Positions 1 through 64,000 of a stretch of DNA of 64,000 nucleotides are shown here, in pieces (the first letter of the stretch is position 1; every line of letters begins with the position of its first letter). This DNA is from Sedimentisphaerales bacterium. GTDB taxonomy: Bacteria > Planctomycetota > Phycisphaerae > Sedimentisphaerales > Anaerohalosphaeraceae. The notes under the pieces were generated by a model. The model saw only the letters and a list, made by a program, of their open reading frames with translations. It did no database searches and was not told where the DNA came from. The position numbers and the translations under genes were made by a program. The stretch covers positions 1,685-65,684 of the forward strand of contig JAFGGE010000002.1 in assembly GCA_016930745.1 (NCBI GenBank), in the 5' to 3' direction.

Positions 1-194
1 CAGACCAGTTGGGCCTGGGTGTCGCCGGACAGCATACGCATCTGATGGGCGAATGCCAGCGCCTGGGCGTCATGCTCATTCATCACGCTCGGCAGGCGGG
101 TGCGGATCAGGTTCCCGGTTTCCGGATCGAAGGCATTATCCGTGATCTGGGAGACGTCCGGCACCTGTTTGACCAATACAATGTAATGACTCAT
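1..194 (-). CDS. electron transfer flavoprotein beta-subunit-like protein, N-terminal fragment (gene runs off the left edge)
   Basis: Own translation of the minus strand from the ATG at 194-192 gives MSHYIVLVKQVPDVSQITDNAFDPETGNLIRTRLPSVMNEHDAQALAFAHQMRML... This matches the conserved EtfB/FixA N-terminus (VKQVPD ... DPxTG ... PSxxNxxD). It is absent from the ORF track because it is edge-truncated. Confidence 0.6.
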   Translation of the reverse strand, partial: MSHYIVLVKQVPDVSQITDNAFDPETGNLIRTRLPSVMNEHDAQALAFAHQMRMLSGDTQAQLV

Positions 195-515
195 AGGCGT
201 CCTTCGTGATTTAACTTTTTTGACAAACCTTACTTACGTCATTTGCTTTCGTATTTTCTACACTTGCAGCCGGGACCAAAAAAGAATCTTAAATATAACG
301 AATGAGCGTCTTTTTTCCACTCAAAAATATGGAAATTGAAAGAGCTTTTCGGGAGGCTTTACGGGCCCAAAGAAACGGATGGATTCGGAACACGACGCAA
401 GGGGCAAGGAGACAATCCGCAAAATTCCGGGTAAAAAGCTTGCTTTGCCCACGGGTAATCGTAACAATACGCGGACCGCAAATGAAATGGAAATGGTTGA
501 TTGAAGGTGGAAGAT

Positions 516-1142
516 ATGGCAGATCTACAAGCATTGTCCGAAGCGATCATTCGGGGGGACCAGAAAACAGCCGTCGAGATCACGAAAAAGGCCCTGGCCG
601 AAGGCACGGCTCCGGAAGCCGTTCTCAACGACGGCCTGATTGCAGGTATGAATATCATTGGTATCCGTTTCAAGGCCAACGAGGTGTATATTCCGGAGGT
701 TCTGATCGCCGCTCGCGCCATGAAAATGGCGATGGAGATCCTGGAACCCAAGCTGGTGGAGGCGGGCGTAGAGCCGCTGGGCAAGGCGGTGCTGGGCACC
801 GTTCAGGGGGATCTGCACGATATCGGCAAGAATCTGGTCGTGATGATGCTCAAAGGCGCCGGCTTTGAGGTGATCGATGCGGGCGTGGATGTGTCGCCGG
901 CCGCTTTTGTCGCCAAGGCCAAAGAAAGCGGCGCCCAGATCGTAGGGCTCAGCGCTCTTCTGACCACAACCATGCCTGCCATGGAAAAGACCGTCAAGGC
1001 CTTCCGCGAGGCGGGACTGGGCGCCAAGGTGATGATCGGCGGGGCGCCCGTGACGCAGAACTTTGCCGACAAGATCGGTGCCGACGGCTATGCCGCCGAT
1101 GCCGCCACCGCGGTCGATATCGCCAAGAGCCTGCTCAACTGA
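516..1142 (+). CDS. cobalamin-binding corrinoid protein (methyltransferase-cognate type, MtbC/MttC-like)
   Basis: It has an N-terminal helical B12-binding cap. The Rossmann-like B12 domain carries the D-x-H-x-x-G motif (GDLHDIGKN), then SALLTTTM and GGAPV. I prefer the ATG at 516, preceded by GAAGGTGGA, over the TTG at 501. Confidence 0.85.
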   Translation: MADLQALSEAIIRGDQKTAVEITKKALAEGTAPEAVLNDGLIAGMNIIGIRFKANEVYIPEVLIAARAMKMAMEILEPKLVEAGVEPLGKAVLGTVQGDLHDIGKNLVVMMLKGAGFEVIDAGVDVSPAAFVAKAKESGAQIVGLSALLTTTMPAMEKTVKAFREAGLGAKVMIGGAPVTQNFADKIGADGYAADAATAVDIAKSLLN

Positions 1143-1170
1143 CGAAAAAGAGGGGTATTCTTATAGTGAT

Positions 1171-1199
1171 AACGGCGTGCCTGTAAAAGGTACGCCGTT
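1171..1199 (+). terminator. possible stem-loop terminator after the corrinoid protein gene (no U-tract)
   Basis: AACGGCGTGCC-TGTAAAA-GGTACGCCGTT forms an 11-bp stem with one G-U pair, 29 nt after the stop codon. It is not followed by a T-run, so termination function is uncertain. Confidence 0.3.
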
Positions 1200-1308
1200 G
1201 TCGTGCGCAGACAATACAGTTTTCGTTGCACTTTCTCATGACCGGCTGTAGAATACCTCACACTAGTGCAATATTTCCGATAGCAGTCCAGTGAAAGGAA
1301 AAGGTTCT

Positions 1309-2703
1309 ATGGCAAACCGGTTCACACGCAGGGATTTCTTACGAACAGGCACAGCGGCAAGTCTGGGAATGGCCGCCGGCAGCGCGTTGTTTACAGGATG
1401 TGCCGAGGCGACATTACGACCCGGCAGCGCAAGCATGATCGGGCATAATCCCGCTCCGAAAGACATCATCAAGGTCGGATTCGTCGGCATCGGAAACATG
1501 GGTTCGGGCCATGTCAATAATCTGCTGAAGATCGAAGGCTGCCAAATTACGGCGGTCTGCGACATTCGCCCGGAACGGGTCAAATGGGCCAGGGAACGGG
1601 TGATGGCCGCCGGATTTCCTGAGCCGGCCGGATACACGGGAGGCGATCTGGAATTCGAACGCCTATGCGCCCGGGAGGATCTCGATCTGGTCTACAACGC
1701 CGCCCCATGGCGCTGGCATACGCCGATCTGCCTGGCGGCGATGAAAAACGGCAAGCACGCCGCCTCGGAAGTGAACGTTGCCCTTTCGGTGGAGGACTGC
1801 TGGAAACTGGTGGAAGCCTCCGAAAAGACCGGGAAACATTGTGTCATGCAGGAAAACTGCTGTTATGACCATACGGAGATGGTCGCCCTGAACATGATCG
1901 GGCAGGGGCTGTTCGGCGAGGTCATGCACGGGGAGTGCGGCTACCTGCACGATTTGCGCGGCCTCAAGATCAACCCGACGTATTACCAGGGCATGTGGCG
2001 TCTGTACCAGTCGATTCAGCGCAACGGCAATCTGTATCCCACGCACGGGATCGGGCCGATGGCGTGGTGCATGGATATTCACCGGGGCGACGCGTTCGAT
2101 ACGCTGGTTTCGATGTGTACTAAATCCATTGGTCTCAATGCGTTTGCCGCCGCCCGATATGCCGCCGCCAAAAGCGACCAGGACAAGCAGTTTTATGCGA
2201 AATGGCGCGACCAGAAATACGCCCTTGGCGATGTGAATATCACGCTGATCAGGACCAAAAAAGGAAAGACGATTATCTGTAAGCACGATACGAATCTGCC
2301 GCGCCCTTACAGCCGGGATTTTCTTGTCCAGGGTTTGCGGGGTCTGCTGCGAAAATATCCCACGGAGATCGTTCATATTGAAGATCTTACGAAAGGACAT
2401 GACTGGGAAGAACTAAGTGCCTATAAAGAAAAGTACGAACATCCGGTCTGGAAGGCGATCAAGGAAAAGGCCCAGGGGGCCGGGCACGGCGGAATGGATT
2501 ACATCGAGGATTATCGCCTGATCACCGCCCTCCGCAAAGGAATTTGTCCGGATATCGATGTGTATGATTCGGCGGCATGGAGCGCAATTATTCCGCTCAG
2601 CGAGATATCCATCGCCAAAGGCGGAGCGCCGGTGAAATTCCCTGACTTTACCCGCGGGGCGTGGAAAAATGCCAGGCCGCTGGGCGTTTCTCAGTGGATC
2701 TGA
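1309..2703 (+). CDS. Tat-exported Gfo/Idh/MocA-fold glycosidase, GH109-like (alpha-N-acetylgalactosaminidase family)
   Basis: It has a twin-arginine signal (MANRFTRRDFLRTGTAASLG) and a Rossmann GxGxxG (VGIGNMGSGH). It is collinear with my recollection of GH109 NagA: NGNLYPTHGIGPM, GAGHGGMDY, DVYDSAAWSAIIPLSEISIAKGGAPVKFPDFTRGAWKNA. The ATG at 1309 has an upstream AAGGAAAAGG. Confidence 0.8.
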   Translation: MANRFTRRDFLRTGTAASLGMAAGSALFTGCAEATLRPGSASMIGHNPAPKDIIKVGFVGIGNMGSGHVNNLLKIEGCQITAVCDIRPERVKWARERVMAAGFPEPAGYTGGDLEFERLCAREDLDLVYNAAPWRWHTPICLAAMKNGKHAASEVNVALSVEDCWKLVEASEKTGKHCVMQENCCYDHTEMVALNMIGQGLFGEVMHGECGYLHDLRGLKINPTYYQGMWRLYQSIQRNGNLYPTHGIGPMAWCMDIHRGDAFDTLVSMCTKSIGLNAFAAARYAAAKSDQDKQFYAKWRDQKYALGDVNITLIRTKKGKTIICKHDTNLPRPYSRDFLVQGLRGLLRKYPTEIVHIEDLTKGHDWEELSAYKEKYEHPVWKAIKEKAQGAGHGGMDYIEDYRLITALRKGICPDIDVYDSAAWSAIIPLSEISIAKGGAPVKFPDFTRGAWKNARPLGVSQWI

Positions 2704-2724
2704 ATATATTTCTCCGGGTAAGGA

Positions 2725-3639
2725 ATGGCCATGAAGCCGACGTTACTGATTCTCGCGGCGGGGATGGGCAGCCGATACGGCGGTCTCAAGCAGATCGATC
2801 CTGTCGGCCCTAACGGCGAGATTATCATCGATTATTCGATCTACGACGCCCTTCGAGCCGGCTTCGGAAAACTGGTCTTTGTCATACGGCATTATTTTGA
2901 GCAGCCATTCCGGGAAAAAATCGGCGGCAAGTTTGACGGCTGTGTGGAAACGGCCTATGTCTATCAGGAGATGAATTCCGAAATCGGCGCTTTCAAAGTG
3001 TCGTCCAATCGCGAAAAACCCTGGGGGACTGGCCATGCAGTTCTGGTCGGAAAAGACGTTATCGACGAACCCTTCGCCGTGATCAACGCCGACGATTACT
3101 ATGGCGTCCGTTCCTTTCAAATCATGGCGGATTTCCTTGCCGGCGGACAGGTTTCGGCCACGGACTATGCGATGGTGGGCTTCACCCTGCGCAATACCCT
3201 CAGTGAATACGGCAGTGTCGCCCGTGGGGTGTGTCATCACGATGGCCAGGGATTCCTAAAGGAGATTACCGAACGCACGACGGTTGAAAAAGTCGGCCAT
3301 AAAGCGCGTTATATCGACGAGACAGGTACAGCACATGCCCTTACCGGCGACGAGACCGTTTCCATGAATCTCTGGGGTTTTCATCCCTCTTTTTTGGGGC
3401 ATTTGTCGTACGGCTTTGAACAGTTTCTCATGCAAAAAGGCCATGATCCCAGGGCGGAAATGTTTATTACCCTCATTGTCGACGGCCTGATTAAAAGCGG
3501 TATGGCAAGGGTGAAAGTGTTGCCGACTTGTGACAAGTGGTTTGGCGTAACCTACCGAAACGATATGCCGATTGCCCGGAAATGTATTGCCGATTTGATC
3601 GAGGCAGGAACCTATCCCAGGCAACTTTGGAAAACATGA
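2725..3639 (+). CDS. sugar-1-phosphate nucleotidyltransferase
   Basis: The N-terminal LLILAAGMGSRYGGLKQ is the nucleotidyltransferase signature (LAAGxGxRxxxxxK). Later motifs are KPWGTGHAVL and INADDYYG. Its stop overlaps the next start (ATGA at 3636-3639). Confidence 0.8.
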   Translation: MAMKPTLLILAAGMGSRYGGLKQIDPVGPNGEIIIDYSIYDALRAGFGKLVFVIRHYFEQPFREKIGGKFDGCVETAYVYQEMNSEIGAFKVSSNREKPWGTGHAVLVGKDVIDEPFAVINADDYYGVRSFQIMADFLAGGQVSATDYAMVGFTLRNTLSEYGSVARGVCHHDGQGFLKEITERTTVEKVGHKARYIDETGTAHALTGDETVSMNLWGFHPSFLGHLSYGFEQFLMQKGHDPRAEMFITLIVDGLIKSGMARVKVLPTCDKWFGVTYRNDMPIARKCIADLIEAGTYPRQLWKT

Positions 3640-4766
3640 TGGAACAGGATATCCGATCGATCGCGACCCATTTTTGTCTTGACGGCCATCTCCTGCAAGC
3701 CGATCCGTTGGGCAGCGGCCATATCAATGATACGTATGGGCTGACGTGCAGCGCAGAGCAGGGTGTACGAAGGTATGTCCTTCAGCGGATCAATCATCAT
3801 GTGTTCGTCGATCCTCCCGCCATGATGGACAATATTCGCCGCGTAACCGAGCACATCCGGGGAAAGCTCGCCGAGCAGCATTCCGATCTGACATCGCGCC
3901 AGCTTATTCTTATTCAAACACGGGATGGGGTTGATTTTTACCGGGACGAAAAAGGCAATTACTGGCGCATGTACAATCGCATCGAGAATGCGATTACGTA
4001 TGACACTCTTGAATCGCCCCAACTGGCGCAGGAGGCCGCCCGAATGTTTGGATGGTTCCAGCGCCTCCTGCTCGACCTGCCGGGCAGCCCGCTGCACGAA
4101 ACCATTGTGGATTTTCATATGACTCCGAAACGTTTTACAGCCTTTGAGCAAAGCGTTCGGGCGGATGTGTGCCATCGGGCGCGCGGGGCCAAAGCGGAAA
4201 TCGATTTTGTATACGCTCATTCCGACTTGTGTGACATCCTTCTCCATTGTGTGGACGCTGGAACGATTCCCTTGCGCATCACACACAACGATACGAAGAT
4301 CAACAACGTCATGCTGGATGAAACGACACATCAAGGAGTGTGCATCGTCGATCTGGATACGGTCATGCCGGGATTGTCTCTGTATGATTTCGGCGACATG
4401 GTGCGCACGGCGACGAATCCCGCCGAAGAAGACCAGCGCGATCTGTCGAAAGTGACGATGCGAATCGAGATGTTTGAAGCCCTGGTCCGGGGTTTCGTGC
4501 AGGAGACGCATGCGTTTTTGACCCCGATGGAAAAGAAATACCTGGCGTTTTCCGGCAAACTTATTACGTTGGAGCAGATGATTCGATTTCTGACCGATCA
4601 TCTGGCCGGCGATGTCTACTATAAGATTCATCGTCCGGGGCATAATCTGGACCGTTGTCGAACGCAGAGGAAACTGATCCAGTCGATCACGGTTCAGGAA
4701 GAGAGAATGAACGCTATTGTGGATTCGGTTTTCAGGTCATATAGTGGACAGACGGATTACGTGTAA
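3636..4766 (+). CDS. N-acetylhexosamine 1-kinase-like anomeric sugar kinase (APH/NahK family)
   Basis: The N-terminus IATHFCLDGHLLQADPLGSGHINDTYGL...YVLQRINHHVFVDP resembles Bifidobacterium NahK. Catalytic motifs are HNDTKINNVMLD and IVDLDTVMPG. The start is trimmed to the ATG at 3636, which is translationally coupled to the upstream gene. Confidence 0.8.
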   Translation: MMEQDIRSIATHFCLDGHLLQADPLGSGHINDTYGLTCSAEQGVRRYVLQRINHHVFVDPPAMMDNIRRVTEHIRGKLAEQHSDLTSRQLILIQTRDGVDFYRDEKGNYWRMYNRIENAITYDTLESPQLAQEAARMFGWFQRLLLDLPGSPLHETIVDFHMTPKRFTAFEQSVRADVCHRARGAKAEIDFVYAHSDLCDILLHCVDAGTIPLRITHNDTKINNVMLDETTHQGVCIVDLDTVMPGLSLYDFGDMVRTATNPAEEDQRDLSKVTMRIEMFEALVRGFVQETHAFLTPMEKKYLAFSGKLITLEQMIRFLTDHLAGDVYYKIHRPGHNLDRCRTQRKLIQSITVQEERMNAIVDSVFRSYSGQTDYV

Positions 4767-4777
4767 GGGAGTGTGCT

Positions 4778-6592
4778 ATGGCGTTGCAGAGGATCGACTG
4801 GGCGATTGTGGCGGGCTTTTTTGCGGTGATTTTATTGGTGGGGGTGCTTGTATCGAGACGCGCCGGCAGCAGTTCGGCCGAATTCTTCCTTGGCGGCCGC
4901 AGCATGCCCTGGTGGCTGTTGGGCGTTTCCATGGTCGCGACTACCTTTTCCACCGATACGCCCAATCTGGTCACTGATATTGTGCGTAATAACGGGGTCA
5001 GCGGCAACTGGCTCTGGTGGGCGTTTCTCCTGACCGGAATGCTGACCGTTTTCGTATACGCCAAGCTCTGGCGGCGGTCCAGCGTCATGACGGATATCGA
5101 GTTTTATGAAATCCGCTACAGCGGCCGGCCGGCGGCATTTCTGCGGGCGTTCCGGGCGCTCTATCTGGGCGTCTTTTTCAATGTCATGATTATGGGTACG
5201 GTGTCGCTGGCGGCCATCAAGATCGGCGGGGTGCTGTTGAACTACTCGCCGATAAAATCAATTCTTGTCGCCATGGTCGTCACGGTGATTTATTGCGGAC
5301 TGGGAGGTATCCGCTCGGTCCTGATCACGGATTTTCTCCTGTTCAGTTTCGCTATGTTCGGGGCTGTTACCGCGGCGGTTGTCGCCTGTCGTCTCCCGGA
5401 GGTGGGGGGGCTGGCCGGCTTGTTCCATCACCCGAATGTATCCGATAAGCTGCACCTGATTCCTGTCGCAAGGACAGAGCAGGGCTTTTCATTTCTAAAT
5501 ATCTTTGTTCCTGTCATGCTGATACCCGTCGCGGTGCAATGGTGGAGCGTTTGGTACCCCGGCGCCGAGCCGGGCGGCGGGGGCTACCTGGTGCAAAGGA
5601 TGCTTTCGGCGAAGAATGAAAAAAATGCGATGGGAGCGACCCTGCTGTTTAACGCCTGCCATTATGCGGTTCGGCCATGGCCCTGGATTCTGGTGGCTCT
5701 GGCGTCGCTGATCGTGTTTCCCGATCTGGCCTCGATTAAGGCGACGTTTCCCCATGTGGCCGACAATATCATCAAGGACGATATCGCCTATCCGGCGATG
5801 CTGACCTTTTTGAAACCCGGTTTCATGGGGATTGTCGTGGCCTCCTTGATTGCCGCTTATATGTCCACAATGGCCTCACACCTGAATTGGGGGTCCTCTT
5901 ACATCGTCAACGATTTTTACAAGCGTTTTGTAAATCCCCAGGCTACGGAGAGAAAGCTGGTCCTCATCGGTCGAATATCCACCATTGTCTTGATGGTATT
6001 GGCGGCGATTATCGCCCTGTGGCTCAAAAATGCCTTACAGGCATTCCACATCCTGCTGCAGATCGGCGCCGGAACGGGTTTGATTTTTATCCTGCGTTGG
6101 TTCTGGTGGCGGATTAATGCCTGGACGGAAATTACGGGGATGGTCGTGTCGTTTACTATAGCCTTTTTTCTTGAATTCATTTATCCCTATCCCAAGTTTG
6201 GATTTCCGGTTTTGCCGACTTATGTAAAACTTCTGATCGGCGTTTCGATTACCACGTTGAGTTGGCTGGTTGTGACCTTATTGACCCGTGCGGCGGACGA
6301 TAAGACGCTGCGGGCGTTCTACCGGCTGGTGCGGCCGGGCGGAAACGGCTGGAATGCCGTCCTTTGCAAGGCGGAACAGGAGGGGGATCCGATCGAGTCT
6401 GCGGCTACGCCGGGCGATCTGCCGCGGGGGATTATATGCATGGTAGCGGGGTGTCTGGCGGTGTACAGTGTGGTCTTTGCCGCCGGGTATTTTTTGTATG
6501 GCAATATGCTGTACGGGATCGTTTTTTCCGCCGTGGCTGCCATAGCGATTGTTTTCCTGGGATCGATCTGGGGCAAATTGGAAATGAAGTGA
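4778..6592 (+). CDS. sodium:solute symporter (SSS) family transporter
   Basis: 604 aa with about 13-14 hydrophobic segments. The N-terminus is typical of the SSS family: FFLGGRSMPWWLLGVSMVATTFSTDTP. Confidence 0.85.
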   Translation: MALQRIDWAIVAGFFAVILLVGVLVSRRAGSSSAEFFLGGRSMPWWLLGVSMVATTFSTDTPNLVTDIVRNNGVSGNWLWWAFLLTGMLTVFVYAKLWRRSSVMTDIEFYEIRYSGRPAAFLRAFRALYLGVFFNVMIMGTVSLAAIKIGGVLLNYSPIKSILVAMVVTVIYCGLGGIRSVLITDFLLFSFAMFGAVTAAVVACRLPEVGGLAGLFHHPNVSDKLHLIPVARTEQGFSFLNIFVPVMLIPVAVQWWSVWYPGAEPGGGGYLVQRMLSAKNEKNAMGATLLFNACHYAVRPWPWILVALASLIVFPDLASIKATFPHVADNIIKDDIAYPAMLTFLKPGFMGIVVASLIAAYMSTMASHLNWGSSYIVNDFYKRFVNPQATERKLVLIGRISTIVLMVLAAIIALWLKNALQAFHILLQIGAGTGLIFILRWFWWRINAWTEITGMVVSFTIAFFLEFIYPYPKFGFPVLPTYVKLLIGVSITTLSWLVVTLLTRAADDKTLRAFYRLVRPGGNGWNAVLCKAEQEGDPIESAATPGDLPRGIICMVAGCLAVYSVVFAAGYFLYGNMLYGIVFSAVAAIAIVFLGSIWGKLEMK

Positions 6593-6667
6593 TTCGCATG
6601 TTGTCGTAATGGTTTTGCATTTGATCTCGAAAATTCTCAGGTATGTGAATATCCGGGCGGAAAACAT

Positions 6668-7426
6668 ATGGCGAAGAATGTATTTCTGGAAGTGTGCTGT
6701 GCCTCTGTAGAGGATGCGATGGAGGCACAACACGGCGGGGCTCAGCGGGTGGAGTTGAATTCCTCGATGTTTTTTGGCGGATTGACGCCTTCGCCGGGAT
6801 CGATCATGCAGGCCAAAAAGAGGCTCGATATTCCGGTGATTGTCATGATTCGGCCCCGCGGCGGCGGATTTTGCTATACCGAGGTGGAATATGACATTAT
6901 GCGGCAGGATACCCGATCGGCCCTGCAGTACGGGGCCGATGGGATTATCTTTGGAATCTTGCAGCCCGATGGGACGATTGATGTCCGGCGCAGCAGAACG
7001 ATTGTCGAAATGGCTCGGCAGGCAGGCAAAGAGATCGTTTTTCATCGCGCTTTCGATGTCACGCCCGATCCGTTTGAAGCATTGGAACAACTGATCGAAA
7101 TGGGCGTACATCGCCTTTTGACCAGCGGCCAGGAAGCTTCCGTGCCGGAAGGGATACCCCTGATCAAAAAGCTCATCGAAAAGGCCGGCGATCGGATGGA
7201 GATTATGCCGGGCGGCGGAATCAAGCCGTCCAATCTCGCCCTGGTTATCGAACAAACCGGCGCTAAAACGATTCATATAGCCGCTTTCAAGACAAAAATC
7301 GATCCTTCGTGTCAACATCGGCCGAGGGTAACCTTCGGCGGCTGCCTGTATCCGCCGGAAAATCAGTACGATTTGATCGATCGGGATGCGATCCGGACGG
7401 TTTCAGAGATTTGTAGTTCAACGTAA
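6668..7426 (+). CDS. cutC: CutC family protein
   Basis: LEVCCASVEDAMEAQHGGAQRVELNS...GGLTPS...VMIRPRGGGFCY...HRAFD...LTSGQ is collinear with the CutC TIM-barrel family. Confidence 0.85.
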   Translation: MAKNVFLEVCCASVEDAMEAQHGGAQRVELNSSMFFGGLTPSPGSIMQAKKRLDIPVIVMIRPRGGGFCYTEVEYDIMRQDTRSALQYGADGIIFGILQPDGTIDVRRSRTIVEMARQAGKEIVFHRAFDVTPDPFEALEQLIEMGVHRLLTSGQEASVPEGIPLIKKLIEKAGDRMEIMPGGGIKPSNLALVIEQTGAKTIHIAAFKTKIDPSCQHRPRVTFGGCLYPPENQYDLIDRDAIRTVSEICSST

Positions 7427-7505
7427 CGGAATGGAGTTCAGGTTAACCAGGCAAGAATGAGACGTCTCTATATGAATTCGTAAATAGGAAAAGAAGTGAT
7501 CTATC

Positions 7506-9614
7506 ATGAATTATCAGTGCATAACGATTTCTCTCTTTCTCGTATCGTTGCAGGGTGTACCCGTATTTAGCGGGGAGGACCTGTCCGGGCTAATCGAATC
7601 GGCCCTGGAGCGAGCCGGGGATAATGCGGTTTCGCTTCAGAAAGCTCTTGAAGATGCCCCTCAAAATCAGAAAGAAGGCATCCGGTTTCTTATTGCGTAT
7701 ATGCCCGATCATGACCTGAAAAGTCTTTCCGCCGAATTTCTGTTGAACCAGATTCGGTTTGCCTATCAGGCATGGAACGAGGTGCTGTGGAAGGACAGAA
7801 TCCCGAAAGAGATATTTCTGAACGATGTGCTCCCTTATGCCAGTATCAATGAGCGGCGTGACGATTGGCGGCAGGATTTCTACGAACGTTTTAAACCGCT
7901 CGTGGCCGACATGGATTCGCCTGGCCGAGCCGCCGCTGTATTGAATCAAAAAATATTTTCCATGCTGCAGGTCAAATTCTCGCGCGGACGCCCAAAGGCC
8001 GACCAAAGTCCCTATGAAACAATCCAGGCGGGCATGGCCTCGTGTACGGGTTTGTCGGTGGTATTGGTCGATGCCTGCCGGGCCGTTGGCATACCGGCAC
8101 GGTTTGCCGGCACCCCGCAGTGGGCCGACAGGAGCGGAAATCATTCCTGGGTGGAAATCTGGGATGGAAAGTGGCATTATATGGGCGCTGCGGAACCAGC
8201 CGGAGAGGAACTGGATCAGGCATGGTTTACGGATCGGGCGGCCACAGCCCTAAAGGACAGTCGTCTGCATGCGATATACGCCGCCAGTTATCAGCCGACA
8301 GGAGTAAAGTTTCCCCTGGTCTGGGACCGCCGAGCGGATTACGTCCATGCGGTGAACGTTACGGAACGTTATACAAAGCCGCAGAAACGCGAGGGAGAAC
8401 AGGCCCCTTCAACAGGCAGTCGGAAACCATTTGACATGGAGGCGTCTCTTCATGCCGTAGCGCAATTAGAGGCATACTTGAAAACGGCTCGAAACGAACG
8501 GCTTGCGCTCGGGGAGCAGGGATTTGCCGCCGTCGCGCTCACACGGGAGCATGCAAAAAAAGCCGAACAGTTGCTCTGGGACGATCACGTTCAAAAGATC
8601 AAACAAACCCGTGCGGAAGAGATGGAGGCGCGCCTGTTAAAGGCGGGAGATCTCCAGATGCCCTTCTATTACACAGTATCCGGCGACAAACCGGATAGTG
8701 GGCGAAGCCTATTCATCTCCCTGCATGGCGGCGGCAGCGCGCCGAAACGAGTCAATGACCGGCAGTGGGAGAACCAGAAACGACTCTATCAGGTGGACGA
8801 AGGCGTGTATCTGGCGCCCCGTGCGCCCACGGATAGCTGGAACATGTGGCATCAGGCGCACATGGACGGCTTATTGGATCGATTGATCGAAAATTTGATC
8901 GTATTCGAGGATGTCAATCCAAACCGCGTGTACCTGCTGGGATATTCGGCGGGGGGCGACGGCGTGTATCAGTTGGCGCCGCGGATGGCGGATCGATTGG
9001 CGGCAGCGGCAATGATGGCCGGCCATCCCAATGAAGCGTCTCCTTTGGGCCTGCGAAACATTGCCTTCTCGATTCACGCAGGCGGGAAGGATTCGGCATA
9101 CAATCGAAATGAAGTGGCCCGTCAGTGGGGGCAAAAACTTGACGATCTGCAGAGGGACGATCCTGACGGATACGTTCACTGGACCAATATCTATGAGAAT
9201 AAAGGCCATTGGCTCGATGGAGAGGATGCCGCCGCTTTATCCTGGATGGCCGGGTATACGCGAAATCCTCTGCCGAACCGTATTGTGTGGAGGCAAGACG
9301 ATGTAACCCATTCGCGTTTTTATTGGTTGGCGATACATGAACAGGAGCGGCACGCCGGGGCTGTAGTGATCGCAGAGGTGAAGGGGCAGCAATTTACCAT
9401 ACAGGCAGATGGAATCCGTCAACTGATCATCCGCGTTAACGACCGTATGTTGGATATGGACGAAAATGTCATGGTTATGCTGCAAGGGAAAGAACTCTAC
9501 AGAGGCGTTATTCCTCGATCCATCGGTATTCTGGCCGGGACGCTTTCTGAGCGGGGGGATCCCGCAACGGTCTTCAGCGGTGAAATTACAGTCGCAATGC
9601 CAAATCCAAAGTAA
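7506..9614 (+). CDS. secreted transglutaminase-like / alpha-beta hydrolase (esterase) fusion protein
   Basis: It has a signal peptide. The transglutaminase-like core has Cys (GMASCTGLSVVLVDACRAVGIPAR) and His (NHSWVEIWDGKWHYM). The C-terminal hydrolase has a GxSxG elbow (LLGYSAGG), then GGKD and NKGH. Confidence 0.7.
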   Translation: MNYQCITISLFLVSLQGVPVFSGEDLSGLIESALERAGDNAVSLQKALEDAPQNQKEGIRFLIAYMPDHDLKSLSAEFLLNQIRFAYQAWNEVLWKDRIPKEIFLNDVLPYASINERRDDWRQDFYERFKPLVADMDSPGRAAAVLNQKIFSMLQVKFSRGRPKADQSPYETIQAGMASCTGLSVVLVDACRAVGIPARFAGTPQWADRSGNHSWVEIWDGKWHYMGAAEPAGEELDQAWFTDRAATALKDSRLHAIYAASYQPTGVKFPLVWDRRADYVHAVNVTERYTKPQKREGEQAPSTGSRKPFDMEASLHAVAQLEAYLKTARNERLALGEQGFAAVALTREHAKKAEQLLWDDHVQKIKQTRAEEMEARLLKAGDLQMPFYYTVSGDKPDSGRSLFISLHGGGSAPKRVNDRQWENQKRLYQVDEGVYLAPRAPTDSWNMWHQAHMDGLLDRLIENLIVFEDVNPNRVYLLGYSAGGDGVYQLAPRMADRLAAAAMMAGHPNEASPLGLRNIAFSIHAGGKDSAYNRNEVARQWGQKLDDLQRDDPDGYVHWTNIYENKGHWLDGEDAAALSWMAGYTRNPLPNRIVWRQDDVTHSRFYWLAIHEQERHAGAVVIAEVKGQQFTIQADGIRQLIIRVNDRMLDMDENVMVMLQGKELYRGVIPRSIGILAGTLSERGDPATVFSGEITVAMPNPK

Positions 9615-18928: not shown

Positions 18929-19153
18929 GTCTTCCCGCGAGCCGGCGGCTCGATACATCCGACAAGGTTCACGGCAAACGAATCCAATGGGTCCGTGACT
19001 ACAGAGGACTATTCCGTCGGATAGCCAAGCGGGATTCCCGCAGGGGATCTTCTGCGGCTGGATCGAGGGAGTACGGATTGGCGCTTGGAAATCCTCCCCG
19101 GATATGGTATCCTTCCATGGTTGATACAATCTATTGATAAAGGGAGATTGCCT

Positions 19154-20017
19154 ATGACGCTGTATGTCAACGGGGAAAAGATCGACGAGAAGGAAATCCG
19201 GGCCGAGGCGGAAAAGCTGCGTCCCCGGTATGAACAAGTCTTTGCCGATATGCCTGTGGAGGAACGGGAAAAACAGCTTCTGGACTGGTCCCGTGAAAAC
19301 GTAATGGAAGCAGTCCTGATGCGTCAAGCGGCTCTTCGGGATATCCCTGAACCGCCTGCCGAGGTCATCGATCATGCGTATGACAACCTGATACGCGAGG
19401 CGGGGGGCAGGGAGCAGTTTTTTGAAAATACCGGACTGGCCGCGGACCAGGAAGGGCAGGTGAAGGCCGACATTGCCCAACGGCTGCGGATGGAACGGCA
19501 GATCGCCCAGATTACCTCGCAGGCCTCCCAGCCCACCGAAAAGGAGATCAAAAAGTATTACGAAAAGAATATGGATCGTTTCACCATCCCCGAAATGATT
19601 CGGGCCTCGCATATCGTCCGTCATCCTACGCCCGCGACCGATCCGGAAACGGTGAAAGCCGAAATGCGTCAGGTCTTGGTGGAACTGCAGGCCGGAGCGG
19701 ACTTTGCCGAGATGGCCGCTCGGCATTCGGATTGCCCGGACAACAGCGGCGATCTGGGTTTTTTTGCCCGCGGCCAGATGGTGCAAGCCTTCGACGATGT
19801 GGTCTTCGGTCTGGCGCCGGGGCAAATCAGCGAGATCTTCCAGACTGAGTTCGGGTATCATATCGCCAAGGTAACGGAAAAAAAACCGGCTATTCCCTGC
19901 CCGTTCGAAGAGGTCCGCGAGGTGATCGTGCGGGACCTGACCGAGCAGGCCCAGCAGAAGGCCCTGGAAAAATTCGTCGATGCGGAAAAGGGAAAAGCAA
20001 TTATTGAAGATCGATAA
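19154..20017 (+). CDS. parvulin-type peptidyl-prolyl cis-trans isomerase (PrsA/SurA/PpiD-like)
   Basis: An N-terminal chaperone-like helical region is followed by a rotamase core (ASHIVRH...CPDNSGDLGFFARGQMVQAFDDVVF...FQTEFGYHIAKV). The start is trimmed to the ATG at 19154, preceded by AGGGAG. Confidence 0.85.
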   Translation: MTLYVNGEKIDEKEIRAEAEKLRPRYEQVFADMPVEEREKQLLDWSRENVMEAVLMRQAALRDIPEPPAEVIDHAYDNLIREAGGREQFFENTGLAADQEGQVKADIAQRLRMERQIAQITSQASQPTEKEIKKYYEKNMDRFTIPEMIRASHIVRHPTPATDPETVKAEMRQVLVELQAGADFAEMAARHSDCPDNSGDLGFFARGQMVQAFDDVVFGLAPGQISEIFQTEFGYHIAKVTEKKPAIPCPFEEVREVIVRDLTEQAQQKALEKFVDAEKGKAIIEDR

Positions 20018-20061
20018 AATGAGTCAATCGGAGATCATCAGTCCTGCTAATCTCCATGCAT

Positions 20062-20146
20062 CGGAAGAGGAGGGATTCGAACCCCCGGTGGGTTTCCCCA
20101 CAGCGGTTTTCAAGACCGCCACCTTAAGCCGCTCGGTCACTCTTCC
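20062..20146 (-). tRNA. tRNA-Ser (anticodon UGA)
   Basis: The reverse complement reads GGAAGAGTGACCGAGCGGCTTAAGGTGGCGGTCTTGAAAACCGCTGTGGGGAAACCCACCGGGGGTTCGAATCCCTCCTCTTCCG. It has a 7-bp acceptor stem, anticodon stem GCGGT/ACCGC with loop CT-TGA-AA, a long variable arm, a GTTCGAATC T-loop and discriminator G. No CCA is encoded. Confidence 0.9.
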
Positions 20147-20295
20147 CGGTATCCATATACCAAGTATTTACTTGTAACAATTTTCATATACCTTACTGTC
20201 AACGGGGCGATTCGGCAAGAAGATTAGGTCGAACTGGCAGCAAATTCAGATAAAAAAAATCGGCAACGATGAATCGAACCATTGATTGATGTGGT

Positions 20296-23200
20296 TTACA
20301 GTTGTTTTCTGTCAAACACGGTTATCACGGGCAGGGCGTTCCCCTCGTCGTCAAAAAAGCCCCGGTTGCGAAGGCCTCCGGTCACGGCCGGTTCCCACCA
20401 GAAGATCCCCTTACCGCGATTTCCGGGCGTCTCCAGGACAACCCGGTTCACCTCCTCCAGAAATTGCCTTTGTCCCTCGGGCGTTTCCGGGAACGGGGCC
20501 GGTTTGCCCCGGTATTCGGCTGGCCGCCAATTGTAGGCAACCTCTACCAGGATGATATCCTTTTGATAGGCATTGGCCATGAAGGCCATATTTTCGCTCA
20601 GATCCTGCAAAGACCCGTGCCACCAGGGATAAAACGACTGCCCGATGACATCGTAGGGAATAGAGTAGGAAGCGATTTTATCAAAAAACCCTTGGGTAGC
20701 CTTTTTGTCTCCGCCCTTATCGATATGCAGCATAATCTGTGGGCAGGATTCCTTTCCGCTGCCGGCGCGGACTCCCTCGATTCCGGCCTGGAGCAACTCG
20801 GCAAAGTTGTCCCAGTGTTCGGGCAGCTTGCCGTCCGGCCAGAGCATACCGGGGGTGATTTCGTTTCCGATCTGCACCATATCGGGCAGGACGCCGGCCT
20901 CTTGAAAGGCGGCAATCGTCTCTGTGGTGTACTCCCTGACGGCCTTTATAAGCTGGTCATGCGTCTTGTCTTGCCATGCCTTTGGGGTGATTTGATGAGC
21001 AGGATCGGCCCAGGTGTCGGAGTAGTGGAAGTTGAGGAGAAATTGAAATCCCATTTGCTTTGCTTCTTGGGCCAGTGTGATGGTATAGGCAAGGTTGTTG
21101 GGCAACCGAGAGGGCGTGTGGAAAAGCCGAAGACGAATCCAGTTGTATCCATGGTCGCGAAAAATCTGCAGGGCGGGTTTCGGGATTCCGCCCTCTTTAA
21201 AGACGACGCCTCGGTCTTCGGCCTGCTTTAGAAACGATAAGTCGGCGCCGACGACATAGTCGGTAGGCAGATTGGAAGCGGCGGAATCCGCTTCGGTCGG
21301 CAAAGAAAACAGCAGGGTGCCAAAGCCCGGATGATCGGCCCCATGAGCAGCGCCTTCCGGCCGTATTTTGTCAAGCGTCTGCGTGGTATAAGGCATATCC
21401 AGGCCCATTTGAATATGATAGTGATTCCAGACCATCTCCCAGATCGGGCGAAATCGTTTGGGATCACGGGGAGAGATATTCGTATGACGATATTTTCCGG
21501 TCGTGTCAATATGGGACGCAAAAGGTACTTCATTGCCGAGATTGTATTTGGCTGTGTATTCGAATCCTTTGCATAAGCGGTTATCGACTGCATTATACAG
21601 ATCGAGACCCTGATTCCAGGCGATTTGACAGGCTTCTGCCAGATGTCCAAGCCCCAGTTGTGTGTGCTGCTGATCGCGGCCGCTTTCCTGGCATTGCCCT
21701 GTTTCGTTGATGATGTAGTGTGTGATGGCTCCGTTCCCCGAACCGGCGTAATAATAGTCGACAGCCCGCTGGAAAATATCCCGATCCTCACAAAAAACCC
21801 CGATGGCCATCATGGTCTTGATGCATGCCGTATCCCAGTTGCCGTTGGCGAATGTGGCGAAGTCCTTAATCGTCGGGTAGATCACGTTTTTAAACATCTG
21901 TTCACATATCCGCGTATCGGCCTCGCTCCAGCCGTCATACGTATAGCGAAGAATCTCGGCGGTGTTGATCATTTTGAACGGGCCCAGACCGGCCATCAGG
22001 ATGGCATCCTTTCCGCTGACCCTTTTCACCGTGGATGCCCATGTTTTGACAATCCTGCTCGACAGGTTTGCATAGGAAGCATCGCCGGTAATATACCACA
22101 GGACGGCGCACTGATAGGCGGCATTGGCATCCTGATCGAACTGGCCGGTATGAACGTTGGGATTTCGGCCGATTTCTTCAAACGGACCGCGAGGCTGATA
22201 GCCAAGTTGAGATTGCGGATGCTTCGCAAGTATCTCATAACCGCTTTTCCATGGCTGGTTCCCTTGACGTACCATATCTCTCATTCGGTCCAGGTCCTTC
22301 CGGCTGTGCAGGATCCCCGGATGGACGAAAGGCGTGCTTTTGACTGAAACTGACTCTTGCTCAGGTTCTCTCGGAGACAATGGCATCGTGAGCGTGAGCG
22401 GATTGATCTCTTTGGCTTTCGTTGTGAAATATTCCAGCCAGTTATACAGAAGCGCATCGGCCAGTTGTCCGGACTGCTTGCATTCTGCGGGCGTCTTGCC
22501 CCAATAAAAACTGATCCATCCCTCCGTAAAAGATCGGGACTGTTCCACGAATGTCCCCAGTTCCGACACGGAACACTTCAGCGGAAACATCTCCTCGATC
22601 ACCAGCGGTTTGCCGATGTCATAGGCCTTCAGGGCGGTCAGGGCTTTGTCAACTTCCCCGGAATCCGGATAGAAATGAACGCTGGCGAAATCCAGGTTTT
22701 CACTGACTTCCGGGGAATAGAACAAAGGGCTGGCCTTGGGAAATACGTGTACCCACGGAATCACTCCCACCGTGATCAAATGACAGGAATCATGCTTTCG
22801 AATCGCGGATACAAGGCGGTCTACCCATGCCCTGGCAACTTGCTTTCGGGTTCGCCCTTCCAGAGCAAGACTGATCCGCTGGACGAAATATTTACCTCCA
22901 AACTCTCCCAAAAGCCATTCGGTCTCTTTTGTATTTGCCCCCGGCAGAACGGGTTCATTCATCAAGTCATAACAAAAAACAGCAGAGCTTGCAGCACACG
23001 TTTTGGCCACTGCCTCCCAAAACCGGGCCTGAACTTCCCAGCGGGCCTGTTCCGAAAGGGTGTCGTACCAGGAGGGAACATCCTTTTTGTGATAACAGCC
23101 CAGGCCGGTGATATCGAGAAAAAGGCCTACATCCTGAGCCGTTTGAGTCAGACGTCCGAGTCGTTGCAAGGCGGCTGTACTGGGCCGGTCGGGCTGCGAC

Positions 23201-23541
23201 ATGAATTTGCCAAGCTGAAGATGGATACGGACGACATTGGCACCCAACTCCTTCATCTCTCGAAAGTCTTCTTCCACCTTTCTCCATTCCGTCTCCCAGT
23301 AATCCTCCAGCAAACGTCCCTGCTCGTCATGGTCGTAATTGAATCCCCATGGAGTAAAAGGATGATTGTCTCCCTGAATGACGAAACCTTGCCGATTTTG
23401 CGAAAGACAGATAAATCTTTTGGAAGAAGCTTCGATTGCAGAATTCATCGCCATTTCCTGAGCTTTCGCCCCTGAGAGGACGGAAACGAGGATCAGGATA
23501 ATAAGAGAAATTTCGACTTTCATGAATTTTAAGATTATCAT
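20296..23541 (-). CDS. secreted three-domain polysaccharide-degrading enzyme: GH5-like + alginate-lyase-superfamily domain + GH53 endo-beta-1,4-galactanase
   Basis: It has a signal peptide. The N-terminal GH5-like TIM barrel shows GANVVRIHL and CYDLMNEPV. The middle domain (HPGILHSRKDLDRMRDMVRQGNQPW...DANAAYQCAVLWYITGDASYA) resembles the alginate lyase / heparinase N-terminal fold. The C-terminal GH53 shows GADLSFLKQAEDRG...GYNWIRLRLF...LLNFHYSDTWADPAHQITPKAW...VQIGNEITPGMLWP. Confidence 0.85.
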   Translation of the reverse strand: MIILKFMKVEISLIILILVSVLSGAKAQEMAMNSAIEASSKRFICLSQNRQGFVIQGDNHPFTPWGFNYDHDEQGRLLEDYWETEWRKVEEDFREMKELGANVVRIHLQLGKFMSQPDRPSTAALQRLGRLTQTAQDVGLFLDITGLGCYHKKDVPSWYDTLSEQARWEVQARFWEAVAKTCAASSAVFCYDLMNEPVLPGANTKETEWLLGEFGGKYFVQRISLALEGRTRKQVARAWVDRLVSAIRKHDSCHLITVGVIPWVHVFPKASPLFYSPEVSENLDFASVHFYPDSGEVDKALTALKAYDIGKPLVIEEMFPLKCSVSELGTFVEQSRSFTEGWISFYWGKTPAECKQSGQLADALLYNWLEYFTTKAKEINPLTLTMPLSPREPEQESVSVKSTPFVHPGILHSRKDLDRMRDMVRQGNQPWKSGYEILAKHPQSQLGYQPRGPFEEIGRNPNVHTGQFDQDANAAYQCAVLWYITGDASYANLSSRIVKTWASTVKRVSGKDAILMAGLGPFKMINTAEILRYTYDGWSEADTRICEQMFKNVIYPTIKDFATFANGNWDTACIKTMMAIGVFCEDRDIFQRAVDYYYAGSGNGAITHYIINETGQCQESGRDQQHTQLGLGHLAEACQIAWNQGLDLYNAVDNRLCKGFEYTAKYNLGNEVPFASHIDTTGKYRHTNISPRDPKRFRPIWEMVWNHYHIQMGLDMPYTTQTLDKIRPEGAAHGADHPGFGTLLFSLPTEADSAASNLPTDYVVGADLSFLKQAEDRGVVFKEGGIPKPALQIFRDHGYNWIRLRLFHTPSRLPNNLAYTITLAQEAKQMGFQFLLNFHYSDTWADPAHQITPKAWQDKTHDQLIKAVREYTTETIAAFQEAGVLPDMVQIGNEITPGMLWPDGKLPEHWDNFAELLQAGIEGVRAGSGKESCPQIMLHIDKGGDKKATQGFFDKIASYSIPYDVIGQSFYPWWHGSLQDLSENMAFMANAYQKDIILVEVAYNWRPAEYRGKPAPFPETPEGQRQFLEEVNRVVLETPGNRGKGIFWWEPAVTGGLRNRGFFDDEGNALPVITVFDRKQL

Positions 23542-23557
23542 TGTTTATGCCTCATTT

Positions 23558-25726
23558 CTACGGCATTGGTCGAAGACCTTCCCATTGCACATTCCATTTC
23601 CCGTTGTCGGGGAAACCCGGCGCCGGACGATCCGGCCCCCCATCCCAGCCGGCGGCCATCATGGCCACCGCTGTGAGCAAACCGCCGTTTCCGGGCAGAT
23701 AGAGAGGCAGACGCGATGACTGGTAATTATGCCCATTGGCCAGGTAGCGGTTTTTAGGCGATTCCATAAACAGGGCGTCGACCGCTTTTCCCGGTTCGCC
23801 AAGACGAGCCGCCGTCATCGCCAGCATAGGATAATCCCATCCCCATGTGCTGGGCCAGTCCCACTTGGAAAACACATGATCCGTCGTTTTCTGCATGATG
23901 GCAGGATCAATCAACGGTGTCGGAGGAACGAAACCATAGGCGGCCACCATGGATGGATGATCCCGGTAAATCGTAAAAGGCTCCGTTTCGATACCGGTAT
24001 AAACACCGTCTTTTATCGTTGGCATTGAAAGCTTTTGAATGACTCGATCCCAGTCGGGACTGCGTTTCAGACCAAGCCGCAATCGCCATTGTTGCGCGGT
24101 TTCCAGGGCCCAGGACCAATAGGCCAATTCAAAGGTCGGATTCAAATTTGTCGATCGCATCGGCCCGTAGCTTTCCTGCGCCGGGATCAAGGCCGGACCC
24201 AGTACAAACCGGTTCCCCTTTTCATTCCATACCGAATAGGATGCCATGAACGAGGCGGTTTCAAAAACGAGGCAACGGTATCGTTCCAGGGTTTGTTTGT
24301 CCTTGCGGGTCCTGTAGCATAATTCGGCGTAGTAAATGGGGTGCGGCTGCTGCCAGATCAGAAAGACTCCGACCCGGCTGGGGCTTTCCCGTCCGTCACG
24401 ACCAACCATCTTTGGCCAGCGGGTCCCTTGATACCCCTGCATTTGTGCCGTTTCTTTTGCCTTCGCCAGGATAGATTCATACCACGGCAAGCTGCGCTCC
24501 AGAAGTTCCGGGCGATCCCATAAGGCGAAATGCACGGCATGCCACCAGTGCATCTCCAGATGAAACTTGCCATACCAACTATTGCAAACCAGACCGGTCT
24601 CCTGGGGCGGACTGGAACCGGCACATTGGATCGCCGTCAGGTATTGCGAGAGTACGACACGACGCTCCAGCTCCGCAGCGCGAGGATCGGCACATCGAGA
24701 AAAATCGACCGCTCCTCCCGTGGTCCAGAATCGATTCCAGTGTCGGGCGGCCAGTTCCCGGACCTCATCGAAGCTCCCGGCATTTTTATCGATCGGTTCA
24801 GGGCTGAAAGCAAACAGAAGATCCATCGATTGGTTTCCCGGAGCGAGAAATTCGTACTGGTGCTCGGAGATAGAACAAATCTTTGTCCCCTTCGACCAGA
24901 AAACATGGACATAGTAATGATCCGAGTCAAGAATCCTGGTCAGGTCTACGCGGCGATCCGCTGTCTGCGCCAGGGTTTTGTGATGTTGCGGTTTTTGCCA
25001 ATCCGCCGCGTTTCTCCACCCCATGCTGCCGTAAGGAAAGTCCAGCGACACGGCCAGACGATCTTCCGAAAGAAGCAGCGATTGAACCCGAACGGCAAGG
25101 AGATCCTGTTGTGGGTGGCAAACCGTAAAAACACGTACCGGCTGACCGTCGAGTTCAAACCTGCTGCTTAACAGGCCGGTCCATAAGTCCAGTGTTTGCT
25201 CGGTATTTTGAATATCGTTGATGCCAACCGATGAATCATCCGACGATTTGAATCGAAGACCGATCCGACCGAGATGCAGCCGATGCGGATTGGCGCGCAG
25301 CCAGTTTCCCGCCGGCGAATATCCGTCGGAAAAACCTTCATCGCTGGCATAGGGCACATTTCGTCCGGCGACCTGGTATCCATGCAAAACATCCTGCAGT
25401 TGCAATCCTTCCGGGTTGGGCATACTGTGCCAGCCCCATTGCGACTGTGTGCCCAGCGGCATCCCCGTTTCATGAAATTCCGGAAAGGTTTGAAGCCCCG
25501 TGATGTCGGCGGTAAAAGCGAATTCCCCGTTGCCCACACTTAACGGAGTCAGGGGGTCGGGCCGATACAGTGTAATAGTATGCCGTTGTACCAGTGCCCG
25601 ACGGTCTATCCTGTGAGCGATGTTTGTCGCGGCGGGAGCATTTCCCATAGTATACCGGCTCCCTCCGGCCCATGTCAGGAAAAGAAAAAGGGAAAATTTC
25701 CACTTTTGCATCTGTGTTTCCATCAT
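23558..25726 (-). CDS. secreted putative glycoside hydrolase of an uncharacterised (alpha/alpha)6-barrel-like family
   Basis: 722 aa with a signal peptide. Trp/aromatic-rich motifs include NSWYGKFHLEMHWWHAVHFALW and IWQQPHPIYYAE, and the gene lies in a CAZyme context. I cannot assign a family with confidence. Confidence 0.45.
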   Translation of the reverse strand: MMETQMQKWKFSLFLFLTWAGGSRYTMGNAPAATNIAHRIDRRALVQRHTITLYRPDPLTPLSVGNGEFAFTADITGLQTFPEFHETGMPLGTQSQWGWHSMPNPEGLQLQDVLHGYQVAGRNVPYASDEGFSDGYSPAGNWLRANPHRLHLGRIGLRFKSSDDSSVGINDIQNTEQTLDLWTGLLSSRFELDGQPVRVFTVCHPQQDLLAVRVQSLLLSEDRLAVSLDFPYGSMGWRNAADWQKPQHHKTLAQTADRRVDLTRILDSDHYYVHVFWSKGTKICSISEHQYEFLAPGNQSMDLLFAFSPEPIDKNAGSFDEVRELAARHWNRFWTTGGAVDFSRCADPRAAELERRVVLSQYLTAIQCAGSSPPQETGLVCNSWYGKFHLEMHWWHAVHFALWDRPELLERSLPWYESILAKAKETAQMQGYQGTRWPKMVGRDGRESPSRVGVFLIWQQPHPIYYAELCYRTRKDKQTLERYRCLVFETASFMASYSVWNEKGNRFVLGPALIPAQESYGPMRSTNLNPTFELAYWSWALETAQQWRLRLGLKRSPDWDRVIQKLSMPTIKDGVYTGIETEPFTIYRDHPSMVAAYGFVPPTPLIDPAIMQKTTDHVFSKWDWPSTWGWDYPMLAMTAARLGEPGKAVDALFMESPKNRYLANGHNYQSSRLPLYLPGNGGLLTAVAMMAAGWDGGPDRPAPGFPDNGKWNVQWEGLRPMP

Positions 25727-25754
25727 CCCAAAATCCTTTCGCTCTACGGCAGAA

Positions 25755-27569
25755 CTATTCTATCCAATGTCGTCGAAGATTGGCCTTGGCCCGATACAGC
25801 AGCAGAAGCGATGCCGTTTCATATGCCACAAGGTAAAGGATCCAGTATTTCAAGATAGGGTCGTGTGAATATCCCCGGCCGTAAGTATGGGCCTGGCTGA
25901 TATGTTCAATTATAATCGCCCCCAGACCCAACGGATTCAGTCTCCATAGAATAAAGTAAGTATCTTCGATTATCGTGGCGCCAAAACCGCTGCTTCTCCA
26001 TCCATACAGTTCATTTAGTACGGTGCATACCAGTGGAATCAGGCCCCAGAGGATCCCGATCAGGGCCAGGTTGGCGATGACGGCTGGGGTGGTCCGCCGC
26101 AGCCGAGCGCTGAAATAGATCCCGGAGCAGATCAGGAAAAGGATGGCCGTCAGGGCCAGCGTACCCACCTGAAAAACAGCGGGCCAGGGGAATCCTGCGG
26201 CGTAGGCGATTAATGCGAAAATAAAGACAAAAGGGAACCATGCCAGAAGGATCCTGCGCAGCACGCCGGCGGTTTTTCCTCCGAGAATTTGCCAATCAGT
26301 CATACAGGTGGTCAGCAGAATCGGCCAGCAGCGAGATTCTTTTTCCTGCGTAATGCAGGACGCCGGGACCGTAATTGTGAACAGGGCCGCCAAACCAAAG
26401 AAGGCCAATACGGAGGAAAACAGGACAAATCCGATCAGGTTAATGTCGTCCAGGAAAATCGTTAAAAACGTCCCTGCCAGCAAAAGAAGCAAAAAGACCA
26501 GAAAGAATCCATAGACGACAAATCGCCAGCGGCCAAGGACAGGGCTCAAAAACTCTTTCCAGACCATGCCGGAGCCGATCGTTCGACGGATCAGGTCGTG
26601 CAGGAAGAGGGGACGGTACAAAATGTCGGATTTGCGGTGTCTTGTGGGGATTTTATAGTCTTTCCGATGCGTCCGGGCCACGATATGTTTTCGGGCCGCC
26701 TTGCGAACCTTGTGGCAGGCCAGCAGGTAGATCGGGATCGTCAGAGCAGCCATCAAACCGCAGTGGACCGGCCAGTAAAAGCCGGGCCCCCCGGTTCCCC
26801 CGGGGAAAAACATCTCTTCGGTTTCCTGGGCAAACGCCATATACGGACACAGATAGAAGATCGCCAGTTCCGCTATGTCTTCCAGATCAAAGTGATATAA
26901 GACGGTATAGGAATAGGACTGCCCCAGAAAAAACAATACGATCGGGATCAGACCGAATAAAAAGCCTGCCGTGATGACGGAAAAAATCATTACCAGATAC
27001 GCTTCTTTGAAAGAAATGGAAAAGTACAGCGTGATACAGGCCAGAAAACCGATGGTGGTCAGGGTAATGCATGTGGAGGAAAGCAGGTAATCCCAGGGAA
27101 CGCCTCCGAACACGCGCAGCAGAAACAATAGAGGGATACTGACGGCGAACAACTGGAGCAATTGCAGCAGCTTGCTGAGCAGTTTCCCCGTGACGATCTG
27201 AAAGCTGGTGATGGGCGTTGTCATCAGGACCGGTAGGGTTCGGTGGGCGATCTCCTCGCTGATGGCGGTACTGAGGAGAATGAACGTTACGATCTGCAGC
27301 CCGATAAACTGAAACCAGCTAATGCAGGCAATGATGACCATGCCCGTTTCGGACATGGTCGAGGTCATCAGAGCGTTGGGATCGAACGAATCCATCGCCT
27401 CAAACCAGAACAGCACGATCAGCAGCATCAGAAGGCCCAGATACAGGCTGCGCAGAAGGTAATGCCGCCGACGTCGGGACGTGACGCGCATCTCTTTGTC
27501 GAGGATCGGACCGGCATATTGGGCCGGATGCATCCATTTCCAAAATGAAGTCCGTGCTTCAAAAATCAT
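25755..27569 (-). CDS. ABC-2-type permease-like polytopic membrane protein (two-lobed)
   Basis: GPILDKEMRVTSRRRRHYLLRSLYLGLLML is followed by 12 or more hydrophobic segments in two halves, typical of ABC-2/NosY-like permeases. No ATPase gene is adjacent. The start is trimmed to the ATG at 27569, because the longest ORF would overlap the upstream gene by 56 nt. Confidence 0.6.
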   Translation of the reverse strand: MIFEARTSFWKWMHPAQYAGPILDKEMRVTSRRRRHYLLRSLYLGLLMLLIVLFWFEAMDSFDPNALMTSTMSETGMVIIACISWFQFIGLQIVTFILLSTAISEEIAHRTLPVLMTTPITSFQIVTGKLLSKLLQLLQLFAVSIPLLFLLRVFGGVPWDYLLSSTCITLTTIGFLACITLYFSISFKEAYLVMIFSVITAGFLFGLIPIVLFFLGQSYSYTVLYHFDLEDIAELAIFYLCPYMAFAQETEEMFFPGGTGGPGFYWPVHCGLMAALTIPIYLLACHKVRKAARKHIVARTHRKDYKIPTRHRKSDILYRPLFLHDLIRRTIGSGMVWKEFLSPVLGRWRFVVYGFFLVFLLLLLAGTFLTIFLDDINLIGFVLFSSVLAFFGLAALFTITVPASCITQEKESRCWPILLTTCMTDWQILGGKTAGVLRRILLAWFPFVFIFALIAYAAGFPWPAVFQVGTLALTAILFLICSGIYFSARLRRTTPAVIANLALIGILWGLIPLVCTVLNELYGWRSSGFGATIIEDTYFILWRLNPLGLGAIIIEHISQAHTYGRGYSHDPILKYWILYLVAYETASLLLLYRAKANLRRHWIE

Positions 27570-27603
27570 CGCAACACCAAACTTTTGCCGCCGCCAAAAA
27601 TCC

Positions 27604-28332
27604 TTATATGGCTCTGCGAAGGAACATCTTTTCGATATCCCGGGGGTAGACGGGCTCAATGACGCATTTTCGCAGCCCGATTTCCAGCAGGTACTGTACC
27701 TGCATCCCCTGCCAGCGGGTCAGCAGGCAGATCAGTTTGTCGCCGGCCTTGCCCAGCAGTGTTTTACATCGGTTCACGGAGGCAGTGTAATCCGCGGCGG
27801 CATGGAAACAAACGACATCGGCCGAAATCCCTGCATCCTGGAGATACTCCTGGATACTCCTGACCTGAACGCAGGCGCCTTGCTCTTTGGCCGTCTGCAG
27901 AAATATATCGATGTGTTCAAAATCATCCCTGAGAAGGAGAATCGAGCCGATGGATAGGGTTTGAAACGGTTCGAAAAGGCCCGCGCTGTCGATATTTCGG
28001 ATGATCTGATTCCACGCCGAAGCCGTCACACCAATCGATTTGGCGAATTGCATGAGACATACTTTTTCTTTCTCGTCCACTTTTTTGTCGGCCTTGGCCA
28101 TCAGGACCATGGCCCGCAGAGTGGCCAGGGCTTTGTCCGCCGCATGAATAGGGTAAACGGGAAATTGTTCCTCCTGAACCTGTCGCAAAAGCGCATTCCA
28201 GTTTTCTATGGACACCTCAAGCTGTCGGGCCGCCTTGCCCAGAAACTTTTTTTCGGTTTCGCTGATCGTGCCATCGCAACACATGACAGCGATCAGATTT
28301 TTCAGGCAGTTCAGCTTGTCTTCTGCGGGCAT
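27604..28332 (-). CDS. TerB-like domain protein fused to a receiver-like (pseudo-REC) domain
   Basis: The N-terminal half has two TerB/DjlA-type helical repeats (LIAVMCCDGTISETEKKFL and LMAKADKKVDEKEKVCL). The C-terminal half has a CheY-like pattern (SILLLRDD ... DVVCFHAAAD ... LICLLTR ... LRKCVIEP). His appears to sit where the phospho-acceptor Asp is expected. Confidence 0.55.
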   Translation of the reverse strand: MPAEDKLNCLKNLIAVMCCDGTISETEKKFLGKAARQLEVSIENWNALLRQVQEEQFPVYPIHAADKALATLRAMVLMAKADKKVDEKEKVCLMQFAKSIGVTASAWNQIIRNIDSAGLFEPFQTLSIGSILLLRDDFEHIDIFLQTAKEQGACVQVRSIQEYLQDAGISADVVCFHAAADYTASVNRCKTLLGKAGDKLICLLTRWQGMQVQYLLEIGLRKCVIEPVYPRDIEKMFLRRAI

Positions 28333-28438
28333 TCTGGGCCTCCTGTTTTCCCGAATCCATCGGTTCGTGATCTATTGTCATTCCCTGTCGTTTATCGGGG
28401 AGCATCATATAGGCAGTTTCATGAGATAGCAAGCCTGC

Positions 28439-29305
28439 TTATTGGATGATCTTTAAAGCCCCTGGAAGGGCTTCAAACGTAAAAAGGGTTCCTTGCCGGT
28501 ATAATTCTCCTTCGGTCTGGAGCCATCGGGGCTGGGCGGTTTCCAGCACAAGCCTGGTTCCGTGTAAATACAGCCCTGTACGGTTGGGAACGACGAAAGA
28601 CTTGAGTAAAGCCCAGGCCAGATGCAGTTTTCCGACATTGCCCGTAAGAATATGCAACATGCCATCGTCCACCTGTGCCTGCGGGATCAGGTTTAATCCA
28701 AAACCGTAGGAGGGAATCTTGGATACGATTACCGACACCGCGCGGGGAATCTGTCGTACCTGCCCATCCAGTCGCAGGGTGATGTCCGTCCGTTGGTAAT
28801 ATCGTATGGATTGAGCGGTAGCGATAAAGTAGGGGACTGCCCCGCGGAAACCTCTGGCCAGAAGGCGATCCCGCCGGCACAGGATATCCGCCTCGATTCC
28901 GACCGCGGTCAGCACGCCAAGCCGGCTGCCGTCGCAGCAAACCAGATCCATCGTTCGAACCTGTCCTTCCTGAATTTGCCGGATGGCCCGGAGAGGTTTT
29001 TTCGACAGACCCAGGGTCCGGGCAAGGGCATTGGCCGAACCGATCGGCAGGAGGGCATAGGTGGGATCGGTCCCCAGGGCATTGAGGATCTGGGAAAATG
29101 TGCCGTCCCCCCCGGCCAGGATGAGAATGGAGGCCTGGCCGGCCAGGTCCCTCGCCGCCTCGACAAGCTGGTGTTTGGTTTGTGTATCCAGACCTGTTAT
29201 CCGACAGTCGTGCCCCAGAATACTTTTGAGTTTTTCGACGAGGGCCCCTTTGGCCTTCCGGGTCAAAGGACCCGAGGCCGGATTGATCACCATTCCATAT
29301 TTCAT
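28439..29305 (-). CDS. diacylglycerol kinase catalytic-domain lipid kinase (YegS/BmrU family)
   Basis: MKYGMVINPASG...ILILAGGDGTFSQILNAL is the DAGK_cat signature. Length is 288 aa. Confidence 0.85.
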   Translation of the reverse strand: MKYGMVINPASGPLTRKAKGALVEKLKSILGHDCRITGLDTQTKHQLVEAARDLAGQASILILAGGDGTFSQILNALGTDPTYALLPIGSANALARTLGLSKKPLRAIRQIQEGQVRTMDLVCCDGSRLGVLTAVGIEADILCRRDRLLARGFRGAVPYFIATAQSIRYYQRTDITLRLDGQVRQIPRAVSVIVSKIPSYGFGLNLIPQAQVDDGMLHILTGNVGKLHLAWALLKSFVVPNRTGLYLHGTRLVLETAQPRWLQTEGELYRQGTLFTFEALPGALKIIQ

Positions 29306-29464
29306 CGCTGGCTTATCCTTTTCCTGTCGAATCGGTTTTGGAATAGTATACCACTTTGTGGAAACAGGCCCAATGCGTGGAAAGACAAAAAAAAAGAGTT
29401 TGCGTCGAAGAAGAACAAAGCTATACTGTCGGCCGCACGAACGTTAAGTTACAGGAAGGTAGCC

Positions 29465-30433
29465 ATGGCAGGAAGGATTCCGAGAGTCGTCGTGCTGGGA
29501 CCGATTTATGTGGATATGGCCGTTCGGTGCCGCAGATTTCCCGAACCGGGACAGACCGTGGAAGGATCGGGATTCTCCTGTGTCGCCACGGGCTCAGGCC
29601 CCCATATTGCGGTGCAGGCCGCCGTGTGCGGATGTGAGGTGCATCTGCTCGGCAAGGTGGGGGATGATGTGTTCGGGGCTCTGGCCTGTGAAAGCCTGGA
29701 CCGTTATCGAGTCAACACCAACTTCATCTATAAAGCGCCGGCCATCAGTACGGGAATAATCGTCACGATGGTGGATTCGCAGGGAGAAAACAGCAGTTGC
29801 ATCTCCCAGGGCGCCAATCGGGCTTTATGCCACGATGAAGTGGATTGTGCTCTGGTGGAACAGTTGATCAATTCGGCCGACGTCTGCATTGTCAGCGCCA
29901 AGGTGGGCCTCGAGGCGGCGGTGGCGGCCATTCGTATCGCCCAGCTCAATCGAACCAAAGTCATCTTGCAGGCCGATGTTCATGTGGAGGAAAACGGGCG
30001 ATTGGTCGCCCAGGACTGGCCGAAGGAATATCTCCTGGTGGATGTTCTGGTCCCGGAACTGACGTGGATGGTTCCCCGCACTGAATCCAGCGCCGGCACC
30101 GTCAGCGAGATGAAACATATCGGCACGGAACTGGTCGCCACAGGCTTTTCCTGCGTGATGCTTACCATGGGATCGCGGGGCGGTGTTGTGGTGGATCGCA
30201 CCGGTACGGTGCATGTGTCCGTCCCGGAATGTCAGCGTGTGGATCGCACGGCCTGCGAAGATGCGTTTGCCGGCGCTTTGGCCGCCGCGATCGGAGCCCA
30301 AGATGCCCCTGTCCGGGCGGCCCGGTTCGCTTGTGTGGCCGCCTCGCTGGTATGCAGTCGATTCGGCGGGCTGGATGCCCTGCCGAAAAAGGCCGAAATT
30401 ATCGAAATGCTGCAAACCATGCCGGATGAGTAG
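29465..30433 (+). CDS. PfkB-family carbohydrate kinase (ribokinase-like)
   Basis: Motifs are VVVLGPIYVDMAV...PGQTV, GSGPHIAVQAA, a C-terminal DRTACEDAFAGAL (the DTxGAGD-like anion hole) and LVCSRFGG. The 546-aa track ORF is trimmed to the ATG at 29465, because its 5' part is antisense to the lipid kinase gene. Confidence 0.8.
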   Translation: MAGRIPRVVVLGPIYVDMAVRCRRFPEPGQTVEGSGFSCVATGSGPHIAVQAAVCGCEVHLLGKVGDDVFGALACESLDRYRVNTNFIYKAPAISTGIIVTMVDSQGENSSCISQGANRALCHDEVDCALVEQLINSADVCIVSAKVGLEAAVAAIRIAQLNRTKVILQADVHVEENGRLVAQDWPKEYLLVDVLVPELTWMVPRTESSAGTVSEMKHIGTELVATGFSCVMLTMGSRGGVVVDRTGTVHVSVPECQRVDRTACEDAFAGALAAAIGAQDAPVRAARFACVAASLVCSRFGGLDALPKKAEIIEMLQTMPDE

Positions 30434-30457
30434 CTAGGAGTAGTACACGGACGAACC

Positions 30458-31624
30458 ATGGCCTTTCATCGAGAAAATCAGCGTGTAACTTCAAATGATC
30501 TTCTCCAGGCCATTGCCGGCGGGGAAGAAGTCAGGCTGGATCACTGTACAATTTCAGGAGAACTCGACCTGAACCGCCTTTTCGTTAAAGAGGAGGATTT
30601 TGATACGACTTCTTTGTCTGTTCGACTGGACGGCGTTCGTCGAACGATTACTATTTCTATGCCAATGGCCATGAATTCCTGCACGTTTGAGAACGATGTC
30701 TTTTTTGCGCCCCCGTGGGACAGGCCGGGTGAATTGTCTATTGTTTTTCAGCGGGAAGTTGTATTTAATTCTTCGCGATTCAGTGGTCAGGCTAGATTCA
30801 GCGGGGCGGTATTCAATCGAATAGGCAGCTTTGACGGCTGTACGTTTGATCGGGTGTCCTGTTTTCGGGGTACTCACTTTATAGGCAGGGGCATGTTCCG
30901 GACGGTGACATTCAATGGTTATGGACTGTTTAACGGAGCGGTTTTTGAACATGAGGCCTTTTTTAACAATACCTGTTTTAGCAAAGGAGGCAATTTTACC
31001 AGGGTGCATTTCAAGGGACGGACGGATTTTGCCGGCGTTTATTCCCACAGCAAAAGTGTGCCGATTTATGAATCCGTCCGCTTCCTGCGAAAGAGCTACG
31101 GCGACGATGAGTCGTTCTGGCGATTTATCAAGCAGGCCTCTCAGGAAGCCGGCTATTATCAGTTGGCCGGGGAAAGCTTTTATAATGAACGGTGTGCCGC
31201 TTTCTGGCGCTGCTTTCGCGGCCTGGGATACGATGAACTTCCTTTCTGGAAAAAGGCGTTCCGTTGGATATCGGGCATTCGATTGCTGCCGGAGTTTATC
31301 CTCGGGCGATTACTCTTCGGATACGGGGAAAGGCCGATTCGTGTACTGCTCGCCAGTCTGCTGGTCATTCTGATGTGCGGATTTTTATATGCCTCTCCCT
31401 ATGCCGCCGTATATGGCCGAGGGACACAAATGGTCGAAAGACTGTCCCTGATGGATGGAATGTATTTCAGCACGATTACCTTTACGACGCTCGGATTCGG
31501 CGACCTGTATCCGGAAGGTACAAGCCTTTTTACCCGTTCGATCGCGATGGGGGAAGCCATTACCGGAGTATGTCTGATGTCTCTGTTTGTGGTTTGCCTA
31601 TCCAAACGTTATTCGCGGGGATAG
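30458..31624 (+). CDS. pentapeptide-repeat domain fused to a 2-TM potassium channel pore
   Basis: About 20 consecutive pentapeptide repeats have Phe/Leu at every fifth residue (SRFSGQARFSGAVFNRIGSFDGCTFDRVSCFRGTHF...). These are followed by TM1, a pore helix with a canonical selectivity filter (FSTITFTTLGFGDLYP) and TM2. Confidence 0.8.
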   Translation: MAFHRENQRVTSNDLLQAIAGGEEVRLDHCTISGELDLNRLFVKEEDFDTTSLSVRLDGVRRTITISMPMAMNSCTFENDVFFAPPWDRPGELSIVFQREVVFNSSRFSGQARFSGAVFNRIGSFDGCTFDRVSCFRGTHFIGRGMFRTVTFNGYGLFNGAVFEHEAFFNNTCFSKGGNFTRVHFKGRTDFAGVYSHSKSVPIYESVRFLRKSYGDDESFWRFIKQASQEAGYYQLAGESFYNERCAAFWRCFRGLGYDELPFWKKAFRWISGIRLLPEFILGRLLFGYGERPIRVLLASLLVILMCGFLYASPYAAVYGRGTQMVERLSLMDGMYFSTITFTTLGFGDLYPEGTSLFTRSIAMGEAITGVCLMSLFVVCLSKRYSRG

Positions 31625-31691
31625 ACAATCGAGTTATTTCAAGTCTCGTTATGCCCCTCTTGTGCTGTGTGAAGAGTTGCATACTTCCTGG

Positions 31692-31719
31692 TTGAATTTT
31701 TGTATCATTTTTATACAAT
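31692..31719 (+). promoter_or_regulatory. candidate sigma70-type promoter (TTGAAT-N16-TACAAT)
   Basis: The hexamers lie at 31692-31697 and 31714-31719, about 35 nt upstream of the ATG at 31756, in an A/T-rich gap. Confidence 0.35.
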
Positions 31720-31755
31720 GTAAGTCTATTCCATGGATGATATGGAGACAATGGG

Positions 31756-33900
31756 ATGCGGCGAAATTATTTTCTGGCGTTTCTGATATGGATCAGTTGT
31801 AATCCTGCCTTGTCCCAATCCGAAAAAAGTCAAGTGGTCCGGGCCAAAACCCTGTTTCAAACCAATTGTGGATACGATCCGCGAATTGCTCTGGCCGTCG
31901 ATGCGGTCATCGTGCACCAGCACGGCAACGATCCGACGCGTCTGATTCGGTCGTGGCAGGGTCAGGGATTTTCCGTCGGACGGATGTTCTTTGCCGATTC
32001 GGATGCGGGCAATATCTATTGGACAGGAAAGTGGGATGGTAAGGAGCATCCCGGCGATATGGAGCGGCGTCAGGATGGCCAGGTGGTCCAATGCGCCAAC
32101 GTCCGGCCGTATATGCTGCCCACCGAAGGCTGGATACGCTACCTGGAAGAAATGACCGTCCGTTCGCTCGATGCCGGCGCGACGGCGATCCTGCCGGAAG
32201 AGCCGCTGGCCCATGTCTTTACCGGATATGAAGAAAGTTTTAAGGACCTCTGGCGGCAGAGATATGATCTCCCCTGGCGCGGGCAGCATGAGGACGCTGA
32301 GGCCCGCTGGTTGACGGCACAACTGAAAAATGAGCTATATATCACGCTGGAAAAACGACTGGCTGTCAAGACTCGGCAATATGCCCTGGAACATGATAAG
32401 AAACTCGGTTTTATTCTCCCGATCCACTCGATCTACAGTAACATTGCCGCCCAGCTTGTCGCGCCCCTGGGCACGTCGGTCAATCTGGAAGGCGTGGATG
32501 GCTATATCGGACAGATCTGGACCGGGCCGGTCAATTGGGCCCTGGCCCATTATGATGCGCCCGACAAAAGTTTTTTTACATCCGCTTATGCCCTCTACGA
32601 TTACTTCACGCAGCTTACCGTCGAGAGCGACAAGAAACTCTGGCTGCTGGTCGATCCGGTGGAGGACAATCCCGATCATACATGGGCGGAATTTACTGAA
32701 TGGTACAAACATTGCGTCGCGGCGATGCTCCTGATGGAAGATGTGGATTCCTATGAAATCATGCCCTGGCCGGACCGGATTTTTCTGCCGGGCTACCAGA
32801 CCGGCGGCAGCACCCCGGCCCCCGAAGACTATCGCACCATGATTTTATCCGTTACACAGGCCCTTCAGGAGGTTCCCATGGGCGGCTCCAGTGACAGTGG
32901 TTTGATGTCTTTGCGCGGTATCGAGGGAATCGGGATTGCCGTGTCCGATACCTTTATGTGGCAACGGCACGATGGACCCTGGCTGCAGGGCATGTACGGT
33001 ATGCTGCTGCCCCTCATCGGGCAGGGGATCCCCGTCTCCTCCTGCATCCTGGAACGGTCGGCGGACCGGCGCTATATGTCCCGCTTCAAGGTCATTGTCC
33101 TGTCTTATAAGGACTTCAAACCGTTGGATGCTGCCTGGAATGAAGCTATTGCTGAGTGGATCAAACGTGGCGGCAAGCTCGTTCTCTTGCAGTCGGAGCC
33201 GGACGAACTGGACCGATGCGCAAATATGTGGTGGAAAAAGGCCGGAATTGCCTCTGCGCAGGAACACCTGCTGTCTCTTATTTCATCGCCACAGGGGCAA
33301 AAGGAGGATTGGGAACTGGGAAAAGGCCAGGTAACACGATGGGACATATCCCCCAGAGATATTGCGCTTTCCGAGGAGATTCGAAAGAAATATATGACCT
33401 TGCTGGGACATGCGATGGAGTCCGATGATGAGATCTCCGGCCCTCTATACGGTCCGGGCTGTTTTGCGCTTCTGTGCGGGCCGTTTCTGGTTGCTCATGC
33501 CGAATCCCGATCCTACGCCAAAGACGGTTTGTGGATCGATCTATTTGATCCTTCTCTGAAGGTCATTCACAAGATCGGATTGAAACCCGGCCAGAGCGGC
33601 CTGTATAAGGACATCGCGGCCCTGGTCCATGGTAAAGAGCCCGTTGTTCTCCATACAACGCATCGCTTAATGGAGCAGGAATTTGCTAATGGAAGATTGC
33701 GGTTCCTGATTCGCGGCCCGGCTGAGACCCCCGCCGTGGTACGGGTATTCTTTCCGGGGAAAGAGCCACCCAAAATCTCCACCCGAAGCGCCGATGGAAA
33801 CGGCGTGGATGTGGACATTACATCCGATTCGGACAGTAATACGTTTCTCCTGAAATTTCCGAATCATACTCAGGGTGTGACAGTGGAAATCCATCATTAA
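31756..33900 (+). CDS. secreted protein of unknown function (possible glycoside hydrolase)
   Basis: 714 aa with a signal peptide (MRRNYFLAFLIWISCNPALSQ). There is a weak resemblance to a GH42-type layout: a barrel plus a GATase1-like segment (KVIVLSYKDFKPLDAAWNEAIAEWIKRGGKLVLL). No diagnostic catalytic motif was recognised. Confidence 0.5.
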   Translation: MRRNYFLAFLIWISCNPALSQSEKSQVVRAKTLFQTNCGYDPRIALAVDAVIVHQHGNDPTRLIRSWQGQGFSVGRMFFADSDAGNIYWTGKWDGKEHPGDMERRQDGQVVQCANVRPYMLPTEGWIRYLEEMTVRSLDAGATAILPEEPLAHVFTGYEESFKDLWRQRYDLPWRGQHEDAEARWLTAQLKNELYITLEKRLAVKTRQYALEHDKKLGFILPIHSIYSNIAAQLVAPLGTSVNLEGVDGYIGQIWTGPVNWALAHYDAPDKSFFTSAYALYDYFTQLTVESDKKLWLLVDPVEDNPDHTWAEFTEWYKHCVAAMLLMEDVDSYEIMPWPDRIFLPGYQTGGSTPAPEDYRTMILSVTQALQEVPMGGSSDSGLMSLRGIEGIGIAVSDTFMWQRHDGPWLQGMYGMLLPLIGQGIPVSSCILERSADRRYMSRFKVIVLSYKDFKPLDAAWNEAIAEWIKRGGKLVLLQSEPDELDRCANMWWKKAGIASAQEHLLSLISSPQGQKEDWELGKGQVTRWDISPRDIALSEEIRKKYMTLLGHAMESDDEISGPLYGPGCFALLCGPFLVAHAESRSYAKDGLWIDLFDPSLKVIHKIGLKPGQSGLYKDIAALVHGKEPVVLHTTHRLMEQEFANGRLRFLIRGPAETPAVVRVFFPGKEPPKISTRSADGNGVDVDITSDSDSNTFLLKFPNHTQGVTVEIHH

Positions 33901-33935
33901 AAAACAGTTACGGCTTCCTGCATTCGGAGATAGGA

Positions 33936-35543
33936 ATGAAACTCTGCATAGGCATTCTGATCATGATGGGGGTTGTCGTTGTTCAGGCCGAAACCGAGGA
34001 AGTGTTGTTTCAGCAGGCGACAGTCAATGGCAAACTGGCTAATGAAGGATTTCGGCGTTGTGAGCATTTTGTGGATGGCTGGCTAAAACAGGCCGATCCG
34101 GAGACAGGTTTAATCCCGCGAAACCTGACTTCCTCCAGGGACATATGGAATGCCCAGGATGCCGCCGCCGACAATTATCCCTTCATGGTTTTGACCAGTG
34201 CCATTTGCAACCGGGACCGGCTCCATGGTCGAATGCTTGATATGCTCCATACGGAGACGAAATTGACAAGCCGCCTCGATTCTCTGCCCGATACCTATTC
34301 CTTTTCAAAGAAAGGTTTTTCTGCCGATTCTCTCAATCTCGATTCGATCCTGTTCGGATCATCGGAATACATTAAAGATGGCCTGCTTCCGCTGACCGAA
34401 TGGCTGGGTCAAAGCCCCTGGTCGCAGCGTATGATTTCCATCCTGGACGACATGTGGAAACATGCGCCGGTCGATACGCCGTATGGCAGAATTGTCTCGA
34501 CGAATGTGGAAGTCAACGGCGAGATGCTCCAGGTCCTCAGCCGCATTTATTGGATGACCGGCGATCCGAAGTATCTGGACTGGGCCGTCCGCCTGGGGGA
34601 TTATTACCTCCTGACCGACAACCATCCAACCAGCGCCGGGTCGTCAAACAGCGGTCCCAGGCGGCTGCGCCTCCGGGATCATGGCTGTGAAATCGTATCC
34701 GGCTTATGCGAGTTGTACGCAGCGGTCCACTTTGCCCGGCCCCAGAAGAAACAGCGGTACCAAAAACCGATTCATGACATGCTGGATCGCATCCTCGAAA
34801 TCGGGCGAAACGAACATGGCATGTTCTACAACTGGATCGATCCGGGGACGGGACAGCATGATTCCGGCATCGCCGATACATGGGGATATACCTACAACGG
34901 GTATTATACGGTCTACCTGATCGACGAAACACAGGCCTATCGCGAGGCGACTCGCAAAGCTCTGCACGGTATTTCCAATTACTACAATTTTGCGTGGGAA
35001 GGGGCAAGCAGCGACGGCCATGCCGACTCTATCGAGAGCGCCCTGAATCTGTATAATCGTGAGCCGATGCCAAAAACCGCCCAATGGATCGATGCCGATA
35101 TGCAGGTCATGTGGGCGATCCAGAAAGAAGATGGTATTATAGAAGGCTGGCATGGCGACGGCAACTTCGCCCGGACGACCATCATGTATTGCCTCTGGAA
35201 AACCCAGGGCATAACAATCCGGCCATGGAGAGAGGATATAATTTTCGGAGCGGTCCAATTCGATGGCCGCCTGTATCTCTCTTTAACCGCCCGGAAAGAA
35301 TGGACGGGAAAGCTATTGTTCGACATGCCCCGTCATAAGACAATTTTGCATCTGCCCATCGACTGGCCTCGGATCAATCAGTTTCCGGAATGGTTTACAG
35401 TAGAGGATCCACTGAAATACAAGATCCGGGAGAATAACACAGATAGCTATAAAATAGCTTCCGGTCGGGAACTGGCAACCGGGTTGGACGTACAAATCGA
35501 GTCCGGAAAACAACGGTATTTCCAGGTGAATCTCATGCCTTAA
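33936..35543 (+). CDS. secreted protein of unknown function
   Basis: 535 aa with a signal peptide. It is aromatic-rich and helical-repeat-like (GDPKYLDWAVRLGDYYLL, DHGCEIVSGLCELYAAV), which hints at an (alpha/alpha) toroid. No family was assigned. Confidence 0.5.
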   Translation: MKLCIGILIMMGVVVVQAETEEVLFQQATVNGKLANEGFRRCEHFVDGWLKQADPETGLIPRNLTSSRDIWNAQDAAADNYPFMVLTSAICNRDRLHGRMLDMLHTETKLTSRLDSLPDTYSFSKKGFSADSLNLDSILFGSSEYIKDGLLPLTEWLGQSPWSQRMISILDDMWKHAPVDTPYGRIVSTNVEVNGEMLQVLSRIYWMTGDPKYLDWAVRLGDYYLLTDNHPTSAGSSNSGPRRLRLRDHGCEIVSGLCELYAAVHFARPQKKQRYQKPIHDMLDRILEIGRNEHGMFYNWIDPGTGQHDSGIADTWGYTYNGYYTVYLIDETQAYREATRKALHGISNYYNFAWEGASSDGHADSIESALNLYNREPMPKTAQWIDADMQVMWAIQKEDGIIEGWHGDGNFARTTIMYCLWKTQGITIRPWREDIIFGAVQFDGRLYLSLTARKEWTGKLLFDMPRHKTILHLPIDWPRINQFPEWFTVEDPLKYKIRENNTDSYKIASGRELATGLDVQIESGKQRYFQVNLMP

Positions 35544-35570
35544 ATGGATGAAGAGTAGGGAGGCAATGCT

Positions 35571-36557
35571 ATGCGCGCTATGGTGATCACAGAGTACGGA
35601 AAGCCGGAGGTGTTTCACGAGAAGGATATGCCGGCACCCGGACTTCAACCCGGCCATGTCCTGATCAAAATAGCGGCAAGCAGCGTCAATCCAATCGACG
35701 GAAAGATCAGACGCGGCGAGGTGCCCATCAATCCGCCGTTTCCGGCCATATTGGGGATGGATGTCGCGGGAGTGATCGAGCAGGTGGCCGACGATGTGGG
35801 AGAATTCAGGCCGGGCGACGAGGTCTACGGTTGTGCAGGGGGGGCAGGCTCGTACCAGGGCGCCTTGGCCGAGTATATGCTGGCCGATGCCCGTCTGCTC
35901 GCGCCCAAACCCAAGTCGCTGTCCTTTGCCGAGGCGGCCGTACTGCCCCTGGTAGGCATCACCGCATGGGAGGCGTTAATAGAGCATGCCCATATACAGC
36001 CCGGCTGGAAGGTGTTGATCCACGGCGGCACAGGCGGCGTAGGCCATATCGCCGTCCAGATCGCCAAAGCCAAAGGGGCAACGGTCTATGCCACCTGCGG
36101 CAGCCCGGAAAAAGCCGATTTTGTTCGTGGCCTCGGGGCCGATGGCGTGATCAATTACAGAACCGAGACGGTGGAGGATTATGTTAAACAATATACCGAT
36201 GGCGAAGGTTTTGATGTCGCCTTTGATACCCCGGGCGGCGAGGTCCTGTCCCAGGCGATCGCGGCGACTCGATATAATGGCCATGTCCTGGTTATTAACG
36301 GCAGGGTGACGATAGACCTGAAACCGGTTTATAGTCGCGGCCTGAGCCTCCATACAACGTTTATGTTGATCCCCTTGCTGTATAACAAAGACCGGCGCCG
36401 GCATGGAGCCATTTTACGCCAAATCGCCCGCTGGGTGGATGAAGGTCAGATCCGTCCCCTGATCGATCCCCGGCGATTTTCTATCACAGAAATCGCTGAA
36501 GCACATAAACTCCTGGAATCCCACTCGGCAACCGGGAAAATCTCCGTCAGTTGGTAA
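35571..36557 (+). CDS. zinc-type alcohol dehydrogenase / NADPH:quinone oxidoreductase (MDR superfamily)
   Basis: Motifs are MRAMVITEYGKPEVF...VLIKIAASSVNPIDGKIRRG and a GGTGGVGHIAVQIAKAKGA nucleotide-binding loop. Confidence 0.85.
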   Translation: MRAMVITEYGKPEVFHEKDMPAPGLQPGHVLIKIAASSVNPIDGKIRRGEVPINPPFPAILGMDVAGVIEQVADDVGEFRPGDEVYGCAGGAGSYQGALAEYMLADARLLAPKPKSLSFAEAAVLPLVGITAWEALIEHAHIQPGWKVLIHGGTGGVGHIAVQIAKAKGATVYATCGSPEKADFVRGLGADGVINYRTETVEDYVKQYTDGEGFDVAFDTPGGEVLSQAIAATRYNGHVLVINGRVTIDLKPVYSRGLSLHTTFMLIPLLYNKDRRRHGAILRQIARWVDEGQIRPLIDPRRFSITEIAEAHKLLESHSATGKISVSW

Positions 36558-36578
36558 ATAAAGATTGGGAGTAACACA

Positions 36579-38156
36579 ATGCTTGATCAAAGAAGATTTG
36601 GCGTTTTATGGGTAGTATTCGGCGGTCTGATGATACTATCAAACACGGTGATAGGCATTCCGGTGGCGGTCCCCCAACTGGGCATGAATCTGGCAGGGCC
36701 GGCCGACTGGAATACGGAGCTGCCCTTTGTGGACGTGTTCCGGATGAGCCGCCCCTGGATCAGTCAGCAGAAGGACAAATCCTGGGGACAGGGGCCTGCA
36801 CTGAGCCTGGATGAGCATGGCTGGGTCAGGCGGCTGGAGCCGGATTGCTGGGCGGAAACACTCATGTGCACCATTGAAGGGGGGCATTATCCCTCCGGCC
36901 GATATTCCATCCTGTATGACGGCAAAGGCAAGCTCGGAGTCTGGAACGCCGGCACAATCGTCTCTCAGGAGGCCGGGCGAATGATCGTGGGGGTCGATTC
37001 GTCCAAAGGAGCCCTCTTTCTGCGATTGCTGGAAACCGATCCGGGCGACTATGTCCGAAACATCCGCGTAGTTATGCCCGGCTTCGAAAAGACGCATAAT
37101 GACAATCCCTGGCATCCGGTTTTTCTCAACCGATGGAAGGGTATGGCCTGCCTGCGCTTTATGGATTTTATGGAGACCAACAACAGCAAAATGGCCCTCT
37201 GGTCCCAGCGCCCGACATTGCAGGATGCGACCTTCAGCGAAAAAGGGATCGCACTGGAACTGATGATTGATCTGTCCAACCGTCTCGGGGCCGATCCGTG
37301 GTTCTGTATGCCGCATCTGGCAGACGATGAATATATCAAGAACTTTGCTGAAATGGTAAAGGCAAAACTCGATCCGTCACGCAAGATCTATATCGAGTAC
37401 TCTAATGAAGTATGGAACGGCATGTTCCAGCAGAGTCAATATGCCGGACAGGAGGGAATCAAGCAGAGCTTTGCGGAAAAACCATGGGAGGCAGGTTGGA
37501 GATATACCGCCTATCGTTCCGTACAGATGTTCCGGATCTGGGAGCAGATCTTCGGCGGTACTGACCGTCTGGTGCGTATCCTCCCTTCCCAGGCGGCCAA
37601 TCCCTATGTTTCCGAGCGGATCGTCGAATGGCAGGATGCGTACAAGCATGCCGATGCCCTGGCGATCGCCCCCTACATCAGCATGAATCTGAGCCCCGGC
37701 GGCAAGCCCGATGCCAAACAGGTGGCCGGTTGGGCTGTCGAACAGGTATTGGACTATCTGGAGAATACAGCCCTGCCCGAATCTATTGAGTGGATCCGAG
37801 GCAACAAAAAGATTGCCGATAAATACGGACTCAAACTCATGACCTATGAAGGCGGCCAGCATATGGTCGGTGTCGGCGGCGGGGAAAATATCGAACAGCT
37901 CACCGAACTTCTGCATAAGGCCAATGCCCATCCGGGCATGGCGGATATTTACGCGAAGTATTTCACAGCATGGGAAGAAGCAGGCGGTGACCTGTTCTGT
38001 TATTTTTCATCCGTCGGCCAATGGAGCAAATGGGGCAGTTGGGGCCTGCTGCAGTATTCTGATGAAGATCCAAAGCTATCGCCCAAGTTCATGGCGACCA
38101 TGCAATGGGCCAGAAAATGCGGCCAAGCTGTTAATATGCCCGAAATGCAGAAATAG
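36579..38156 (+). CDS. secreted putative clan GH-A (TIM-barrel) glycoside hydrolase, family unassigned
   Basis: It has a signal/anchor peptide. The motif KIYIEYSNEVWN is like the acid/base NE(P) strand of clan GH-A enzymes. A later YEGGQH segment might mark the nucleophile strand. Confidence 0.45.
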   Translation: MLDQRRFGVLWVVFGGLMILSNTVIGIPVAVPQLGMNLAGPADWNTELPFVDVFRMSRPWISQQKDKSWGQGPALSLDEHGWVRRLEPDCWAETLMCTIEGGHYPSGRYSILYDGKGKLGVWNAGTIVSQEAGRMIVGVDSSKGALFLRLLETDPGDYVRNIRVVMPGFEKTHNDNPWHPVFLNRWKGMACLRFMDFMETNNSKMALWSQRPTLQDATFSEKGIALELMIDLSNRLGADPWFCMPHLADDEYIKNFAEMVKAKLDPSRKIYIEYSNEVWNGMFQQSQYAGQEGIKQSFAEKPWEAGWRYTAYRSVQMFRIWEQIFGGTDRLVRILPSQAANPYVSERIVEWQDAYKHADALAIAPYISMNLSPGGKPDAKQVAGWAVEQVLDYLENTALPESIEWIRGNKKIADKYGLKLMTYEGGQHMVGVGGGENIEQLTELLHKANAHPGMADIYAKYFTAWEEAGGDLFCYFSSVGQWSKWGSWGLLQYSDEDPKLSPKFMATMQWARKCGQAVNMPEMQK

Positions 38157-38186
38157 AAAAGTTATGTTTTGCTAAAGGGGAAACGA

Positions 38187-38642
38187 TCAGGCATGCTCCT
38201 TCGAAGTTGGGCTTGTCTTCTGTCTGACAACAAGGCAGTTGGTATGGTGTGACAGTACAACGACCTCCGTCCCTGCCTCAACAAAATCGCCCTCCGTCTG
38301 AGCATTGTACTTGTTGCCCTCAATTTCCACAAATCCCGATGGTCGTAACGATGTCAAACAGATTCCAACTTGATCGATCAAGGACAGATTGTTTGTTGGC
38401 ACGTTGTTAGGTGATACTCGGGGAGAACTACATTTGGGTAACGGGCAGAGAAGATTACAAATAAAATCCATAATAGCCATAAAAAAGTACCAATATACAC
38501 CACCGACGAAGACTGTCATCCAGGATTTTCCCATCAACGCAATTAGGCCCAATAAACCAAGTGCCGTCACTATGAATCCGACAACGGCGAGAAGATCAAT
38601 CGGCTCTCCCTTCTCATCTCTCTTAAAGATCTTCATTGCCAT
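38187..38642 (-). CDS. NfeD-family membrane protein
   Basis: Two or three N-terminal TM helices are followed by the C-terminal NfeD OB-fold pattern (GICLTSLRPSGFVEIEGNKYNAQTEGDFVEAGTEVVVL...LVV). No SPFH/stomatin partner gene is adjacent. Confidence 0.7.
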   Translation of the reverse strand: MAMKIFKRDEKGEPIDLLAVVGFIVTALGLLGLIALMGKSWMTVFVGGVYWYFFMAIMDFICNLLCPLPKCSSPRVSPNNVPTNNLSLIDQVGICLTSLRPSGFVEIEGNKYNAQTEGDFVEAGTEVVVLSHHTNCLVVRQKTSPTSKEHA

Positions 38643-38729
38643 ACCATCTCATAATAGATTCTTCACATAGATCAAAATATAGTATACTATCTTACTCGAA
38701 CTCGATCAATGACAAGGAAAGGCACCTTC

Positions 38730-39425
38730 ATGAAAAATAAACGTGTTGTGATTCTCAGCGGGCCCAGTTGCGTTGGCAAAGGGCCTTTACTGGCCGCCGT
38801 ACAAAGGCGCCATCCGCACATTGCATGGGTCCCCCTGATCCTTTCCACCAGCCGCAAGCCCCGCCTCAAGAAGCACAACAGCCAGTATGAAGTTCATGGA
38901 CGGGATTATTATTTCCTGCCCAGGGGACTCTTTGCGACCATGAATCCACAGCATTTTCTGGTGGCCGATGTCCGCAGCGTTGTCCAGGCAATCGATCTGG
39001 ACCTGCTGATGGAAATGCTTTCCGAACACGACCTGATCCTGGCCGAATTGCATACCACCTTAGGGAGAATGCTGAAGGATTGGATCGAAAAGAACCGGCC
39101 GGACGTGGAGGTGATTCGTATCTTTCTTACTCCCATGAGCGACGGCGAAATCCGGGAAAAAGCTCAAAAAGAAGGGAAAACCTGCGAAGAGACGGTGTAC
39201 GAAATCATGAAGGCCAAACTCCAGCGACGCGGCGAAGATGCCCCCGAAAAAATCGAGGACCGCGCCTCCCATGCCTGGGGCGAAATCCAGGCGGGCAAAG
39301 AATACGACCATATCCTCGTCAATCCCGTTGGCGAAGATGCCATCAATCAATGGTCCGACCCGTTGAGCCCGGAGGCGCAGCGAGTTATGCATGAGTTTGT
39401 CAAAATCCTATCGGAAAAATCGTAG
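38730..39425 (+). CDS. guanylate kinase-like P-loop kinase (divergent)
   Basis: It has a P-loop (VVILSGPSCVGKGPL) and a GMP-site-like STSRKPR...GRDYYFL segment with an insertion relative to the canonical TTRxxRxGExxGxDYxF. I prefer the ATG at 38730 (AAGGAAAGG upstream). The in-frame ATG at 38709 is an alternative. Confidence 0.55.
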   Translation: MKNKRVVILSGPSCVGKGPLLAAVQRRHPHIAWVPLILSTSRKPRLKKHNSQYEVHGRDYYFLPRGLFATMNPQHFLVADVRSVVQAIDLDLLMEMLSEHDLILAELHTTLGRMLKDWIEKNRPDVEVIRIFLTPMSDGEIREKAQKEGKTCEETVYEIMKAKLQRRGEDAPEKIEDRASHAWGEIQAGKEYDHILVNPVGEDAINQWSDPLSPEAQRVMHEFVKILSEKS

Positions 39426-39476
39426 CAGTATAAGAAGCCGAAAGCAGGGGAAAATGGGTTCGAAAGGAGGTGCGTA

Positions 39477-39740
39477 GTGATTATTATACGGATTGTTATC
39501 CTGGTTGCATTGATACGTCTGTTAACCGCGACGGAACAGCCGTTTCTTTGTGCGGGATTATATGCAGGTGTGCGGTGTCTGTTTGCCGTCGCTATCAACG
39601 GTCCCTCCTGGTCCATCCTGGTTTTCGGTGCAGTAGCTTTCCTTCTGGCAAGCCTCTATTTCTGGCTGCTGGACCGTTTCGATGAAACATTCTGGTGGTG
39701 GATTATCATGGTGGTCGGTTTTGGGATTGGCCTGGTTTAA
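39477..39740 (+). CDS. small three-TM membrane protein, unknown function
   Basis: The GTG start is preceded by a strong AGGAGG 6 nt upstream. The 87-aa product has three hydrophobic helices. Confidence 0.5.
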   Translation: MIIIRIVILVALIRLLTATEQPFLCAGLYAGVRCLFAVAINGPSWSILVFGAVAFLLASLYFWLLDRFDETFWWWIIMVVGFGIGLV

Positions 39741-39868
39741 GTCCGTCGAGAATCTTCGCTTATCACCAGAACCGTTGCGAATCGCCGCCGACTTTAGTAG
39801 AATAATAGAACCTATCGTTAGGCCCAACTGACGCAAAATATAGAACGATATAGAGAAAAGGAATAAGC

Positions 39869-41989
39869 ATGGGTAGTACACTGATTGGCATTCTGGCTTT
39901 TTGCCTTTTGTTGAATACGGCCGGGGCAGGCAATCCCGATATTTTAATCGCCGATTTTGAAGGCCGGACGTATGGCGATTGGCAAGTGGAAGGGCAAGCG
40001 TTCGGCCAGGGACCGGCACAGGGAACCCTCCCGAATCAAATGAACGTCAGCGGATTTCTCGGCAAGGGACTGGTCAATAGCTACACCCAAGGTGACGATT
40101 CCACCGGCGCATTGACCTCCCCTCTGTTTATCATTCAGCGAAACTATATCCATTTCCTCATCGGCGGCGGCATGCATCCCGGCAAGGCCTGCATCAACCT
40201 TTTTTTGGATGGGACCATCGTTCGTACTGCCACAGGTTCCAACGACCGTCCCGGCGGCAGCGAGGCCCTGGATTGGGCTACCTGGGATGTCTCTGATATG
40301 ATGGGCAAGACCGTCCGGATTCAGATCATCGATCAGCAAAAGGGGGGCTGGGGCCATATCAATATCGATCACATCATCCAGAGCAATGAGAAGATGGCGG
40401 CGGAAACAAGTCGGCAGATGCAGTTTACCAAACGATACCTGAACCTGCCGGTCAAAACCGGCGCTCCCAAACGACGAATGAAGGTCATTATCGACGGACA
40501 AACCGTGCGCGAGTTTGAAATCGAGCTGGCCGATGCCCAGCCGGATTTCTGGGTCTTTCTGGATCTGGCTCCGTTTCAGGGGAAGGATGCCGCCTTACAA
40601 GTCAACGCCCTAGGTCCTCAATCGAAAGCCCTCGAGCAGATCCACCAGGCGGACACCATCACCGGAACCGAAAATCTCTATCGTGAGAAGAACCGCCAGC
40701 AGTTTCACTTCTCCTCTCGCCGCGGCTGGAACAACGATTCCAACGGGCTCGTCTACTACAAAGGCGAATATCACCTCTATTACCAGCACAATCCCTACGG
40801 CTGGGACTGGGGCAATATGCACTGGGGCCACGCCGTAAGCACCGACCTGGTCCACTGGAAAGAACTGCCTATCGCGATCTATCCCCATCAATTCGGCGAC
40901 TGGGTCTTTTCCGGCAGCGCGGTTCTCGATAAAGACAACACCGCCGGCTTCAAGACTGGTGCTGAGGATGTCATTGTTGCCGCCTATACCAGCACGGGCC
41001 GGGGAGAGGTCGTCGCTTACAGCAATGACCGGGGCCGAACCTTCACCGATTACTCCGGCAATCCTGTCGTCAGGCACACCGGACGTGATCCGAAGGTCAT
41101 CTGGTACGAAAAGGGTCGTCACTGGGTCATGGCCCTCTACAGCGAAATCGACAATAAACGTACCATCGCCTTTTATGCCTCGCCCAACCTGAAAGATTGG
41201 CAATACCAAAGCCATATCGACGGCTTTTTCGAATGTCCGGAGATTTTCGAGCTTCCCGTCGATGGCGACAAAGGCAACACACGCTGGGTCTTGTATGCTG
41301 CCGACGGCAATTACCTTCTGGGCGACTTCGACGGCAAGACATTTACACCCGACGGCCCCCTGCACCCGTTTCAGTACGGCAACTGCTTCTACGCCTCACA
41401 GACCTACAACAACATTCCCGCATCGGATGGCCGCCGCATCCAGATCGCCTGGGGCCGCATCGCCACGCCTGGTATGCCTTTCAACCAGTGCATGCTTTTT
41501 CCTGTGGAGCTGACCTTACGGAATACGGAGGAAGGCATCCGCATGTTCGCCGAACCTGTCCGAGAGATCGAGACAATCCATGGTGACAAACACACATGGA
41601 AAAAGATGACGATTCAGGCAGGAGAAAGAATCCTGTCGGAATTGTCTGGCGACCTGTTCCACATCAAAGCCTCTATTCTGGTTGAAGAGGCAGAAGAATT
41701 CGGTTTCATTATTCGAGGCACGAGGGTGTCATATGATGTGAAAAACGCCGTATTGTCCTGCCGTGACAAGAAAGCTCCCTTCAAACCGACGGAAGGGAAG
41801 ATCCATCTGGAACTGCTCATCGACCGAAACAGTATTGAGATCTTTGCCAATAACGGCCGTGTCTACATACCTATCGGCGGCATCCTGCCGGAAAACGATA
41901 CAACCCTCCAGCTCTTCTCTTCTTCTGACGCCACTCGCATCGAATCCCTGGAAATCTGGCCGCTTCACTCCATCTGGGAACGTGATTGA
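39869..41989 (+). CDS. secreted GH32 beta-fructofuranosidase (levanase/inulinase-type) with an N-terminal lectin-like domain
   Basis: GH32 motifs are HFSSRRGWNNDSNGLVYYKGEYHLYYQHNPYGWDWGNMHWGHAVSTDLVHW (nucleophile block), RDPKV (RDP) and FFECPEIF (EC acid/base). They are preceded by a domain of about 250 aa (ADFEGRTYGDWQVEGQAFGQGPA...GGWGHINIDHI). Confidence 0.9.
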   Translation: MGSTLIGILAFCLLLNTAGAGNPDILIADFEGRTYGDWQVEGQAFGQGPAQGTLPNQMNVSGFLGKGLVNSYTQGDDSTGALTSPLFIIQRNYIHFLIGGGMHPGKACINLFLDGTIVRTATGSNDRPGGSEALDWATWDVSDMMGKTVRIQIIDQQKGGWGHINIDHIIQSNEKMAAETSRQMQFTKRYLNLPVKTGAPKRRMKVIIDGQTVREFEIELADAQPDFWVFLDLAPFQGKDAALQVNALGPQSKALEQIHQADTITGTENLYREKNRQQFHFSSRRGWNNDSNGLVYYKGEYHLYYQHNPYGWDWGNMHWGHAVSTDLVHWKELPIAIYPHQFGDWVFSGSAVLDKDNTAGFKTGAEDVIVAAYTSTGRGEVVAYSNDRGRTFTDYSGNPVVRHTGRDPKVIWYEKGRHWVMALYSEIDNKRTIAFYASPNLKDWQYQSHIDGFFECPEIFELPVDGDKGNTRWVLYAADGNYLLGDFDGKTFTPDGPLHPFQYGNCFYASQTYNNIPASDGRRIQIAWGRIATPGMPFNQCMLFPVELTLRNTEEGIRMFAEPVREIETIHGDKHTWKKMTIQAGERILSELSGDLFHIKASILVEEAEEFGFIIRGTRVSYDVKNAVLSCRDKKAPFKPTEGKIHLELLIDRNSIEIFANNGRVYIPIGGILPENDTTLQLFSSSDATRIESLEIWPLHSIWERD

Positions 41990-41997
41990 CTCAACTT

Positions 41998-42915
41998 CTA
42001 TAACTTGAGCTTAATGCCCTTTTCGCGAGCTTCCGCGGCCAGCTTCTTGAGCTGCTCCAGCGCCATCTCCAGTTCCTGGCTGCTGTCCAGAAGATTCTCA
42101 TACAGCCGTCCGTCGTTGAGCAGGCGAGCGGTCGTTCCATCCCCGTCCCGTACCCGCGATAAAAGGTCGCGCATGTCCCGCAATGTGGTGTTCAGGTCCT
42201 CGGCCACATTCTCAATGGCTACGGAGCCGGTGTCCGTAAAGCCCTGGATCGACGCCAGCGTATCCTTGGCCCGGGCCGTCGCATCCCGCAGGTTGGCCAG
42301 CGCGTCCTTGACGCTCTGTTTATTCTCATTATCCCCGACCACGTCGTTGGCGTTGTCGGCCAGCCGCTTGATCGAATCCATCAGCCCTTCCAATTTGAGC
42401 CGGGTCTCCTTCGGGAAAAACTCGCTGCTCATGCTCACCTCCCCTTTCAGGGGGGGCAGACCCTCGCACAGGTACATGCTGTTGGGATTGCTTGACATCA
42501 GCAAAACCGGCTCGCGCTGCGGATCGACCTGAAGCTCGATAAAACTGCTGCCCATCGACCGCTTCATCACGACGATTTCGGTATTGGACGGGATCGTGCG
42601 ATATTCCTTATCGATGGCCAATGTGACCGTCACTTTATGGTGTGGCTGGCCGGTATCACGGTCCTCTACGGTCTCCGGCGCCATGACATGAATCACCTTG
42701 CCTACCTGATAGCCGCAGTAGTAAACCGGGGTGTTTTGCTGAATCCCCGGGGCGCTGGGAAACTCGACAATGACGGTAAAGGAATTCATCCGCGCCACTG
42801 CTACGGGCAACTCGCCGAATAAGTACACCATACCCAGAAAGCCTGCAAAGGCAATTACCACAAACGCCCCGACCACCACATTGCGACGCCGTTGTGCCGT
42901 ATTATAATCAACCAT
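41998..42915 (-). CDS. MlaD/MCE-domain protein
   Basis: An N-terminal TM anchor is followed by an MCE fold (FTVIVEFPSAPGIQQNTPVYYCGYQVGKV) and a C-terminal coiled-coil. No mlaE or mlaF is adjacent. Confidence 0.75.
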   Translation of the reverse strand: MVDYNTAQRRRNVVVGAFVVIAFAGFLGMVYLFGELPVAVARMNSFTVIVEFPSAPGIQQNTPVYYCGYQVGKVIHVMAPETVEDRDTGQPHHKVTVTLAIDKEYRTIPSNTEIVVMKRSMGSSFIELQVDPQREPVLLMSSNPNSMYLCEGLPPLKGEVSMSSEFFPKETRLKLEGLMDSIKRLADNANDVVGDNENKQSVKDALANLRDATARAKDTLASIQGFTDTGSVAIENVAEDLNTTLRDMRDLLSRVRDGDGTTARLLNDGRLYENLLDSSQELEMALEQLKKLAAEAREKGIKLKL

Positions 42916-43207
42916 GCTCCGTTCCCTTTTTGCTCAGCCGACCTTCAAACAACTCCCGGATACCCCGCAGCGTATATCCGCTCTTGTTAAGACTTCGAAT
43001 CAGTTTGATCCGGTCCACCGCTGCGTCATCGAAGAGGCGATGTCCGCCGGCTGTAACTTGCGTCGGCTCGACTAATCCCAGCATTAGATAGTATTGTACG
43101 CTCTGGCGGCTGACGCCGGCTTTTTTAGCGGCCGCCCCAATTTGCATCAGTTCCTTCTTCGCCACCGATTGTTTCTTTGCCTCCCTTGCGCAATCCCTGG
43201 GCTTCAT
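42908..43207 (-). CDS. MerR-family HTH transcriptional regulator (short)
   Basis: [28 protein letters not shown]...[20 protein letters not shown] is the MerR N-terminal HTH plus wing. The start overlaps the rnpA stop (ATGA). Confidence 0.8.
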
Positions 43208-43638
43208 TGCCCGCCTTCTGCCGAATTTCCCTGCTGGATGCGATCCAGTCGCTTTGCCGCTCGTGCGGTCAGTTCCAACAGCCAGCGCCGCATACGGTCA
43301 TACGTTAAGCCGTGATAAGGACCGTACTTAGGCGGATTTTCCGATGTTGCTTTTTTCGGCGATTTTACCGTGAAGATTAAGAAATAGTCCCTGCCGGATG
43401 GCAGATTGTTCTGTTCCCGACGAAAGGACTCCCGGGCCAGTCGCTTGAGGCGATTTCGGGCCACAGACGAACCGCAGCGTTTGGGAACGGAAACACCGAA
43501 GCGAGGGTAGCCCAACTGATTTTCAGCGACATAAAGACGAGCTAAACCATTGTCCGAACAGCATTTGCATGCGAGAATCCGGCGAATATCGCTGTTTTTG
43601 GCCAGCCGCAGTCGTTTATGGAAAGCAAATCGTTTCAA
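43204..43638 (-). CDS. rnpA: ribonuclease P protein component
   Basis: [30 protein letters not shown] is the RNR motif region of RnpA. There is a C-terminal extension of about 40 aa. Confidence 0.8.
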
Positions 43639-43785
43639 GACTTTAAGTCCTATATCAATAAGGCTTTATAGCATCCTCTTCTCATATCGGTTCGCCAGGG
43701 GCGGCGGGCTTACCGATTCTCCGGGATGGTGCGAAAATCCCAGAACATCATGGGATTATTGATGATACCCCAAAAGCAGCGCATT

Positions 43786-43793
43786 TGTATAAT
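43786..43793 (+). promoter_or_regulatory. extended -10 promoter element (TGTATAAT) upstream of mscL
   Basis: TGnTATAAT lies about 72 nt upstream of the mscL ATG. It is bracketed by the direct repeats TACCCCAAAAGCAG and TACCCAAAAGCAG. Confidence 0.35.
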
Positions 43794-43865
43794 ACCCAAA
43801 AGCAGGAATCCATTCATTGGAAATAAAAAGGTTTTCGGAAAACCATAATTTGGAAAGGGGATAGA

Positions 43866-44282
43866 ATGAGTCTGCTAAAGGAGTTCAAGGCGTTTGCCAT
43901 GCGAGGCAATGTAGTGGACATGGCCGTGGGTATTATTATCGGGGGGGCCTTCGGCAAGATTGTCGCCTCGCTGGTCAATGATGTCATCATGCCTCCAATC
44001 GGCATGCTTCTGGGGAATATGGATTTTTCCCAGTTGGCGATTGTTTTAAAGAAAGAAAGCGTCGACGCCGCCGGCAATGCCGTTCCTGCCGTTACCATCG
44101 GGTATGGCATGTTCATCAATACGGTTATCAATTTCCTGATCGTAGCGATTGCCATATTCATGATGATCAAGGCCATGAATTCGCTGAAGAAGAAGGAAGA
44201 GGCCGCTCCCGCTGCGCCCCCGGCGCCCTCGGCCGAAGAAAAGCTCCTGACGGAGATTCGGGATATCCTGAAAACCCAATGA
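43866..44282 (+). CDS. mscL: large-conductance mechanosensitive channel
   Basis: [46 protein letters not shown] is a near-canonical MscL N-terminus. Confidence 0.95.
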
Positions 44283-44315
44283 GCATGGAATTCAGAGGGC
44301 AAAGGAACCGTCGCT

Positions 44316-44699
44316 TCAGGGAAGGGCGGTTTTTCGTCTGACGAATTGCAGAACCAATCCCCATGGATCACGCAGAACGACCATGTGGGAGCCATCTTCA
44401 ATTGTGCCATCGGAAATAAGTGTAGCTCCGGCGGTCAGGAGTTTGTCTTTTACGGCAGTGGGATCGGCAACCGCAAAAGCGATATGGAATCGAAGCGGAT
44501 GCTGTTGTGCATAAACGGGAATTGGATCGTTGGGATTAGTGTATATTTCAAGGATTGTCCGGTCGGAGGTATCTGTAAGGAAATGGGCGTAGGGCGGTTC
44601 ATTCATGGATCGGATGGCCTTCATGTCCAGATGTTGCATATACCATTTTGCCATGGCTGAAGCATCCGGCACATTGATACCAACATGCTCAAATCTCAT
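44316..44699 (-). CDS. VOC/glyoxalase-family protein
   Basis: MRFEHVGINVPD...HIAF...VVLRDPWG shows the paired beta-alpha-beta-beta-beta pattern. The start overlaps the trpA stop by 4 nt. Confidence 0.75.
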   Translation of the reverse strand: MRFEHVGINVPDASAMAKWYMQHLDMKAIRSMNEPPYAHFLTDTSDRTILEIYTNPNDPIPVYAQQHPLRFHIAFAVADPTAVKDKLLTAGATLISDGTIEDGSHMVVLRDPWGLVLQFVRRKTALP

Positions 44700-45487
44700 T
44701 GCAACACCTCATAGACACTTGTGATAAAATCGGCAAGCTCGGTTTTCATTACGGATGGATTGCCAAGGTTATCCTCGATGATTTTTACGATTCGCGATCC
44801 GATGATCACGCCATCGGCCCCTGCCTCGGCGACGTCTCTGGCCTGGGCAGGGCCGCTGATGCCAAAACCCACACAAACGGGTATATCTGTGATTGTCTTG
44901 AGCTTATGAATAAGCGGTTTCACCGTGTCCGAGAGCGTATCCCGGGCCCCGGTCACACCGAGCGTGGAAACGGTATAAATAAAACCGGTGGTCGTTTCGG
45001 CGATGCGCCGTATGCGATCTTCGACGGTGACGGGAGTTGCCATAAATACCGTCTCCAGACCGACGGCCCATGCAGGACCAAGAATCTCATCCGCGTCGTC
45101 GATACTCAGATCGGCGATCAGCACCGATGAGCCGCCGACCGCTTTGAAATCGGCAAAAAACCTTTTGATTCCATACTGCCAGACAAGGTTATAGTAAACC
45201 AAAAGACCGACAGGAACGGATTTATATGCCGTAACCCTGCCGATGAATTCCAGGGCCTTTTGCGGCGTCATGCCCCCAGCCAAAGCGCGGATGTCCGCTT
45301 TCTGGATCGTGGGGCCGTCGGCGATGGGATCGGAGAAGGGGATGCCCAGCTCGAGGATGTCGGCCCCGGCGTCAAGGGCGGTCTTGACAAGATCCAGACT
45401 GGTGTCGCTATCGGGATCGCCGATAACAAAGAAGGGAATTAGGGCGGCCCGATGAAGTCTGCTGAAAGTTTCTTTGTATGTGGTCAT
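44696..45487 (-). CDS. trpA: tryptophan synthase alpha chain
   Basis: Motifs are ALIPFFVIGDPD...ADILELGIPFSDPIADGPTIQ and GFGISGP. Confidence 0.95.
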   Translation of the reverse strand: MTTYKETFSRLHRAALIPFFVIGDPDSDTSLDLVKTALDAGADILELGIPFSDPIADGPTIQKADIRALAGGMTPQKALEFIGRVTAYKSVPVGLLVYYNLVWQYGIKRFFADFKAVGGSSVLIADLSIDDADEILGPAWAVGLETVFMATPVTVEDRIRRIAETTTGFIYTVSTLGVTGARDTLSDTVKPLIHKLKTITDIPVCVGFGISGPAQARDVAEAGADGVIIGSRIVKIIEDNLGNPSVMKTELADFITSVYEVLQ

Positions 45488-45496
45488 GTGGGTTCC

Positions 45497-46678
45497 TTAT
45501 TCCAGCGGTCGGTGCGATTCGACGATATCCACGTCCTTGTCGCCCCGGCCGGACAGATTCGCGACAACGTTGGTTTCACGGGGCAGTTTTCCTTTCATGC
45601 TCATCAGCCAGGCCAGGGCATGGGAGCTCTCCAGGGCGGGGATAATCCCTTCCGTGCGGATCAGGGCGGCAAAGGCGTCCAGTACGGATTCGTCGTCGGC
45701 GCTGACATATTCGGCCCGGCCGGTTTCTTTAAGATAAGCGTGTTCGGGACCGACGCCCGGATAGTCCAGGCCGGCGCTGATGCATTCGGTCTCGCGAATC
45801 TGACCGTTCTCGTCCTGGAGAACATACGTTTGTGCCCCATGAAGAACACCCACCGATCCGGCGACAAGGGTAGCGCAATGCTCGTGGGTATCGAGTCCTT
45901 TACCGCCTCCCTCTACACCGATCAGTCGCACCTGCGCATCAGCCTGGAAACCGGAGAAGATGCCGATCGCGTTGGAGCCGCCGCCGACACAGGCCGTGAC
46001 GATATCGGGAAGCCGGCCTATCTGATCGAGACATTGCTGTCGGGCTTCCATGCCGATGGGACTTTGAAAATGTTTGACGATTATTGGGTAAGGATGCGGT
46101 CCTCCGGCGGTGCCGAACAGGTAAAACGTGTCGTCGACATGAGCCGTCCAGTATCGCAGGGCGTCGTTTATGGCGTCCTTGAGCGTGCCGGTGCCGCCTT
46201 CGACGGGAATGACTTCCGCTCCGCAAAGCTTCATTTTATGTACATTGACATTCTGCCGGGCGACATCGGTTGTGCCCATAAAAATCCTGGTTTCCATCCC
46301 GAATAAGGCCCCGATCATGGCTGTAGCCAGTCCGTGCTGGCCGGCTCCGGTCTCGGCGATAAGCTTGGTTTTACCCATATAGCGGGCCAACAAACCCTGA
46401 CCGAGCGTATTGTTCATCTTATGGGCCCCGCCATGAAGCAGGTCTTCCCGCTTGAGATAAACGTTAAAACCGACCTGTTCGCTAAACCGTTTGGCGTGAT
46501 AAAGCGGTGTAGGCCGGCCGGCATAATAGCGATACAATCCATCCAGTTCAAAGGAAAACCGGGGATCGTCCTTCCAACGATCAAAGGCGGCCTCGATCTC
46601 TTCCAGGGCCGGAATGAGCACCTCCGGTACGTAAAAACCGCCGAATGTTCCAAATCTGCCTTTATGTTTCATGGCCAA
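45497..46678 (-). CDS. trpB: tryptophan synthase beta chain
   Basis: Motifs are [29 protein letters not shown] (PLP lysine) and GGGSNAIG. Confidence 0.95.
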
Positions 46679-46680
46679 CC

Positions 46681-47310
46681 TTAATGGATCAGATGCTTGA
46701 TGTTTTCAAACAATTGCTTCATTTTTCGATGATCTTTACGACCTGGTTCGGACTCGATACCGCTGCATACATCGATCGCAAATACCCCGGTTTCAACCGC
46801 CCGCGCGGCGTTGTCGGGCGTGACGCCTCCGGCCAGAAAAAAACGGTAGTATTCATGGTCGATCCAATCCCAGTCAAACCGCTCGCCCGTACCTCCGTAG
46901 AGATCCGATCGGTAGCAGTCCAGCAGAATCGCATCGGTTCGATACCGTTGGGCCTCTTGCAGGTCTTCCTTGTTTCGTAGGCGCAACGCCTTGATCGTTT
47001 TGGCATGCAGCCAGGTCAGAGAGTTGCAGAATTCGGGGGTCTCGTCGCCGTGGAGCTGAATCCAGTTGAGAAAACCGATCTCGGATATTTCTCCGATCGT
47101 CTCCTCGGTCGGATTGACCAGGATGCCCGCGGTGTCAACGTAGGTGGGAATCTGGTTGATGATGTCCAGGGCGTCGGCGATTTCGATGTAGCGGGGGCTG
47201 CGCGGATAGAAATTAAATCCCAGGATATCGGCGCCCATATCGACGGCGGCCAGCGCATCAGGCTGATTGGTGATCCCGCAAATCTTGACTTTTATCGACA
47301 ACATCGACAC
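46681..47310 (-). CDS. trpF: phosphoribosylanthranilate isomerase
   Basis: The motif is [36 protein letters not shown]. Length is 209 aa. Confidence 0.9.
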
Positions 47311-47321
47311 CCGTTCTGTCC

Positions 47322-48344
47322 TTATGGAATCCGGTTCGATACTTCTATGAGTTTTTCCAGGGTGGCCTGCGCTTTACCGTCCCGGATTGCCGTATCCGCC
47401 AGTTCGATCCCGTTGGTAAAATCGTCGGTCCGTCCGGCGACCATTATAGCGGCGGCGGCGTTGAGCACCACGATATCTTTGCGGCATCCGGTATCCTTTC
47501 CGGAAAAAATCCCTCTCAGGATGTTCGCATTCGTGTCGGCATCTCCCCCTCGAAGGGCATCCAGGGTAGCTCTGCACATGCCGAAATCCTCGGGCCGGAT
47601 CGCCATTTCGGTGATTTCCCCCTCCTGAAGCGACAGGATTTGGGTTGTCCCCATCGTACCGATCTCGTCCAGTCCCTCGCTATGCACAACCATGCAGCGT
47701 TCCATACCGAGCATCTGCTGGGCTTCCATGACCTGCCGTAAAAGTTCTTCAGAGGCAACCCCGGTCATCTGTCGTTTCACACGGGCGGGATTGGCCAGAG
47801 GCCCCAGGATATTGAACACCGTACGAAATCCCAGGGCCTTGCGGACCGGCTGAACATATTTCATGGCCGGATGATAACTTGGGGCGAACATAAAACCGAT
47901 GCCCGCAGTGCGAATACATTCGGCAACCACGGCCGGGCCGGGAGAAACATTCACGCCCAAAGCCGTTAGAACATCGGCTGCCCCGCATGTGCTGGTGATC
48001 GCGCGATTGCCATGTTTGGCGACACGAACGCCGGCCCCGGCGGCCACAATAGCCGCCGCGGTGCTGATGTTAAATACTTTAACTTTAGCCCCGCCGGTTC
48101 CCACCACGTCAATCATGTTATCCAATCCCGCCTCCACCCGCACCGCGTGGTCTCTGAGAGACCCGGCCAGACCGGCCAATTCCGGCACAGTGACCCCTTT
48201 GGTGCGCATGGCCGTAAGAAATGCGGCCACTTGAATCTCGGACACACCCCCCTCAAAAATCGTATCGAGCAACGCCCTTGCCTGTTCGAAGCGCAGGTCA
48301 TTCCCTGAAACCAGGATTTCCAGATATTCGTTAATCTGCGTCAT
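47322..48344 (-). CDS. trpD: anthranilate phosphoribosyltransferase
   Basis: Motifs are VDVVGTGGA...NISTAAAIVAAGAGVRVAKHGNRAITSTCGAADVLTALG. Confidence 0.95.
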   Translation of the reverse strand: MTQINEYLEILVSGNDLRFEQARALLDTIFEGGVSEIQVAAFLTAMRTKGVTVPELAGLAGSLRDHAVRVEAGLDNMIDVVGTGGAKVKVFNISTAAAIVAAGAGVRVAKHGNRAITSTCGAADVLTALGVNVSPGPAVVAECIRTAGIGFMFAPSYHPAMKYVQPVRKALGFRTVFNILGPLANPARVKRQMTGVASEELLRQVMEAQQMLGMERCMVVHSEGLDEIGTMGTTQILSLQEGEITEMAIRPEDFGMCRATLDALRGGDADTNANILRGIFSGKDTGCRKDIVVLNAAAAIMVAGRTDDFTNGIELADTAIRDGKAQATLEKLIEVSNRIP

Positions 48345-48368
48345 CTTATGCCTCCTGTAGTCCGTACA

Positions 48369-48980
48369 TTATTGTTGCCTGTTTTCCATAGCGCCGGCTG
48401 CAATTCGGATCATATTCTCAATAATTCTTCCTCCCGCCGGCGTCAGTATGCTTTCCGGATGAAACTGCACGCCATGAATGGGCAATTGTTTATGCTGAAC
48501 GCCCATAACGACTCCCTCATAACCGGCGGTTTCTTCAAGGCAATCCGGCAGGGTCGTCGCACAGAGGCTGTGATACCGGCCGGCATGCAGAGGATTTTCC
48601 AGTCCGGAAAAGACGCCCTTGCCCGTATGAGTAATCCGAGAAGCCTTGCCGTGCATGACCTGGGGAGCATGGCCGATTGTCCCTCCGAAATGCTGAACAA
48701 TCGCCTGATGCCCCAGACAGACTCCGAAGATCGTCAGTGTGTTTTTGAAATGGCCAATGGCTTCCAGCGTAACCCCTGCGGTATCGGGATTGCCCGGCCC
48801 CGGAGAAATCAGCAACAGTTGCGGCGAAAAGTCTGCGGCGACTTTGATCAAGTCTGACAGGGGGGTATCGGCACGATAGACCAGCGTCGGACAATCCCGC
48901 CGGGCGAATTCGTCGACCAGGTTATACGTAAACGAGTCGAAGTTGTCGATAAATAATACGTTGATCGGTTTATCTTGCAT
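48369..48980 (-). CDS. trpG: anthranilate synthase component II (glutamine amidotransferase)
   Basis: Motifs are VLFIDNFDSFTYNLVDEF, GVCLGHQAI (catalytic Cys) and GVQFHPES. The start is trimmed to the ATG at 48980, just downstream of the trpE stop at 48991. Confidence 0.9.
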   Translation of the reverse strand: MQDKPINVLFIDNFDSFTYNLVDEFARRDCPTLVYRADTPLSDLIKVAADFSPQLLLISPGPGNPDTAGVTLEAIGHFKNTLTIFGVCLGHQAIVQHFGGTIGHAPQVMHGKASRITHTGKGVFSGLENPLHAGRYHSLCATTLPDCLEETAGYEGVVMGVQHKQLPIHGVQFHPESILTPAGGRIIENMIRIAAGAMENRQQ

Positions 48981-48990
48981 GGACAGACTC

Positions 48991-50592
48991 CTATTGGCCT
49001 CGGACTGCCCGCAGACAGGAGGCGACCTTGTGCTCGGTTTCATCAAATTCGGTTGCCGGGACACTGTCGTGAACGATCCCTGCCCCGGCCCGGATAAACG
49101 CGGTTTTATTCCGAATCTGGATGCTGCGAATCGTGATACAACTGTCGAACTGACCGTCCACTGTCAGGTACATCACAGCGCCGCCATAGTACCCTCGCTT
49201 GTTCTTTTCCAAGTGACGGATGATCTTCATGGCCTCGATCTTCGGCGCCCCGGTCAGGGTGCCCATATTCATCGTGGCCAGATACGCGCTCAGGGCATCC
49301 AGATCCTCCCTCAGGATGCCGCGGACATTACTAACCAAATGTTGAACCGACTCATATTTTTCCGTTACGAGCATTTCGGTCACCAGCCGGGAGGCGGGTT
49401 TGGTAACCCGGGCGATATCGTTTCGAGCCAGATCCACCAGCATCATATGTTCGGCCAGTTCCTTATGGTCCAGCTTTAGCTCCGCCTCATAGCGGCGGTC
49501 GGTTTCCGGATCGATCTGTCCGTTGGCTCGGCCTCGGGGCTTGGTGCCCGCGATGGGCCGAATCTCGACGGTCCGTTGCCCGGTGCCGCGAACCCGCAGA
49601 TTCAGTTCGGGACTGGCGCCGGTCAGGATCGTTGTAGGCGTATTCAAATAGAACATATAAGGGGATGGATTGAGCTTGCGCAGGCGGCGGTAGACATCCA
49701 GCGGTTCATCCGGACAGGGTTCGGCGATGGTCCGGCTGAGCACAACCTGAAAGATATCGCCGTCCAGGATATGCTGCTTGGCCTTTTCCACCATTTTTTC
49801 GTATTCCTGTCGCGGCGTATCGGTCCCTCCGGCAAAAGCGGGCAGGGGCTCTTTTTGGGCTTTTCTGCCCTGTGCGGCGGCGGTTTGATAGTAGTGATCG
49901 AAGCAATTTTTGGCTTGCTCCAGGATCGTATCCCGGTCGTCGTCGGTGATCATGACGTTGACCACGATATAGCCCTGATTGGCCGCGTGATCCATCAGAA
50001 AGATGTTGTCGGCAAAATACAGCTCATAATCAGGATTACCCAGAATATCGTTCTTGTTGGGGGGCAGCGCTTCAAATTGATCGATAAAATCATAACTGAG
50101 GGCCCCCAACAGGCCGCAGGTGACCCGGAACGGGTGGCTGGCCAGCTCAAAAGAAAAGGCGACGGCCCGCAGGACATCCATCTGATTGACGCTTTTCAGG
50201 CGGGTTTGTTCGTCGATCACGTCCTCGTTGGCCTTGAGGATGCCCGTAATCGCATCCTCCCCGAATTTCACCGTCTTACAGAAGGCGAATCGGTTTTTCT
50301 GACGGGCCAGATACCGCAGCATCCGCCGGCCGGTATCGGTCAGGGCCTTGATAGAGAATTCGTTGCCCTTGCCGGTCAGGTAGAGGGACGGTCGGGCCGT
50401 GCCAAACGTCAGCTCGCCGCCTCCTCCATGGGTCAGATAATCCCGCGACTCAAACAGGCAGCAATGGGGATTTCGCCCGAAATCGCTGAGCTTGCTGAAA
50501 AATTCCAGGGGATCGGTCATCTCGATCTCCTTGACGATCGGGATGATCTGCCCAGGTAGGGCGTTTTCTATCGTTTTTCGGTAATCTTCCAT
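48991..50592 (-). CDS. trpE: anthranilate synthase component I
   Basis: C-terminal chorismate-binding motifs are LSPYMFYL, GTLTGAPKIEAM and RGYYGGAV. The start is set at the ATG at 50592 (MEDYRK...). The 53 codons upstream in the track ORF cross the leader/terminator region and are not coding for TrpE. Confidence 0.9.
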   Translation of the reverse strand: MEDYRKTIENALPGQIIPIVKEIEMTDPLEFFSKLSDFGRNPHCCLFESRDYLTHGGGGELTFGTARPSLYLTGKGNEFSIKALTDTGRRMLRYLARQKNRFAFCKTVKFGEDAITGILKANEDVIDEQTRLKSVNQMDVLRAVAFSFELASHPFRVTCGLLGALSYDFIDQFEALPPNKNDILGNPDYELYFADNIFLMDHAANQGYIVVNVMITDDDRDTILEQAKNCFDHYYQTAAAQGRKAQKEPLPAFAGGTDTPRQEYEKMVEKAKQHILDGDIFQVVLSRTIAEPCPDEPLDVYRRLRKLNPSPYMFYLNTPTTILTGASPELNLRVRGTGQRTVEIRPIAGTKPRGRANGQIDPETDRRYEAELKLDHKELAEHMMLVDLARNDIARVTKPASRLVTEMLVTEKYESVQHLVSNVRGILREDLDALSAYLATMNMGTLTGAPKIEAMKIIRHLEKNKRGYYGGAVMYLTVDGQFDSCITIRSIQIRNKTAFIRAGAGIVHDSVPATEFDETEHKVASCLRAVRGQ

Positions 50593-50642
50593 TGGTTTTC
50601 TTTCTCCGGTCCAGGTTCCGGGAACTTTGGCAGGCGGGAAGC

Positions 50643-50679
50643 AAAAAAAATCGCAACCCATCCTGCGACAGGTTGCGAT
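50643..50679 (-). terminator. intrinsic terminator (attenuator) between the trp leader peptide and trpE
   Basis: The minus-strand RNA is AUCGCAACC-UGUCGCAGGAUG-GGUUGCGAU followed by U8. This is a 9-bp GC-rich stem plus U-tract, 50 nt upstream of the trpE ATG. Confidence 0.7.
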
Positions 50680-50729
50680 TTCTTTTCGGTCATCCAAATA
50701 CGAGAACAGAAACACCGCCGCCTGTCGGA

Positions 50730-50780
50730 TTATGCGACAGGCCACCACCATCCAAAACGTGCTCGCATGTTTCTATTCAT
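50730..50780 (-). CDS. trpL: trp operon leader peptide with three consecutive Trp codons (MNRN)MRARFGWWWPVA*
   Basis: My reading of the minus strand is ATG AAT AGA AAC ATG CGA GCA CGT TTT GGA TGG TGG TGG CCT GTC GCA TAA. In-frame ATGs lie at 50780 and 50768, and the UGG triplet at 50750-50742. It sits between a promoter-like element and the terminator, so the call is by position and content only. Confidence 0.6.
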   Translation of the reverse strand: MNRNMRARFGWWWPVA

Positions 50781-50787
50781 AGAAGCA

Positions 50788-50816
50788 ATTATGCCATATT
50801 TGCCGATTCGAGTCAA
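50788..50816 (-). promoter_or_regulatory. sigma70-type promoter for the trp leader (TTGACT-N17-CATAAT)
   Basis: On the minus strand, TTGACT lies at 50816-50811 and CATAAT at 50793-50788. The first leader ATG begins 8 nt after the -10 element. Confidence 0.5.
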
Positions 50817-50846
50817 AGCGAAAAATCAGAAAATTTACATTTTTTT

Positions 50847-52460
50847 TCAGGGCCTTGAGCCGGGAGACACCATGGAATTGCCTGTCGGACCTCCGCTGGC
50901 TGTATTCAGCTTATTTAGCATATCAATCAATTCGACAAGATGCTCCTTGGGAATCGCTAATTCATAGGTTACCATATCGTCTTGTATTGTAACTGCCATA
51001 GCCATCTTGGTCTTAAGCTGCTGGCCCATCTGACTGAGCATACCGATCATCATCAAAGCCTGCTGCATTTGTGGATCTTGATTTTGGCCCTGCGGCATCC
51101 CGACCGTAGCCATTATGCCGATCATTTCGAGGACATTAAACGCCCCGACAAAATCGGCTTGCTCTGCAGTTCGGAGGGCCTGCGTTGCCGGTGTGGTTTG
51201 AGAGGCTTTTTTCATTTGTTTGAAAAGAGCGATCATCTGAGCCGCTTCGGGAGGATCGTTGGGGCCAGATTGTAATTGGAAAAAATCTTTATTGATCATA
51301 GCCGAAAGTTCCGATCCGGGTACGACTTCCATTCGGATTTGCGCATTGAGCATCTGAACCGACGGATCCAGGGCAAGAGTCAGCCATTGCAATTGAGCAA
51401 GGAAATCAACCTGTTGCAACGCCATTTGCATTTGTGCAGAGCCTTGCCCCTGGGCTTGTTGAGCCTGGGCCAGCGTGGAAACCAATTGTGCTACCTGTTT
51501 GGAATTGACATACGCCCAGAAAGGCGACTCTTTCATTTGTGTTTGAAGATCGGGGGAAAACCGGCTGGCGATGGCGGTTCCGGTCATAAGGGCCTTAACG
51601 CTTTCCAGTTGGGTTCCCGCGTTGACGGCCGAAAAAAGGGCATATTGTCCTTCGGCAACAGGCGTACAAATCAACTCTCCAAGAGGAGAGTTTGGAGTGT
51701 TAATGCGATAAATCCCCGCCGGATCAGGAGGACTGACCCCCGGATTTTCCGAGGCGAAACGCTGGAAATCGGTTACCGGGACCAGAACCGCGAATTGCGG
51801 GACCTGCATCTGACTGCCGGGGGGCTGAGCCATCACGGAAAAAATCGCAATATCGCCATTGGTTTGAATGTTTTTTAACATTGGATCGCCCAAAGCTCCG
51901 CCGACGAATCCTCGAACCACCAGGGATAATCCCATCGGGATCGGAATGATTCCCTTCAGATAGCTGTCCAACTGGCCCATGGCGTAATCAAAATTCTTGA
52001 TCTTTACGCAGAACAGGCAGTCGGCGGGGACCAGGCTGAGCACATCCGGCGCCGGACCGGTTGTTGCCGTTTGAACGGGCTGTACCGGCGTCGGAGTAAC
52101 TTCGATCGGTTCTACCTCGGGAAGGCCCGTATCGGCTTTGACAGGAGGGGTTGTTATGATGCCCGGTTCGAGCGGTTGTTCCGGCTCGACCGGTTTGGGG
52201 GGAATCGGTTCGGTTACGGGAGGTGTCGGTTGTTCTTTTTGAAGCTGCCGGTCTCGCTCCTCCTGCCAGATCCGTTTGGGAGCCCCTTTCATGGGTTCGT
52301 GTCGGGCTTTGAGTTCCGTCTGGCCGGTCTGCTGTTTGCGGAACATCTCCATGGTCATCCGACCGATATCCTGACCGCCGACCTGGGCTACCGTTGTCCC
52401 AAGCAAGACCGAAGCGATCCATACAATCACGCATACTGTTCGGATTGGTTTTGAAAACAT
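50847..52460 (-). CDS. secreted/anchored protein of unknown function with a Pro-rich linker
   Basis: 537 aa. An N-terminal hydrophobic anchor is followed by a PT/PE-rich spacer (PTPPVTEPIPPKPVEPEQPLEPGIITTPPV...) and then a globular region of about 390 aa with no recognisable motif. Confidence 0.55.
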   Translation of the reverse strand: MFSKPIRTVCVIVWIASVLLGTTVAQVGGQDIGRMTMEMFRKQQTGQTELKARHEPMKGAPKRIWQEERDRQLQKEQPTPPVTEPIPPKPVEPEQPLEPGIITTPPVKADTGLPEVEPIEVTPTPVQPVQTATTGPAPDVLSLVPADCLFCVKIKNFDYAMGQLDSYLKGIIPIPMGLSLVVRGFVGGALGDPMLKNIQTNGDIAIFSVMAQPPGSQMQVPQFAVLVPVTDFQRFASENPGVSPPDPAGIYRINTPNSPLGELICTPVAEGQYALFSAVNAGTQLESVKALMTGTAIASRFSPDLQTQMKESPFWAYVNSKQVAQLVSTLAQAQQAQGQGSAQMQMALQQVDFLAQLQWLTLALDPSVQMLNAQIRMEVVPGSELSAMINKDFFQLQSGPNDPPEAAQMIALFKQMKKASQTTPATQALRTAEQADFVGAFNVLEMIGIMATVGMPQGQNQDPQMQQALMMIGMLSQMGQQLKTKMAMAVTIQDDMVTYELAIPKEHLVELIDMLNKLNTASGGPTGNSMVSPGSRP

Positions 52461-52500
52461 GCTGCTTCTCCTGGTTATCCTATCTAAAGATTCCTATGTC

Positions 52501-53337
52501 TTATTTGCCGAAAAGTTTCAAAAAATCCTCTTTGGTTTTCTGGTTGGTAGCCAGAATCGAATATTTCTGGCCCTGATAGGAAGCACAATCGACCGGGAAG
52601 ATGGGCTTTCCGGACAGGTCGCACACAATACCCCCGGCTGTCTCGACGAGCATGGCCCCGGCCGCGATATCCCATAATTTGGTGTCATACGAAACCATAC
52701 CTACCATCGCGCCCTTCGCGACATAGGCCATATGAAGTGCTGTGGTCCCCAGATTTCGGAAACGCATCGTTTGCATCACATTGTTGATCGCACCGGTCTG
52801 CTCCGTGGGGAAATGGCTGTCGATCCCAAAGCTGACAAACGGGGTTACTTTTTCGCTGCTTGTCGAAATGGAAGAATTGTTCAATTGGGCATCCATGTCC
52901 TTTGCCGCCGTGTACATGGATTCGCTGGCCGGATCGAAAATCACCCCCATCAGAGGCTGCCCCTGATAAAGCAGCGCCACGCTTACGGCAAACGAGAGCA
53001 ATCCATGGCAATAATTATTCGTCCCGTCGATAGGATCGATCACCCACCAGAAATCGTCCTGGCTTCGGGGAGGCTGTTTGAAAAGGGCTCCCTGATCTCC
53101 TTCTTCGGCCAGAAAACCGTGATCCGGATAGGTTTCCTTAATCCGTGAAATAATCAGCCTCTGACAGATGACATCGGCATGGCTGACCATTTCTTCCCCG
53201 TTTTTCAGGGAGGATTTAACGTATTTGATTTCCTCCATGGCCCGCTGTCCGGCCAGCCGGGCCGCAACGACTGCCGTTTCGAGCATGTCCCAGATATCGC
53301 TGTGTTCCAGTTTCATCCTGCACCTATTCCTTGACAA
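52501..53337 (-). CDS. inositol monophosphatase family protein
   Basis: Motifs are FLAEEG and WVIDPIDGTNNY, and the C-terminal motif region is present. Confidence 0.85.
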   Translation of the reverse strand: MSRNRCRMKLEHSDIWDMLETAVVAARLAGQRAMEEIKYVKSSLKNGEEMVSHADVICQRLIISRIKETYPDHGFLAEEGDQGALFKQPPRSQDDFWWVIDPIDGTNNYCHGLLSFAVSVALLYQGQPLMGVIFDPASESMYTAAKDMDAQLNNSSISTSSEKVTPFVSFGIDSHFPTEQTGAINNVMQTMRFRNLGTTALHMAYVAKGAMVGMVSYDTKLWDIAAGAMLVETAGGIVCDLSGKPIFPVDCASYQGQKYSILATNQKTKEDFLKLFGK

Positions 53338-53365
53338 TGTCCCGTTTCCCCTCTATTGTAACGAA

Positions 53366-53839
53366 ATGGCACAGACAAGCCAACAGGCAAATTCCGTGGT
53401 AGATCGTTCCAGGGTTTCGTTGCGGGGACGCATCCTGGCCGGCTTGGTTTTTGGCGTCGTCCTGTCGATGTTTATTGTGCTTCACATGGCGGCCACCGGC
53501 CGGATTGACATGACCGACTGGTTCGGCATTTGCGGATTTAAGCAGAAATATGGGCTCCCCTGTGCCGGCTGCTATTGGACAACGTCGGCTATGTTGTACG
53601 CCCGGGGCCGGATTCTGTCCGCCTTCGTCGCTCAGCCGGCGGCGGCTTTCTTTTGCACGGTGCTGCTCATTACGGCGTTTTTTGCTTTACTTATCGCGAT
53701 ATGGGGAGTAAACTTCCGTTTTCTTCATCCGCCGCTCCGGACATGGCTCATCCAGTATGGGATTGCCATAGCCGTAATCGTCATTCTGGCCGGATGGGCG
53801 GTAACATTGGCAAGGGCTTGGGTGCAGGGATATCCATAA
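53366..53839 (+). CDS. DUF2752-like membrane protein
   Basis: The Cys pair pattern (CGFKQKYGLPCAGCYWTTS) is followed by hydrophobic helices, as I recall for DUF2752. The track ORF is trimmed to the ATG at 53366, because its 5' part is antisense to the IMPase gene. Confidence 0.5.
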   Translation: MAQTSQQANSVVDRSRVSLRGRILAGLVFGVVLSMFIVLHMAATGRIDMTDWFGICGFKQKYGLPCAGCYWTTSAMLYARGRILSAFVAQPAAAFFCTVLLITAFFALLIAIWGVNFRFLHPPLRTWLIQYGIAIAVIVILAGWAVTLARAWVQGYP

Positions 53840-53843
53840 GGTT

Positions 53844-54515
53844 ATGATACGGTGTCGGACAATTCTATATGGCATGTTGACGGGCGCAGGATTTTTCTGC
53901 TGCGGCTGCAATATATTCGGCTGGGCTACCGCCCCGACGCGCCATGAGCAAAAAGTGCCCGCCCAATTCCGACTTAAGGATGTCCAGGAACGCAACATTG
54001 TCGTGGTCGTCGATCTGGCCTACGCTTCCAGGGTTCCTCCTTCCGTACGACAGGAACTGGTCCATCTGATCAATGGGCATCTGGTCCAGCGGGCCGGTCT
54101 TAATAAACGGTATCTGGTGGCGGCGGCCGACTCGCCCGAAAGGGCGAAAATCGATGAACTCCAAGAAGAATCCCCCGAGCAGATTGGCAGGCTTGTCAAA
54201 GCGGGACTCGTATTGTTCGTCCGGCTGGAAGACTACCGAGAGGATCCAATGAGCCATCCCGGTTTCCTGTCGGCGTCTGTGACAAGTCGGGCCATGCTGA
54301 TCGATACCGAATCCGGCCGGACCCTATGGCCGATGAATTCGGAAACCCATCTGACACGGGTGAAAGTGGAAGCGGAAATTAAAGGTCGGGAAAACGCCCT
54401 GGAACGACTGGCAAAGGCGACATCGCATTGCATTGTTCGAAACCTGTACGACTGTCCCCGGGACACGTACAAGATTGCCGAGGAACAAAGCGATGTTCCG
54501 ACAGAAGTATGGTAA
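53844..54515 (+). CDS. putative lipoprotein, unknown function
   Basis: It has an N-terminal hydrophobic segment with a Cys cluster (GAGFFCCGCN). The start is 5 nt after the preceding gene. No family was recognised. Confidence 0.45.
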   Translation: MIRCRTILYGMLTGAGFFCCGCNIFGWATAPTRHEQKVPAQFRLKDVQERNIVVVVDLAYASRVPPSVRQELVHLINGHLVQRAGLNKRYLVAAADSPERAKIDELQEESPEQIGRLVKAGLVLFVRLEDYREDPMSHPGFLSASVTSRAMLIDTESGRTLWPMNSETHLTRVKVEAEIKGRENALERLAKATSHCIVRNLYDCPRDTYKIAEEQSDVPTEVW

Positions 54516-54541
54516 CTTCATAATAATCTGGAGAATGATAC

Positions 54542-56131
54542 ATGTATAGAATTTTGATTACCGACAAACTGGCCCAGGAGGGCATCGATCTGATCAACAG
54601 CATGGATGGATTTGAGGCCGTTATTAAAAAAGGCGTCAGTGAAGAGGAACTGGCCTCCATCATCGGAGAATACGACGGCCTGATTATTCGCAGCGATACC
54701 AAGGTCACCGCCAGGGTGCTGGAAAAACCCGGCAAGCTCAAAGGCGTGGCCCGCGCCGGCGTAGGCGTGGACAATATCGATGTGCCGGCCGCCACGAAAA
54801 GGGGCGTGCTGGTGATGAATACGCCCGGCGGTAATACGCTCAGCGCCGCCGAGCACACGATGGCCCTGATGCTGGCTTTAAGCCGCAATGTGGTCCCGGC
54901 CTGCAGCAGCCTCAAACAAGGGGCATGGGATCGTAAAAAATATATGGGCAACCAGCTCAACAACAAAGTGCTGGGCGTCATCGGACTGGGACGCATCGGC
55001 ATGGCCGTCGTTAAAATGGCCCTGGGTTTCAACATGAAGGTGCTTGGGTACGATCCCTTCGCCGCTCCCAAAGAGGCCCAGGAGCTGGGGATAACGATCA
55101 CCGAAGATTTGCAGCGGATCTATAAGGAATCCGACTTTATTACCCTCCATGTTCCCAGGAACGAGCAGACTCTCAATATGATCGGCGCCGAACAATTGAA
55201 AATCATGAAACCCACCTGTCGGATCATCAACGTCGCACGAGGGGGGATCGTCAACGAAAACGATTTGTACGACGCCGTCAAAAAAGGCACCATTGCCGGA
55301 GCGGCGCTGGACGTCTTTACCAAGGAACCTCCCGATAATCTGGGATTCCAGGAAATCGGCAATTGTCTGGTGACGCCGCATCTGGGCGCCAGCACCGAGG
55401 AGGCCCAGACCGAAGTGGCCGTCGAAGCCGCTCAAATCCTCTGCGACGCCATTAAGGGCGGTCCGATCAAGAACGCCTTGAACGCCCCGGCCATCGGCGC
55501 CGGCGCCCCTCCGATCGTGACCCACTATGCCGAACTGGCGCGGCGGATCGGAACCATTATCAGCACGCTGACGCCGGAACCGGTTAAAAGCGTGCGGGTG
55601 GAATACCGCGGGGAAATCGCCGAAAAAGAGACGGCGGTCGTTACCACCTCTTTTTCCATCGGCTTGCTCCAACCGCATTTTGATATGCCCATTAATATGG
55701 TTAACGCCGGATTGATGGCTAAGGAGCGGGGAATCAGCATTGATGAAATCAAGAATGCCGATGTGAAGGATGTTCTCAGCAGTTTTACCGCCTGTGTCGA
55801 AACAGAACGACGGAAGCGTTCGATCCGGGGAACGGTCTTTGGCCGCGGTTTGCTGCGGATCATCGAAATCGACGGCTTTACCGTGGAAGTCACGCCGGAA
55901 GGGACGCTTCTGGTAATCTTTAACGACGACAAACCGGGCGTAATCGGGGCCGTCGGAACGGTATGCGGCAAACACGGGATCAATATCAGTACGATGGGCG
56001 TCGGGCAGAAGCTTAAGGAAAAAAAGGCGGTCCTGGCCGTCAGTCTCGACAAAACGCCCGACGAGGCGACCATACAGGCGCTATCCGATCTCGATTTGGT
56101 CAACGAATTATATGTCTGTAAACTGAGTTGA
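54542..56131 (+). CDS. serA: D-3-phosphoglycerate dehydrogenase (long form with ASB and ACT domains)
   Basis: Motifs are MYRILITDKL..., the GVIGLGRIGMAV NAD loop, ARGGIV and PHLGAST. The C-terminal ACT-like region is LLVIFNDDKPGVIGAVGTVCGKHGINI. Confidence 0.95.
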   Translation: MYRILITDKLAQEGIDLINSMDGFEAVIKKGVSEEELASIIGEYDGLIIRSDTKVTARVLEKPGKLKGVARAGVGVDNIDVPAATKRGVLVMNTPGGNTLSAAEHTMALMLALSRNVVPACSSLKQGAWDRKKYMGNQLNNKVLGVIGLGRIGMAVVKMALGFNMKVLGYDPFAAPKEAQELGITITEDLQRIYKESDFITLHVPRNEQTLNMIGAEQLKIMKPTCRIINVARGGIVNENDLYDAVKKGTIAGAALDVFTKEPPDNLGFQEIGNCLVTPHLGASTEEAQTEVAVEAAQILCDAIKGGPIKNALNAPAIGAGAPPIVTHYAELARRIGTIISTLTPEPVKSVRVEYRGEIAEKETAVVTTSFSIGLLQPHFDMPINMVNAGLMAKERGISIDEIKNADVKDVLSSFTACVETERRKRSIRGTVFGRGLLRIIEIDGFTVEVTPEGTLLVIFNDDKPGVIGAVGTVCGKHGINISTMGVGQKLKEKKAVLAVSLDKTPDEATIQALSDLDLVNELYVCKLS

Positions 56132-56206
56132 TTGGAGATGGAGAAATTCCTTCGCTTGTAGCGGAAATCATTGCCGGATAACATTGGCTCAAAAGGAGTA
56201 CCATGG

Positions 56207-58012
56207 ATGGCACGGAAGGCCAGACAAACCAATCAGTTATGTTTTGGTTTTGACCAAGCCGAAAAAGGGAAAGTCGCCACCCTTGAAGAGAAGGAGACGA
56301 TAGAATCTCCTGAAGCAAAAACGCAGATGGCAATGATAAATCCGTCGTCGAAGAGAAAAAAAGAGGAAAAAGCAGCCCGGACACCCGGTGTCCGGGCTGC
56401 CGGCGTTTCCAAACGCGGCAAGAAACAGCAAGCGGCCACGGCCGAATCCATGGCCGCCAGACAGCGGGACATCAGCGTCAGCGAATTTTTTGCCAAGAAT
56501 CGCCACCTGCTGGGATTCGACAATCCGAGAAAAGCCCTGTTGACAGCGGTTAAAGAGGCCGTCGATAACTCGCTGGATGCCTGTGAAGAAGCTCATATTC
56601 TGCCGGATATCCGAATATCCATCCGGCCAATAGAAAATTCCGACAACAAATTCAAGGTTAACGTCACGGACAATGGGCCGGGAATCGTCAAGGCCCAGGT
56701 CCCCAACATATTTGCTCGTTTGTTGTACGGCAGCAAGTTCCATACGCTCAAGATGAGCCGCGGCCAGCAGGGCATCGGGATCAGCGCTGCGGGCATGTAT
56801 GGATTGCTGACCACCGGGGCGCCCGTACAGATCATGACCCGCACCAATCCTTCCAGACCGGCCGTGCATTATCACGTGCAAATCGATACGACACGAAACC
56901 GTCCCGAAGTGGTCCTGGACGAGGAATGCCAGTTCGACCTGCCTACCGGAACCAGCGTTACGATTTCTCTGGAAGGGCGATATCAGAAGGGCAAACAATC
57001 GGTCGATGAATACGTCGCGCAAACGGCGATGGCCAATCCCCATGCCAACATCGTCTACCATGCGCCGGACGGGACGAGCATGACATATGAACGCCAAAGC
57101 CATGAAATGCCTTTCATCCCGATCGAGATCAAACCGCATCCGTACGGAGTCGAATTGGGCGTCCTCTTTAAAATGGCCCGACAGAGCTCCTCCAAAACGC
57201 TCTCGGAGTTTCTCCGGCATGACTTTTCGCGGATCAGCCCTCGTCTGGCGACGGATATTGTTAAAAAGGCCAAACTCTCCTCCCGCCTCAAACCGAACAA
57301 AGTGGTTGTCAAGGAAGTGGAAAAGCTGCATGAAGCGATCAATACCACCAAGATCATGGCTCCTTCCAGCGACTGCATCGGTCCGATCGGCGAAGAAAAA
57401 CTTGTGGAAGGCCTCCAGCGCGTAGTCGAAGCCCGGTTTTATACCGCCTGTACCCGCAAGCCATCGGTTTACCGCGGCAATCCATTTTTGATCGAGGCGG
57501 CCCTGGCCTATGGATGCAGGGACGACAGCGATAAATCCAACGGCGATTCCGACAAAGAGCCCATGATGCGGCTGGTCCGTATCGCCAACCGGGTGCCCCT
57601 GCTGTATCAGCAGTCGGCCGGGGCGATTTATAAAGCCGTGCTGGAGACCAACTGGCGCAACTATGGATTGTCCCAAAGCAGGGGGGCTCTGCCGGCCGGT
57701 CCCCTGGTCCTGATGGTGCATGTCGCCTCGGTGTGGGTCCCTTTCACCTCCGAAAGCAAGGAGGCCATCGCCCATTACCCCGAGATCATCAAGGAAATCA
57801 AGCTGGCCGTTCAGGAGTGCGGACGAAAGCTCGGACTGCACCTCCGACGGCAGCGGCGCGTGCACGAAGAGATGAAAAAACGATCCTATATCGAAACCTA
57901 TCTTCCCCCCATTGGGGAAGCCCTTCGCGATATTTTGGCCCTCAAGGACAACCAGGTCGAGAGGGTCGTGGAAAAATTAAAAGAAACGCTGGAACGCTCT
58001 CGAAAAGTGTAG
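56207..58012 (+). CDS. top6B: DNA topoisomerase VI subunit B (GHKL ATPase) with a basic N-terminal extension
   Basis: It is collinear with archaeal Top6B: SVSEFFAKNRHLLGFDNPRKALLTAVKEAVDNSLDA (Bergerat N-box), VTDNGPGI, LLYGSKF, RGQQGIGISAA, the H2TH region IKPHPYGVELG and the transducer (YRGNPFLIEAALAYG, RIANRVPLLY, VHVASVWVPFTSESKEAI). The in-frame ATG at 56207 lies 8 nt after AAAAGGAG. Confidence 0.85.
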   Translation: MARKARQTNQLCFGFDQAEKGKVATLEEKETIESPEAKTQMAMINPSSKRKKEEKAARTPGVRAAGVSKRGKKQQAATAESMAARQRDISVSEFFAKNRHLLGFDNPRKALLTAVKEAVDNSLDACEEAHILPDIRISIRPIENSDNKFKVNVTDNGPGIVKAQVPNIFARLLYGSKFHTLKMSRGQQGIGISAAGMYGLLTTGAPVQIMTRTNPSRPAVHYHVQIDTTRNRPEVVLDEECQFDLPTGTSVTISLEGRYQKGKQSVDEYVAQTAMANPHANIVYHAPDGTSMTYERQSHEMPFIPIEIKPHPYGVELGVLFKMARQSSSKTLSEFLRHDFSRISPRLATDIVKKAKLSSRLKPNKVVVKEVEKLHEAINTTKIMAPSSDCIGPIGEEKLVEGLQRVVEARFYTACTRKPSVYRGNPFLIEAALAYGCRDDSDKSNGDSDKEPMMRLVRIANRVPLLYQQSAGAIYKAVLETNWRNYGLSQSRGALPAGPLVLMVHVASVWVPFTSESKEAIAHYPEIIKEIKLAVQECGRKLGLHLRRQRRVHEEMKKRSYIETYLPPIGEALRDILALKDNQVERVVEKLKETLERSRKV

Positions 58013-58021
58013 GAAAACGTC

Positions 58022-59380
58022 ATGCCGGAACTCATTATCAGCATCAGCGGGATGCGGGGAATCATCGGAGAAAACCTGCATCCGGAAATCGCCGCGCGGT
58101 ATGGGGCCGCCTTCGGGACCTTCTTGAAAGCCGGCGGCAAAAACGGCCCGGTTTGTATCGGTCGGGATTCTCGTCCGTCCGGACCGATGCTGGCTTCGGC
58201 GCTGGCATCGGGAATCATGAGCGTCGGTCTGGATGTGGTTGATCTGGGCATCGTCACAACGCCCACCGTCGGAATTCTGGTTCGTCATCTGGATTGTGCC
58301 GGCGGCGTAGTGGTCACCGCCAGCCATAATCCGATCGAATACAATGGGATCAAACTGCTGCTGGATAACGGAATTGCACCGCCCAAACCCCTGGCCGAAC
58401 AGATTCGTTCGATGTATCTGGAAGGCAAATCCGGACCGGTCTCTTCCATCGACTGCGGAACGTGCACGCCGGCCGAAGACCCGGACACGATCCATATCGA
58501 TAAGGTTCTGTCGATTGTCGATGTGGAATCGATCTCCGCCTGCAATTTCAAGGTGGTTCTGGACAGCGTCAATGGGGCCGGCGGACGTCCCGGCGTCCGT
58601 CTGCTGCAAAGTCTGGGCTGTCAGATCGTCCAGGTCAATACCGAACCGAGCGGCCTCTTTGCCCATACCCCCGAGCCGACGGCCGAAAACCTCAGGGATT
58701 TGTGCACGCAGGTCACACAAGCCCGGGCGCATATCGGTTTTGCCCAGGATCCCGATGCCGATCGACTGGCCATCGTCGATGAGACCGGACGCTACATCGG
58801 CGAAGAGTACACCCTAGGCCTGGCCGCCAGGCTGGTCTATATGGAGCGGAAAGGCACAGCCGCCGCCAACCTTTCCACCTCTCGGATGATCGACGACATC
58901 GCCTCGCAAAGCGGTGGCAAAGTGATTCGCACGCCGGTTGGCGAGGCCAACGTGGCCCAGGCGATGATCGAAAATCACTGTGTCATCGGCGGCGAAGGCA
59001 ACGGCGGCGTGATCGATCTGCGGATCGGACCGGTGAGGGACAGCCTCGTGGCCATGGCGATGGTCTTACAGCTCATGGCCAGAACGGGAAAACCTGTCGG
59101 CGTTCTGGCCGACGAAATCGGCGGTTATGATATGCATAAAAGTAAATTTTCCGCCGACCCGCAGCAGGCACGCCGGATCATCGATAAGGCGAAAATGGTC
59201 TTTTCCAAGGCAAAAATCGATGAGTCGGACGGCTGTCGTTTCGACCTGCCGGATGGCTGGATTCACCTTCGAACCAGCAATACCGAGCCGGTCATGCGCT
59301 CAATCATTGAAACACGGCGTCCGGAGATAACGCAACGATACCGAGACGCTGTGGATCAGATCCGAAACGAAATCGGATAA
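58022..59380 (+). CDS. phosphohexomutase (PGM/PMM/GlmM superfamily)
   Basis: Motifs are SGMRGIIG, the active-site TASHNPIEYNGIKL, the Mg loop FAQDPDADR and the sugar loop GGEGNGG. Confidence 0.85.
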   Translation: MPELIISISGMRGIIGENLHPEIAARYGAAFGTFLKAGGKNGPVCIGRDSRPSGPMLASALASGIMSVGLDVVDLGIVTTPTVGILVRHLDCAGGVVVTASHNPIEYNGIKLLLDNGIAPPKPLAEQIRSMYLEGKSGPVSSIDCGTCTPAEDPDTIHIDKVLSIVDVESISACNFKVVLDSVNGAGGRPGVRLLQSLGCQIVQVNTEPSGLFAHTPEPTAENLRDLCTQVTQARAHIGFAQDPDADRLAIVDETGRYIGEEYTLGLAARLVYMERKGTAAANLSTSRMIDDIASQSGGKVIRTPVGEANVAQAMIENHCVIGGEGNGGVIDLRIGPVRDSLVAMAMVLQLMARTGKPVGVLADEIGGYDMHKSKFSADPQQARRIIDKAKMVFSKAKIDESDGCRFDLPDGWIHLRTSNTEPVMRSIIETRRPEITQRYRDAVDQIRNEIG

Positions 59381-59390
59381 GAAGAACGAG

Positions 59391-60305
59391 ATGAATGAAA
59401 GCATTCTCCAGCAGGCCAATCGGAAGATTAAAAAAATCACTGTTTGGGGATTATGGGTTAATATCGCCCTGGCCGCTTTGAAACTGACGACAGGTTTATT
59501 GACCGGGTCTCTGGCCCTGGCCGCCGACGGAATCCACTCGGTTTCGGATATGGCCACGGATGTCGCCGTACTGCTGGGAACTCATTTCGGGGCCAAGGAG
59601 CCCGACATGGAGCATCCGTATGGTCATGGAAGGTTTGAAACCTTTGCGACGGCCTTCGTGGGTTTGGCATTAATCGTGGTCGGAGGAGGTATGATACAAC
59701 AGGCCGGCCTGGCGATAGTCCGAGCCCACAGCGGCATGAAACCTGTCTTTCAAGTGGGTCCCTGGGTTATGCTGACGGCGGCGATTTCCATCGCCGCCAA
59801 GGAAGTAATGTATTGGAAGACCCGTTCGGTGGCGATGGCCACGCAAAGTACGGCGCTCTATGCCAATGCCTGGCATCATCGCAGCGATGCCCTCAGTTCG
59901 GTGGCCGTTTTCGTCGGTTTTATCGCGATGCTGTTCGGATATGTGCATGGGGATCAGATCGCCGCCATTGCCGTAGGCCTGATGATTATTCTGGTCGGAG
60001 TCAAGGTAATCGGCGGGTGTTATCAGGAGCTGACCGAACGATCCGCCGATTCGAAAACCATGGAACAAATCTGCCGGATCATCGCCTCGGAACACCGCAT
60101 TCGAAACTGGCACAAACTACGGACCCGAACCGTCGGGCGGGAAATCTTTCTCGATCTGCATATTCTGGTCGATCCGGCTCTGAGCATTACCGAAGCGCAT
60201 ACAATCGCCGACGGCCTGGAACGATCCCTGCACGCCCAAATGTCCCGGCCGTTGAACATTATGGTTCATATCGAGCCGGACATTCCCGAGTTGCGCAGGG
60301 ATTAA
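59391..60305 (+). CDS. cation diffusion facilitator (CDF) family transporter
   Basis: It has six TM segments with HSVSD and HHRSDALSS metal-site motifs, and a C-terminal cytoplasmic domain (HKLRTRTVGREIFLDLHILV). Confidence 0.9.
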   Translation: MNESILQQANRKIKKITVWGLWVNIALAALKLTTGLLTGSLALAADGIHSVSDMATDVAVLLGTHFGAKEPDMEHPYGHGRFETFATAFVGLALIVVGGGMIQQAGLAIVRAHSGMKPVFQVGPWVMLTAAISIAAKEVMYWKTRSVAMATQSTALYANAWHHRSDALSSVAVFVGFIAMLFGYVHGDQIAAIAVGLMIILVGVKVIGGCYQELTERSADSKTMEQICRIIASEHRIRNWHKLRTRTVGREIFLDLHILVDPALSITEAHTIADGLERSLHAQMSRPLNIMVHIEPDIPELRRD

Positions 60306-61738
60306 ACCTGCTCGGGAACCACAAAGGGCCTTCGATACTCCCTCAAAAGCAGCGTGTTGGCCTCTGCGCTCAGCGGGCCTGTGAATCGTTCCGATTGGGG
60401 GTTGCAGGCCAACAGAGGCCCCAGAACTTGCGGCGTGATTTGAAGATCCACTTGATTGGCCGCCAGATGCGACTCCATGCGTTCGATGCAATCTTGGAGG
60501 ATCGAATGGCCGGAATAGGAAGCCCGAACTTCGTCGAATGACGCCTGCTTGCCGAGCCGGTAGGAAATGTTGCCCATATGACAGAGACTGCTGGACAAGT
60601 GTCCCTCCAGAACATCGGCGTTCAGATCGCTGCTCTTGCGGCTTCGGACGGCCTGGATGAAATTCGCATGATGTCCGCCGCCGCCGTCGCGCGGAAACGC
60701 CTTGACTTTTTTGCCCTCCTTGTCGTAGATCCAGCCGCCGGCCAGATATCCTCCTTCGCAGTGGATCACCACATCGATGCGTATGTCGCGATAATGATCC
60801 ATCGCCGAATCGCCTTTGGCGCGGGGCAATCCCCTCACTTCATACACAATCGGCGGGGCGTCATCATATTCCAGCATCACCACCTGCGTATTGGGGGTTT
60901 CTCCATCGTCAACATACCCAAACCGTCCCCCGACACAATACACACGGTCGGCCAGACGCTGTCGTCCGACTGCCCAGCGACATACATCCATGAAGTGGAT
61001 CCCGTTATTGCCCAGGTCGCCGTTGCCCGTTGGCCATACCCAGTGCCAGTCATAATGCAGCCGTTTACGCATCAGCGGCGCCAGCGGCGCCGGCCCCGAC
61101 CAGAGATTATAATCCACCGAAGCCGGAATGGGTTGAGGTCCGTCCACCTTTCCTATGCTGTCCCGCCGGACATAACACAGGCCCCGGGCCAGTGTGATCT
61201 TGCCCAATTGGCCCGATTGCAAGTATTGGATCGCCTCCTGCAGGCCAAGATCGCTGCGCCGCTGCATCCCCGACTGTACGATTCGGTTGTACTTCCGGGC
61301 GGCCTGGACCATCCGCCTGCCTTCGGCGATGGTGTGGCAAACCGGTTTTTCAACGTATACATCCTTGCCCGCCTGGCAGGCCCAGGTCGTCGCCAGTGCG
61401 TGCCAGTGGTTTGGCGCGGCAACGATGACTGCGTCGATGTTCTTGTCGTCCAGAATCCGACGCAGATCGGTATGGGTTGTCACGGCTTCGTTTCGCTCGG
61501 CGAATTTCTTGGCCTCGCGATCCAGGACGGCGCTGTCCGGATCGCACAGTGCGGCGATCTTTACCCCGTCGATCTTGCCGAACCAGTTGACATGGTTGCT
61601 GCCCTGATTATGGAGACCGATGACGGCAAGGCGGATATTACCATTGGCCCCGCGCACCTTCGAAAAGGGAAGCAGAATAGCCGACATTCCAAACGCTGTG
61701 CTCTGCAAAAAGCTTCGACGCGTCCATCGATTCATCAT
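60302..61738 (-). CDS. Tat-exported Gfo/Idh/MocA-family oxidoreductase
   Basis: It has a twin-arginine signal (MMNRWTRRSFLQSTAFG), the Rossmann motif RLAVIGLHNQGSNH and EKP (VYVEKPV). Confidence 0.8.
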   Translation of the reverse strand: MMNRWTRRSFLQSTAFGMSAILLPFSKVRGANGNIRLAVIGLHNQGSNHVNWFGKIDGVKIAALCDPDSAVLDREAKKFAERNEAVTTHTDLRRILDDKNIDAVIVAAPNHWHALATTWACQAGKDVYVEKPVCHTIAEGRRMVQAARKYNRIVQSGMQRRSDLGLQEAIQYLQSGQLGKITLARGLCYVRRDSIGKVDGPQPIPASVDYNLWSGPAPLAPLMRKRLHYDWHWVWPTGNGDLGNNGIHFMDVCRWAVGRQRLADRVYCVGGRFGYVDDGETPNTQVVMLEYDDAPPIVYEVRGLPRAKGDSAMDHYRDIRIDVVIHCEGGYLAGGWIYDKEGKKVKAFPRDGGGGHHANFIQAVRSRKSSDLNADVLEGHLSSSLCHMGNISYRLGKQASFDEVRASYSGHSILQDCIERMESHLAANQVDLQITPQVLGPLLACNPQSERFTGPLSAEANTLLLREYRRPFVVPEQV

Positions 61739-61783
61739 GCAATTCTCCAGACCATTCGTGATTCTGATCTATTCGAGTGTATT

Positions 61784-64000
61784 CTACTCCAGGACCGCTG
61801 TCCAGTTACGGAGTAAAACCGAAAGATCCTGCCAGTCGACGAGGCAATCCCCGCCGTCCGGCGCAATATCCGCCGCCGCGTCATCCGTCAGCCAGCATCT
61901 GGCGACAATGGCAAAATCCTCCAGACCGATCCGACCGTCGTCATTTAAATCTCCATCAGCCTGAAGCGAGGGGCTTGGCCAGGAAGCGACTTCGGACATT
62001 TTGCCGTCATACAAAACATACGCCTTAATTTGACATGCGCCGCGCGGCTGCGTGGCCTTCCATCCGAACGAAGGAATGAGTGTCTGGTCCGGATCCAGAT
62101 CTTCAAACTCCTCTTCGAAACTTTCCAGGACAGTTTCTTCCATGTCCAGTATTTCGACTGCGAGCGTTCCCGAAACCGGTTGATCTCCCATGTTCTGAAA
62201 TTTGCACTTGATGGTGACGCTTTCCTGTACGGAAAAACAGCGCGGTGTTACATTTAACCCGCCCATGTCGATATCCGTCTGGCCAAGGGAAAAAACGGCG
62301 GCGTCCTGATCCAGTACAGCGCCCGACAGGCTCCGCACAACAACTTCAAGAGTCAGGCTGTTTGGATCGCAGCCCGTGCTGTCCCAACTCTGTTCGAGAG
62401 TCGCCAGACCCTCAACATTGTGCAGCCGACGAATCGGAAGTCCGGTCAGAACTCCATCGTCCGGGGTGTGAATGGCCGTTTCGACAAGAAGATCGACAGC
62501 TTTTTTGCCGCTGTTTTGAAGCAGGAGATCCCATCGCACCGATTCGCCCAGTCGATACATGGTCTGTGTCGTCTGGAGTTTACGAATCGTCACATCGGTT
62601 TGGATGTAGTCGATGGCGAAGTCGAAACTCTGATAAAATTGAACATGCGTTGTATTGGGATTGGTACGGAACGGATATACATGAATGACCAGGGTCGTTT
62701 CCTTCCCGGGCTCCTGAATCGTTGACCATTCGAACTCCTCTTCGGGCCACCAACCCTCTACAGCGGCAGAAGCGGGAGGAGGAGCTGACGGACCGGTTTC
62801 CGCCGGTGTCACAACCGGCAGGCTCAATGTGTCCTCATGCAAACCCTCTTTTTTGAGCAGTTCCACATTCTGTACACGATACCCCGCGGGAAAGCGAATA
62901 GACACATCGTATGCGGGCACAAGCGGCTTGTCGGGAATCATCAGCATGGTCCCGCCCGGGATAGATACATCCTCGAGAGAATCACCCTCGGAGTGCAGCA
63001 CGTCATACATCGGTATGGTGACATGAATCGAACTCAATGGGCCCTGTAAGTCCTCGGCAGGGGGTGGCACGGCAGTTTGCATTTCACTGGGAGCCGCCAG
63101 CACCGGCTCCAGTTTGGGATCTCCATACAGGTGATAAATGGCTGAATTGTACTTGCCGTAACTGTCGTCTCCCATGCGATTTCGTTTGGCTTCTTTCAAG
63201 GCCCTTCCCGCCGTATAACCCACATCAAATCGCTCCCAGAAGCCCTCAGCCAGATATCGATTATACGGGCTGTAGCTTACTTCGGTTGCCCCGATATAGG
63301 CGCTGGCTCCTTTAAAAAGGAATCGTTCTCCCAGACATTTGGTCGGCGGATATCGCCCGGTCAGGCACGAATTGGCATATACCAGCGGTGCTCCCGCCCC
63401 GGGATCCCAGGAATCTCGCACGGTGGTGTCATGCAGCCTGTCGATACCGTTCTCCCAGCCATGGGCCGCCAGGTGAATCACATCCTTGCCCACCATGTTG
63501 GACACCCATGTCGATTCACCCGGCTCATCCAGTTCCGTCGTATGACTCCAGTTATCGTCAATCCGTCTTTCTATGCGATTCCGTTCGTTGTTGAAATTAA
63601 TCGTTGTGGCGTCCCCACTGGGGCCACGAGGTTCTCCGCTGACGATCAGAGCATGCGACTGGTTGAAGTCGCGTGTCCCGTTCAAGATGCCCAACGTCGT
63701 TTCAATGGGTACGATCATATCGTCTACCTTGTTGCCGATAATCCGCCCCACACACAATTCCGGCTGCTTCTCATGCCCGGCCGTATTGGCGTAAAAATTG
63801 TCCGTATATTCGATGATTTTATCCCCTTTGCCGACATCTCCGTATTTGGCGGAAAAAGCAGGGATAATCCGCGTTTCCCCAACGAATAGAAGATATCCCC
63901 CGTCGCACCAGCCGGGACAGAGTTTCGTGGCCCATGCCCCGTCGCATTCCAGCAGGCTGTCCAGCGTATGACGGTCCCCAGGAGAGACCGACGATTCGGA
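61784..64000 (-). CDS. C25 (gingipain)-like cysteine peptidase with Ig-like region and dockerin-like tail; 5' end beyond the right edge
   Basis: My translation shows the frame stays open to nt 64000. The track only starts it at a TTG at 63757. A caspase-fold His/Cys dyad context is present (VIHLAAHGWENG and LVYANSCLTG), followed by beta-rich repeats. The tail is ADGDLNDDGRIGLEDFAIVARCWL...DCLVDWQDLSVLLRNW. Confidence 0.6.
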   Translation of the reverse strand, partial: SESSVSPGDRHTLDSLLECDGAWATKLCPGWCDGGYLLFVGETRIIPAFSAKYGDVGKGDKIIEYTDNFYANTAGHEKQPELCVGRIIGNKVDDMIVPIETTLGILNGTRDFNQSHALIVSGEPRGPSGDATTINFNNERNRIERRIDDNWSHTTELDEPGESTWVSNMVGKDVIHLAAHGWENGIDRLHDTTVRDSWDPGAGAPLVYANSCLTGRYPPTKCLGERFLFKGASAYIGATEVSYSPYNRYLAEGFWERFDVGYTAGRALKEAKRNRMGDDSYGKYNSAIYHLYGDPKLEPVLAAPSEMQTAVPPPAEDLQGPLSSIHVTIPMYDVLHSEGDSLEDVSIPGGTMLMIPDKPLVPAYDVSIRFPAGYRVQNVELLKKEGLHEDTLSLPVVTPAETGPSAPPPASAAVEGWWPEEEFEWSTIQEPGKETTLVIHVYPFRTNPNTTHVQFYQSFDFAIDYIQTDVTIRKLQTTQTMYRLGESVRWDLLLQNSGKKAVDLLVETAIHTPDDGVLTGLPIRRLHNVEGLATLEQSWDSTGCDPNSLTLEVVVRSLSGAVLDQDAAVFSLGQTDIDMGGLNVTPRCFSVQESVTIKCKFQNMGDQPVSGTLAVEILDMEETVLESFEEEFEDLDPDQTLIPSFGWKATQPRGACQIKAYVLYDGKMSEVASWPSPSLQADGDLNDDGRIGLEDFAIVARCWLTDDAAADIAPDGGDCLVDWQDLSVLLRNWTAVLE

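Follow-up and report, generated by a model that had tools for sequence, protein, structure and literature searches.

A predicted leader-peptide transcription attenuator upstream of the trp operon in Sedimentisphaerales (Planctomycetota)

How is the trp operon of a Sedimentisphaerales bacterium controlled? To our knowledge, gene regulation in the Planctomycetota is almost unstudied. The operon considered here lies in a stretch of 64,000 nucleotides from contig JAFGGE010000002.1 (hereafter the window), and the host genome is Sedimentisphaerales-like (Planctomycetota, Phycisphaerae). Six genes follow the leader on the minus strand (44696..50592), all with Pfam matches: trpE (50592-48991), trpG (49064-48369), trpD (48344-47322), trpF (47310-46681), trpB (46678-45497) and trpA (45487-44696). 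No trpC was found among the operon genes by Pfam. The start of trpE is placed at the ATG at 50592-50590, with GGAG at 50607-50604 (ribosome-binding region 50590..50607, minus strand), and TrpE homologues align from residue 1. The trpE frame also stays open upstream to an ATG at 50751, which gives a 586-aa ORF overlapping the leader and is a trap for annotation.

The original prediction interpreted the region just upstream of trpE as a tryptophan attenuator of the trpL type. Every element that it listed was found on the minus strand at the coordinates given, and conservation, covariation and mask folding strongly support this interpretation. We consider it very likely that the element is a ribosome-mediated (leader-peptide) transcription attenuator controlling trpEGDFBA. 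A scan of the window for leader-peptide attenuators returned the trp leader as the one clear case, plus a weak match at 3167-3259.

The promoter claimed at 50816-50788 (TTGACT-17-CATAAT, minus strand) is present. It consists of a -35 hexamer TTGACT (50811..50816) and an extended -10 element (50788..50796) made of TG (50796-50795), a G and CATAAT (50793-50788), with a 17-nt spacer. Taken alone this match is at chance level, with 4 sites in 6 kb against 4.5 expected. Across the relatives described below TTGAC aligns in 73/73 loci with sequence at this position, the -10 consensus is TnTAAT, the spacer is 17 nt in 71 of 73, and the TG of the extended -10 (at -15/-14) occurs in 39 of 73.

Downstream of the promoter lies the predicted 16-codon leader ORF, MNRNMRARFGWWWPVA followed by UAA (50730..50780, minus strand), with a second in-frame ATG at 50768 and three consecutive UGG (Trp) codons at 50742..50750. 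The ATG follows the -10 box after 7 nt in the window and after 6-10 nt in 73 loci. As had been noted, the window ORF is without a Shine-Dalgarno sequence, and an SD-like 4-mer was seen in 3 of 73 loci. Because the ATG is 7 nt past the -10 box and no Shine-Dalgarno precedes it, the leader mRNA is probably leaderless; promoter spacing places the putative transcription start at or near the ATG. The motif TGGTGGTGG occurs twice in the window versus 0.39 expected, and the other copy, at 39693, is inside an 87-aa hydrophobic (small membrane-protein) ORF. A TnaC- or arrest-peptide-like signal from the conserved Pro after WWW was considered and rejected as unnecessary, since the CCU codon gives three base pairs of the first leader hairpin (1:2) and mirrors region 3.

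The leader was compared across 80 related loci in which TrpE is 70-92% identical; none of the relatives examined falls below 70%. A TrpE homologue search for distant relatives gave best matches, the 120 listed, that are all at least 71% identical. A WW(W) mini-ORF is found in 74 of the 80 loci, with a terminator downstream of it. The conserved layout is TTGACA-17-TnTAAT, a start codon, an ORF of 16-25 codons with WW(W), and a hairpin with a U-run. The hairpin is GC-rich, is directly followed by 6-9 U, and usually lies about 50 nt ahead of trpE. This conservation in 74 related loci, from Sedimentisphaerales genomes, is the decisive evidence that the leader is not a product of chance. Among the deviating relatives, one has an in-frame stop in the leader (L012), one has no detectable terminator (L023), and two have non-consecutive Trp codons (L066, L076).

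An independent pattern scan of metagenomes added about 35 further leaders, and 25 of the 26 with enough downstream DNA precede trpE. The other 85 of the 120 pattern matches were discarded: they lie in GC-rich coding DNA and fit the pattern by chance, and among them is a gene fragment that recurs. One metagenome leader (L129) is a true leader whose next ORF is a mid-gene HD-domain fragment; this contig is probably chimeric.

The Trp-rich mini-ORF is kept in frame in 74/74 aligned loci, with no stop before WW(W). ATG starts it in 73 loci, GTG in the remaining one. The run of Trp codons has length two in 20 loci, three in 52 and four in 2. The distance from the ATG to the Trp codons takes only six values (30, 33, 36, 39, 42 or 54 nt), all multiples of three, and one of these length classes includes a +21-nt insertion. 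In these respects the leader ORF evolves as a translated reading frame would, and we infer that it is translated.

The leader RNA has a minimum free energy (MFE) of -61.4 kcal/mol (z = -6.0 versus shuffles). Hairpin 1:2 is formed as predicted by GCCUGUCG (region 1, 50735..50742, minus strand) and CGACAGGC (region 2, 50720..50727), separated by a 7-nt loop that holds the UAA stop. Region 1 comprises the last G of the third UGG and the Pro-Val-Ala codons. Region 2 is the switch strand, with region 1 or region 3 as its partner. Region 3 (50666..50683; AGAA, AUCGC, AA, CCUGUCG) serves both as the 5' arm of the terminator and as the 3' strand of the antiterminator. The antiterminator 2:3 pairs CGACAGG with CCUGUCG, GCGGU (50714..50718) with AUCGC (50679-50675), and UUCU (50711-50708) with AGAA (50683-50680). 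The intrinsic terminator (50643..50679) has the 5' arm AUCGCAACCUGUC (50679-50667), the loop GCAG (50666-50663), the 3' arm GAUGGGUUGCGAU (50662-50650) and U8 (50650-50643).

Two further sequence claims were confirmed, the terminator AUCGCAACC/GGUUGCGAU + U8 at 50679-50643 and both copies of the repeated 9-mer CCUGUCGCA (50741-50733 and 50672-50664, minus strand). The original prediction had also cautioned that the 2:3 pairing overlaps just the loop and two stem pairs of the terminator, and here it was in error. The terminator stem is 13 bp long and not 9 (-18.6 kcal/mol); its inner part, CCUGUC/GAUGGG, contains two G-U pairs and is closed by the GCAG tetraloop. Because the stem extends through this inner part, the repeated 9-mer is in the stem and not in the loop. 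Folding with and without masking showed an alternative structure that competes with the terminator, and the competition is far more extensive than had been feared.

A further helix, P0, is formed in the MFE structure between GAAUAGAAACAU (50767..50778, minus strand), which covers leader codons 1-5, and segment 2', GUGUUUCUGUUC (50704..50715). As a conserved feature P0 joins leader codons 2-6 to the stretch just 3' of region 2. Segment 2' is either the 3' strand of P0 or the lower part of the antiterminator. In the window alone P0 is not significant (z = -0.9 versus shuffles). At the level of the family 70.5% of cells are paired versus 31-45% in slid controls, 11 of 12 pairs have double-sided changes, and at least 6 P0 pairs are present in the MFE structure of 60 of 74 loci.

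From the raw MAFFT alignment RNAalifold recovered the terminator and the outer part of 1:2 but no other helix, and for this reason P0 and 2:3 were specified by hand and tested by pair counts. Pairing reaches 96.8% over 74 loci for the outer five pairs of hairpin 1:2. For the antiterminator 2:3 it is 94.7%, compared with 18-41% in slid controls, and 5 of its 9 pairs have double-sided changes; family support for the GCGGU extension is partial (77.9% paired). For the terminator it is 95.2%, and at two terminator pairs GC and AU replace each other in 12 loci; P1 and the terminator taken together reach 95.7% over the alignment. The residue in column 223 (A or G) covaries with column 150 in region 2 and also with column 255 in the terminator 3' arm, as expected of a base that alternates between two partners. 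Covariation supports 1:2, 2:3 (antiterminator) and 3:4 (terminator).

Mask folding of 74 loci gave the energetics of the switch. With a ribosome at the last Trp codon the mean gain from sequestering the terminator 5' arm is -13.9 kcal/mol, compared with -2.65 kcal/mol for a ribosome at the stop codon and -3.8 without a ribosome. The gain under the Trp stall is stronger by more than 3 kcal/mol than in both other states in 71 of 74 loci. For the window leader the values are -14.9 (Trp stall), -6.5 (stop codon) and -0.9 kcal/mol (no ribosome). The -6.5 kcal/mol with the ribosome at the stop comes from partial sequestration of the terminator arm and is a point against the model. The antiterminator is the MFE structure with region 1 masked in 73-74 of 74 loci, and still in 73 of 74 when a footprint of merely 30 nt is masked.

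The geometry of the ribosome is consistent with the same switch. In 74/74 loci region 2 is covered to 0% with the last Trp codon in the A site and to 67-100% with the stop codon in the A site. This holds whether the leader stop lies before or after region 2. The terminator is thermodynamically slightly more stable than the antiterminator, and the model therefore relies on co-transcriptional kinetics, as E. coli does.

In the proposed mechanism a sigma-70-type promoter would start transcription at the leader ATG or a few bases away from it, and a ribosome would translate the 16-codon leader while polymerase synthesizes the leader RNA of about 135 nt. If charged tRNA-Trp is plentiful, the ribosome would reach the UAA in the 1:2 loop and its footprint would cover region 2; after its release P0 and 1:2 would re-form. 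Region 2 would be barred from region 3, and therefore the 13-bp terminator with U8 would form and transcription would stop before trpE. If charged tRNA-Trp is scarce, the ribosome would stall with one of the three UGG codons in the A site. The stalled ribosome would cover region 1, but region 2, 15-22 nt further along, would stay free and, together with its 3' flank, could pair with the 5' arm of the terminator as this emerges. Once the antiterminator is made the terminator would not form, and polymerase would read into trpE. With no translation at all P0 and 1:2 would form, and termination would be the default.

Several other explanations of the locus were weighed. The hairpin and U-run might simply terminate the upstream 537-aa gene, an option that had been named from the start, with the mini-ORF a coincidence. 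The hairpin is indeed about 170 nt past the stop codon of that gene on the same strand, and the promoter match by itself is no better than chance. However, a homologue of the 537-aa protein is present in only 1 of the 80 related loci, approximately 26 of 64 loci have their upstream neighbour on the opposite strand (by a rough ORF heuristic), and the leader ORF and terminator accompany trpE regardless of the neighbour. The conserved -35/-10 promoter moreover sits between the upstream gene and the leader. This reading is rejected because of synteny, and we give it virtually no credence. A role after transcription, through translational coupling, polarity or the stability of a released small RNA instead of intrinsic termination, would suit a released attenuator RNA that should be stable and is highly conserved, and intrinsic termination is little known in Planctomycetota. 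It is nevertheless highly improbable given the GC-rich hairpin directly followed by 6-9 U in every locus, and a trpE ribosome-binding site about 40 nt past the hairpin and outside the conserved helices.

The alternative hairpins and terminator would serve equally well as the expression platform of a riboswitch. The leader could be a structured RNA that responds to a protein, a tRNA or a small ligand (TRAP-, T-box- or riboswitch-like), with the mini-ORF untranslated and UGG an RNA motif. Against this stand the invariant position of the start codon (ATG in 73 of 74), the restriction of ATG-to-Trp indels to multiples of three, and an in-frame stop that is always placed where a terminating ribosome covers region 2. 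No conserved aptamer-like domain is seen beyond the switching helices. Rfam gave no match to RF00513 (Trp_leader) or any other leader family, even at E <= 10, for the window element and one consensus-type relative; at the leader position of 15 loci none reached the gathering threshold, and the sole hits in the window, the element and the 15 relatives were terminator-like and due to chance. The T-box model had no match in the window, the element or the relatives. TRAP-dependent trp attenuators of the Bacillus type carry approximately 9-11 (G/U)AG triplets 2-3 nt apart; no such chain was found in the 189 nt scanned, which have only three of the triplets, none spaced as TRAP requires. We judge this explanation very unlikely. 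A DNA-binding repressor is also unlikely, if somewhat less so, as the main control with attenuation minor or vestigial, or as a second layer comparable to TrpR in E. coli. Its candidate operator is the 9-2-9 palindrome TGCTTCTAT-GA-ATAGAAACA, which lies at 50768-50787, across the predicted transcription start and the ATG. It occurs once in the window and is kept in sequence in about 15 window-like loci, some with AUAGAAAC apparently unused for P0. The palindrome is, however, missing from the majority subgroup, whose leaders have the consensus MRQINRKN and which retains the full attenuator, and its arm mismatches are uncompensated. At up to 3 mismatches one match is found in 18 of 100 shuffles. 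A repressor would also leave the conserved Trp codons, antiterminator and terminator unexplained.

A broader proposal, which we regard as doubtful, would take the attenuator to be a distinct leaderless variant with a working P0, a terminated RNA acting in trans and a palindromic operator layer in the subgroup of the window. Through P0, whose strands are the first codons after the 5'-terminal AUG and the segment lying 3' of region 2, 70S loading at the nascent 5' end might be linked to the termination decision, or P0 might lock the released RNA. By analogy with Sinorhizobium rnTrpL the terminated leader RNA, which would be abundant and is highly conserved, might also regulate unlinked trp genes in trans, for instance trpC, which is pure speculation. 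A repressor bound to the palindrome at the start site might be a further layer of control in the subgroup of the window.

The proposed trpL-type attenuator resembles that of E. coli (trpL; RF00513) in its short ORF with tandem Trp codons directly ahead of trpE. Both have a 1:2 anti-antiterminator, a 2:3 antiterminator and a 3:4 intrinsic terminator with a U-run, and a stop codon that lets the ribosome block region 2. There is no sequence or covariance-model similarity between them. E. coli trpL has an SD-containing 5' UTR, whereas the window leader lacks a Shine-Dalgarno and is predicted to have hardly any 5' UTR. In the window the Trp codons are just 5' of region 1 and not inside it as in E. 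coli, and the helix P0 is an addition of the leader described here. The window leader has three Trp codons and that of E. coli two (PMC7755916).

The element is also like alphaproteobacterial trpL (Sinorhizobium meliloti rnTrpL, Rhizobium, Agrobacterium, Brucella) in lying upstream of trpE(G), although the phylum is another and the RNA sequence unrelated. The alphaproteobacterial leader peptides have 14-24 aa and carry WWW close to the C-terminus, e.g. MIKSLNIAVWWWAR (PMC7755916). The released attenuator RNA of Sinorhizobium regulates the remaining trp genes, which are unlinked there, in trans (PMC6614838); trpC is likewise outside the operon here. Actinobacterial leaders such as those of C. 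glutamicum and the Streptomyces trpE leader are leader-peptide attenuators as well, unrelated in lineage and RNA sequence. The trpE leader of Corynebacterium glutamicum (cg4012) has three consecutive Trp codons (PMC4046766). C. glutamicum makes its ilvBNC leader peptide without a ribosome-binding site (Morbach et al. 2000, as cited in PMC4046766), which is a precedent for attenuator leader ORFs without SD or 5' UTR.

Chlamydia, of the same superphylum as the window lineage, is the sole PVC case found in the literature searched. According to PMC7755916, a WWW motif of YtgCR couples Trp supply to transcription termination in the trpRBA operon of Chlamydia trachomatis. The same source lists the annotated chlamydial TrpL as putative, 59 aa long with non-consecutive Trp codons, and judges it a poor attenuator; the functional WWW is inside the YtgCR protein and acts in trans. 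The window element, by contrast, has the form of a canonical cis-acting leader. A list of 16 species with predicted TrpL attenuators, re-analysed in PMC7755916, includes, in the passages searched, Proteobacteria, Actinobacteria, Deinococcus and Chlamydia; no Planctomycetes turned up when the supplements of that paper were searched by term. The literature searched contained no description of leader-peptide trp attenuation in Planctomycetota, in agreement with the original prediction and with the Rfam searches. The kind of mechanism is already known; its occurrence in Planctomycetota is new within the literature searched.

The finding extends the known range of trpL-type control to the Planctomycetota and supplies approximately 100 sequences for a new RNA family model. 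It would also offer a natural Trp-responsive switch for organisms with few genetic tools. Leader-peptide attenuation needs a ribosome that follows RNA polymerase closely. A canonical trp attenuator conserved across Sedimentisphaerales is therefore indirect evidence of a physical coupling between transcription and translation in this branch of the Planctomycetota, and likewise of translation starting on a nascent, apparently leaderless 5' end.

A ribosome-mediated trp attenuator had been predicted upstream of trpE, and this reading is strongly supported by conservation, covariation, switching energies and geometry. All of the predicted elements are present on the minus strand where they had been placed. 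A promoter (TTGACT-17-CATAAT, with TG before the -10 box; 50816-50788) precedes a mini-ORF encoding MNRNMRARFGWWWPVA, which has an ATG at 50780, a second in-frame ATG at 50768 and a UAA stop codon at 50732-50730. The anti-antiterminator hairpin 1:2 pairs GCCUGUCG (50742-50735) with CGACAGGC (50727-50720) around a 7-nt loop that contains the stop codon. The 9-mer CCUGUCGCA occurs twice (50741-50733 and 50672-50664), and a terminator hairpin followed by eight U lies at 50679-50643. This terminator had been described as a 9-bp stem with a 12-nt loop. It is actually a 13-bp stem (-18.6 kcal/mol) that continues via CCUGUC/GAUGGG up to a GCAG tetraloop. The repeated 9-mer segment therefore belongs to the terminator 5' arm, which removes the earlier worry that the antiterminator pairing (2:3) was limited to the loop and two stem pairs. 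With a minimum free energy (MFE) of -61.4 kcal/mol (z = -6.0), the window leader is far more stable than shuffled sequences.

The six genes downstream were identified by Pfam as trpE, trpG, trpD, trpF, trpB and trpA (44696-50592). TrpE starts at 50592, and its homologues align from residue 1. The indole-3-glycerol-phosphate synthase gene, trpC, is absent from the operon, and trpF is a stand-alone gene of 209 aa. The trpC gene must be located elsewhere, where attenuation in cis would not reach it. Upstream, the trpE frame has no stop as far as an ATG at 50751, which overlaps the UGG codons in a different frame; the resulting 586-aa ORF (48991-50751) overlaps the leader, with the terminator inside it. 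Some TrpE homologues in databases run to 539-562 aa instead of 530-533 aa, and may carry over-extended starts of the same kind.

Conservation was examined at 80 genomic loci encoding a TrpE with 70-92% identity. The nearest genomes, all from Planctomycetota, are MAGs that carry the labels Sedimentisphaerales, Anaerohalosphaeraceae or Phycisphaerae. A WW(W) mini-ORF precedes trpE in 74 of the 80, and it is followed by a GC-rich hairpin and U-run, usually about 50 nt before trpE. The rest are truncated, contain N runs or have variant leaders. Trp codons are non-consecutive at two loci, L066 (WIWCW) and L076 (WRW); codon 7 of the L012 leader is an in-frame TAG, and no terminator was detectable at L023 although WWW is kept. 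One Anaerohalosphaeraceae MAG also has an Rfam Acido-Lenti-1 RNA match above the gathering score (L020:2570-2616, 41.8 bits), approximately 200 nt 5' of its trp leader.

In the alignment of 74 leaders the -35 TTGAC and -10 TnTAAT are kept, and 17 nt separate them in 71/73 loci. All 74 aligned start codons (73 ATG and one GTG) share the frame of the Trp codons and of the stop. The distance from the start codon to the first Trp codon is 30, 33, 36, 39, 42 or 54 nt, so that all indels come in multiples of three, as is characteristic of a translated frame. Between the -10 box and the start codon lie 6-10 nt (7 in the window), with an SD-like 4-mer in just 3/73 loci; translation of the leader therefore probably begins on a leaderless or near-leaderless mRNA. 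Corynebacterium offers an example of leader ORFs that lack an SD, as cited in PMC4046766 from Morbach et al. 2000.

A pattern scan of metagenome contigs provided a second sample of 120 matches, about 35 of which are true leaders, having a terminator and a peptide of this type. The remaining 85 were rejected as chance matches within coding DNA. Where enough downstream DNA was available, trpE came next in 25 of 26 leaders. The exception (L129, 1-420) has a genuine leader and terminator followed by an ORF that starts mid-way in an HD-domain protein, and is probably a chimeric contig. The scan found no true leader 5' of any gene other than trpE.

Pair counts in the alignment back all three classical helices. 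Hairpin 1:2 and the terminator together are 95.7% paired. Terminator pairs swap between GC and AU at two positions in 12 loci and between AU and CG at a third in 22 loci. The Pro codon after WWW is near-invariant, probably because its CCU makes three base pairs of helix 1:2. The antiterminator (columns 142-150 with 223-232) is 94.7% paired, compared to 18-41% in slid controls, with double-sided changes at 5/9 pairs and a covariation score reached by 0/500 shuffles. Column 223, an A or G in the shared strand, covaries with column 150 of region 2 (C-G 48, U-G 13, U-A 10) and also with column 255, its terminator partner. Such double covariation is expected of a base that switches between two partners. 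A further long-range helix, P0, joins leader codons 2-6 to the stretch that directly follows region 2 on its 3' side; in the window GAAUAGAAACAU (50778-50767) pairs with GUGUUUCUGUUC (50715-50704). P0 is 70.5% paired versus 31-45% in slid controls, with double-sided changes at 11/12 pairs and 70 compensatory cells versus 42 +/- 5 in shuffles. At least six P0 pairs form in the unconstrained MFE of 60/74 loci. This helix probably explains the conservation of the N-terminal codons (consensus MRQINRKN).

Each leader was folded truncated at the terminator loop, the moment of decision, and scored by the energy gained when the terminator 5' arm may pair upstream. The mean gain over 74 loci is -13.9 kcal/mol for a ribosome whose A site holds the last Trp codon (window -14.9), -2.65 when it holds the stop codon (window -6.5) and -3.8 with no ribosome (window -0.9). 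The stalled state beats both others by more than 3 kcal/mol in 71/74 loci. With the ribosome stalled, half or more of the terminator arm is sequestered at all 74 loci, and at 73/74 when only a 30-nt footprint is masked, which leaves the 5' end free for P0. The window antiterminator consists of CGACAGG:CCUGUCG, GCGGU:AUCGC and UUCU:AGAA. At every locus a ribosome with its A site on the last Trp codon leaves region 2, which begins 15-22 nt downstream, 0% covered, and one with its A site on the stop codon covers 67-100% of it. The pattern applies to short leaders, which like the window have the stop in the 1:2 loop, and to long leaders (WWWPEDIHPTGER type) with the stop beyond region 2. This modelled geometry fits the classical attenuation model at each locus.

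The hairpin might instead terminate the upstream gene, an explanation we reject. The upstream ORF (50847-52460, minus strand) encodes 537 aa with no Pfam domain, and has a homologue in just 1/80 loci; a conserved promoter separates it from the leader, and the upstream neighbour is on the opposite strand in about 26/64 loci by a rough ORF heuristic. Its C-terminal region is Gln/Met-rich, and the one homologue is in the closest relative (L001). An A-rich tract just 5' of the terminator stem, AAAAGAAA (50680-50687), is complementary to the U8 tail (50643-50650), so the hairpin could in principle terminate bidirectionally; no convincing plus-strand gene converges on it. An untranslated riboswitch-, T-box- or TRAP-type element is disfavoured by the start codon and the indels in threes, and by the lack of Rfam matches to the leader, which also has no (G/U)AG repeats.

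A near-perfect 9-2-9 palindrome, TGCTTCTAT-GA-ATAGAAACA (50768-50787), covers both the leader ATG and the point where transcription is predicted to start. It might serve as a repressor operator, at best an extra layer of control, or as a hairpin that sequesters the start codon on read-through transcripts. It is kept as sequence in about 15 window-like loci, with no compensatory changes among them, but is missing from the majority subgroup. No convincing second leader-type attenuator was found in the 64-kb window. The sole other TGGTGGTGG there lies in a very hydrophobic 87-aa ORF with FWWW (39477-39740, plus strand), which looks like a small membrane protein rather than a leader.

The mechanistic design supported here, leader-peptide attenuation, is that of E. 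coli trpL, and the peptide resembles alphaproteobacterial and actinobacterial leaders such as MIKSLNIAVWWWAR and MFAHSTRNWWWTAHPAAH (listed in PMC7755916, supplementary file 3). A covariance-model search placed the element in neither Trp_leader nor any other Rfam family. The only related PVC-superphylum case found is Chlamydia trachomatis, whose annotated TrpL is atypical and unvalidated and whose WWW motif in YtgCR acts in trans, according to PMC7755916; a term search of the species list of predicted TrpL attenuators re-analysed in that source returned no Planctomycetes. Full-text literature searches turned up no report of a trp attenuator from Planctomycetota or Phycisphaerae, in agreement with the original prediction. 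On the modelled switching, the element is a canonical leader-peptide attenuator, well conserved, from a phylum for which no description was found. It varies in two respects: its start is apparently leaderless, and it has the additional helix P0.

Follow-up and report, generated by a model that had tools for sequence, protein, structure and literature searches.

Unlinked topoisomerase VI genes in Sedimentisphaerales and a disordered Top6B arm tipped by a putative clamp-binding motif

When a bacterial gene for the B subunit of topoisomerase VI (Topo VI) lies without an A-subunit gene beside it, and its product begins with a long basic extension, the question arises whether the protein still belongs to a working enzyme and what the extension is for. 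Such a gene was described in the first-pass annotation of the stretch of DNA analysed here, 64 kb of a contig from a Sedimentisphaerales bacterium (the window). Topo VI itself is already known in this order, having been found in Sedimentisphaeraceae and Anaerohalosphaeraceae (Allen & Maxwell 2024, PMC11302465); that survey regards the role of the bacterial enzyme as an open question, and mentions neither gene arrangement, nor an N-terminal extension, nor the motif described below. Topo VI is an A2B2 enzyme whose ATP-dependent strand passage favours decatenation (PMC8837201).

The open reading frame at 56207..58012 (plus strand, 601 aa plus stop) encodes a bona fide Top6B, as had been proposed from the sequence. 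It scores 660.4 bits against the NCBIfam equivalog NF003218 (cut-off 274) and 509.7 bits against the equivalog TIGR01052 (cut-off 380.7), and Pfam finds in it HATPase_c and Topo-VIb_trans (PF09239, 185 bits, profile positions 1-159 of 159). Its best match in the PDB is Methanosarcina mazei 2q2e_B (8.7e-138), followed by S. shibatae 2zbk_B (2.3e-88). Residues 77-591 align with residues 4-508 of the M. mazei protein in one stretch, which bears out the suggested collinearity with archaeal Top6B across the ATPase, H2TH and transducer domains. The N-terminal strap, GHKL (Bergerat) ATPase and H2TH region (residues 77-385; 56435..57361, plus strand) is collinear with both archaeal structures, and the transducer domain matched by PF09239 follows at residues 386-558 (57362..57880, plus strand).

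Inspection of the ATP lid and switch lysine had been recommended, and both are in place. The N-box residues E117 and N121, the G1 box D155-N-G-P-G159, the G2/ATP lid S184-RGQQGIG-191 (G186-QQGIG191), the WRNY stalk motif (483-486) and the transducer's switch lysine K518, which aligns with the lysine of 'SAGKESIA' in S. shibatae, are all invariant across 57 aligned Top6B orthologues. The first-pass annotation also conceded that placement in another GHKL family, such as a MORC-like one, would overturn its call, and this did not occur: models of rival families reach only 12-20 bits. Because MutL (20 bits against a cut-off of 180), Hsp90 (16 against 455) and the histidine kinase models (12-18, far under their cut-offs) all score so low, these rival families are excluded. 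Topoisomerase VIII and Mini-A, in which A and B modules are fused in one polypeptide on plasmids or integrated elements (PMC7671362), were likewise ruled out; here A and B are separate genes, and B sits in conserved chromosomal synteny.

The neighbours are those originally named, and their Pfam domains agree with the assignments. Upstream lies serA for D-3-phosphoglycerate dehydrogenase (54542..56131, plus strand; 2-Hacid_dh, PGDH_inter, ACT), and downstream a phosphohexomutase gene with PGM/PMM domains I-IV (58022..59380, plus strand; PF02878, PF02879, PF02880, PF00408), whose ATG is 9 nt from the top6B stop rather than the 10 first given. A CDF cation-efflux gene comes next. The order serA-top6B-pgm is kept in two related metagenome-assembled genomes (MAGs), with a 529-aa serA product upstream and a phosphohexomutase of 452 or 453 aa downstream. 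In public data the closest locus, 86% identical, belongs to a Sedimentisphaerales MAG.

Ahead of this conserved core, Top6B carries an N-terminal extension that is real, predicted to be disordered and specific to bacteria, and that appears to be undescribed in the literature. The initial description was of a basic, low-complexity tail of about 95 aa, absent from archaeal Top6B. Its basic character and its absence from the archaeal proteins, whose homology starts only at residue 77, both hold. The length comes down to some 76-86 aa, and 'low-complexity' is not the whole description: a conserved motif is found within the first 16 residues. In an AlphaFold2 model, built from a shallow alignment of 57 close orthologues (transducer mean pLDDT 65) and used only to gauge disorder, residues 1-87 have pLDDT values of 31-37 and no secondary structure, against 85-94 in the GHKL core. 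Between the motif and the core runs a variable disordered linker (residues 17-76; 56255..56434, plus strand), the polybasic part of which, SKRKKEEKAARTPGVRAAGVSKRGKK at residues 48-73, abuts the catalytic core. Among orthologues the linker measures 29-100 aa (median 58 aa), with 34% K+R and 8% D+E.

The tip of the arm is a different matter. The peptide MARKARQTNQLCFGFDQ contains QLCFGF (codons 10-15; 56234..56251, plus strand), a putative beta-clamp-binding motif of the form Q-[LM]-x-[FL]-x-F. In the alignment of 57 orthologues Q10 and F15 never vary, in a region that otherwise cannot be aligned, and after them no column is invariant before A76. All 13 of 13 relatives inspected begin M-(A/T)-x-(K/R)-K...Q-(L/M)-x-(F/L)-x-F-(D/E). 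The hexapeptide recurs in 107 of the 120 closest database proteins, with its Q at residue 11 in 93. Eight of the 120 have instead a QxxLF pentapeptide at the same position (QLSLF, QLDLF, QMSLF, QPSLF or QPDLF), and four are gene calls truncated by a start at a Met inside the motif. The motif codons vary synonymously among genomes (CAG/CAA, TTA/TTG/CTG, TTT/TTC), so the constraint acts on the protein.

Beyond these close relatives the tip is more varied. Other families of Sedimentisphaerales show QMTLF, QMELF or a doubled SLFDE in the Top6B tail, and in one family member (G037) there is no more than a weak NTLLD. Elsewhere in the Planctomycetota some Top6B proteins bear DQLNLF, QQDLF or QTTLF, some lineages (L024, L028, L040, L049 and L053) have purely K/R/A/P-rich tails with no Q-motif, and others have almost no extension or none. 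As several Planctomycetota Top6B proteins lack the motif, it is not required for the function of bacterial Topo VI.

What, then, might the tip bind? Clamp-binding motifs include a hexapeptide class, QLxLxL, and well-known examples of such motifs are QLVLGL in Pol IV, the N-terminal QLSLPL of Hda, QLGLF in Pol II and the internal QADMF of DnaE. The bacterial beta-clamp-binding consensus is given as QL(S/D)LF in PMC9690074, and no topoisomerase is found among the bacterial clamp partners reviewed there. In the literature that we searched, no report connected DnaN or the sliding clamp with Topo VI or with another bacterial topoisomerase. Top6B resembles known clamp clients in that its disordered segment is tipped by a short Q-L/M-x-hydrophobic-x-hydrophobic peptide, close in form to QLxLx[LF] or QL[SD]LF and conserved amid variable flanks. 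It differs from them in preferring Phe to Leu at positions 4 and 6, Phe at position 4 being commoner in these proteins than the consensus Leu, and it is a putative client, proposed from sequence. In the DnaE of the same genome, QMNLF occupies the place of the internal clamp motif known from E. coli; of the possible clients considered in this genome, DnaE alone was informative. A scan of ORF termini in this genome for other clients with a Phe-rich motif returned chance-like matches only, namely a permease N-terminus (QLTLF) and non-coding frames; DinB was not found by its signature in this genome, and the end of a contig interrupts MutS.

Taken as a whole, we lean towards reading the tip as a beta-clamp (DnaN)-binding motif that would tether a decatenase to newly replicated DNA. 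Four observations argue for this: the tip lies right at the end of a disordered arm, its Q and last aromatic residue are invariant, hexapeptide and textbook pentapeptide swap among orthologues, and the DnaE of the same genome bears the canonical QMNLF. A less likely, though by no means negligible, explanation is that the arm does no more than raise the affinity for DNA, as a polycationic tail comparable to that of histone H1, and that the conserved Q-[LM]-x-F-x-F tip has a different partner or acts within the molecule: it might contact Top6A or SMC/ParB-type proteins, or dock on the GHKL gate. The 34% K+R content of the linker fits such a tail, as do the Planctomycetota lineages whose K/R/A/P-rich tails have no Q-motif. 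A DNA-binding tail, however, leaves unexplained both why two residues should be invariant at a fixed distance from Met1 and why the hexapeptide should be exchanged at the same place for QLSLF, QLDLF, QMTLF or QMELF.

It could also be asked whether the arm is translated at all, as an in-frame ATG at codon 82 lies close to where archaeal proteins start. That the extension is an annotation artefact, with translation of an archaeal-length protein from Met82 and an untranslated frame upstream, is very improbable: homology to M. mazei already begins at residue 77, before Met82, the frame is open in every orthologue with Met1 placed 9-10 residues ahead of the invariant Q, linker indels preserve the frame, the motif codons vary synonymously, and AAGGAG, a likely ribosome-binding site as far as the sequence can tell, stands 9 nt before the ATG at 56207 (56192..56197, plus strand). 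Met1 at that position also fits the orthologue N-termini, M-A/T-x-K/R with the Q at residue 10-11.

We now return to the missing partner. The first-pass annotation reported no Top6A-like ORF in the 64 kb, and profile searches with the N-terminal TP6A_N (PF04406) and Toprim (PF21180) models agree, finding no top6A in the window or in the 69-kb contig that contains it. The same models were run over the organism's own 4.1-Mb assembly, a 93.7% complete MAG in 294 contigs. The single Top6A match in the whole assembly lies on a separate 6.2-kb contig (C281), which accounts for its absence from the window. This top6A (802-1896 of locus L001, minus strand) is an uninterrupted ORF of 364 aa in which TP6A_N, Topo_VI_alpha and Toprim, all three of the Pfam domains of Top6A, score above their cut-offs. 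It matches Methanocaldococcus jannaschii 1d3y_A at 1.5e-112 (57% identity by alignment) and conserves R93, Y97, E192, D245 and D247, among them the catalytic Tyr and the Toprim E/DxD. Its neighbours on the contig are a YggS-like gene, a UPF0047 gene and argS.

The claim of a B subunit without an adjacent A thus stands as far as linkage goes and fails as a claim of orphan status. It had been acknowledged that a canonical top6A elsewhere in the genome, with matching phylogeny, would make the lone gene an ordinary split operon, and this is what we found. Only the absence of top6A from the 69-kb contig speaks for an orphan or neofunctionalised Top6B working without Top6A, and this we consider scarcely credible, given that the same assembly carries an intact Top6A with all catalytic residues, that the two subunits occur together and are lost together in a set of 41 relatives, that their phylogenies are congruent, and that the parts of Top6B which contact or signal to Top6A (the transducer, K518) are conserved. 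The discovery of the cognate top6A, with its matching phylogeny, is the reason for rejecting it.

The separation of the two genes is common to the whole order. In a sample of 41 genomes from the same family and order as the host, each of the two subunits was found in 36, neither was found in three, and only one of the two was seen in four incomplete MAGs. None of the 34 Sedimentisphaerales genomes with both subunits has top6A and top6B on one contig within 400 kb, and in four complete genomes the distance between them is 1.27, 0.48, 0.94 and 1.42 Mb. Outside the order the genes are adjacent, defined as within 5 kb, in 112 of 130 Planctomycetota genomes, comprising 11 of 12 from the remaining orders of Phycisphaerae and 101 of 118 from other classes. 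Because the genes are mostly adjacent in the rest of the phylum, the unlinking is a derived trait, an old rearrangement shared by all Sedimentisphaerales. The survey also corrects, for this part of the tree, the earlier view of Topo VI as sporadic in bacteria: besides the 36 of 41 relatives, 155 of the 301 Planctomycetota genomes sampled have Top6B and 159 have Top6A.

Maximum-likelihood trees of the two subunits tell the same story within the order, the matching phylogeny that had been named as the sign of an ordinary split operon. In both, the Sedimentisphaerales form one clade (SH-aLRT 99), with the inner groups (G025, G038), (G040, G034) and (G000, G019, G013, G002) in common. For both subunits the genomes nearest to the host are G019, G013 and G002, and on this ground contig C281 was rejected as a contaminant. 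The archaeal Top6B representatives nearest to the bacterial clade are from DPANN (Aenigmarchaeota, Nanoarchaeota, Diapherotrites). A DPANN-like Top6B would thus be paired with a Methanococcales-like Top6A, and the two may be discordant; Top6A of the Planctomycetota falls into two deep clades, which might reflect a replacement of the A subunit. No Methanococcales Top6B was located among the archaeal representatives compared, few of which are named.

Judging from sequence, then, top6B very probably supplies the B subunit of a working A2B2 Topo VI that receives its A subunit from an unlinked gene; the function of the arm is a separate matter, on which we are less confident. As to what the enzyme does, gyrase is accounted for by a single GyrA-type gene, whose product bears a QGRGGKG box, and a single GyrB-type gene, and no second GyrA/GyrB-type pair that would represent topo IV was found in the 93.7%-complete MAG. 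The same pattern has been reported for bacteria with Topo VI outside Pseudomonadota and Terrabacteria, which have gyrase and no topo IV, and Topo VI has been proposed as their substitute decatenase (PMC11302465). Because gyrase is present and no topo IV was found, Topo VI is most likely, on gene content, this cell's decatenase and its relaxase of positive supercoils.

By what is known of the family, the enzyme would work as follows. With the A subunit supplied from the unlinked top6A on contig C281, two Top6B subunits would dimerise on ATP and capture one DNA duplex. The transducer would then signal to Top6A, whose Tyr97 and Toprim-bound Mg2+ would cut a second duplex, and the first would be passed through it. 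If the clamp reading of the tip is right, QLCFGF would dock the enzyme on DnaN clamps left on newly replicated DNA, so that the arm would tether the ATP-gate side of Topo VI to clamps on the nascent duplexes, while the polybasic shaft could add non-specific DNA affinity and keep the enzyme near DNA. Clamp docking would place decatenation just behind the fork.

The comparison with archaeal Topo VI (M. mazei 2q2e and 9o0g, S. shibatae 2zbk, M. jannaschii 1d3y) shows how much has been kept. The domain order GHKL, H2TH, transducer is the same, as are the catalytic and ATP-binding residues, and the present Top6B is 45% identical to that of M. mazei. Unlike the M. mazei protein, it has no C-terminal Ig-like domain; conversely, it has the arm of about 76-86 aa, whereas the archaeal proteins have no disordered motif-bearing arm, and its gene is not adjacent to top6A. 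The bacterial Topo VI of PMC11302465 is the same enzyme in the same order, with gyrase and without topo IV and with the same proposed role, to which the order-wide unlinking and the motif-tipped tail are additions. Relative to the literature searched, these two features, the separation of top6A from top6B throughout the order and the conserved arm tipped by a clamp motif, are what is new.

The idea that a protein-protein contact holds a decatenase on newly replicated DNA has parallels in other enzymes. In E. coli, topo IV is recruited through the interaction of ParC with MukB. Eukaryotic Topo II-alpha is PCNA-associated, appearing in the PCNA partner list of PMC9690074. The concept is the same in both cases, although these are family IIA enzymes and Topo VI is of family IIB, and tether and partner differ.

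As it was originally framed, the orphan B subunit is an ordinary finding. The order-wide separation of the genes nonetheless indicates that stoichiometric A2B2 assembly needs no operon linkage. The arm may have more to say. On the strength of its predicted disorder, its conserved tip and its basic linker, we somewhat favour a history in which Topo VI, after its transfer from archaea, was wired to the bacterial replisome by a DnaN-motif tip and a polybasic DNA-binding linker. Were this so, Topo VI would become the first sliding-clamp client known among bacterial topoisomerases, and would act as a fork-following decatenase that replaces topo IV. A clamp-docking tag would give a concrete answer to where and when bacterial Topo VI acts, namely on freshly replicated DNA, and would show by what means an archaeal machine, once acquired horizontally, was adapted to the bacterial replisome.

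The A subunits of topoisomerase VI (Top6A) in Planctomycetota fall into two deeply separated clades, one made up of loci L066-L069 and L071-L073 and the other of L015-L017, L059-L065 and L001, the unlinked top6A locus of the window's own genome. The Top6A of this genome shares 62-70% identity with one planctomycete clade and only 31-37% with the other, and it is the latter clade that holds the other orders of Phycisphaerae, the genome's own class. Its identity to Top6A of M. jannaschii is 57%. The B subunits (Top6B) that partner both Top6A clades are roughly equidistant from the window protein (53-61% identity) and form a single clade adjoining DPANN archaea (Aenigmarchaeota). Two explanations offer themselves: replacement of the A subunit in one lineage, or a strongly differing rate of change in Top6A.

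Among the nearest 50%-identity representatives of the window Top6B, the top-scoring proteins P0122, P0123 and P0128 (54-58% identity) are 1034-1150 aa long. Their GHKL ATPase domain is interrupted by an intein that contains a homing endonuclease of the LAGLIDADG type; the insertion point corresponds to approximately residue 178-182 of the window protein, beside the ATP lid.

The gene order serA - top6B - phosphohexomutase (54542-59380 in the window) is kept among relatives as distant as 75% Top6B identity, and occurs at 2336-7177 of L021 and 2202-7183 of L022, the top6B loci of two related MAGs. As the gaps between these genes are very short, the arrangement suggests that a topoisomerase subunit gene is co-transcribed with metabolic genes. 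Immediately 5' of serA lies a 223-aa ORF (53844-54515, + strand) with no Pfam match at E<=1e-5.

Besides Top6B, the only real-looking gene in the window's genome assembly with an N-terminal Q-motif of the putative beta-clamp-binding type encodes an amino-acid-permease-like membrane protein (contig C60, ORF from base 9160, + strand). This protein starts MNAQPKRQLTLFD, placing the pentapeptide QLTLF at its cytoplasmic N-terminus, probably by chance.

In other Planctomycetota, the Top6B proteins of L024, L028, L040, L049 and L053 bear long, histone-H1-like tails of AKKP/KKTAKK repeats, in which no recognisable Q-motif is present, whereas those of L027, L031-L033, L035 and L042 are nearly devoid of an N-terminal extension. 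This variation marks the N-terminal end of bacterial Top6B as a hot spot of evolution.
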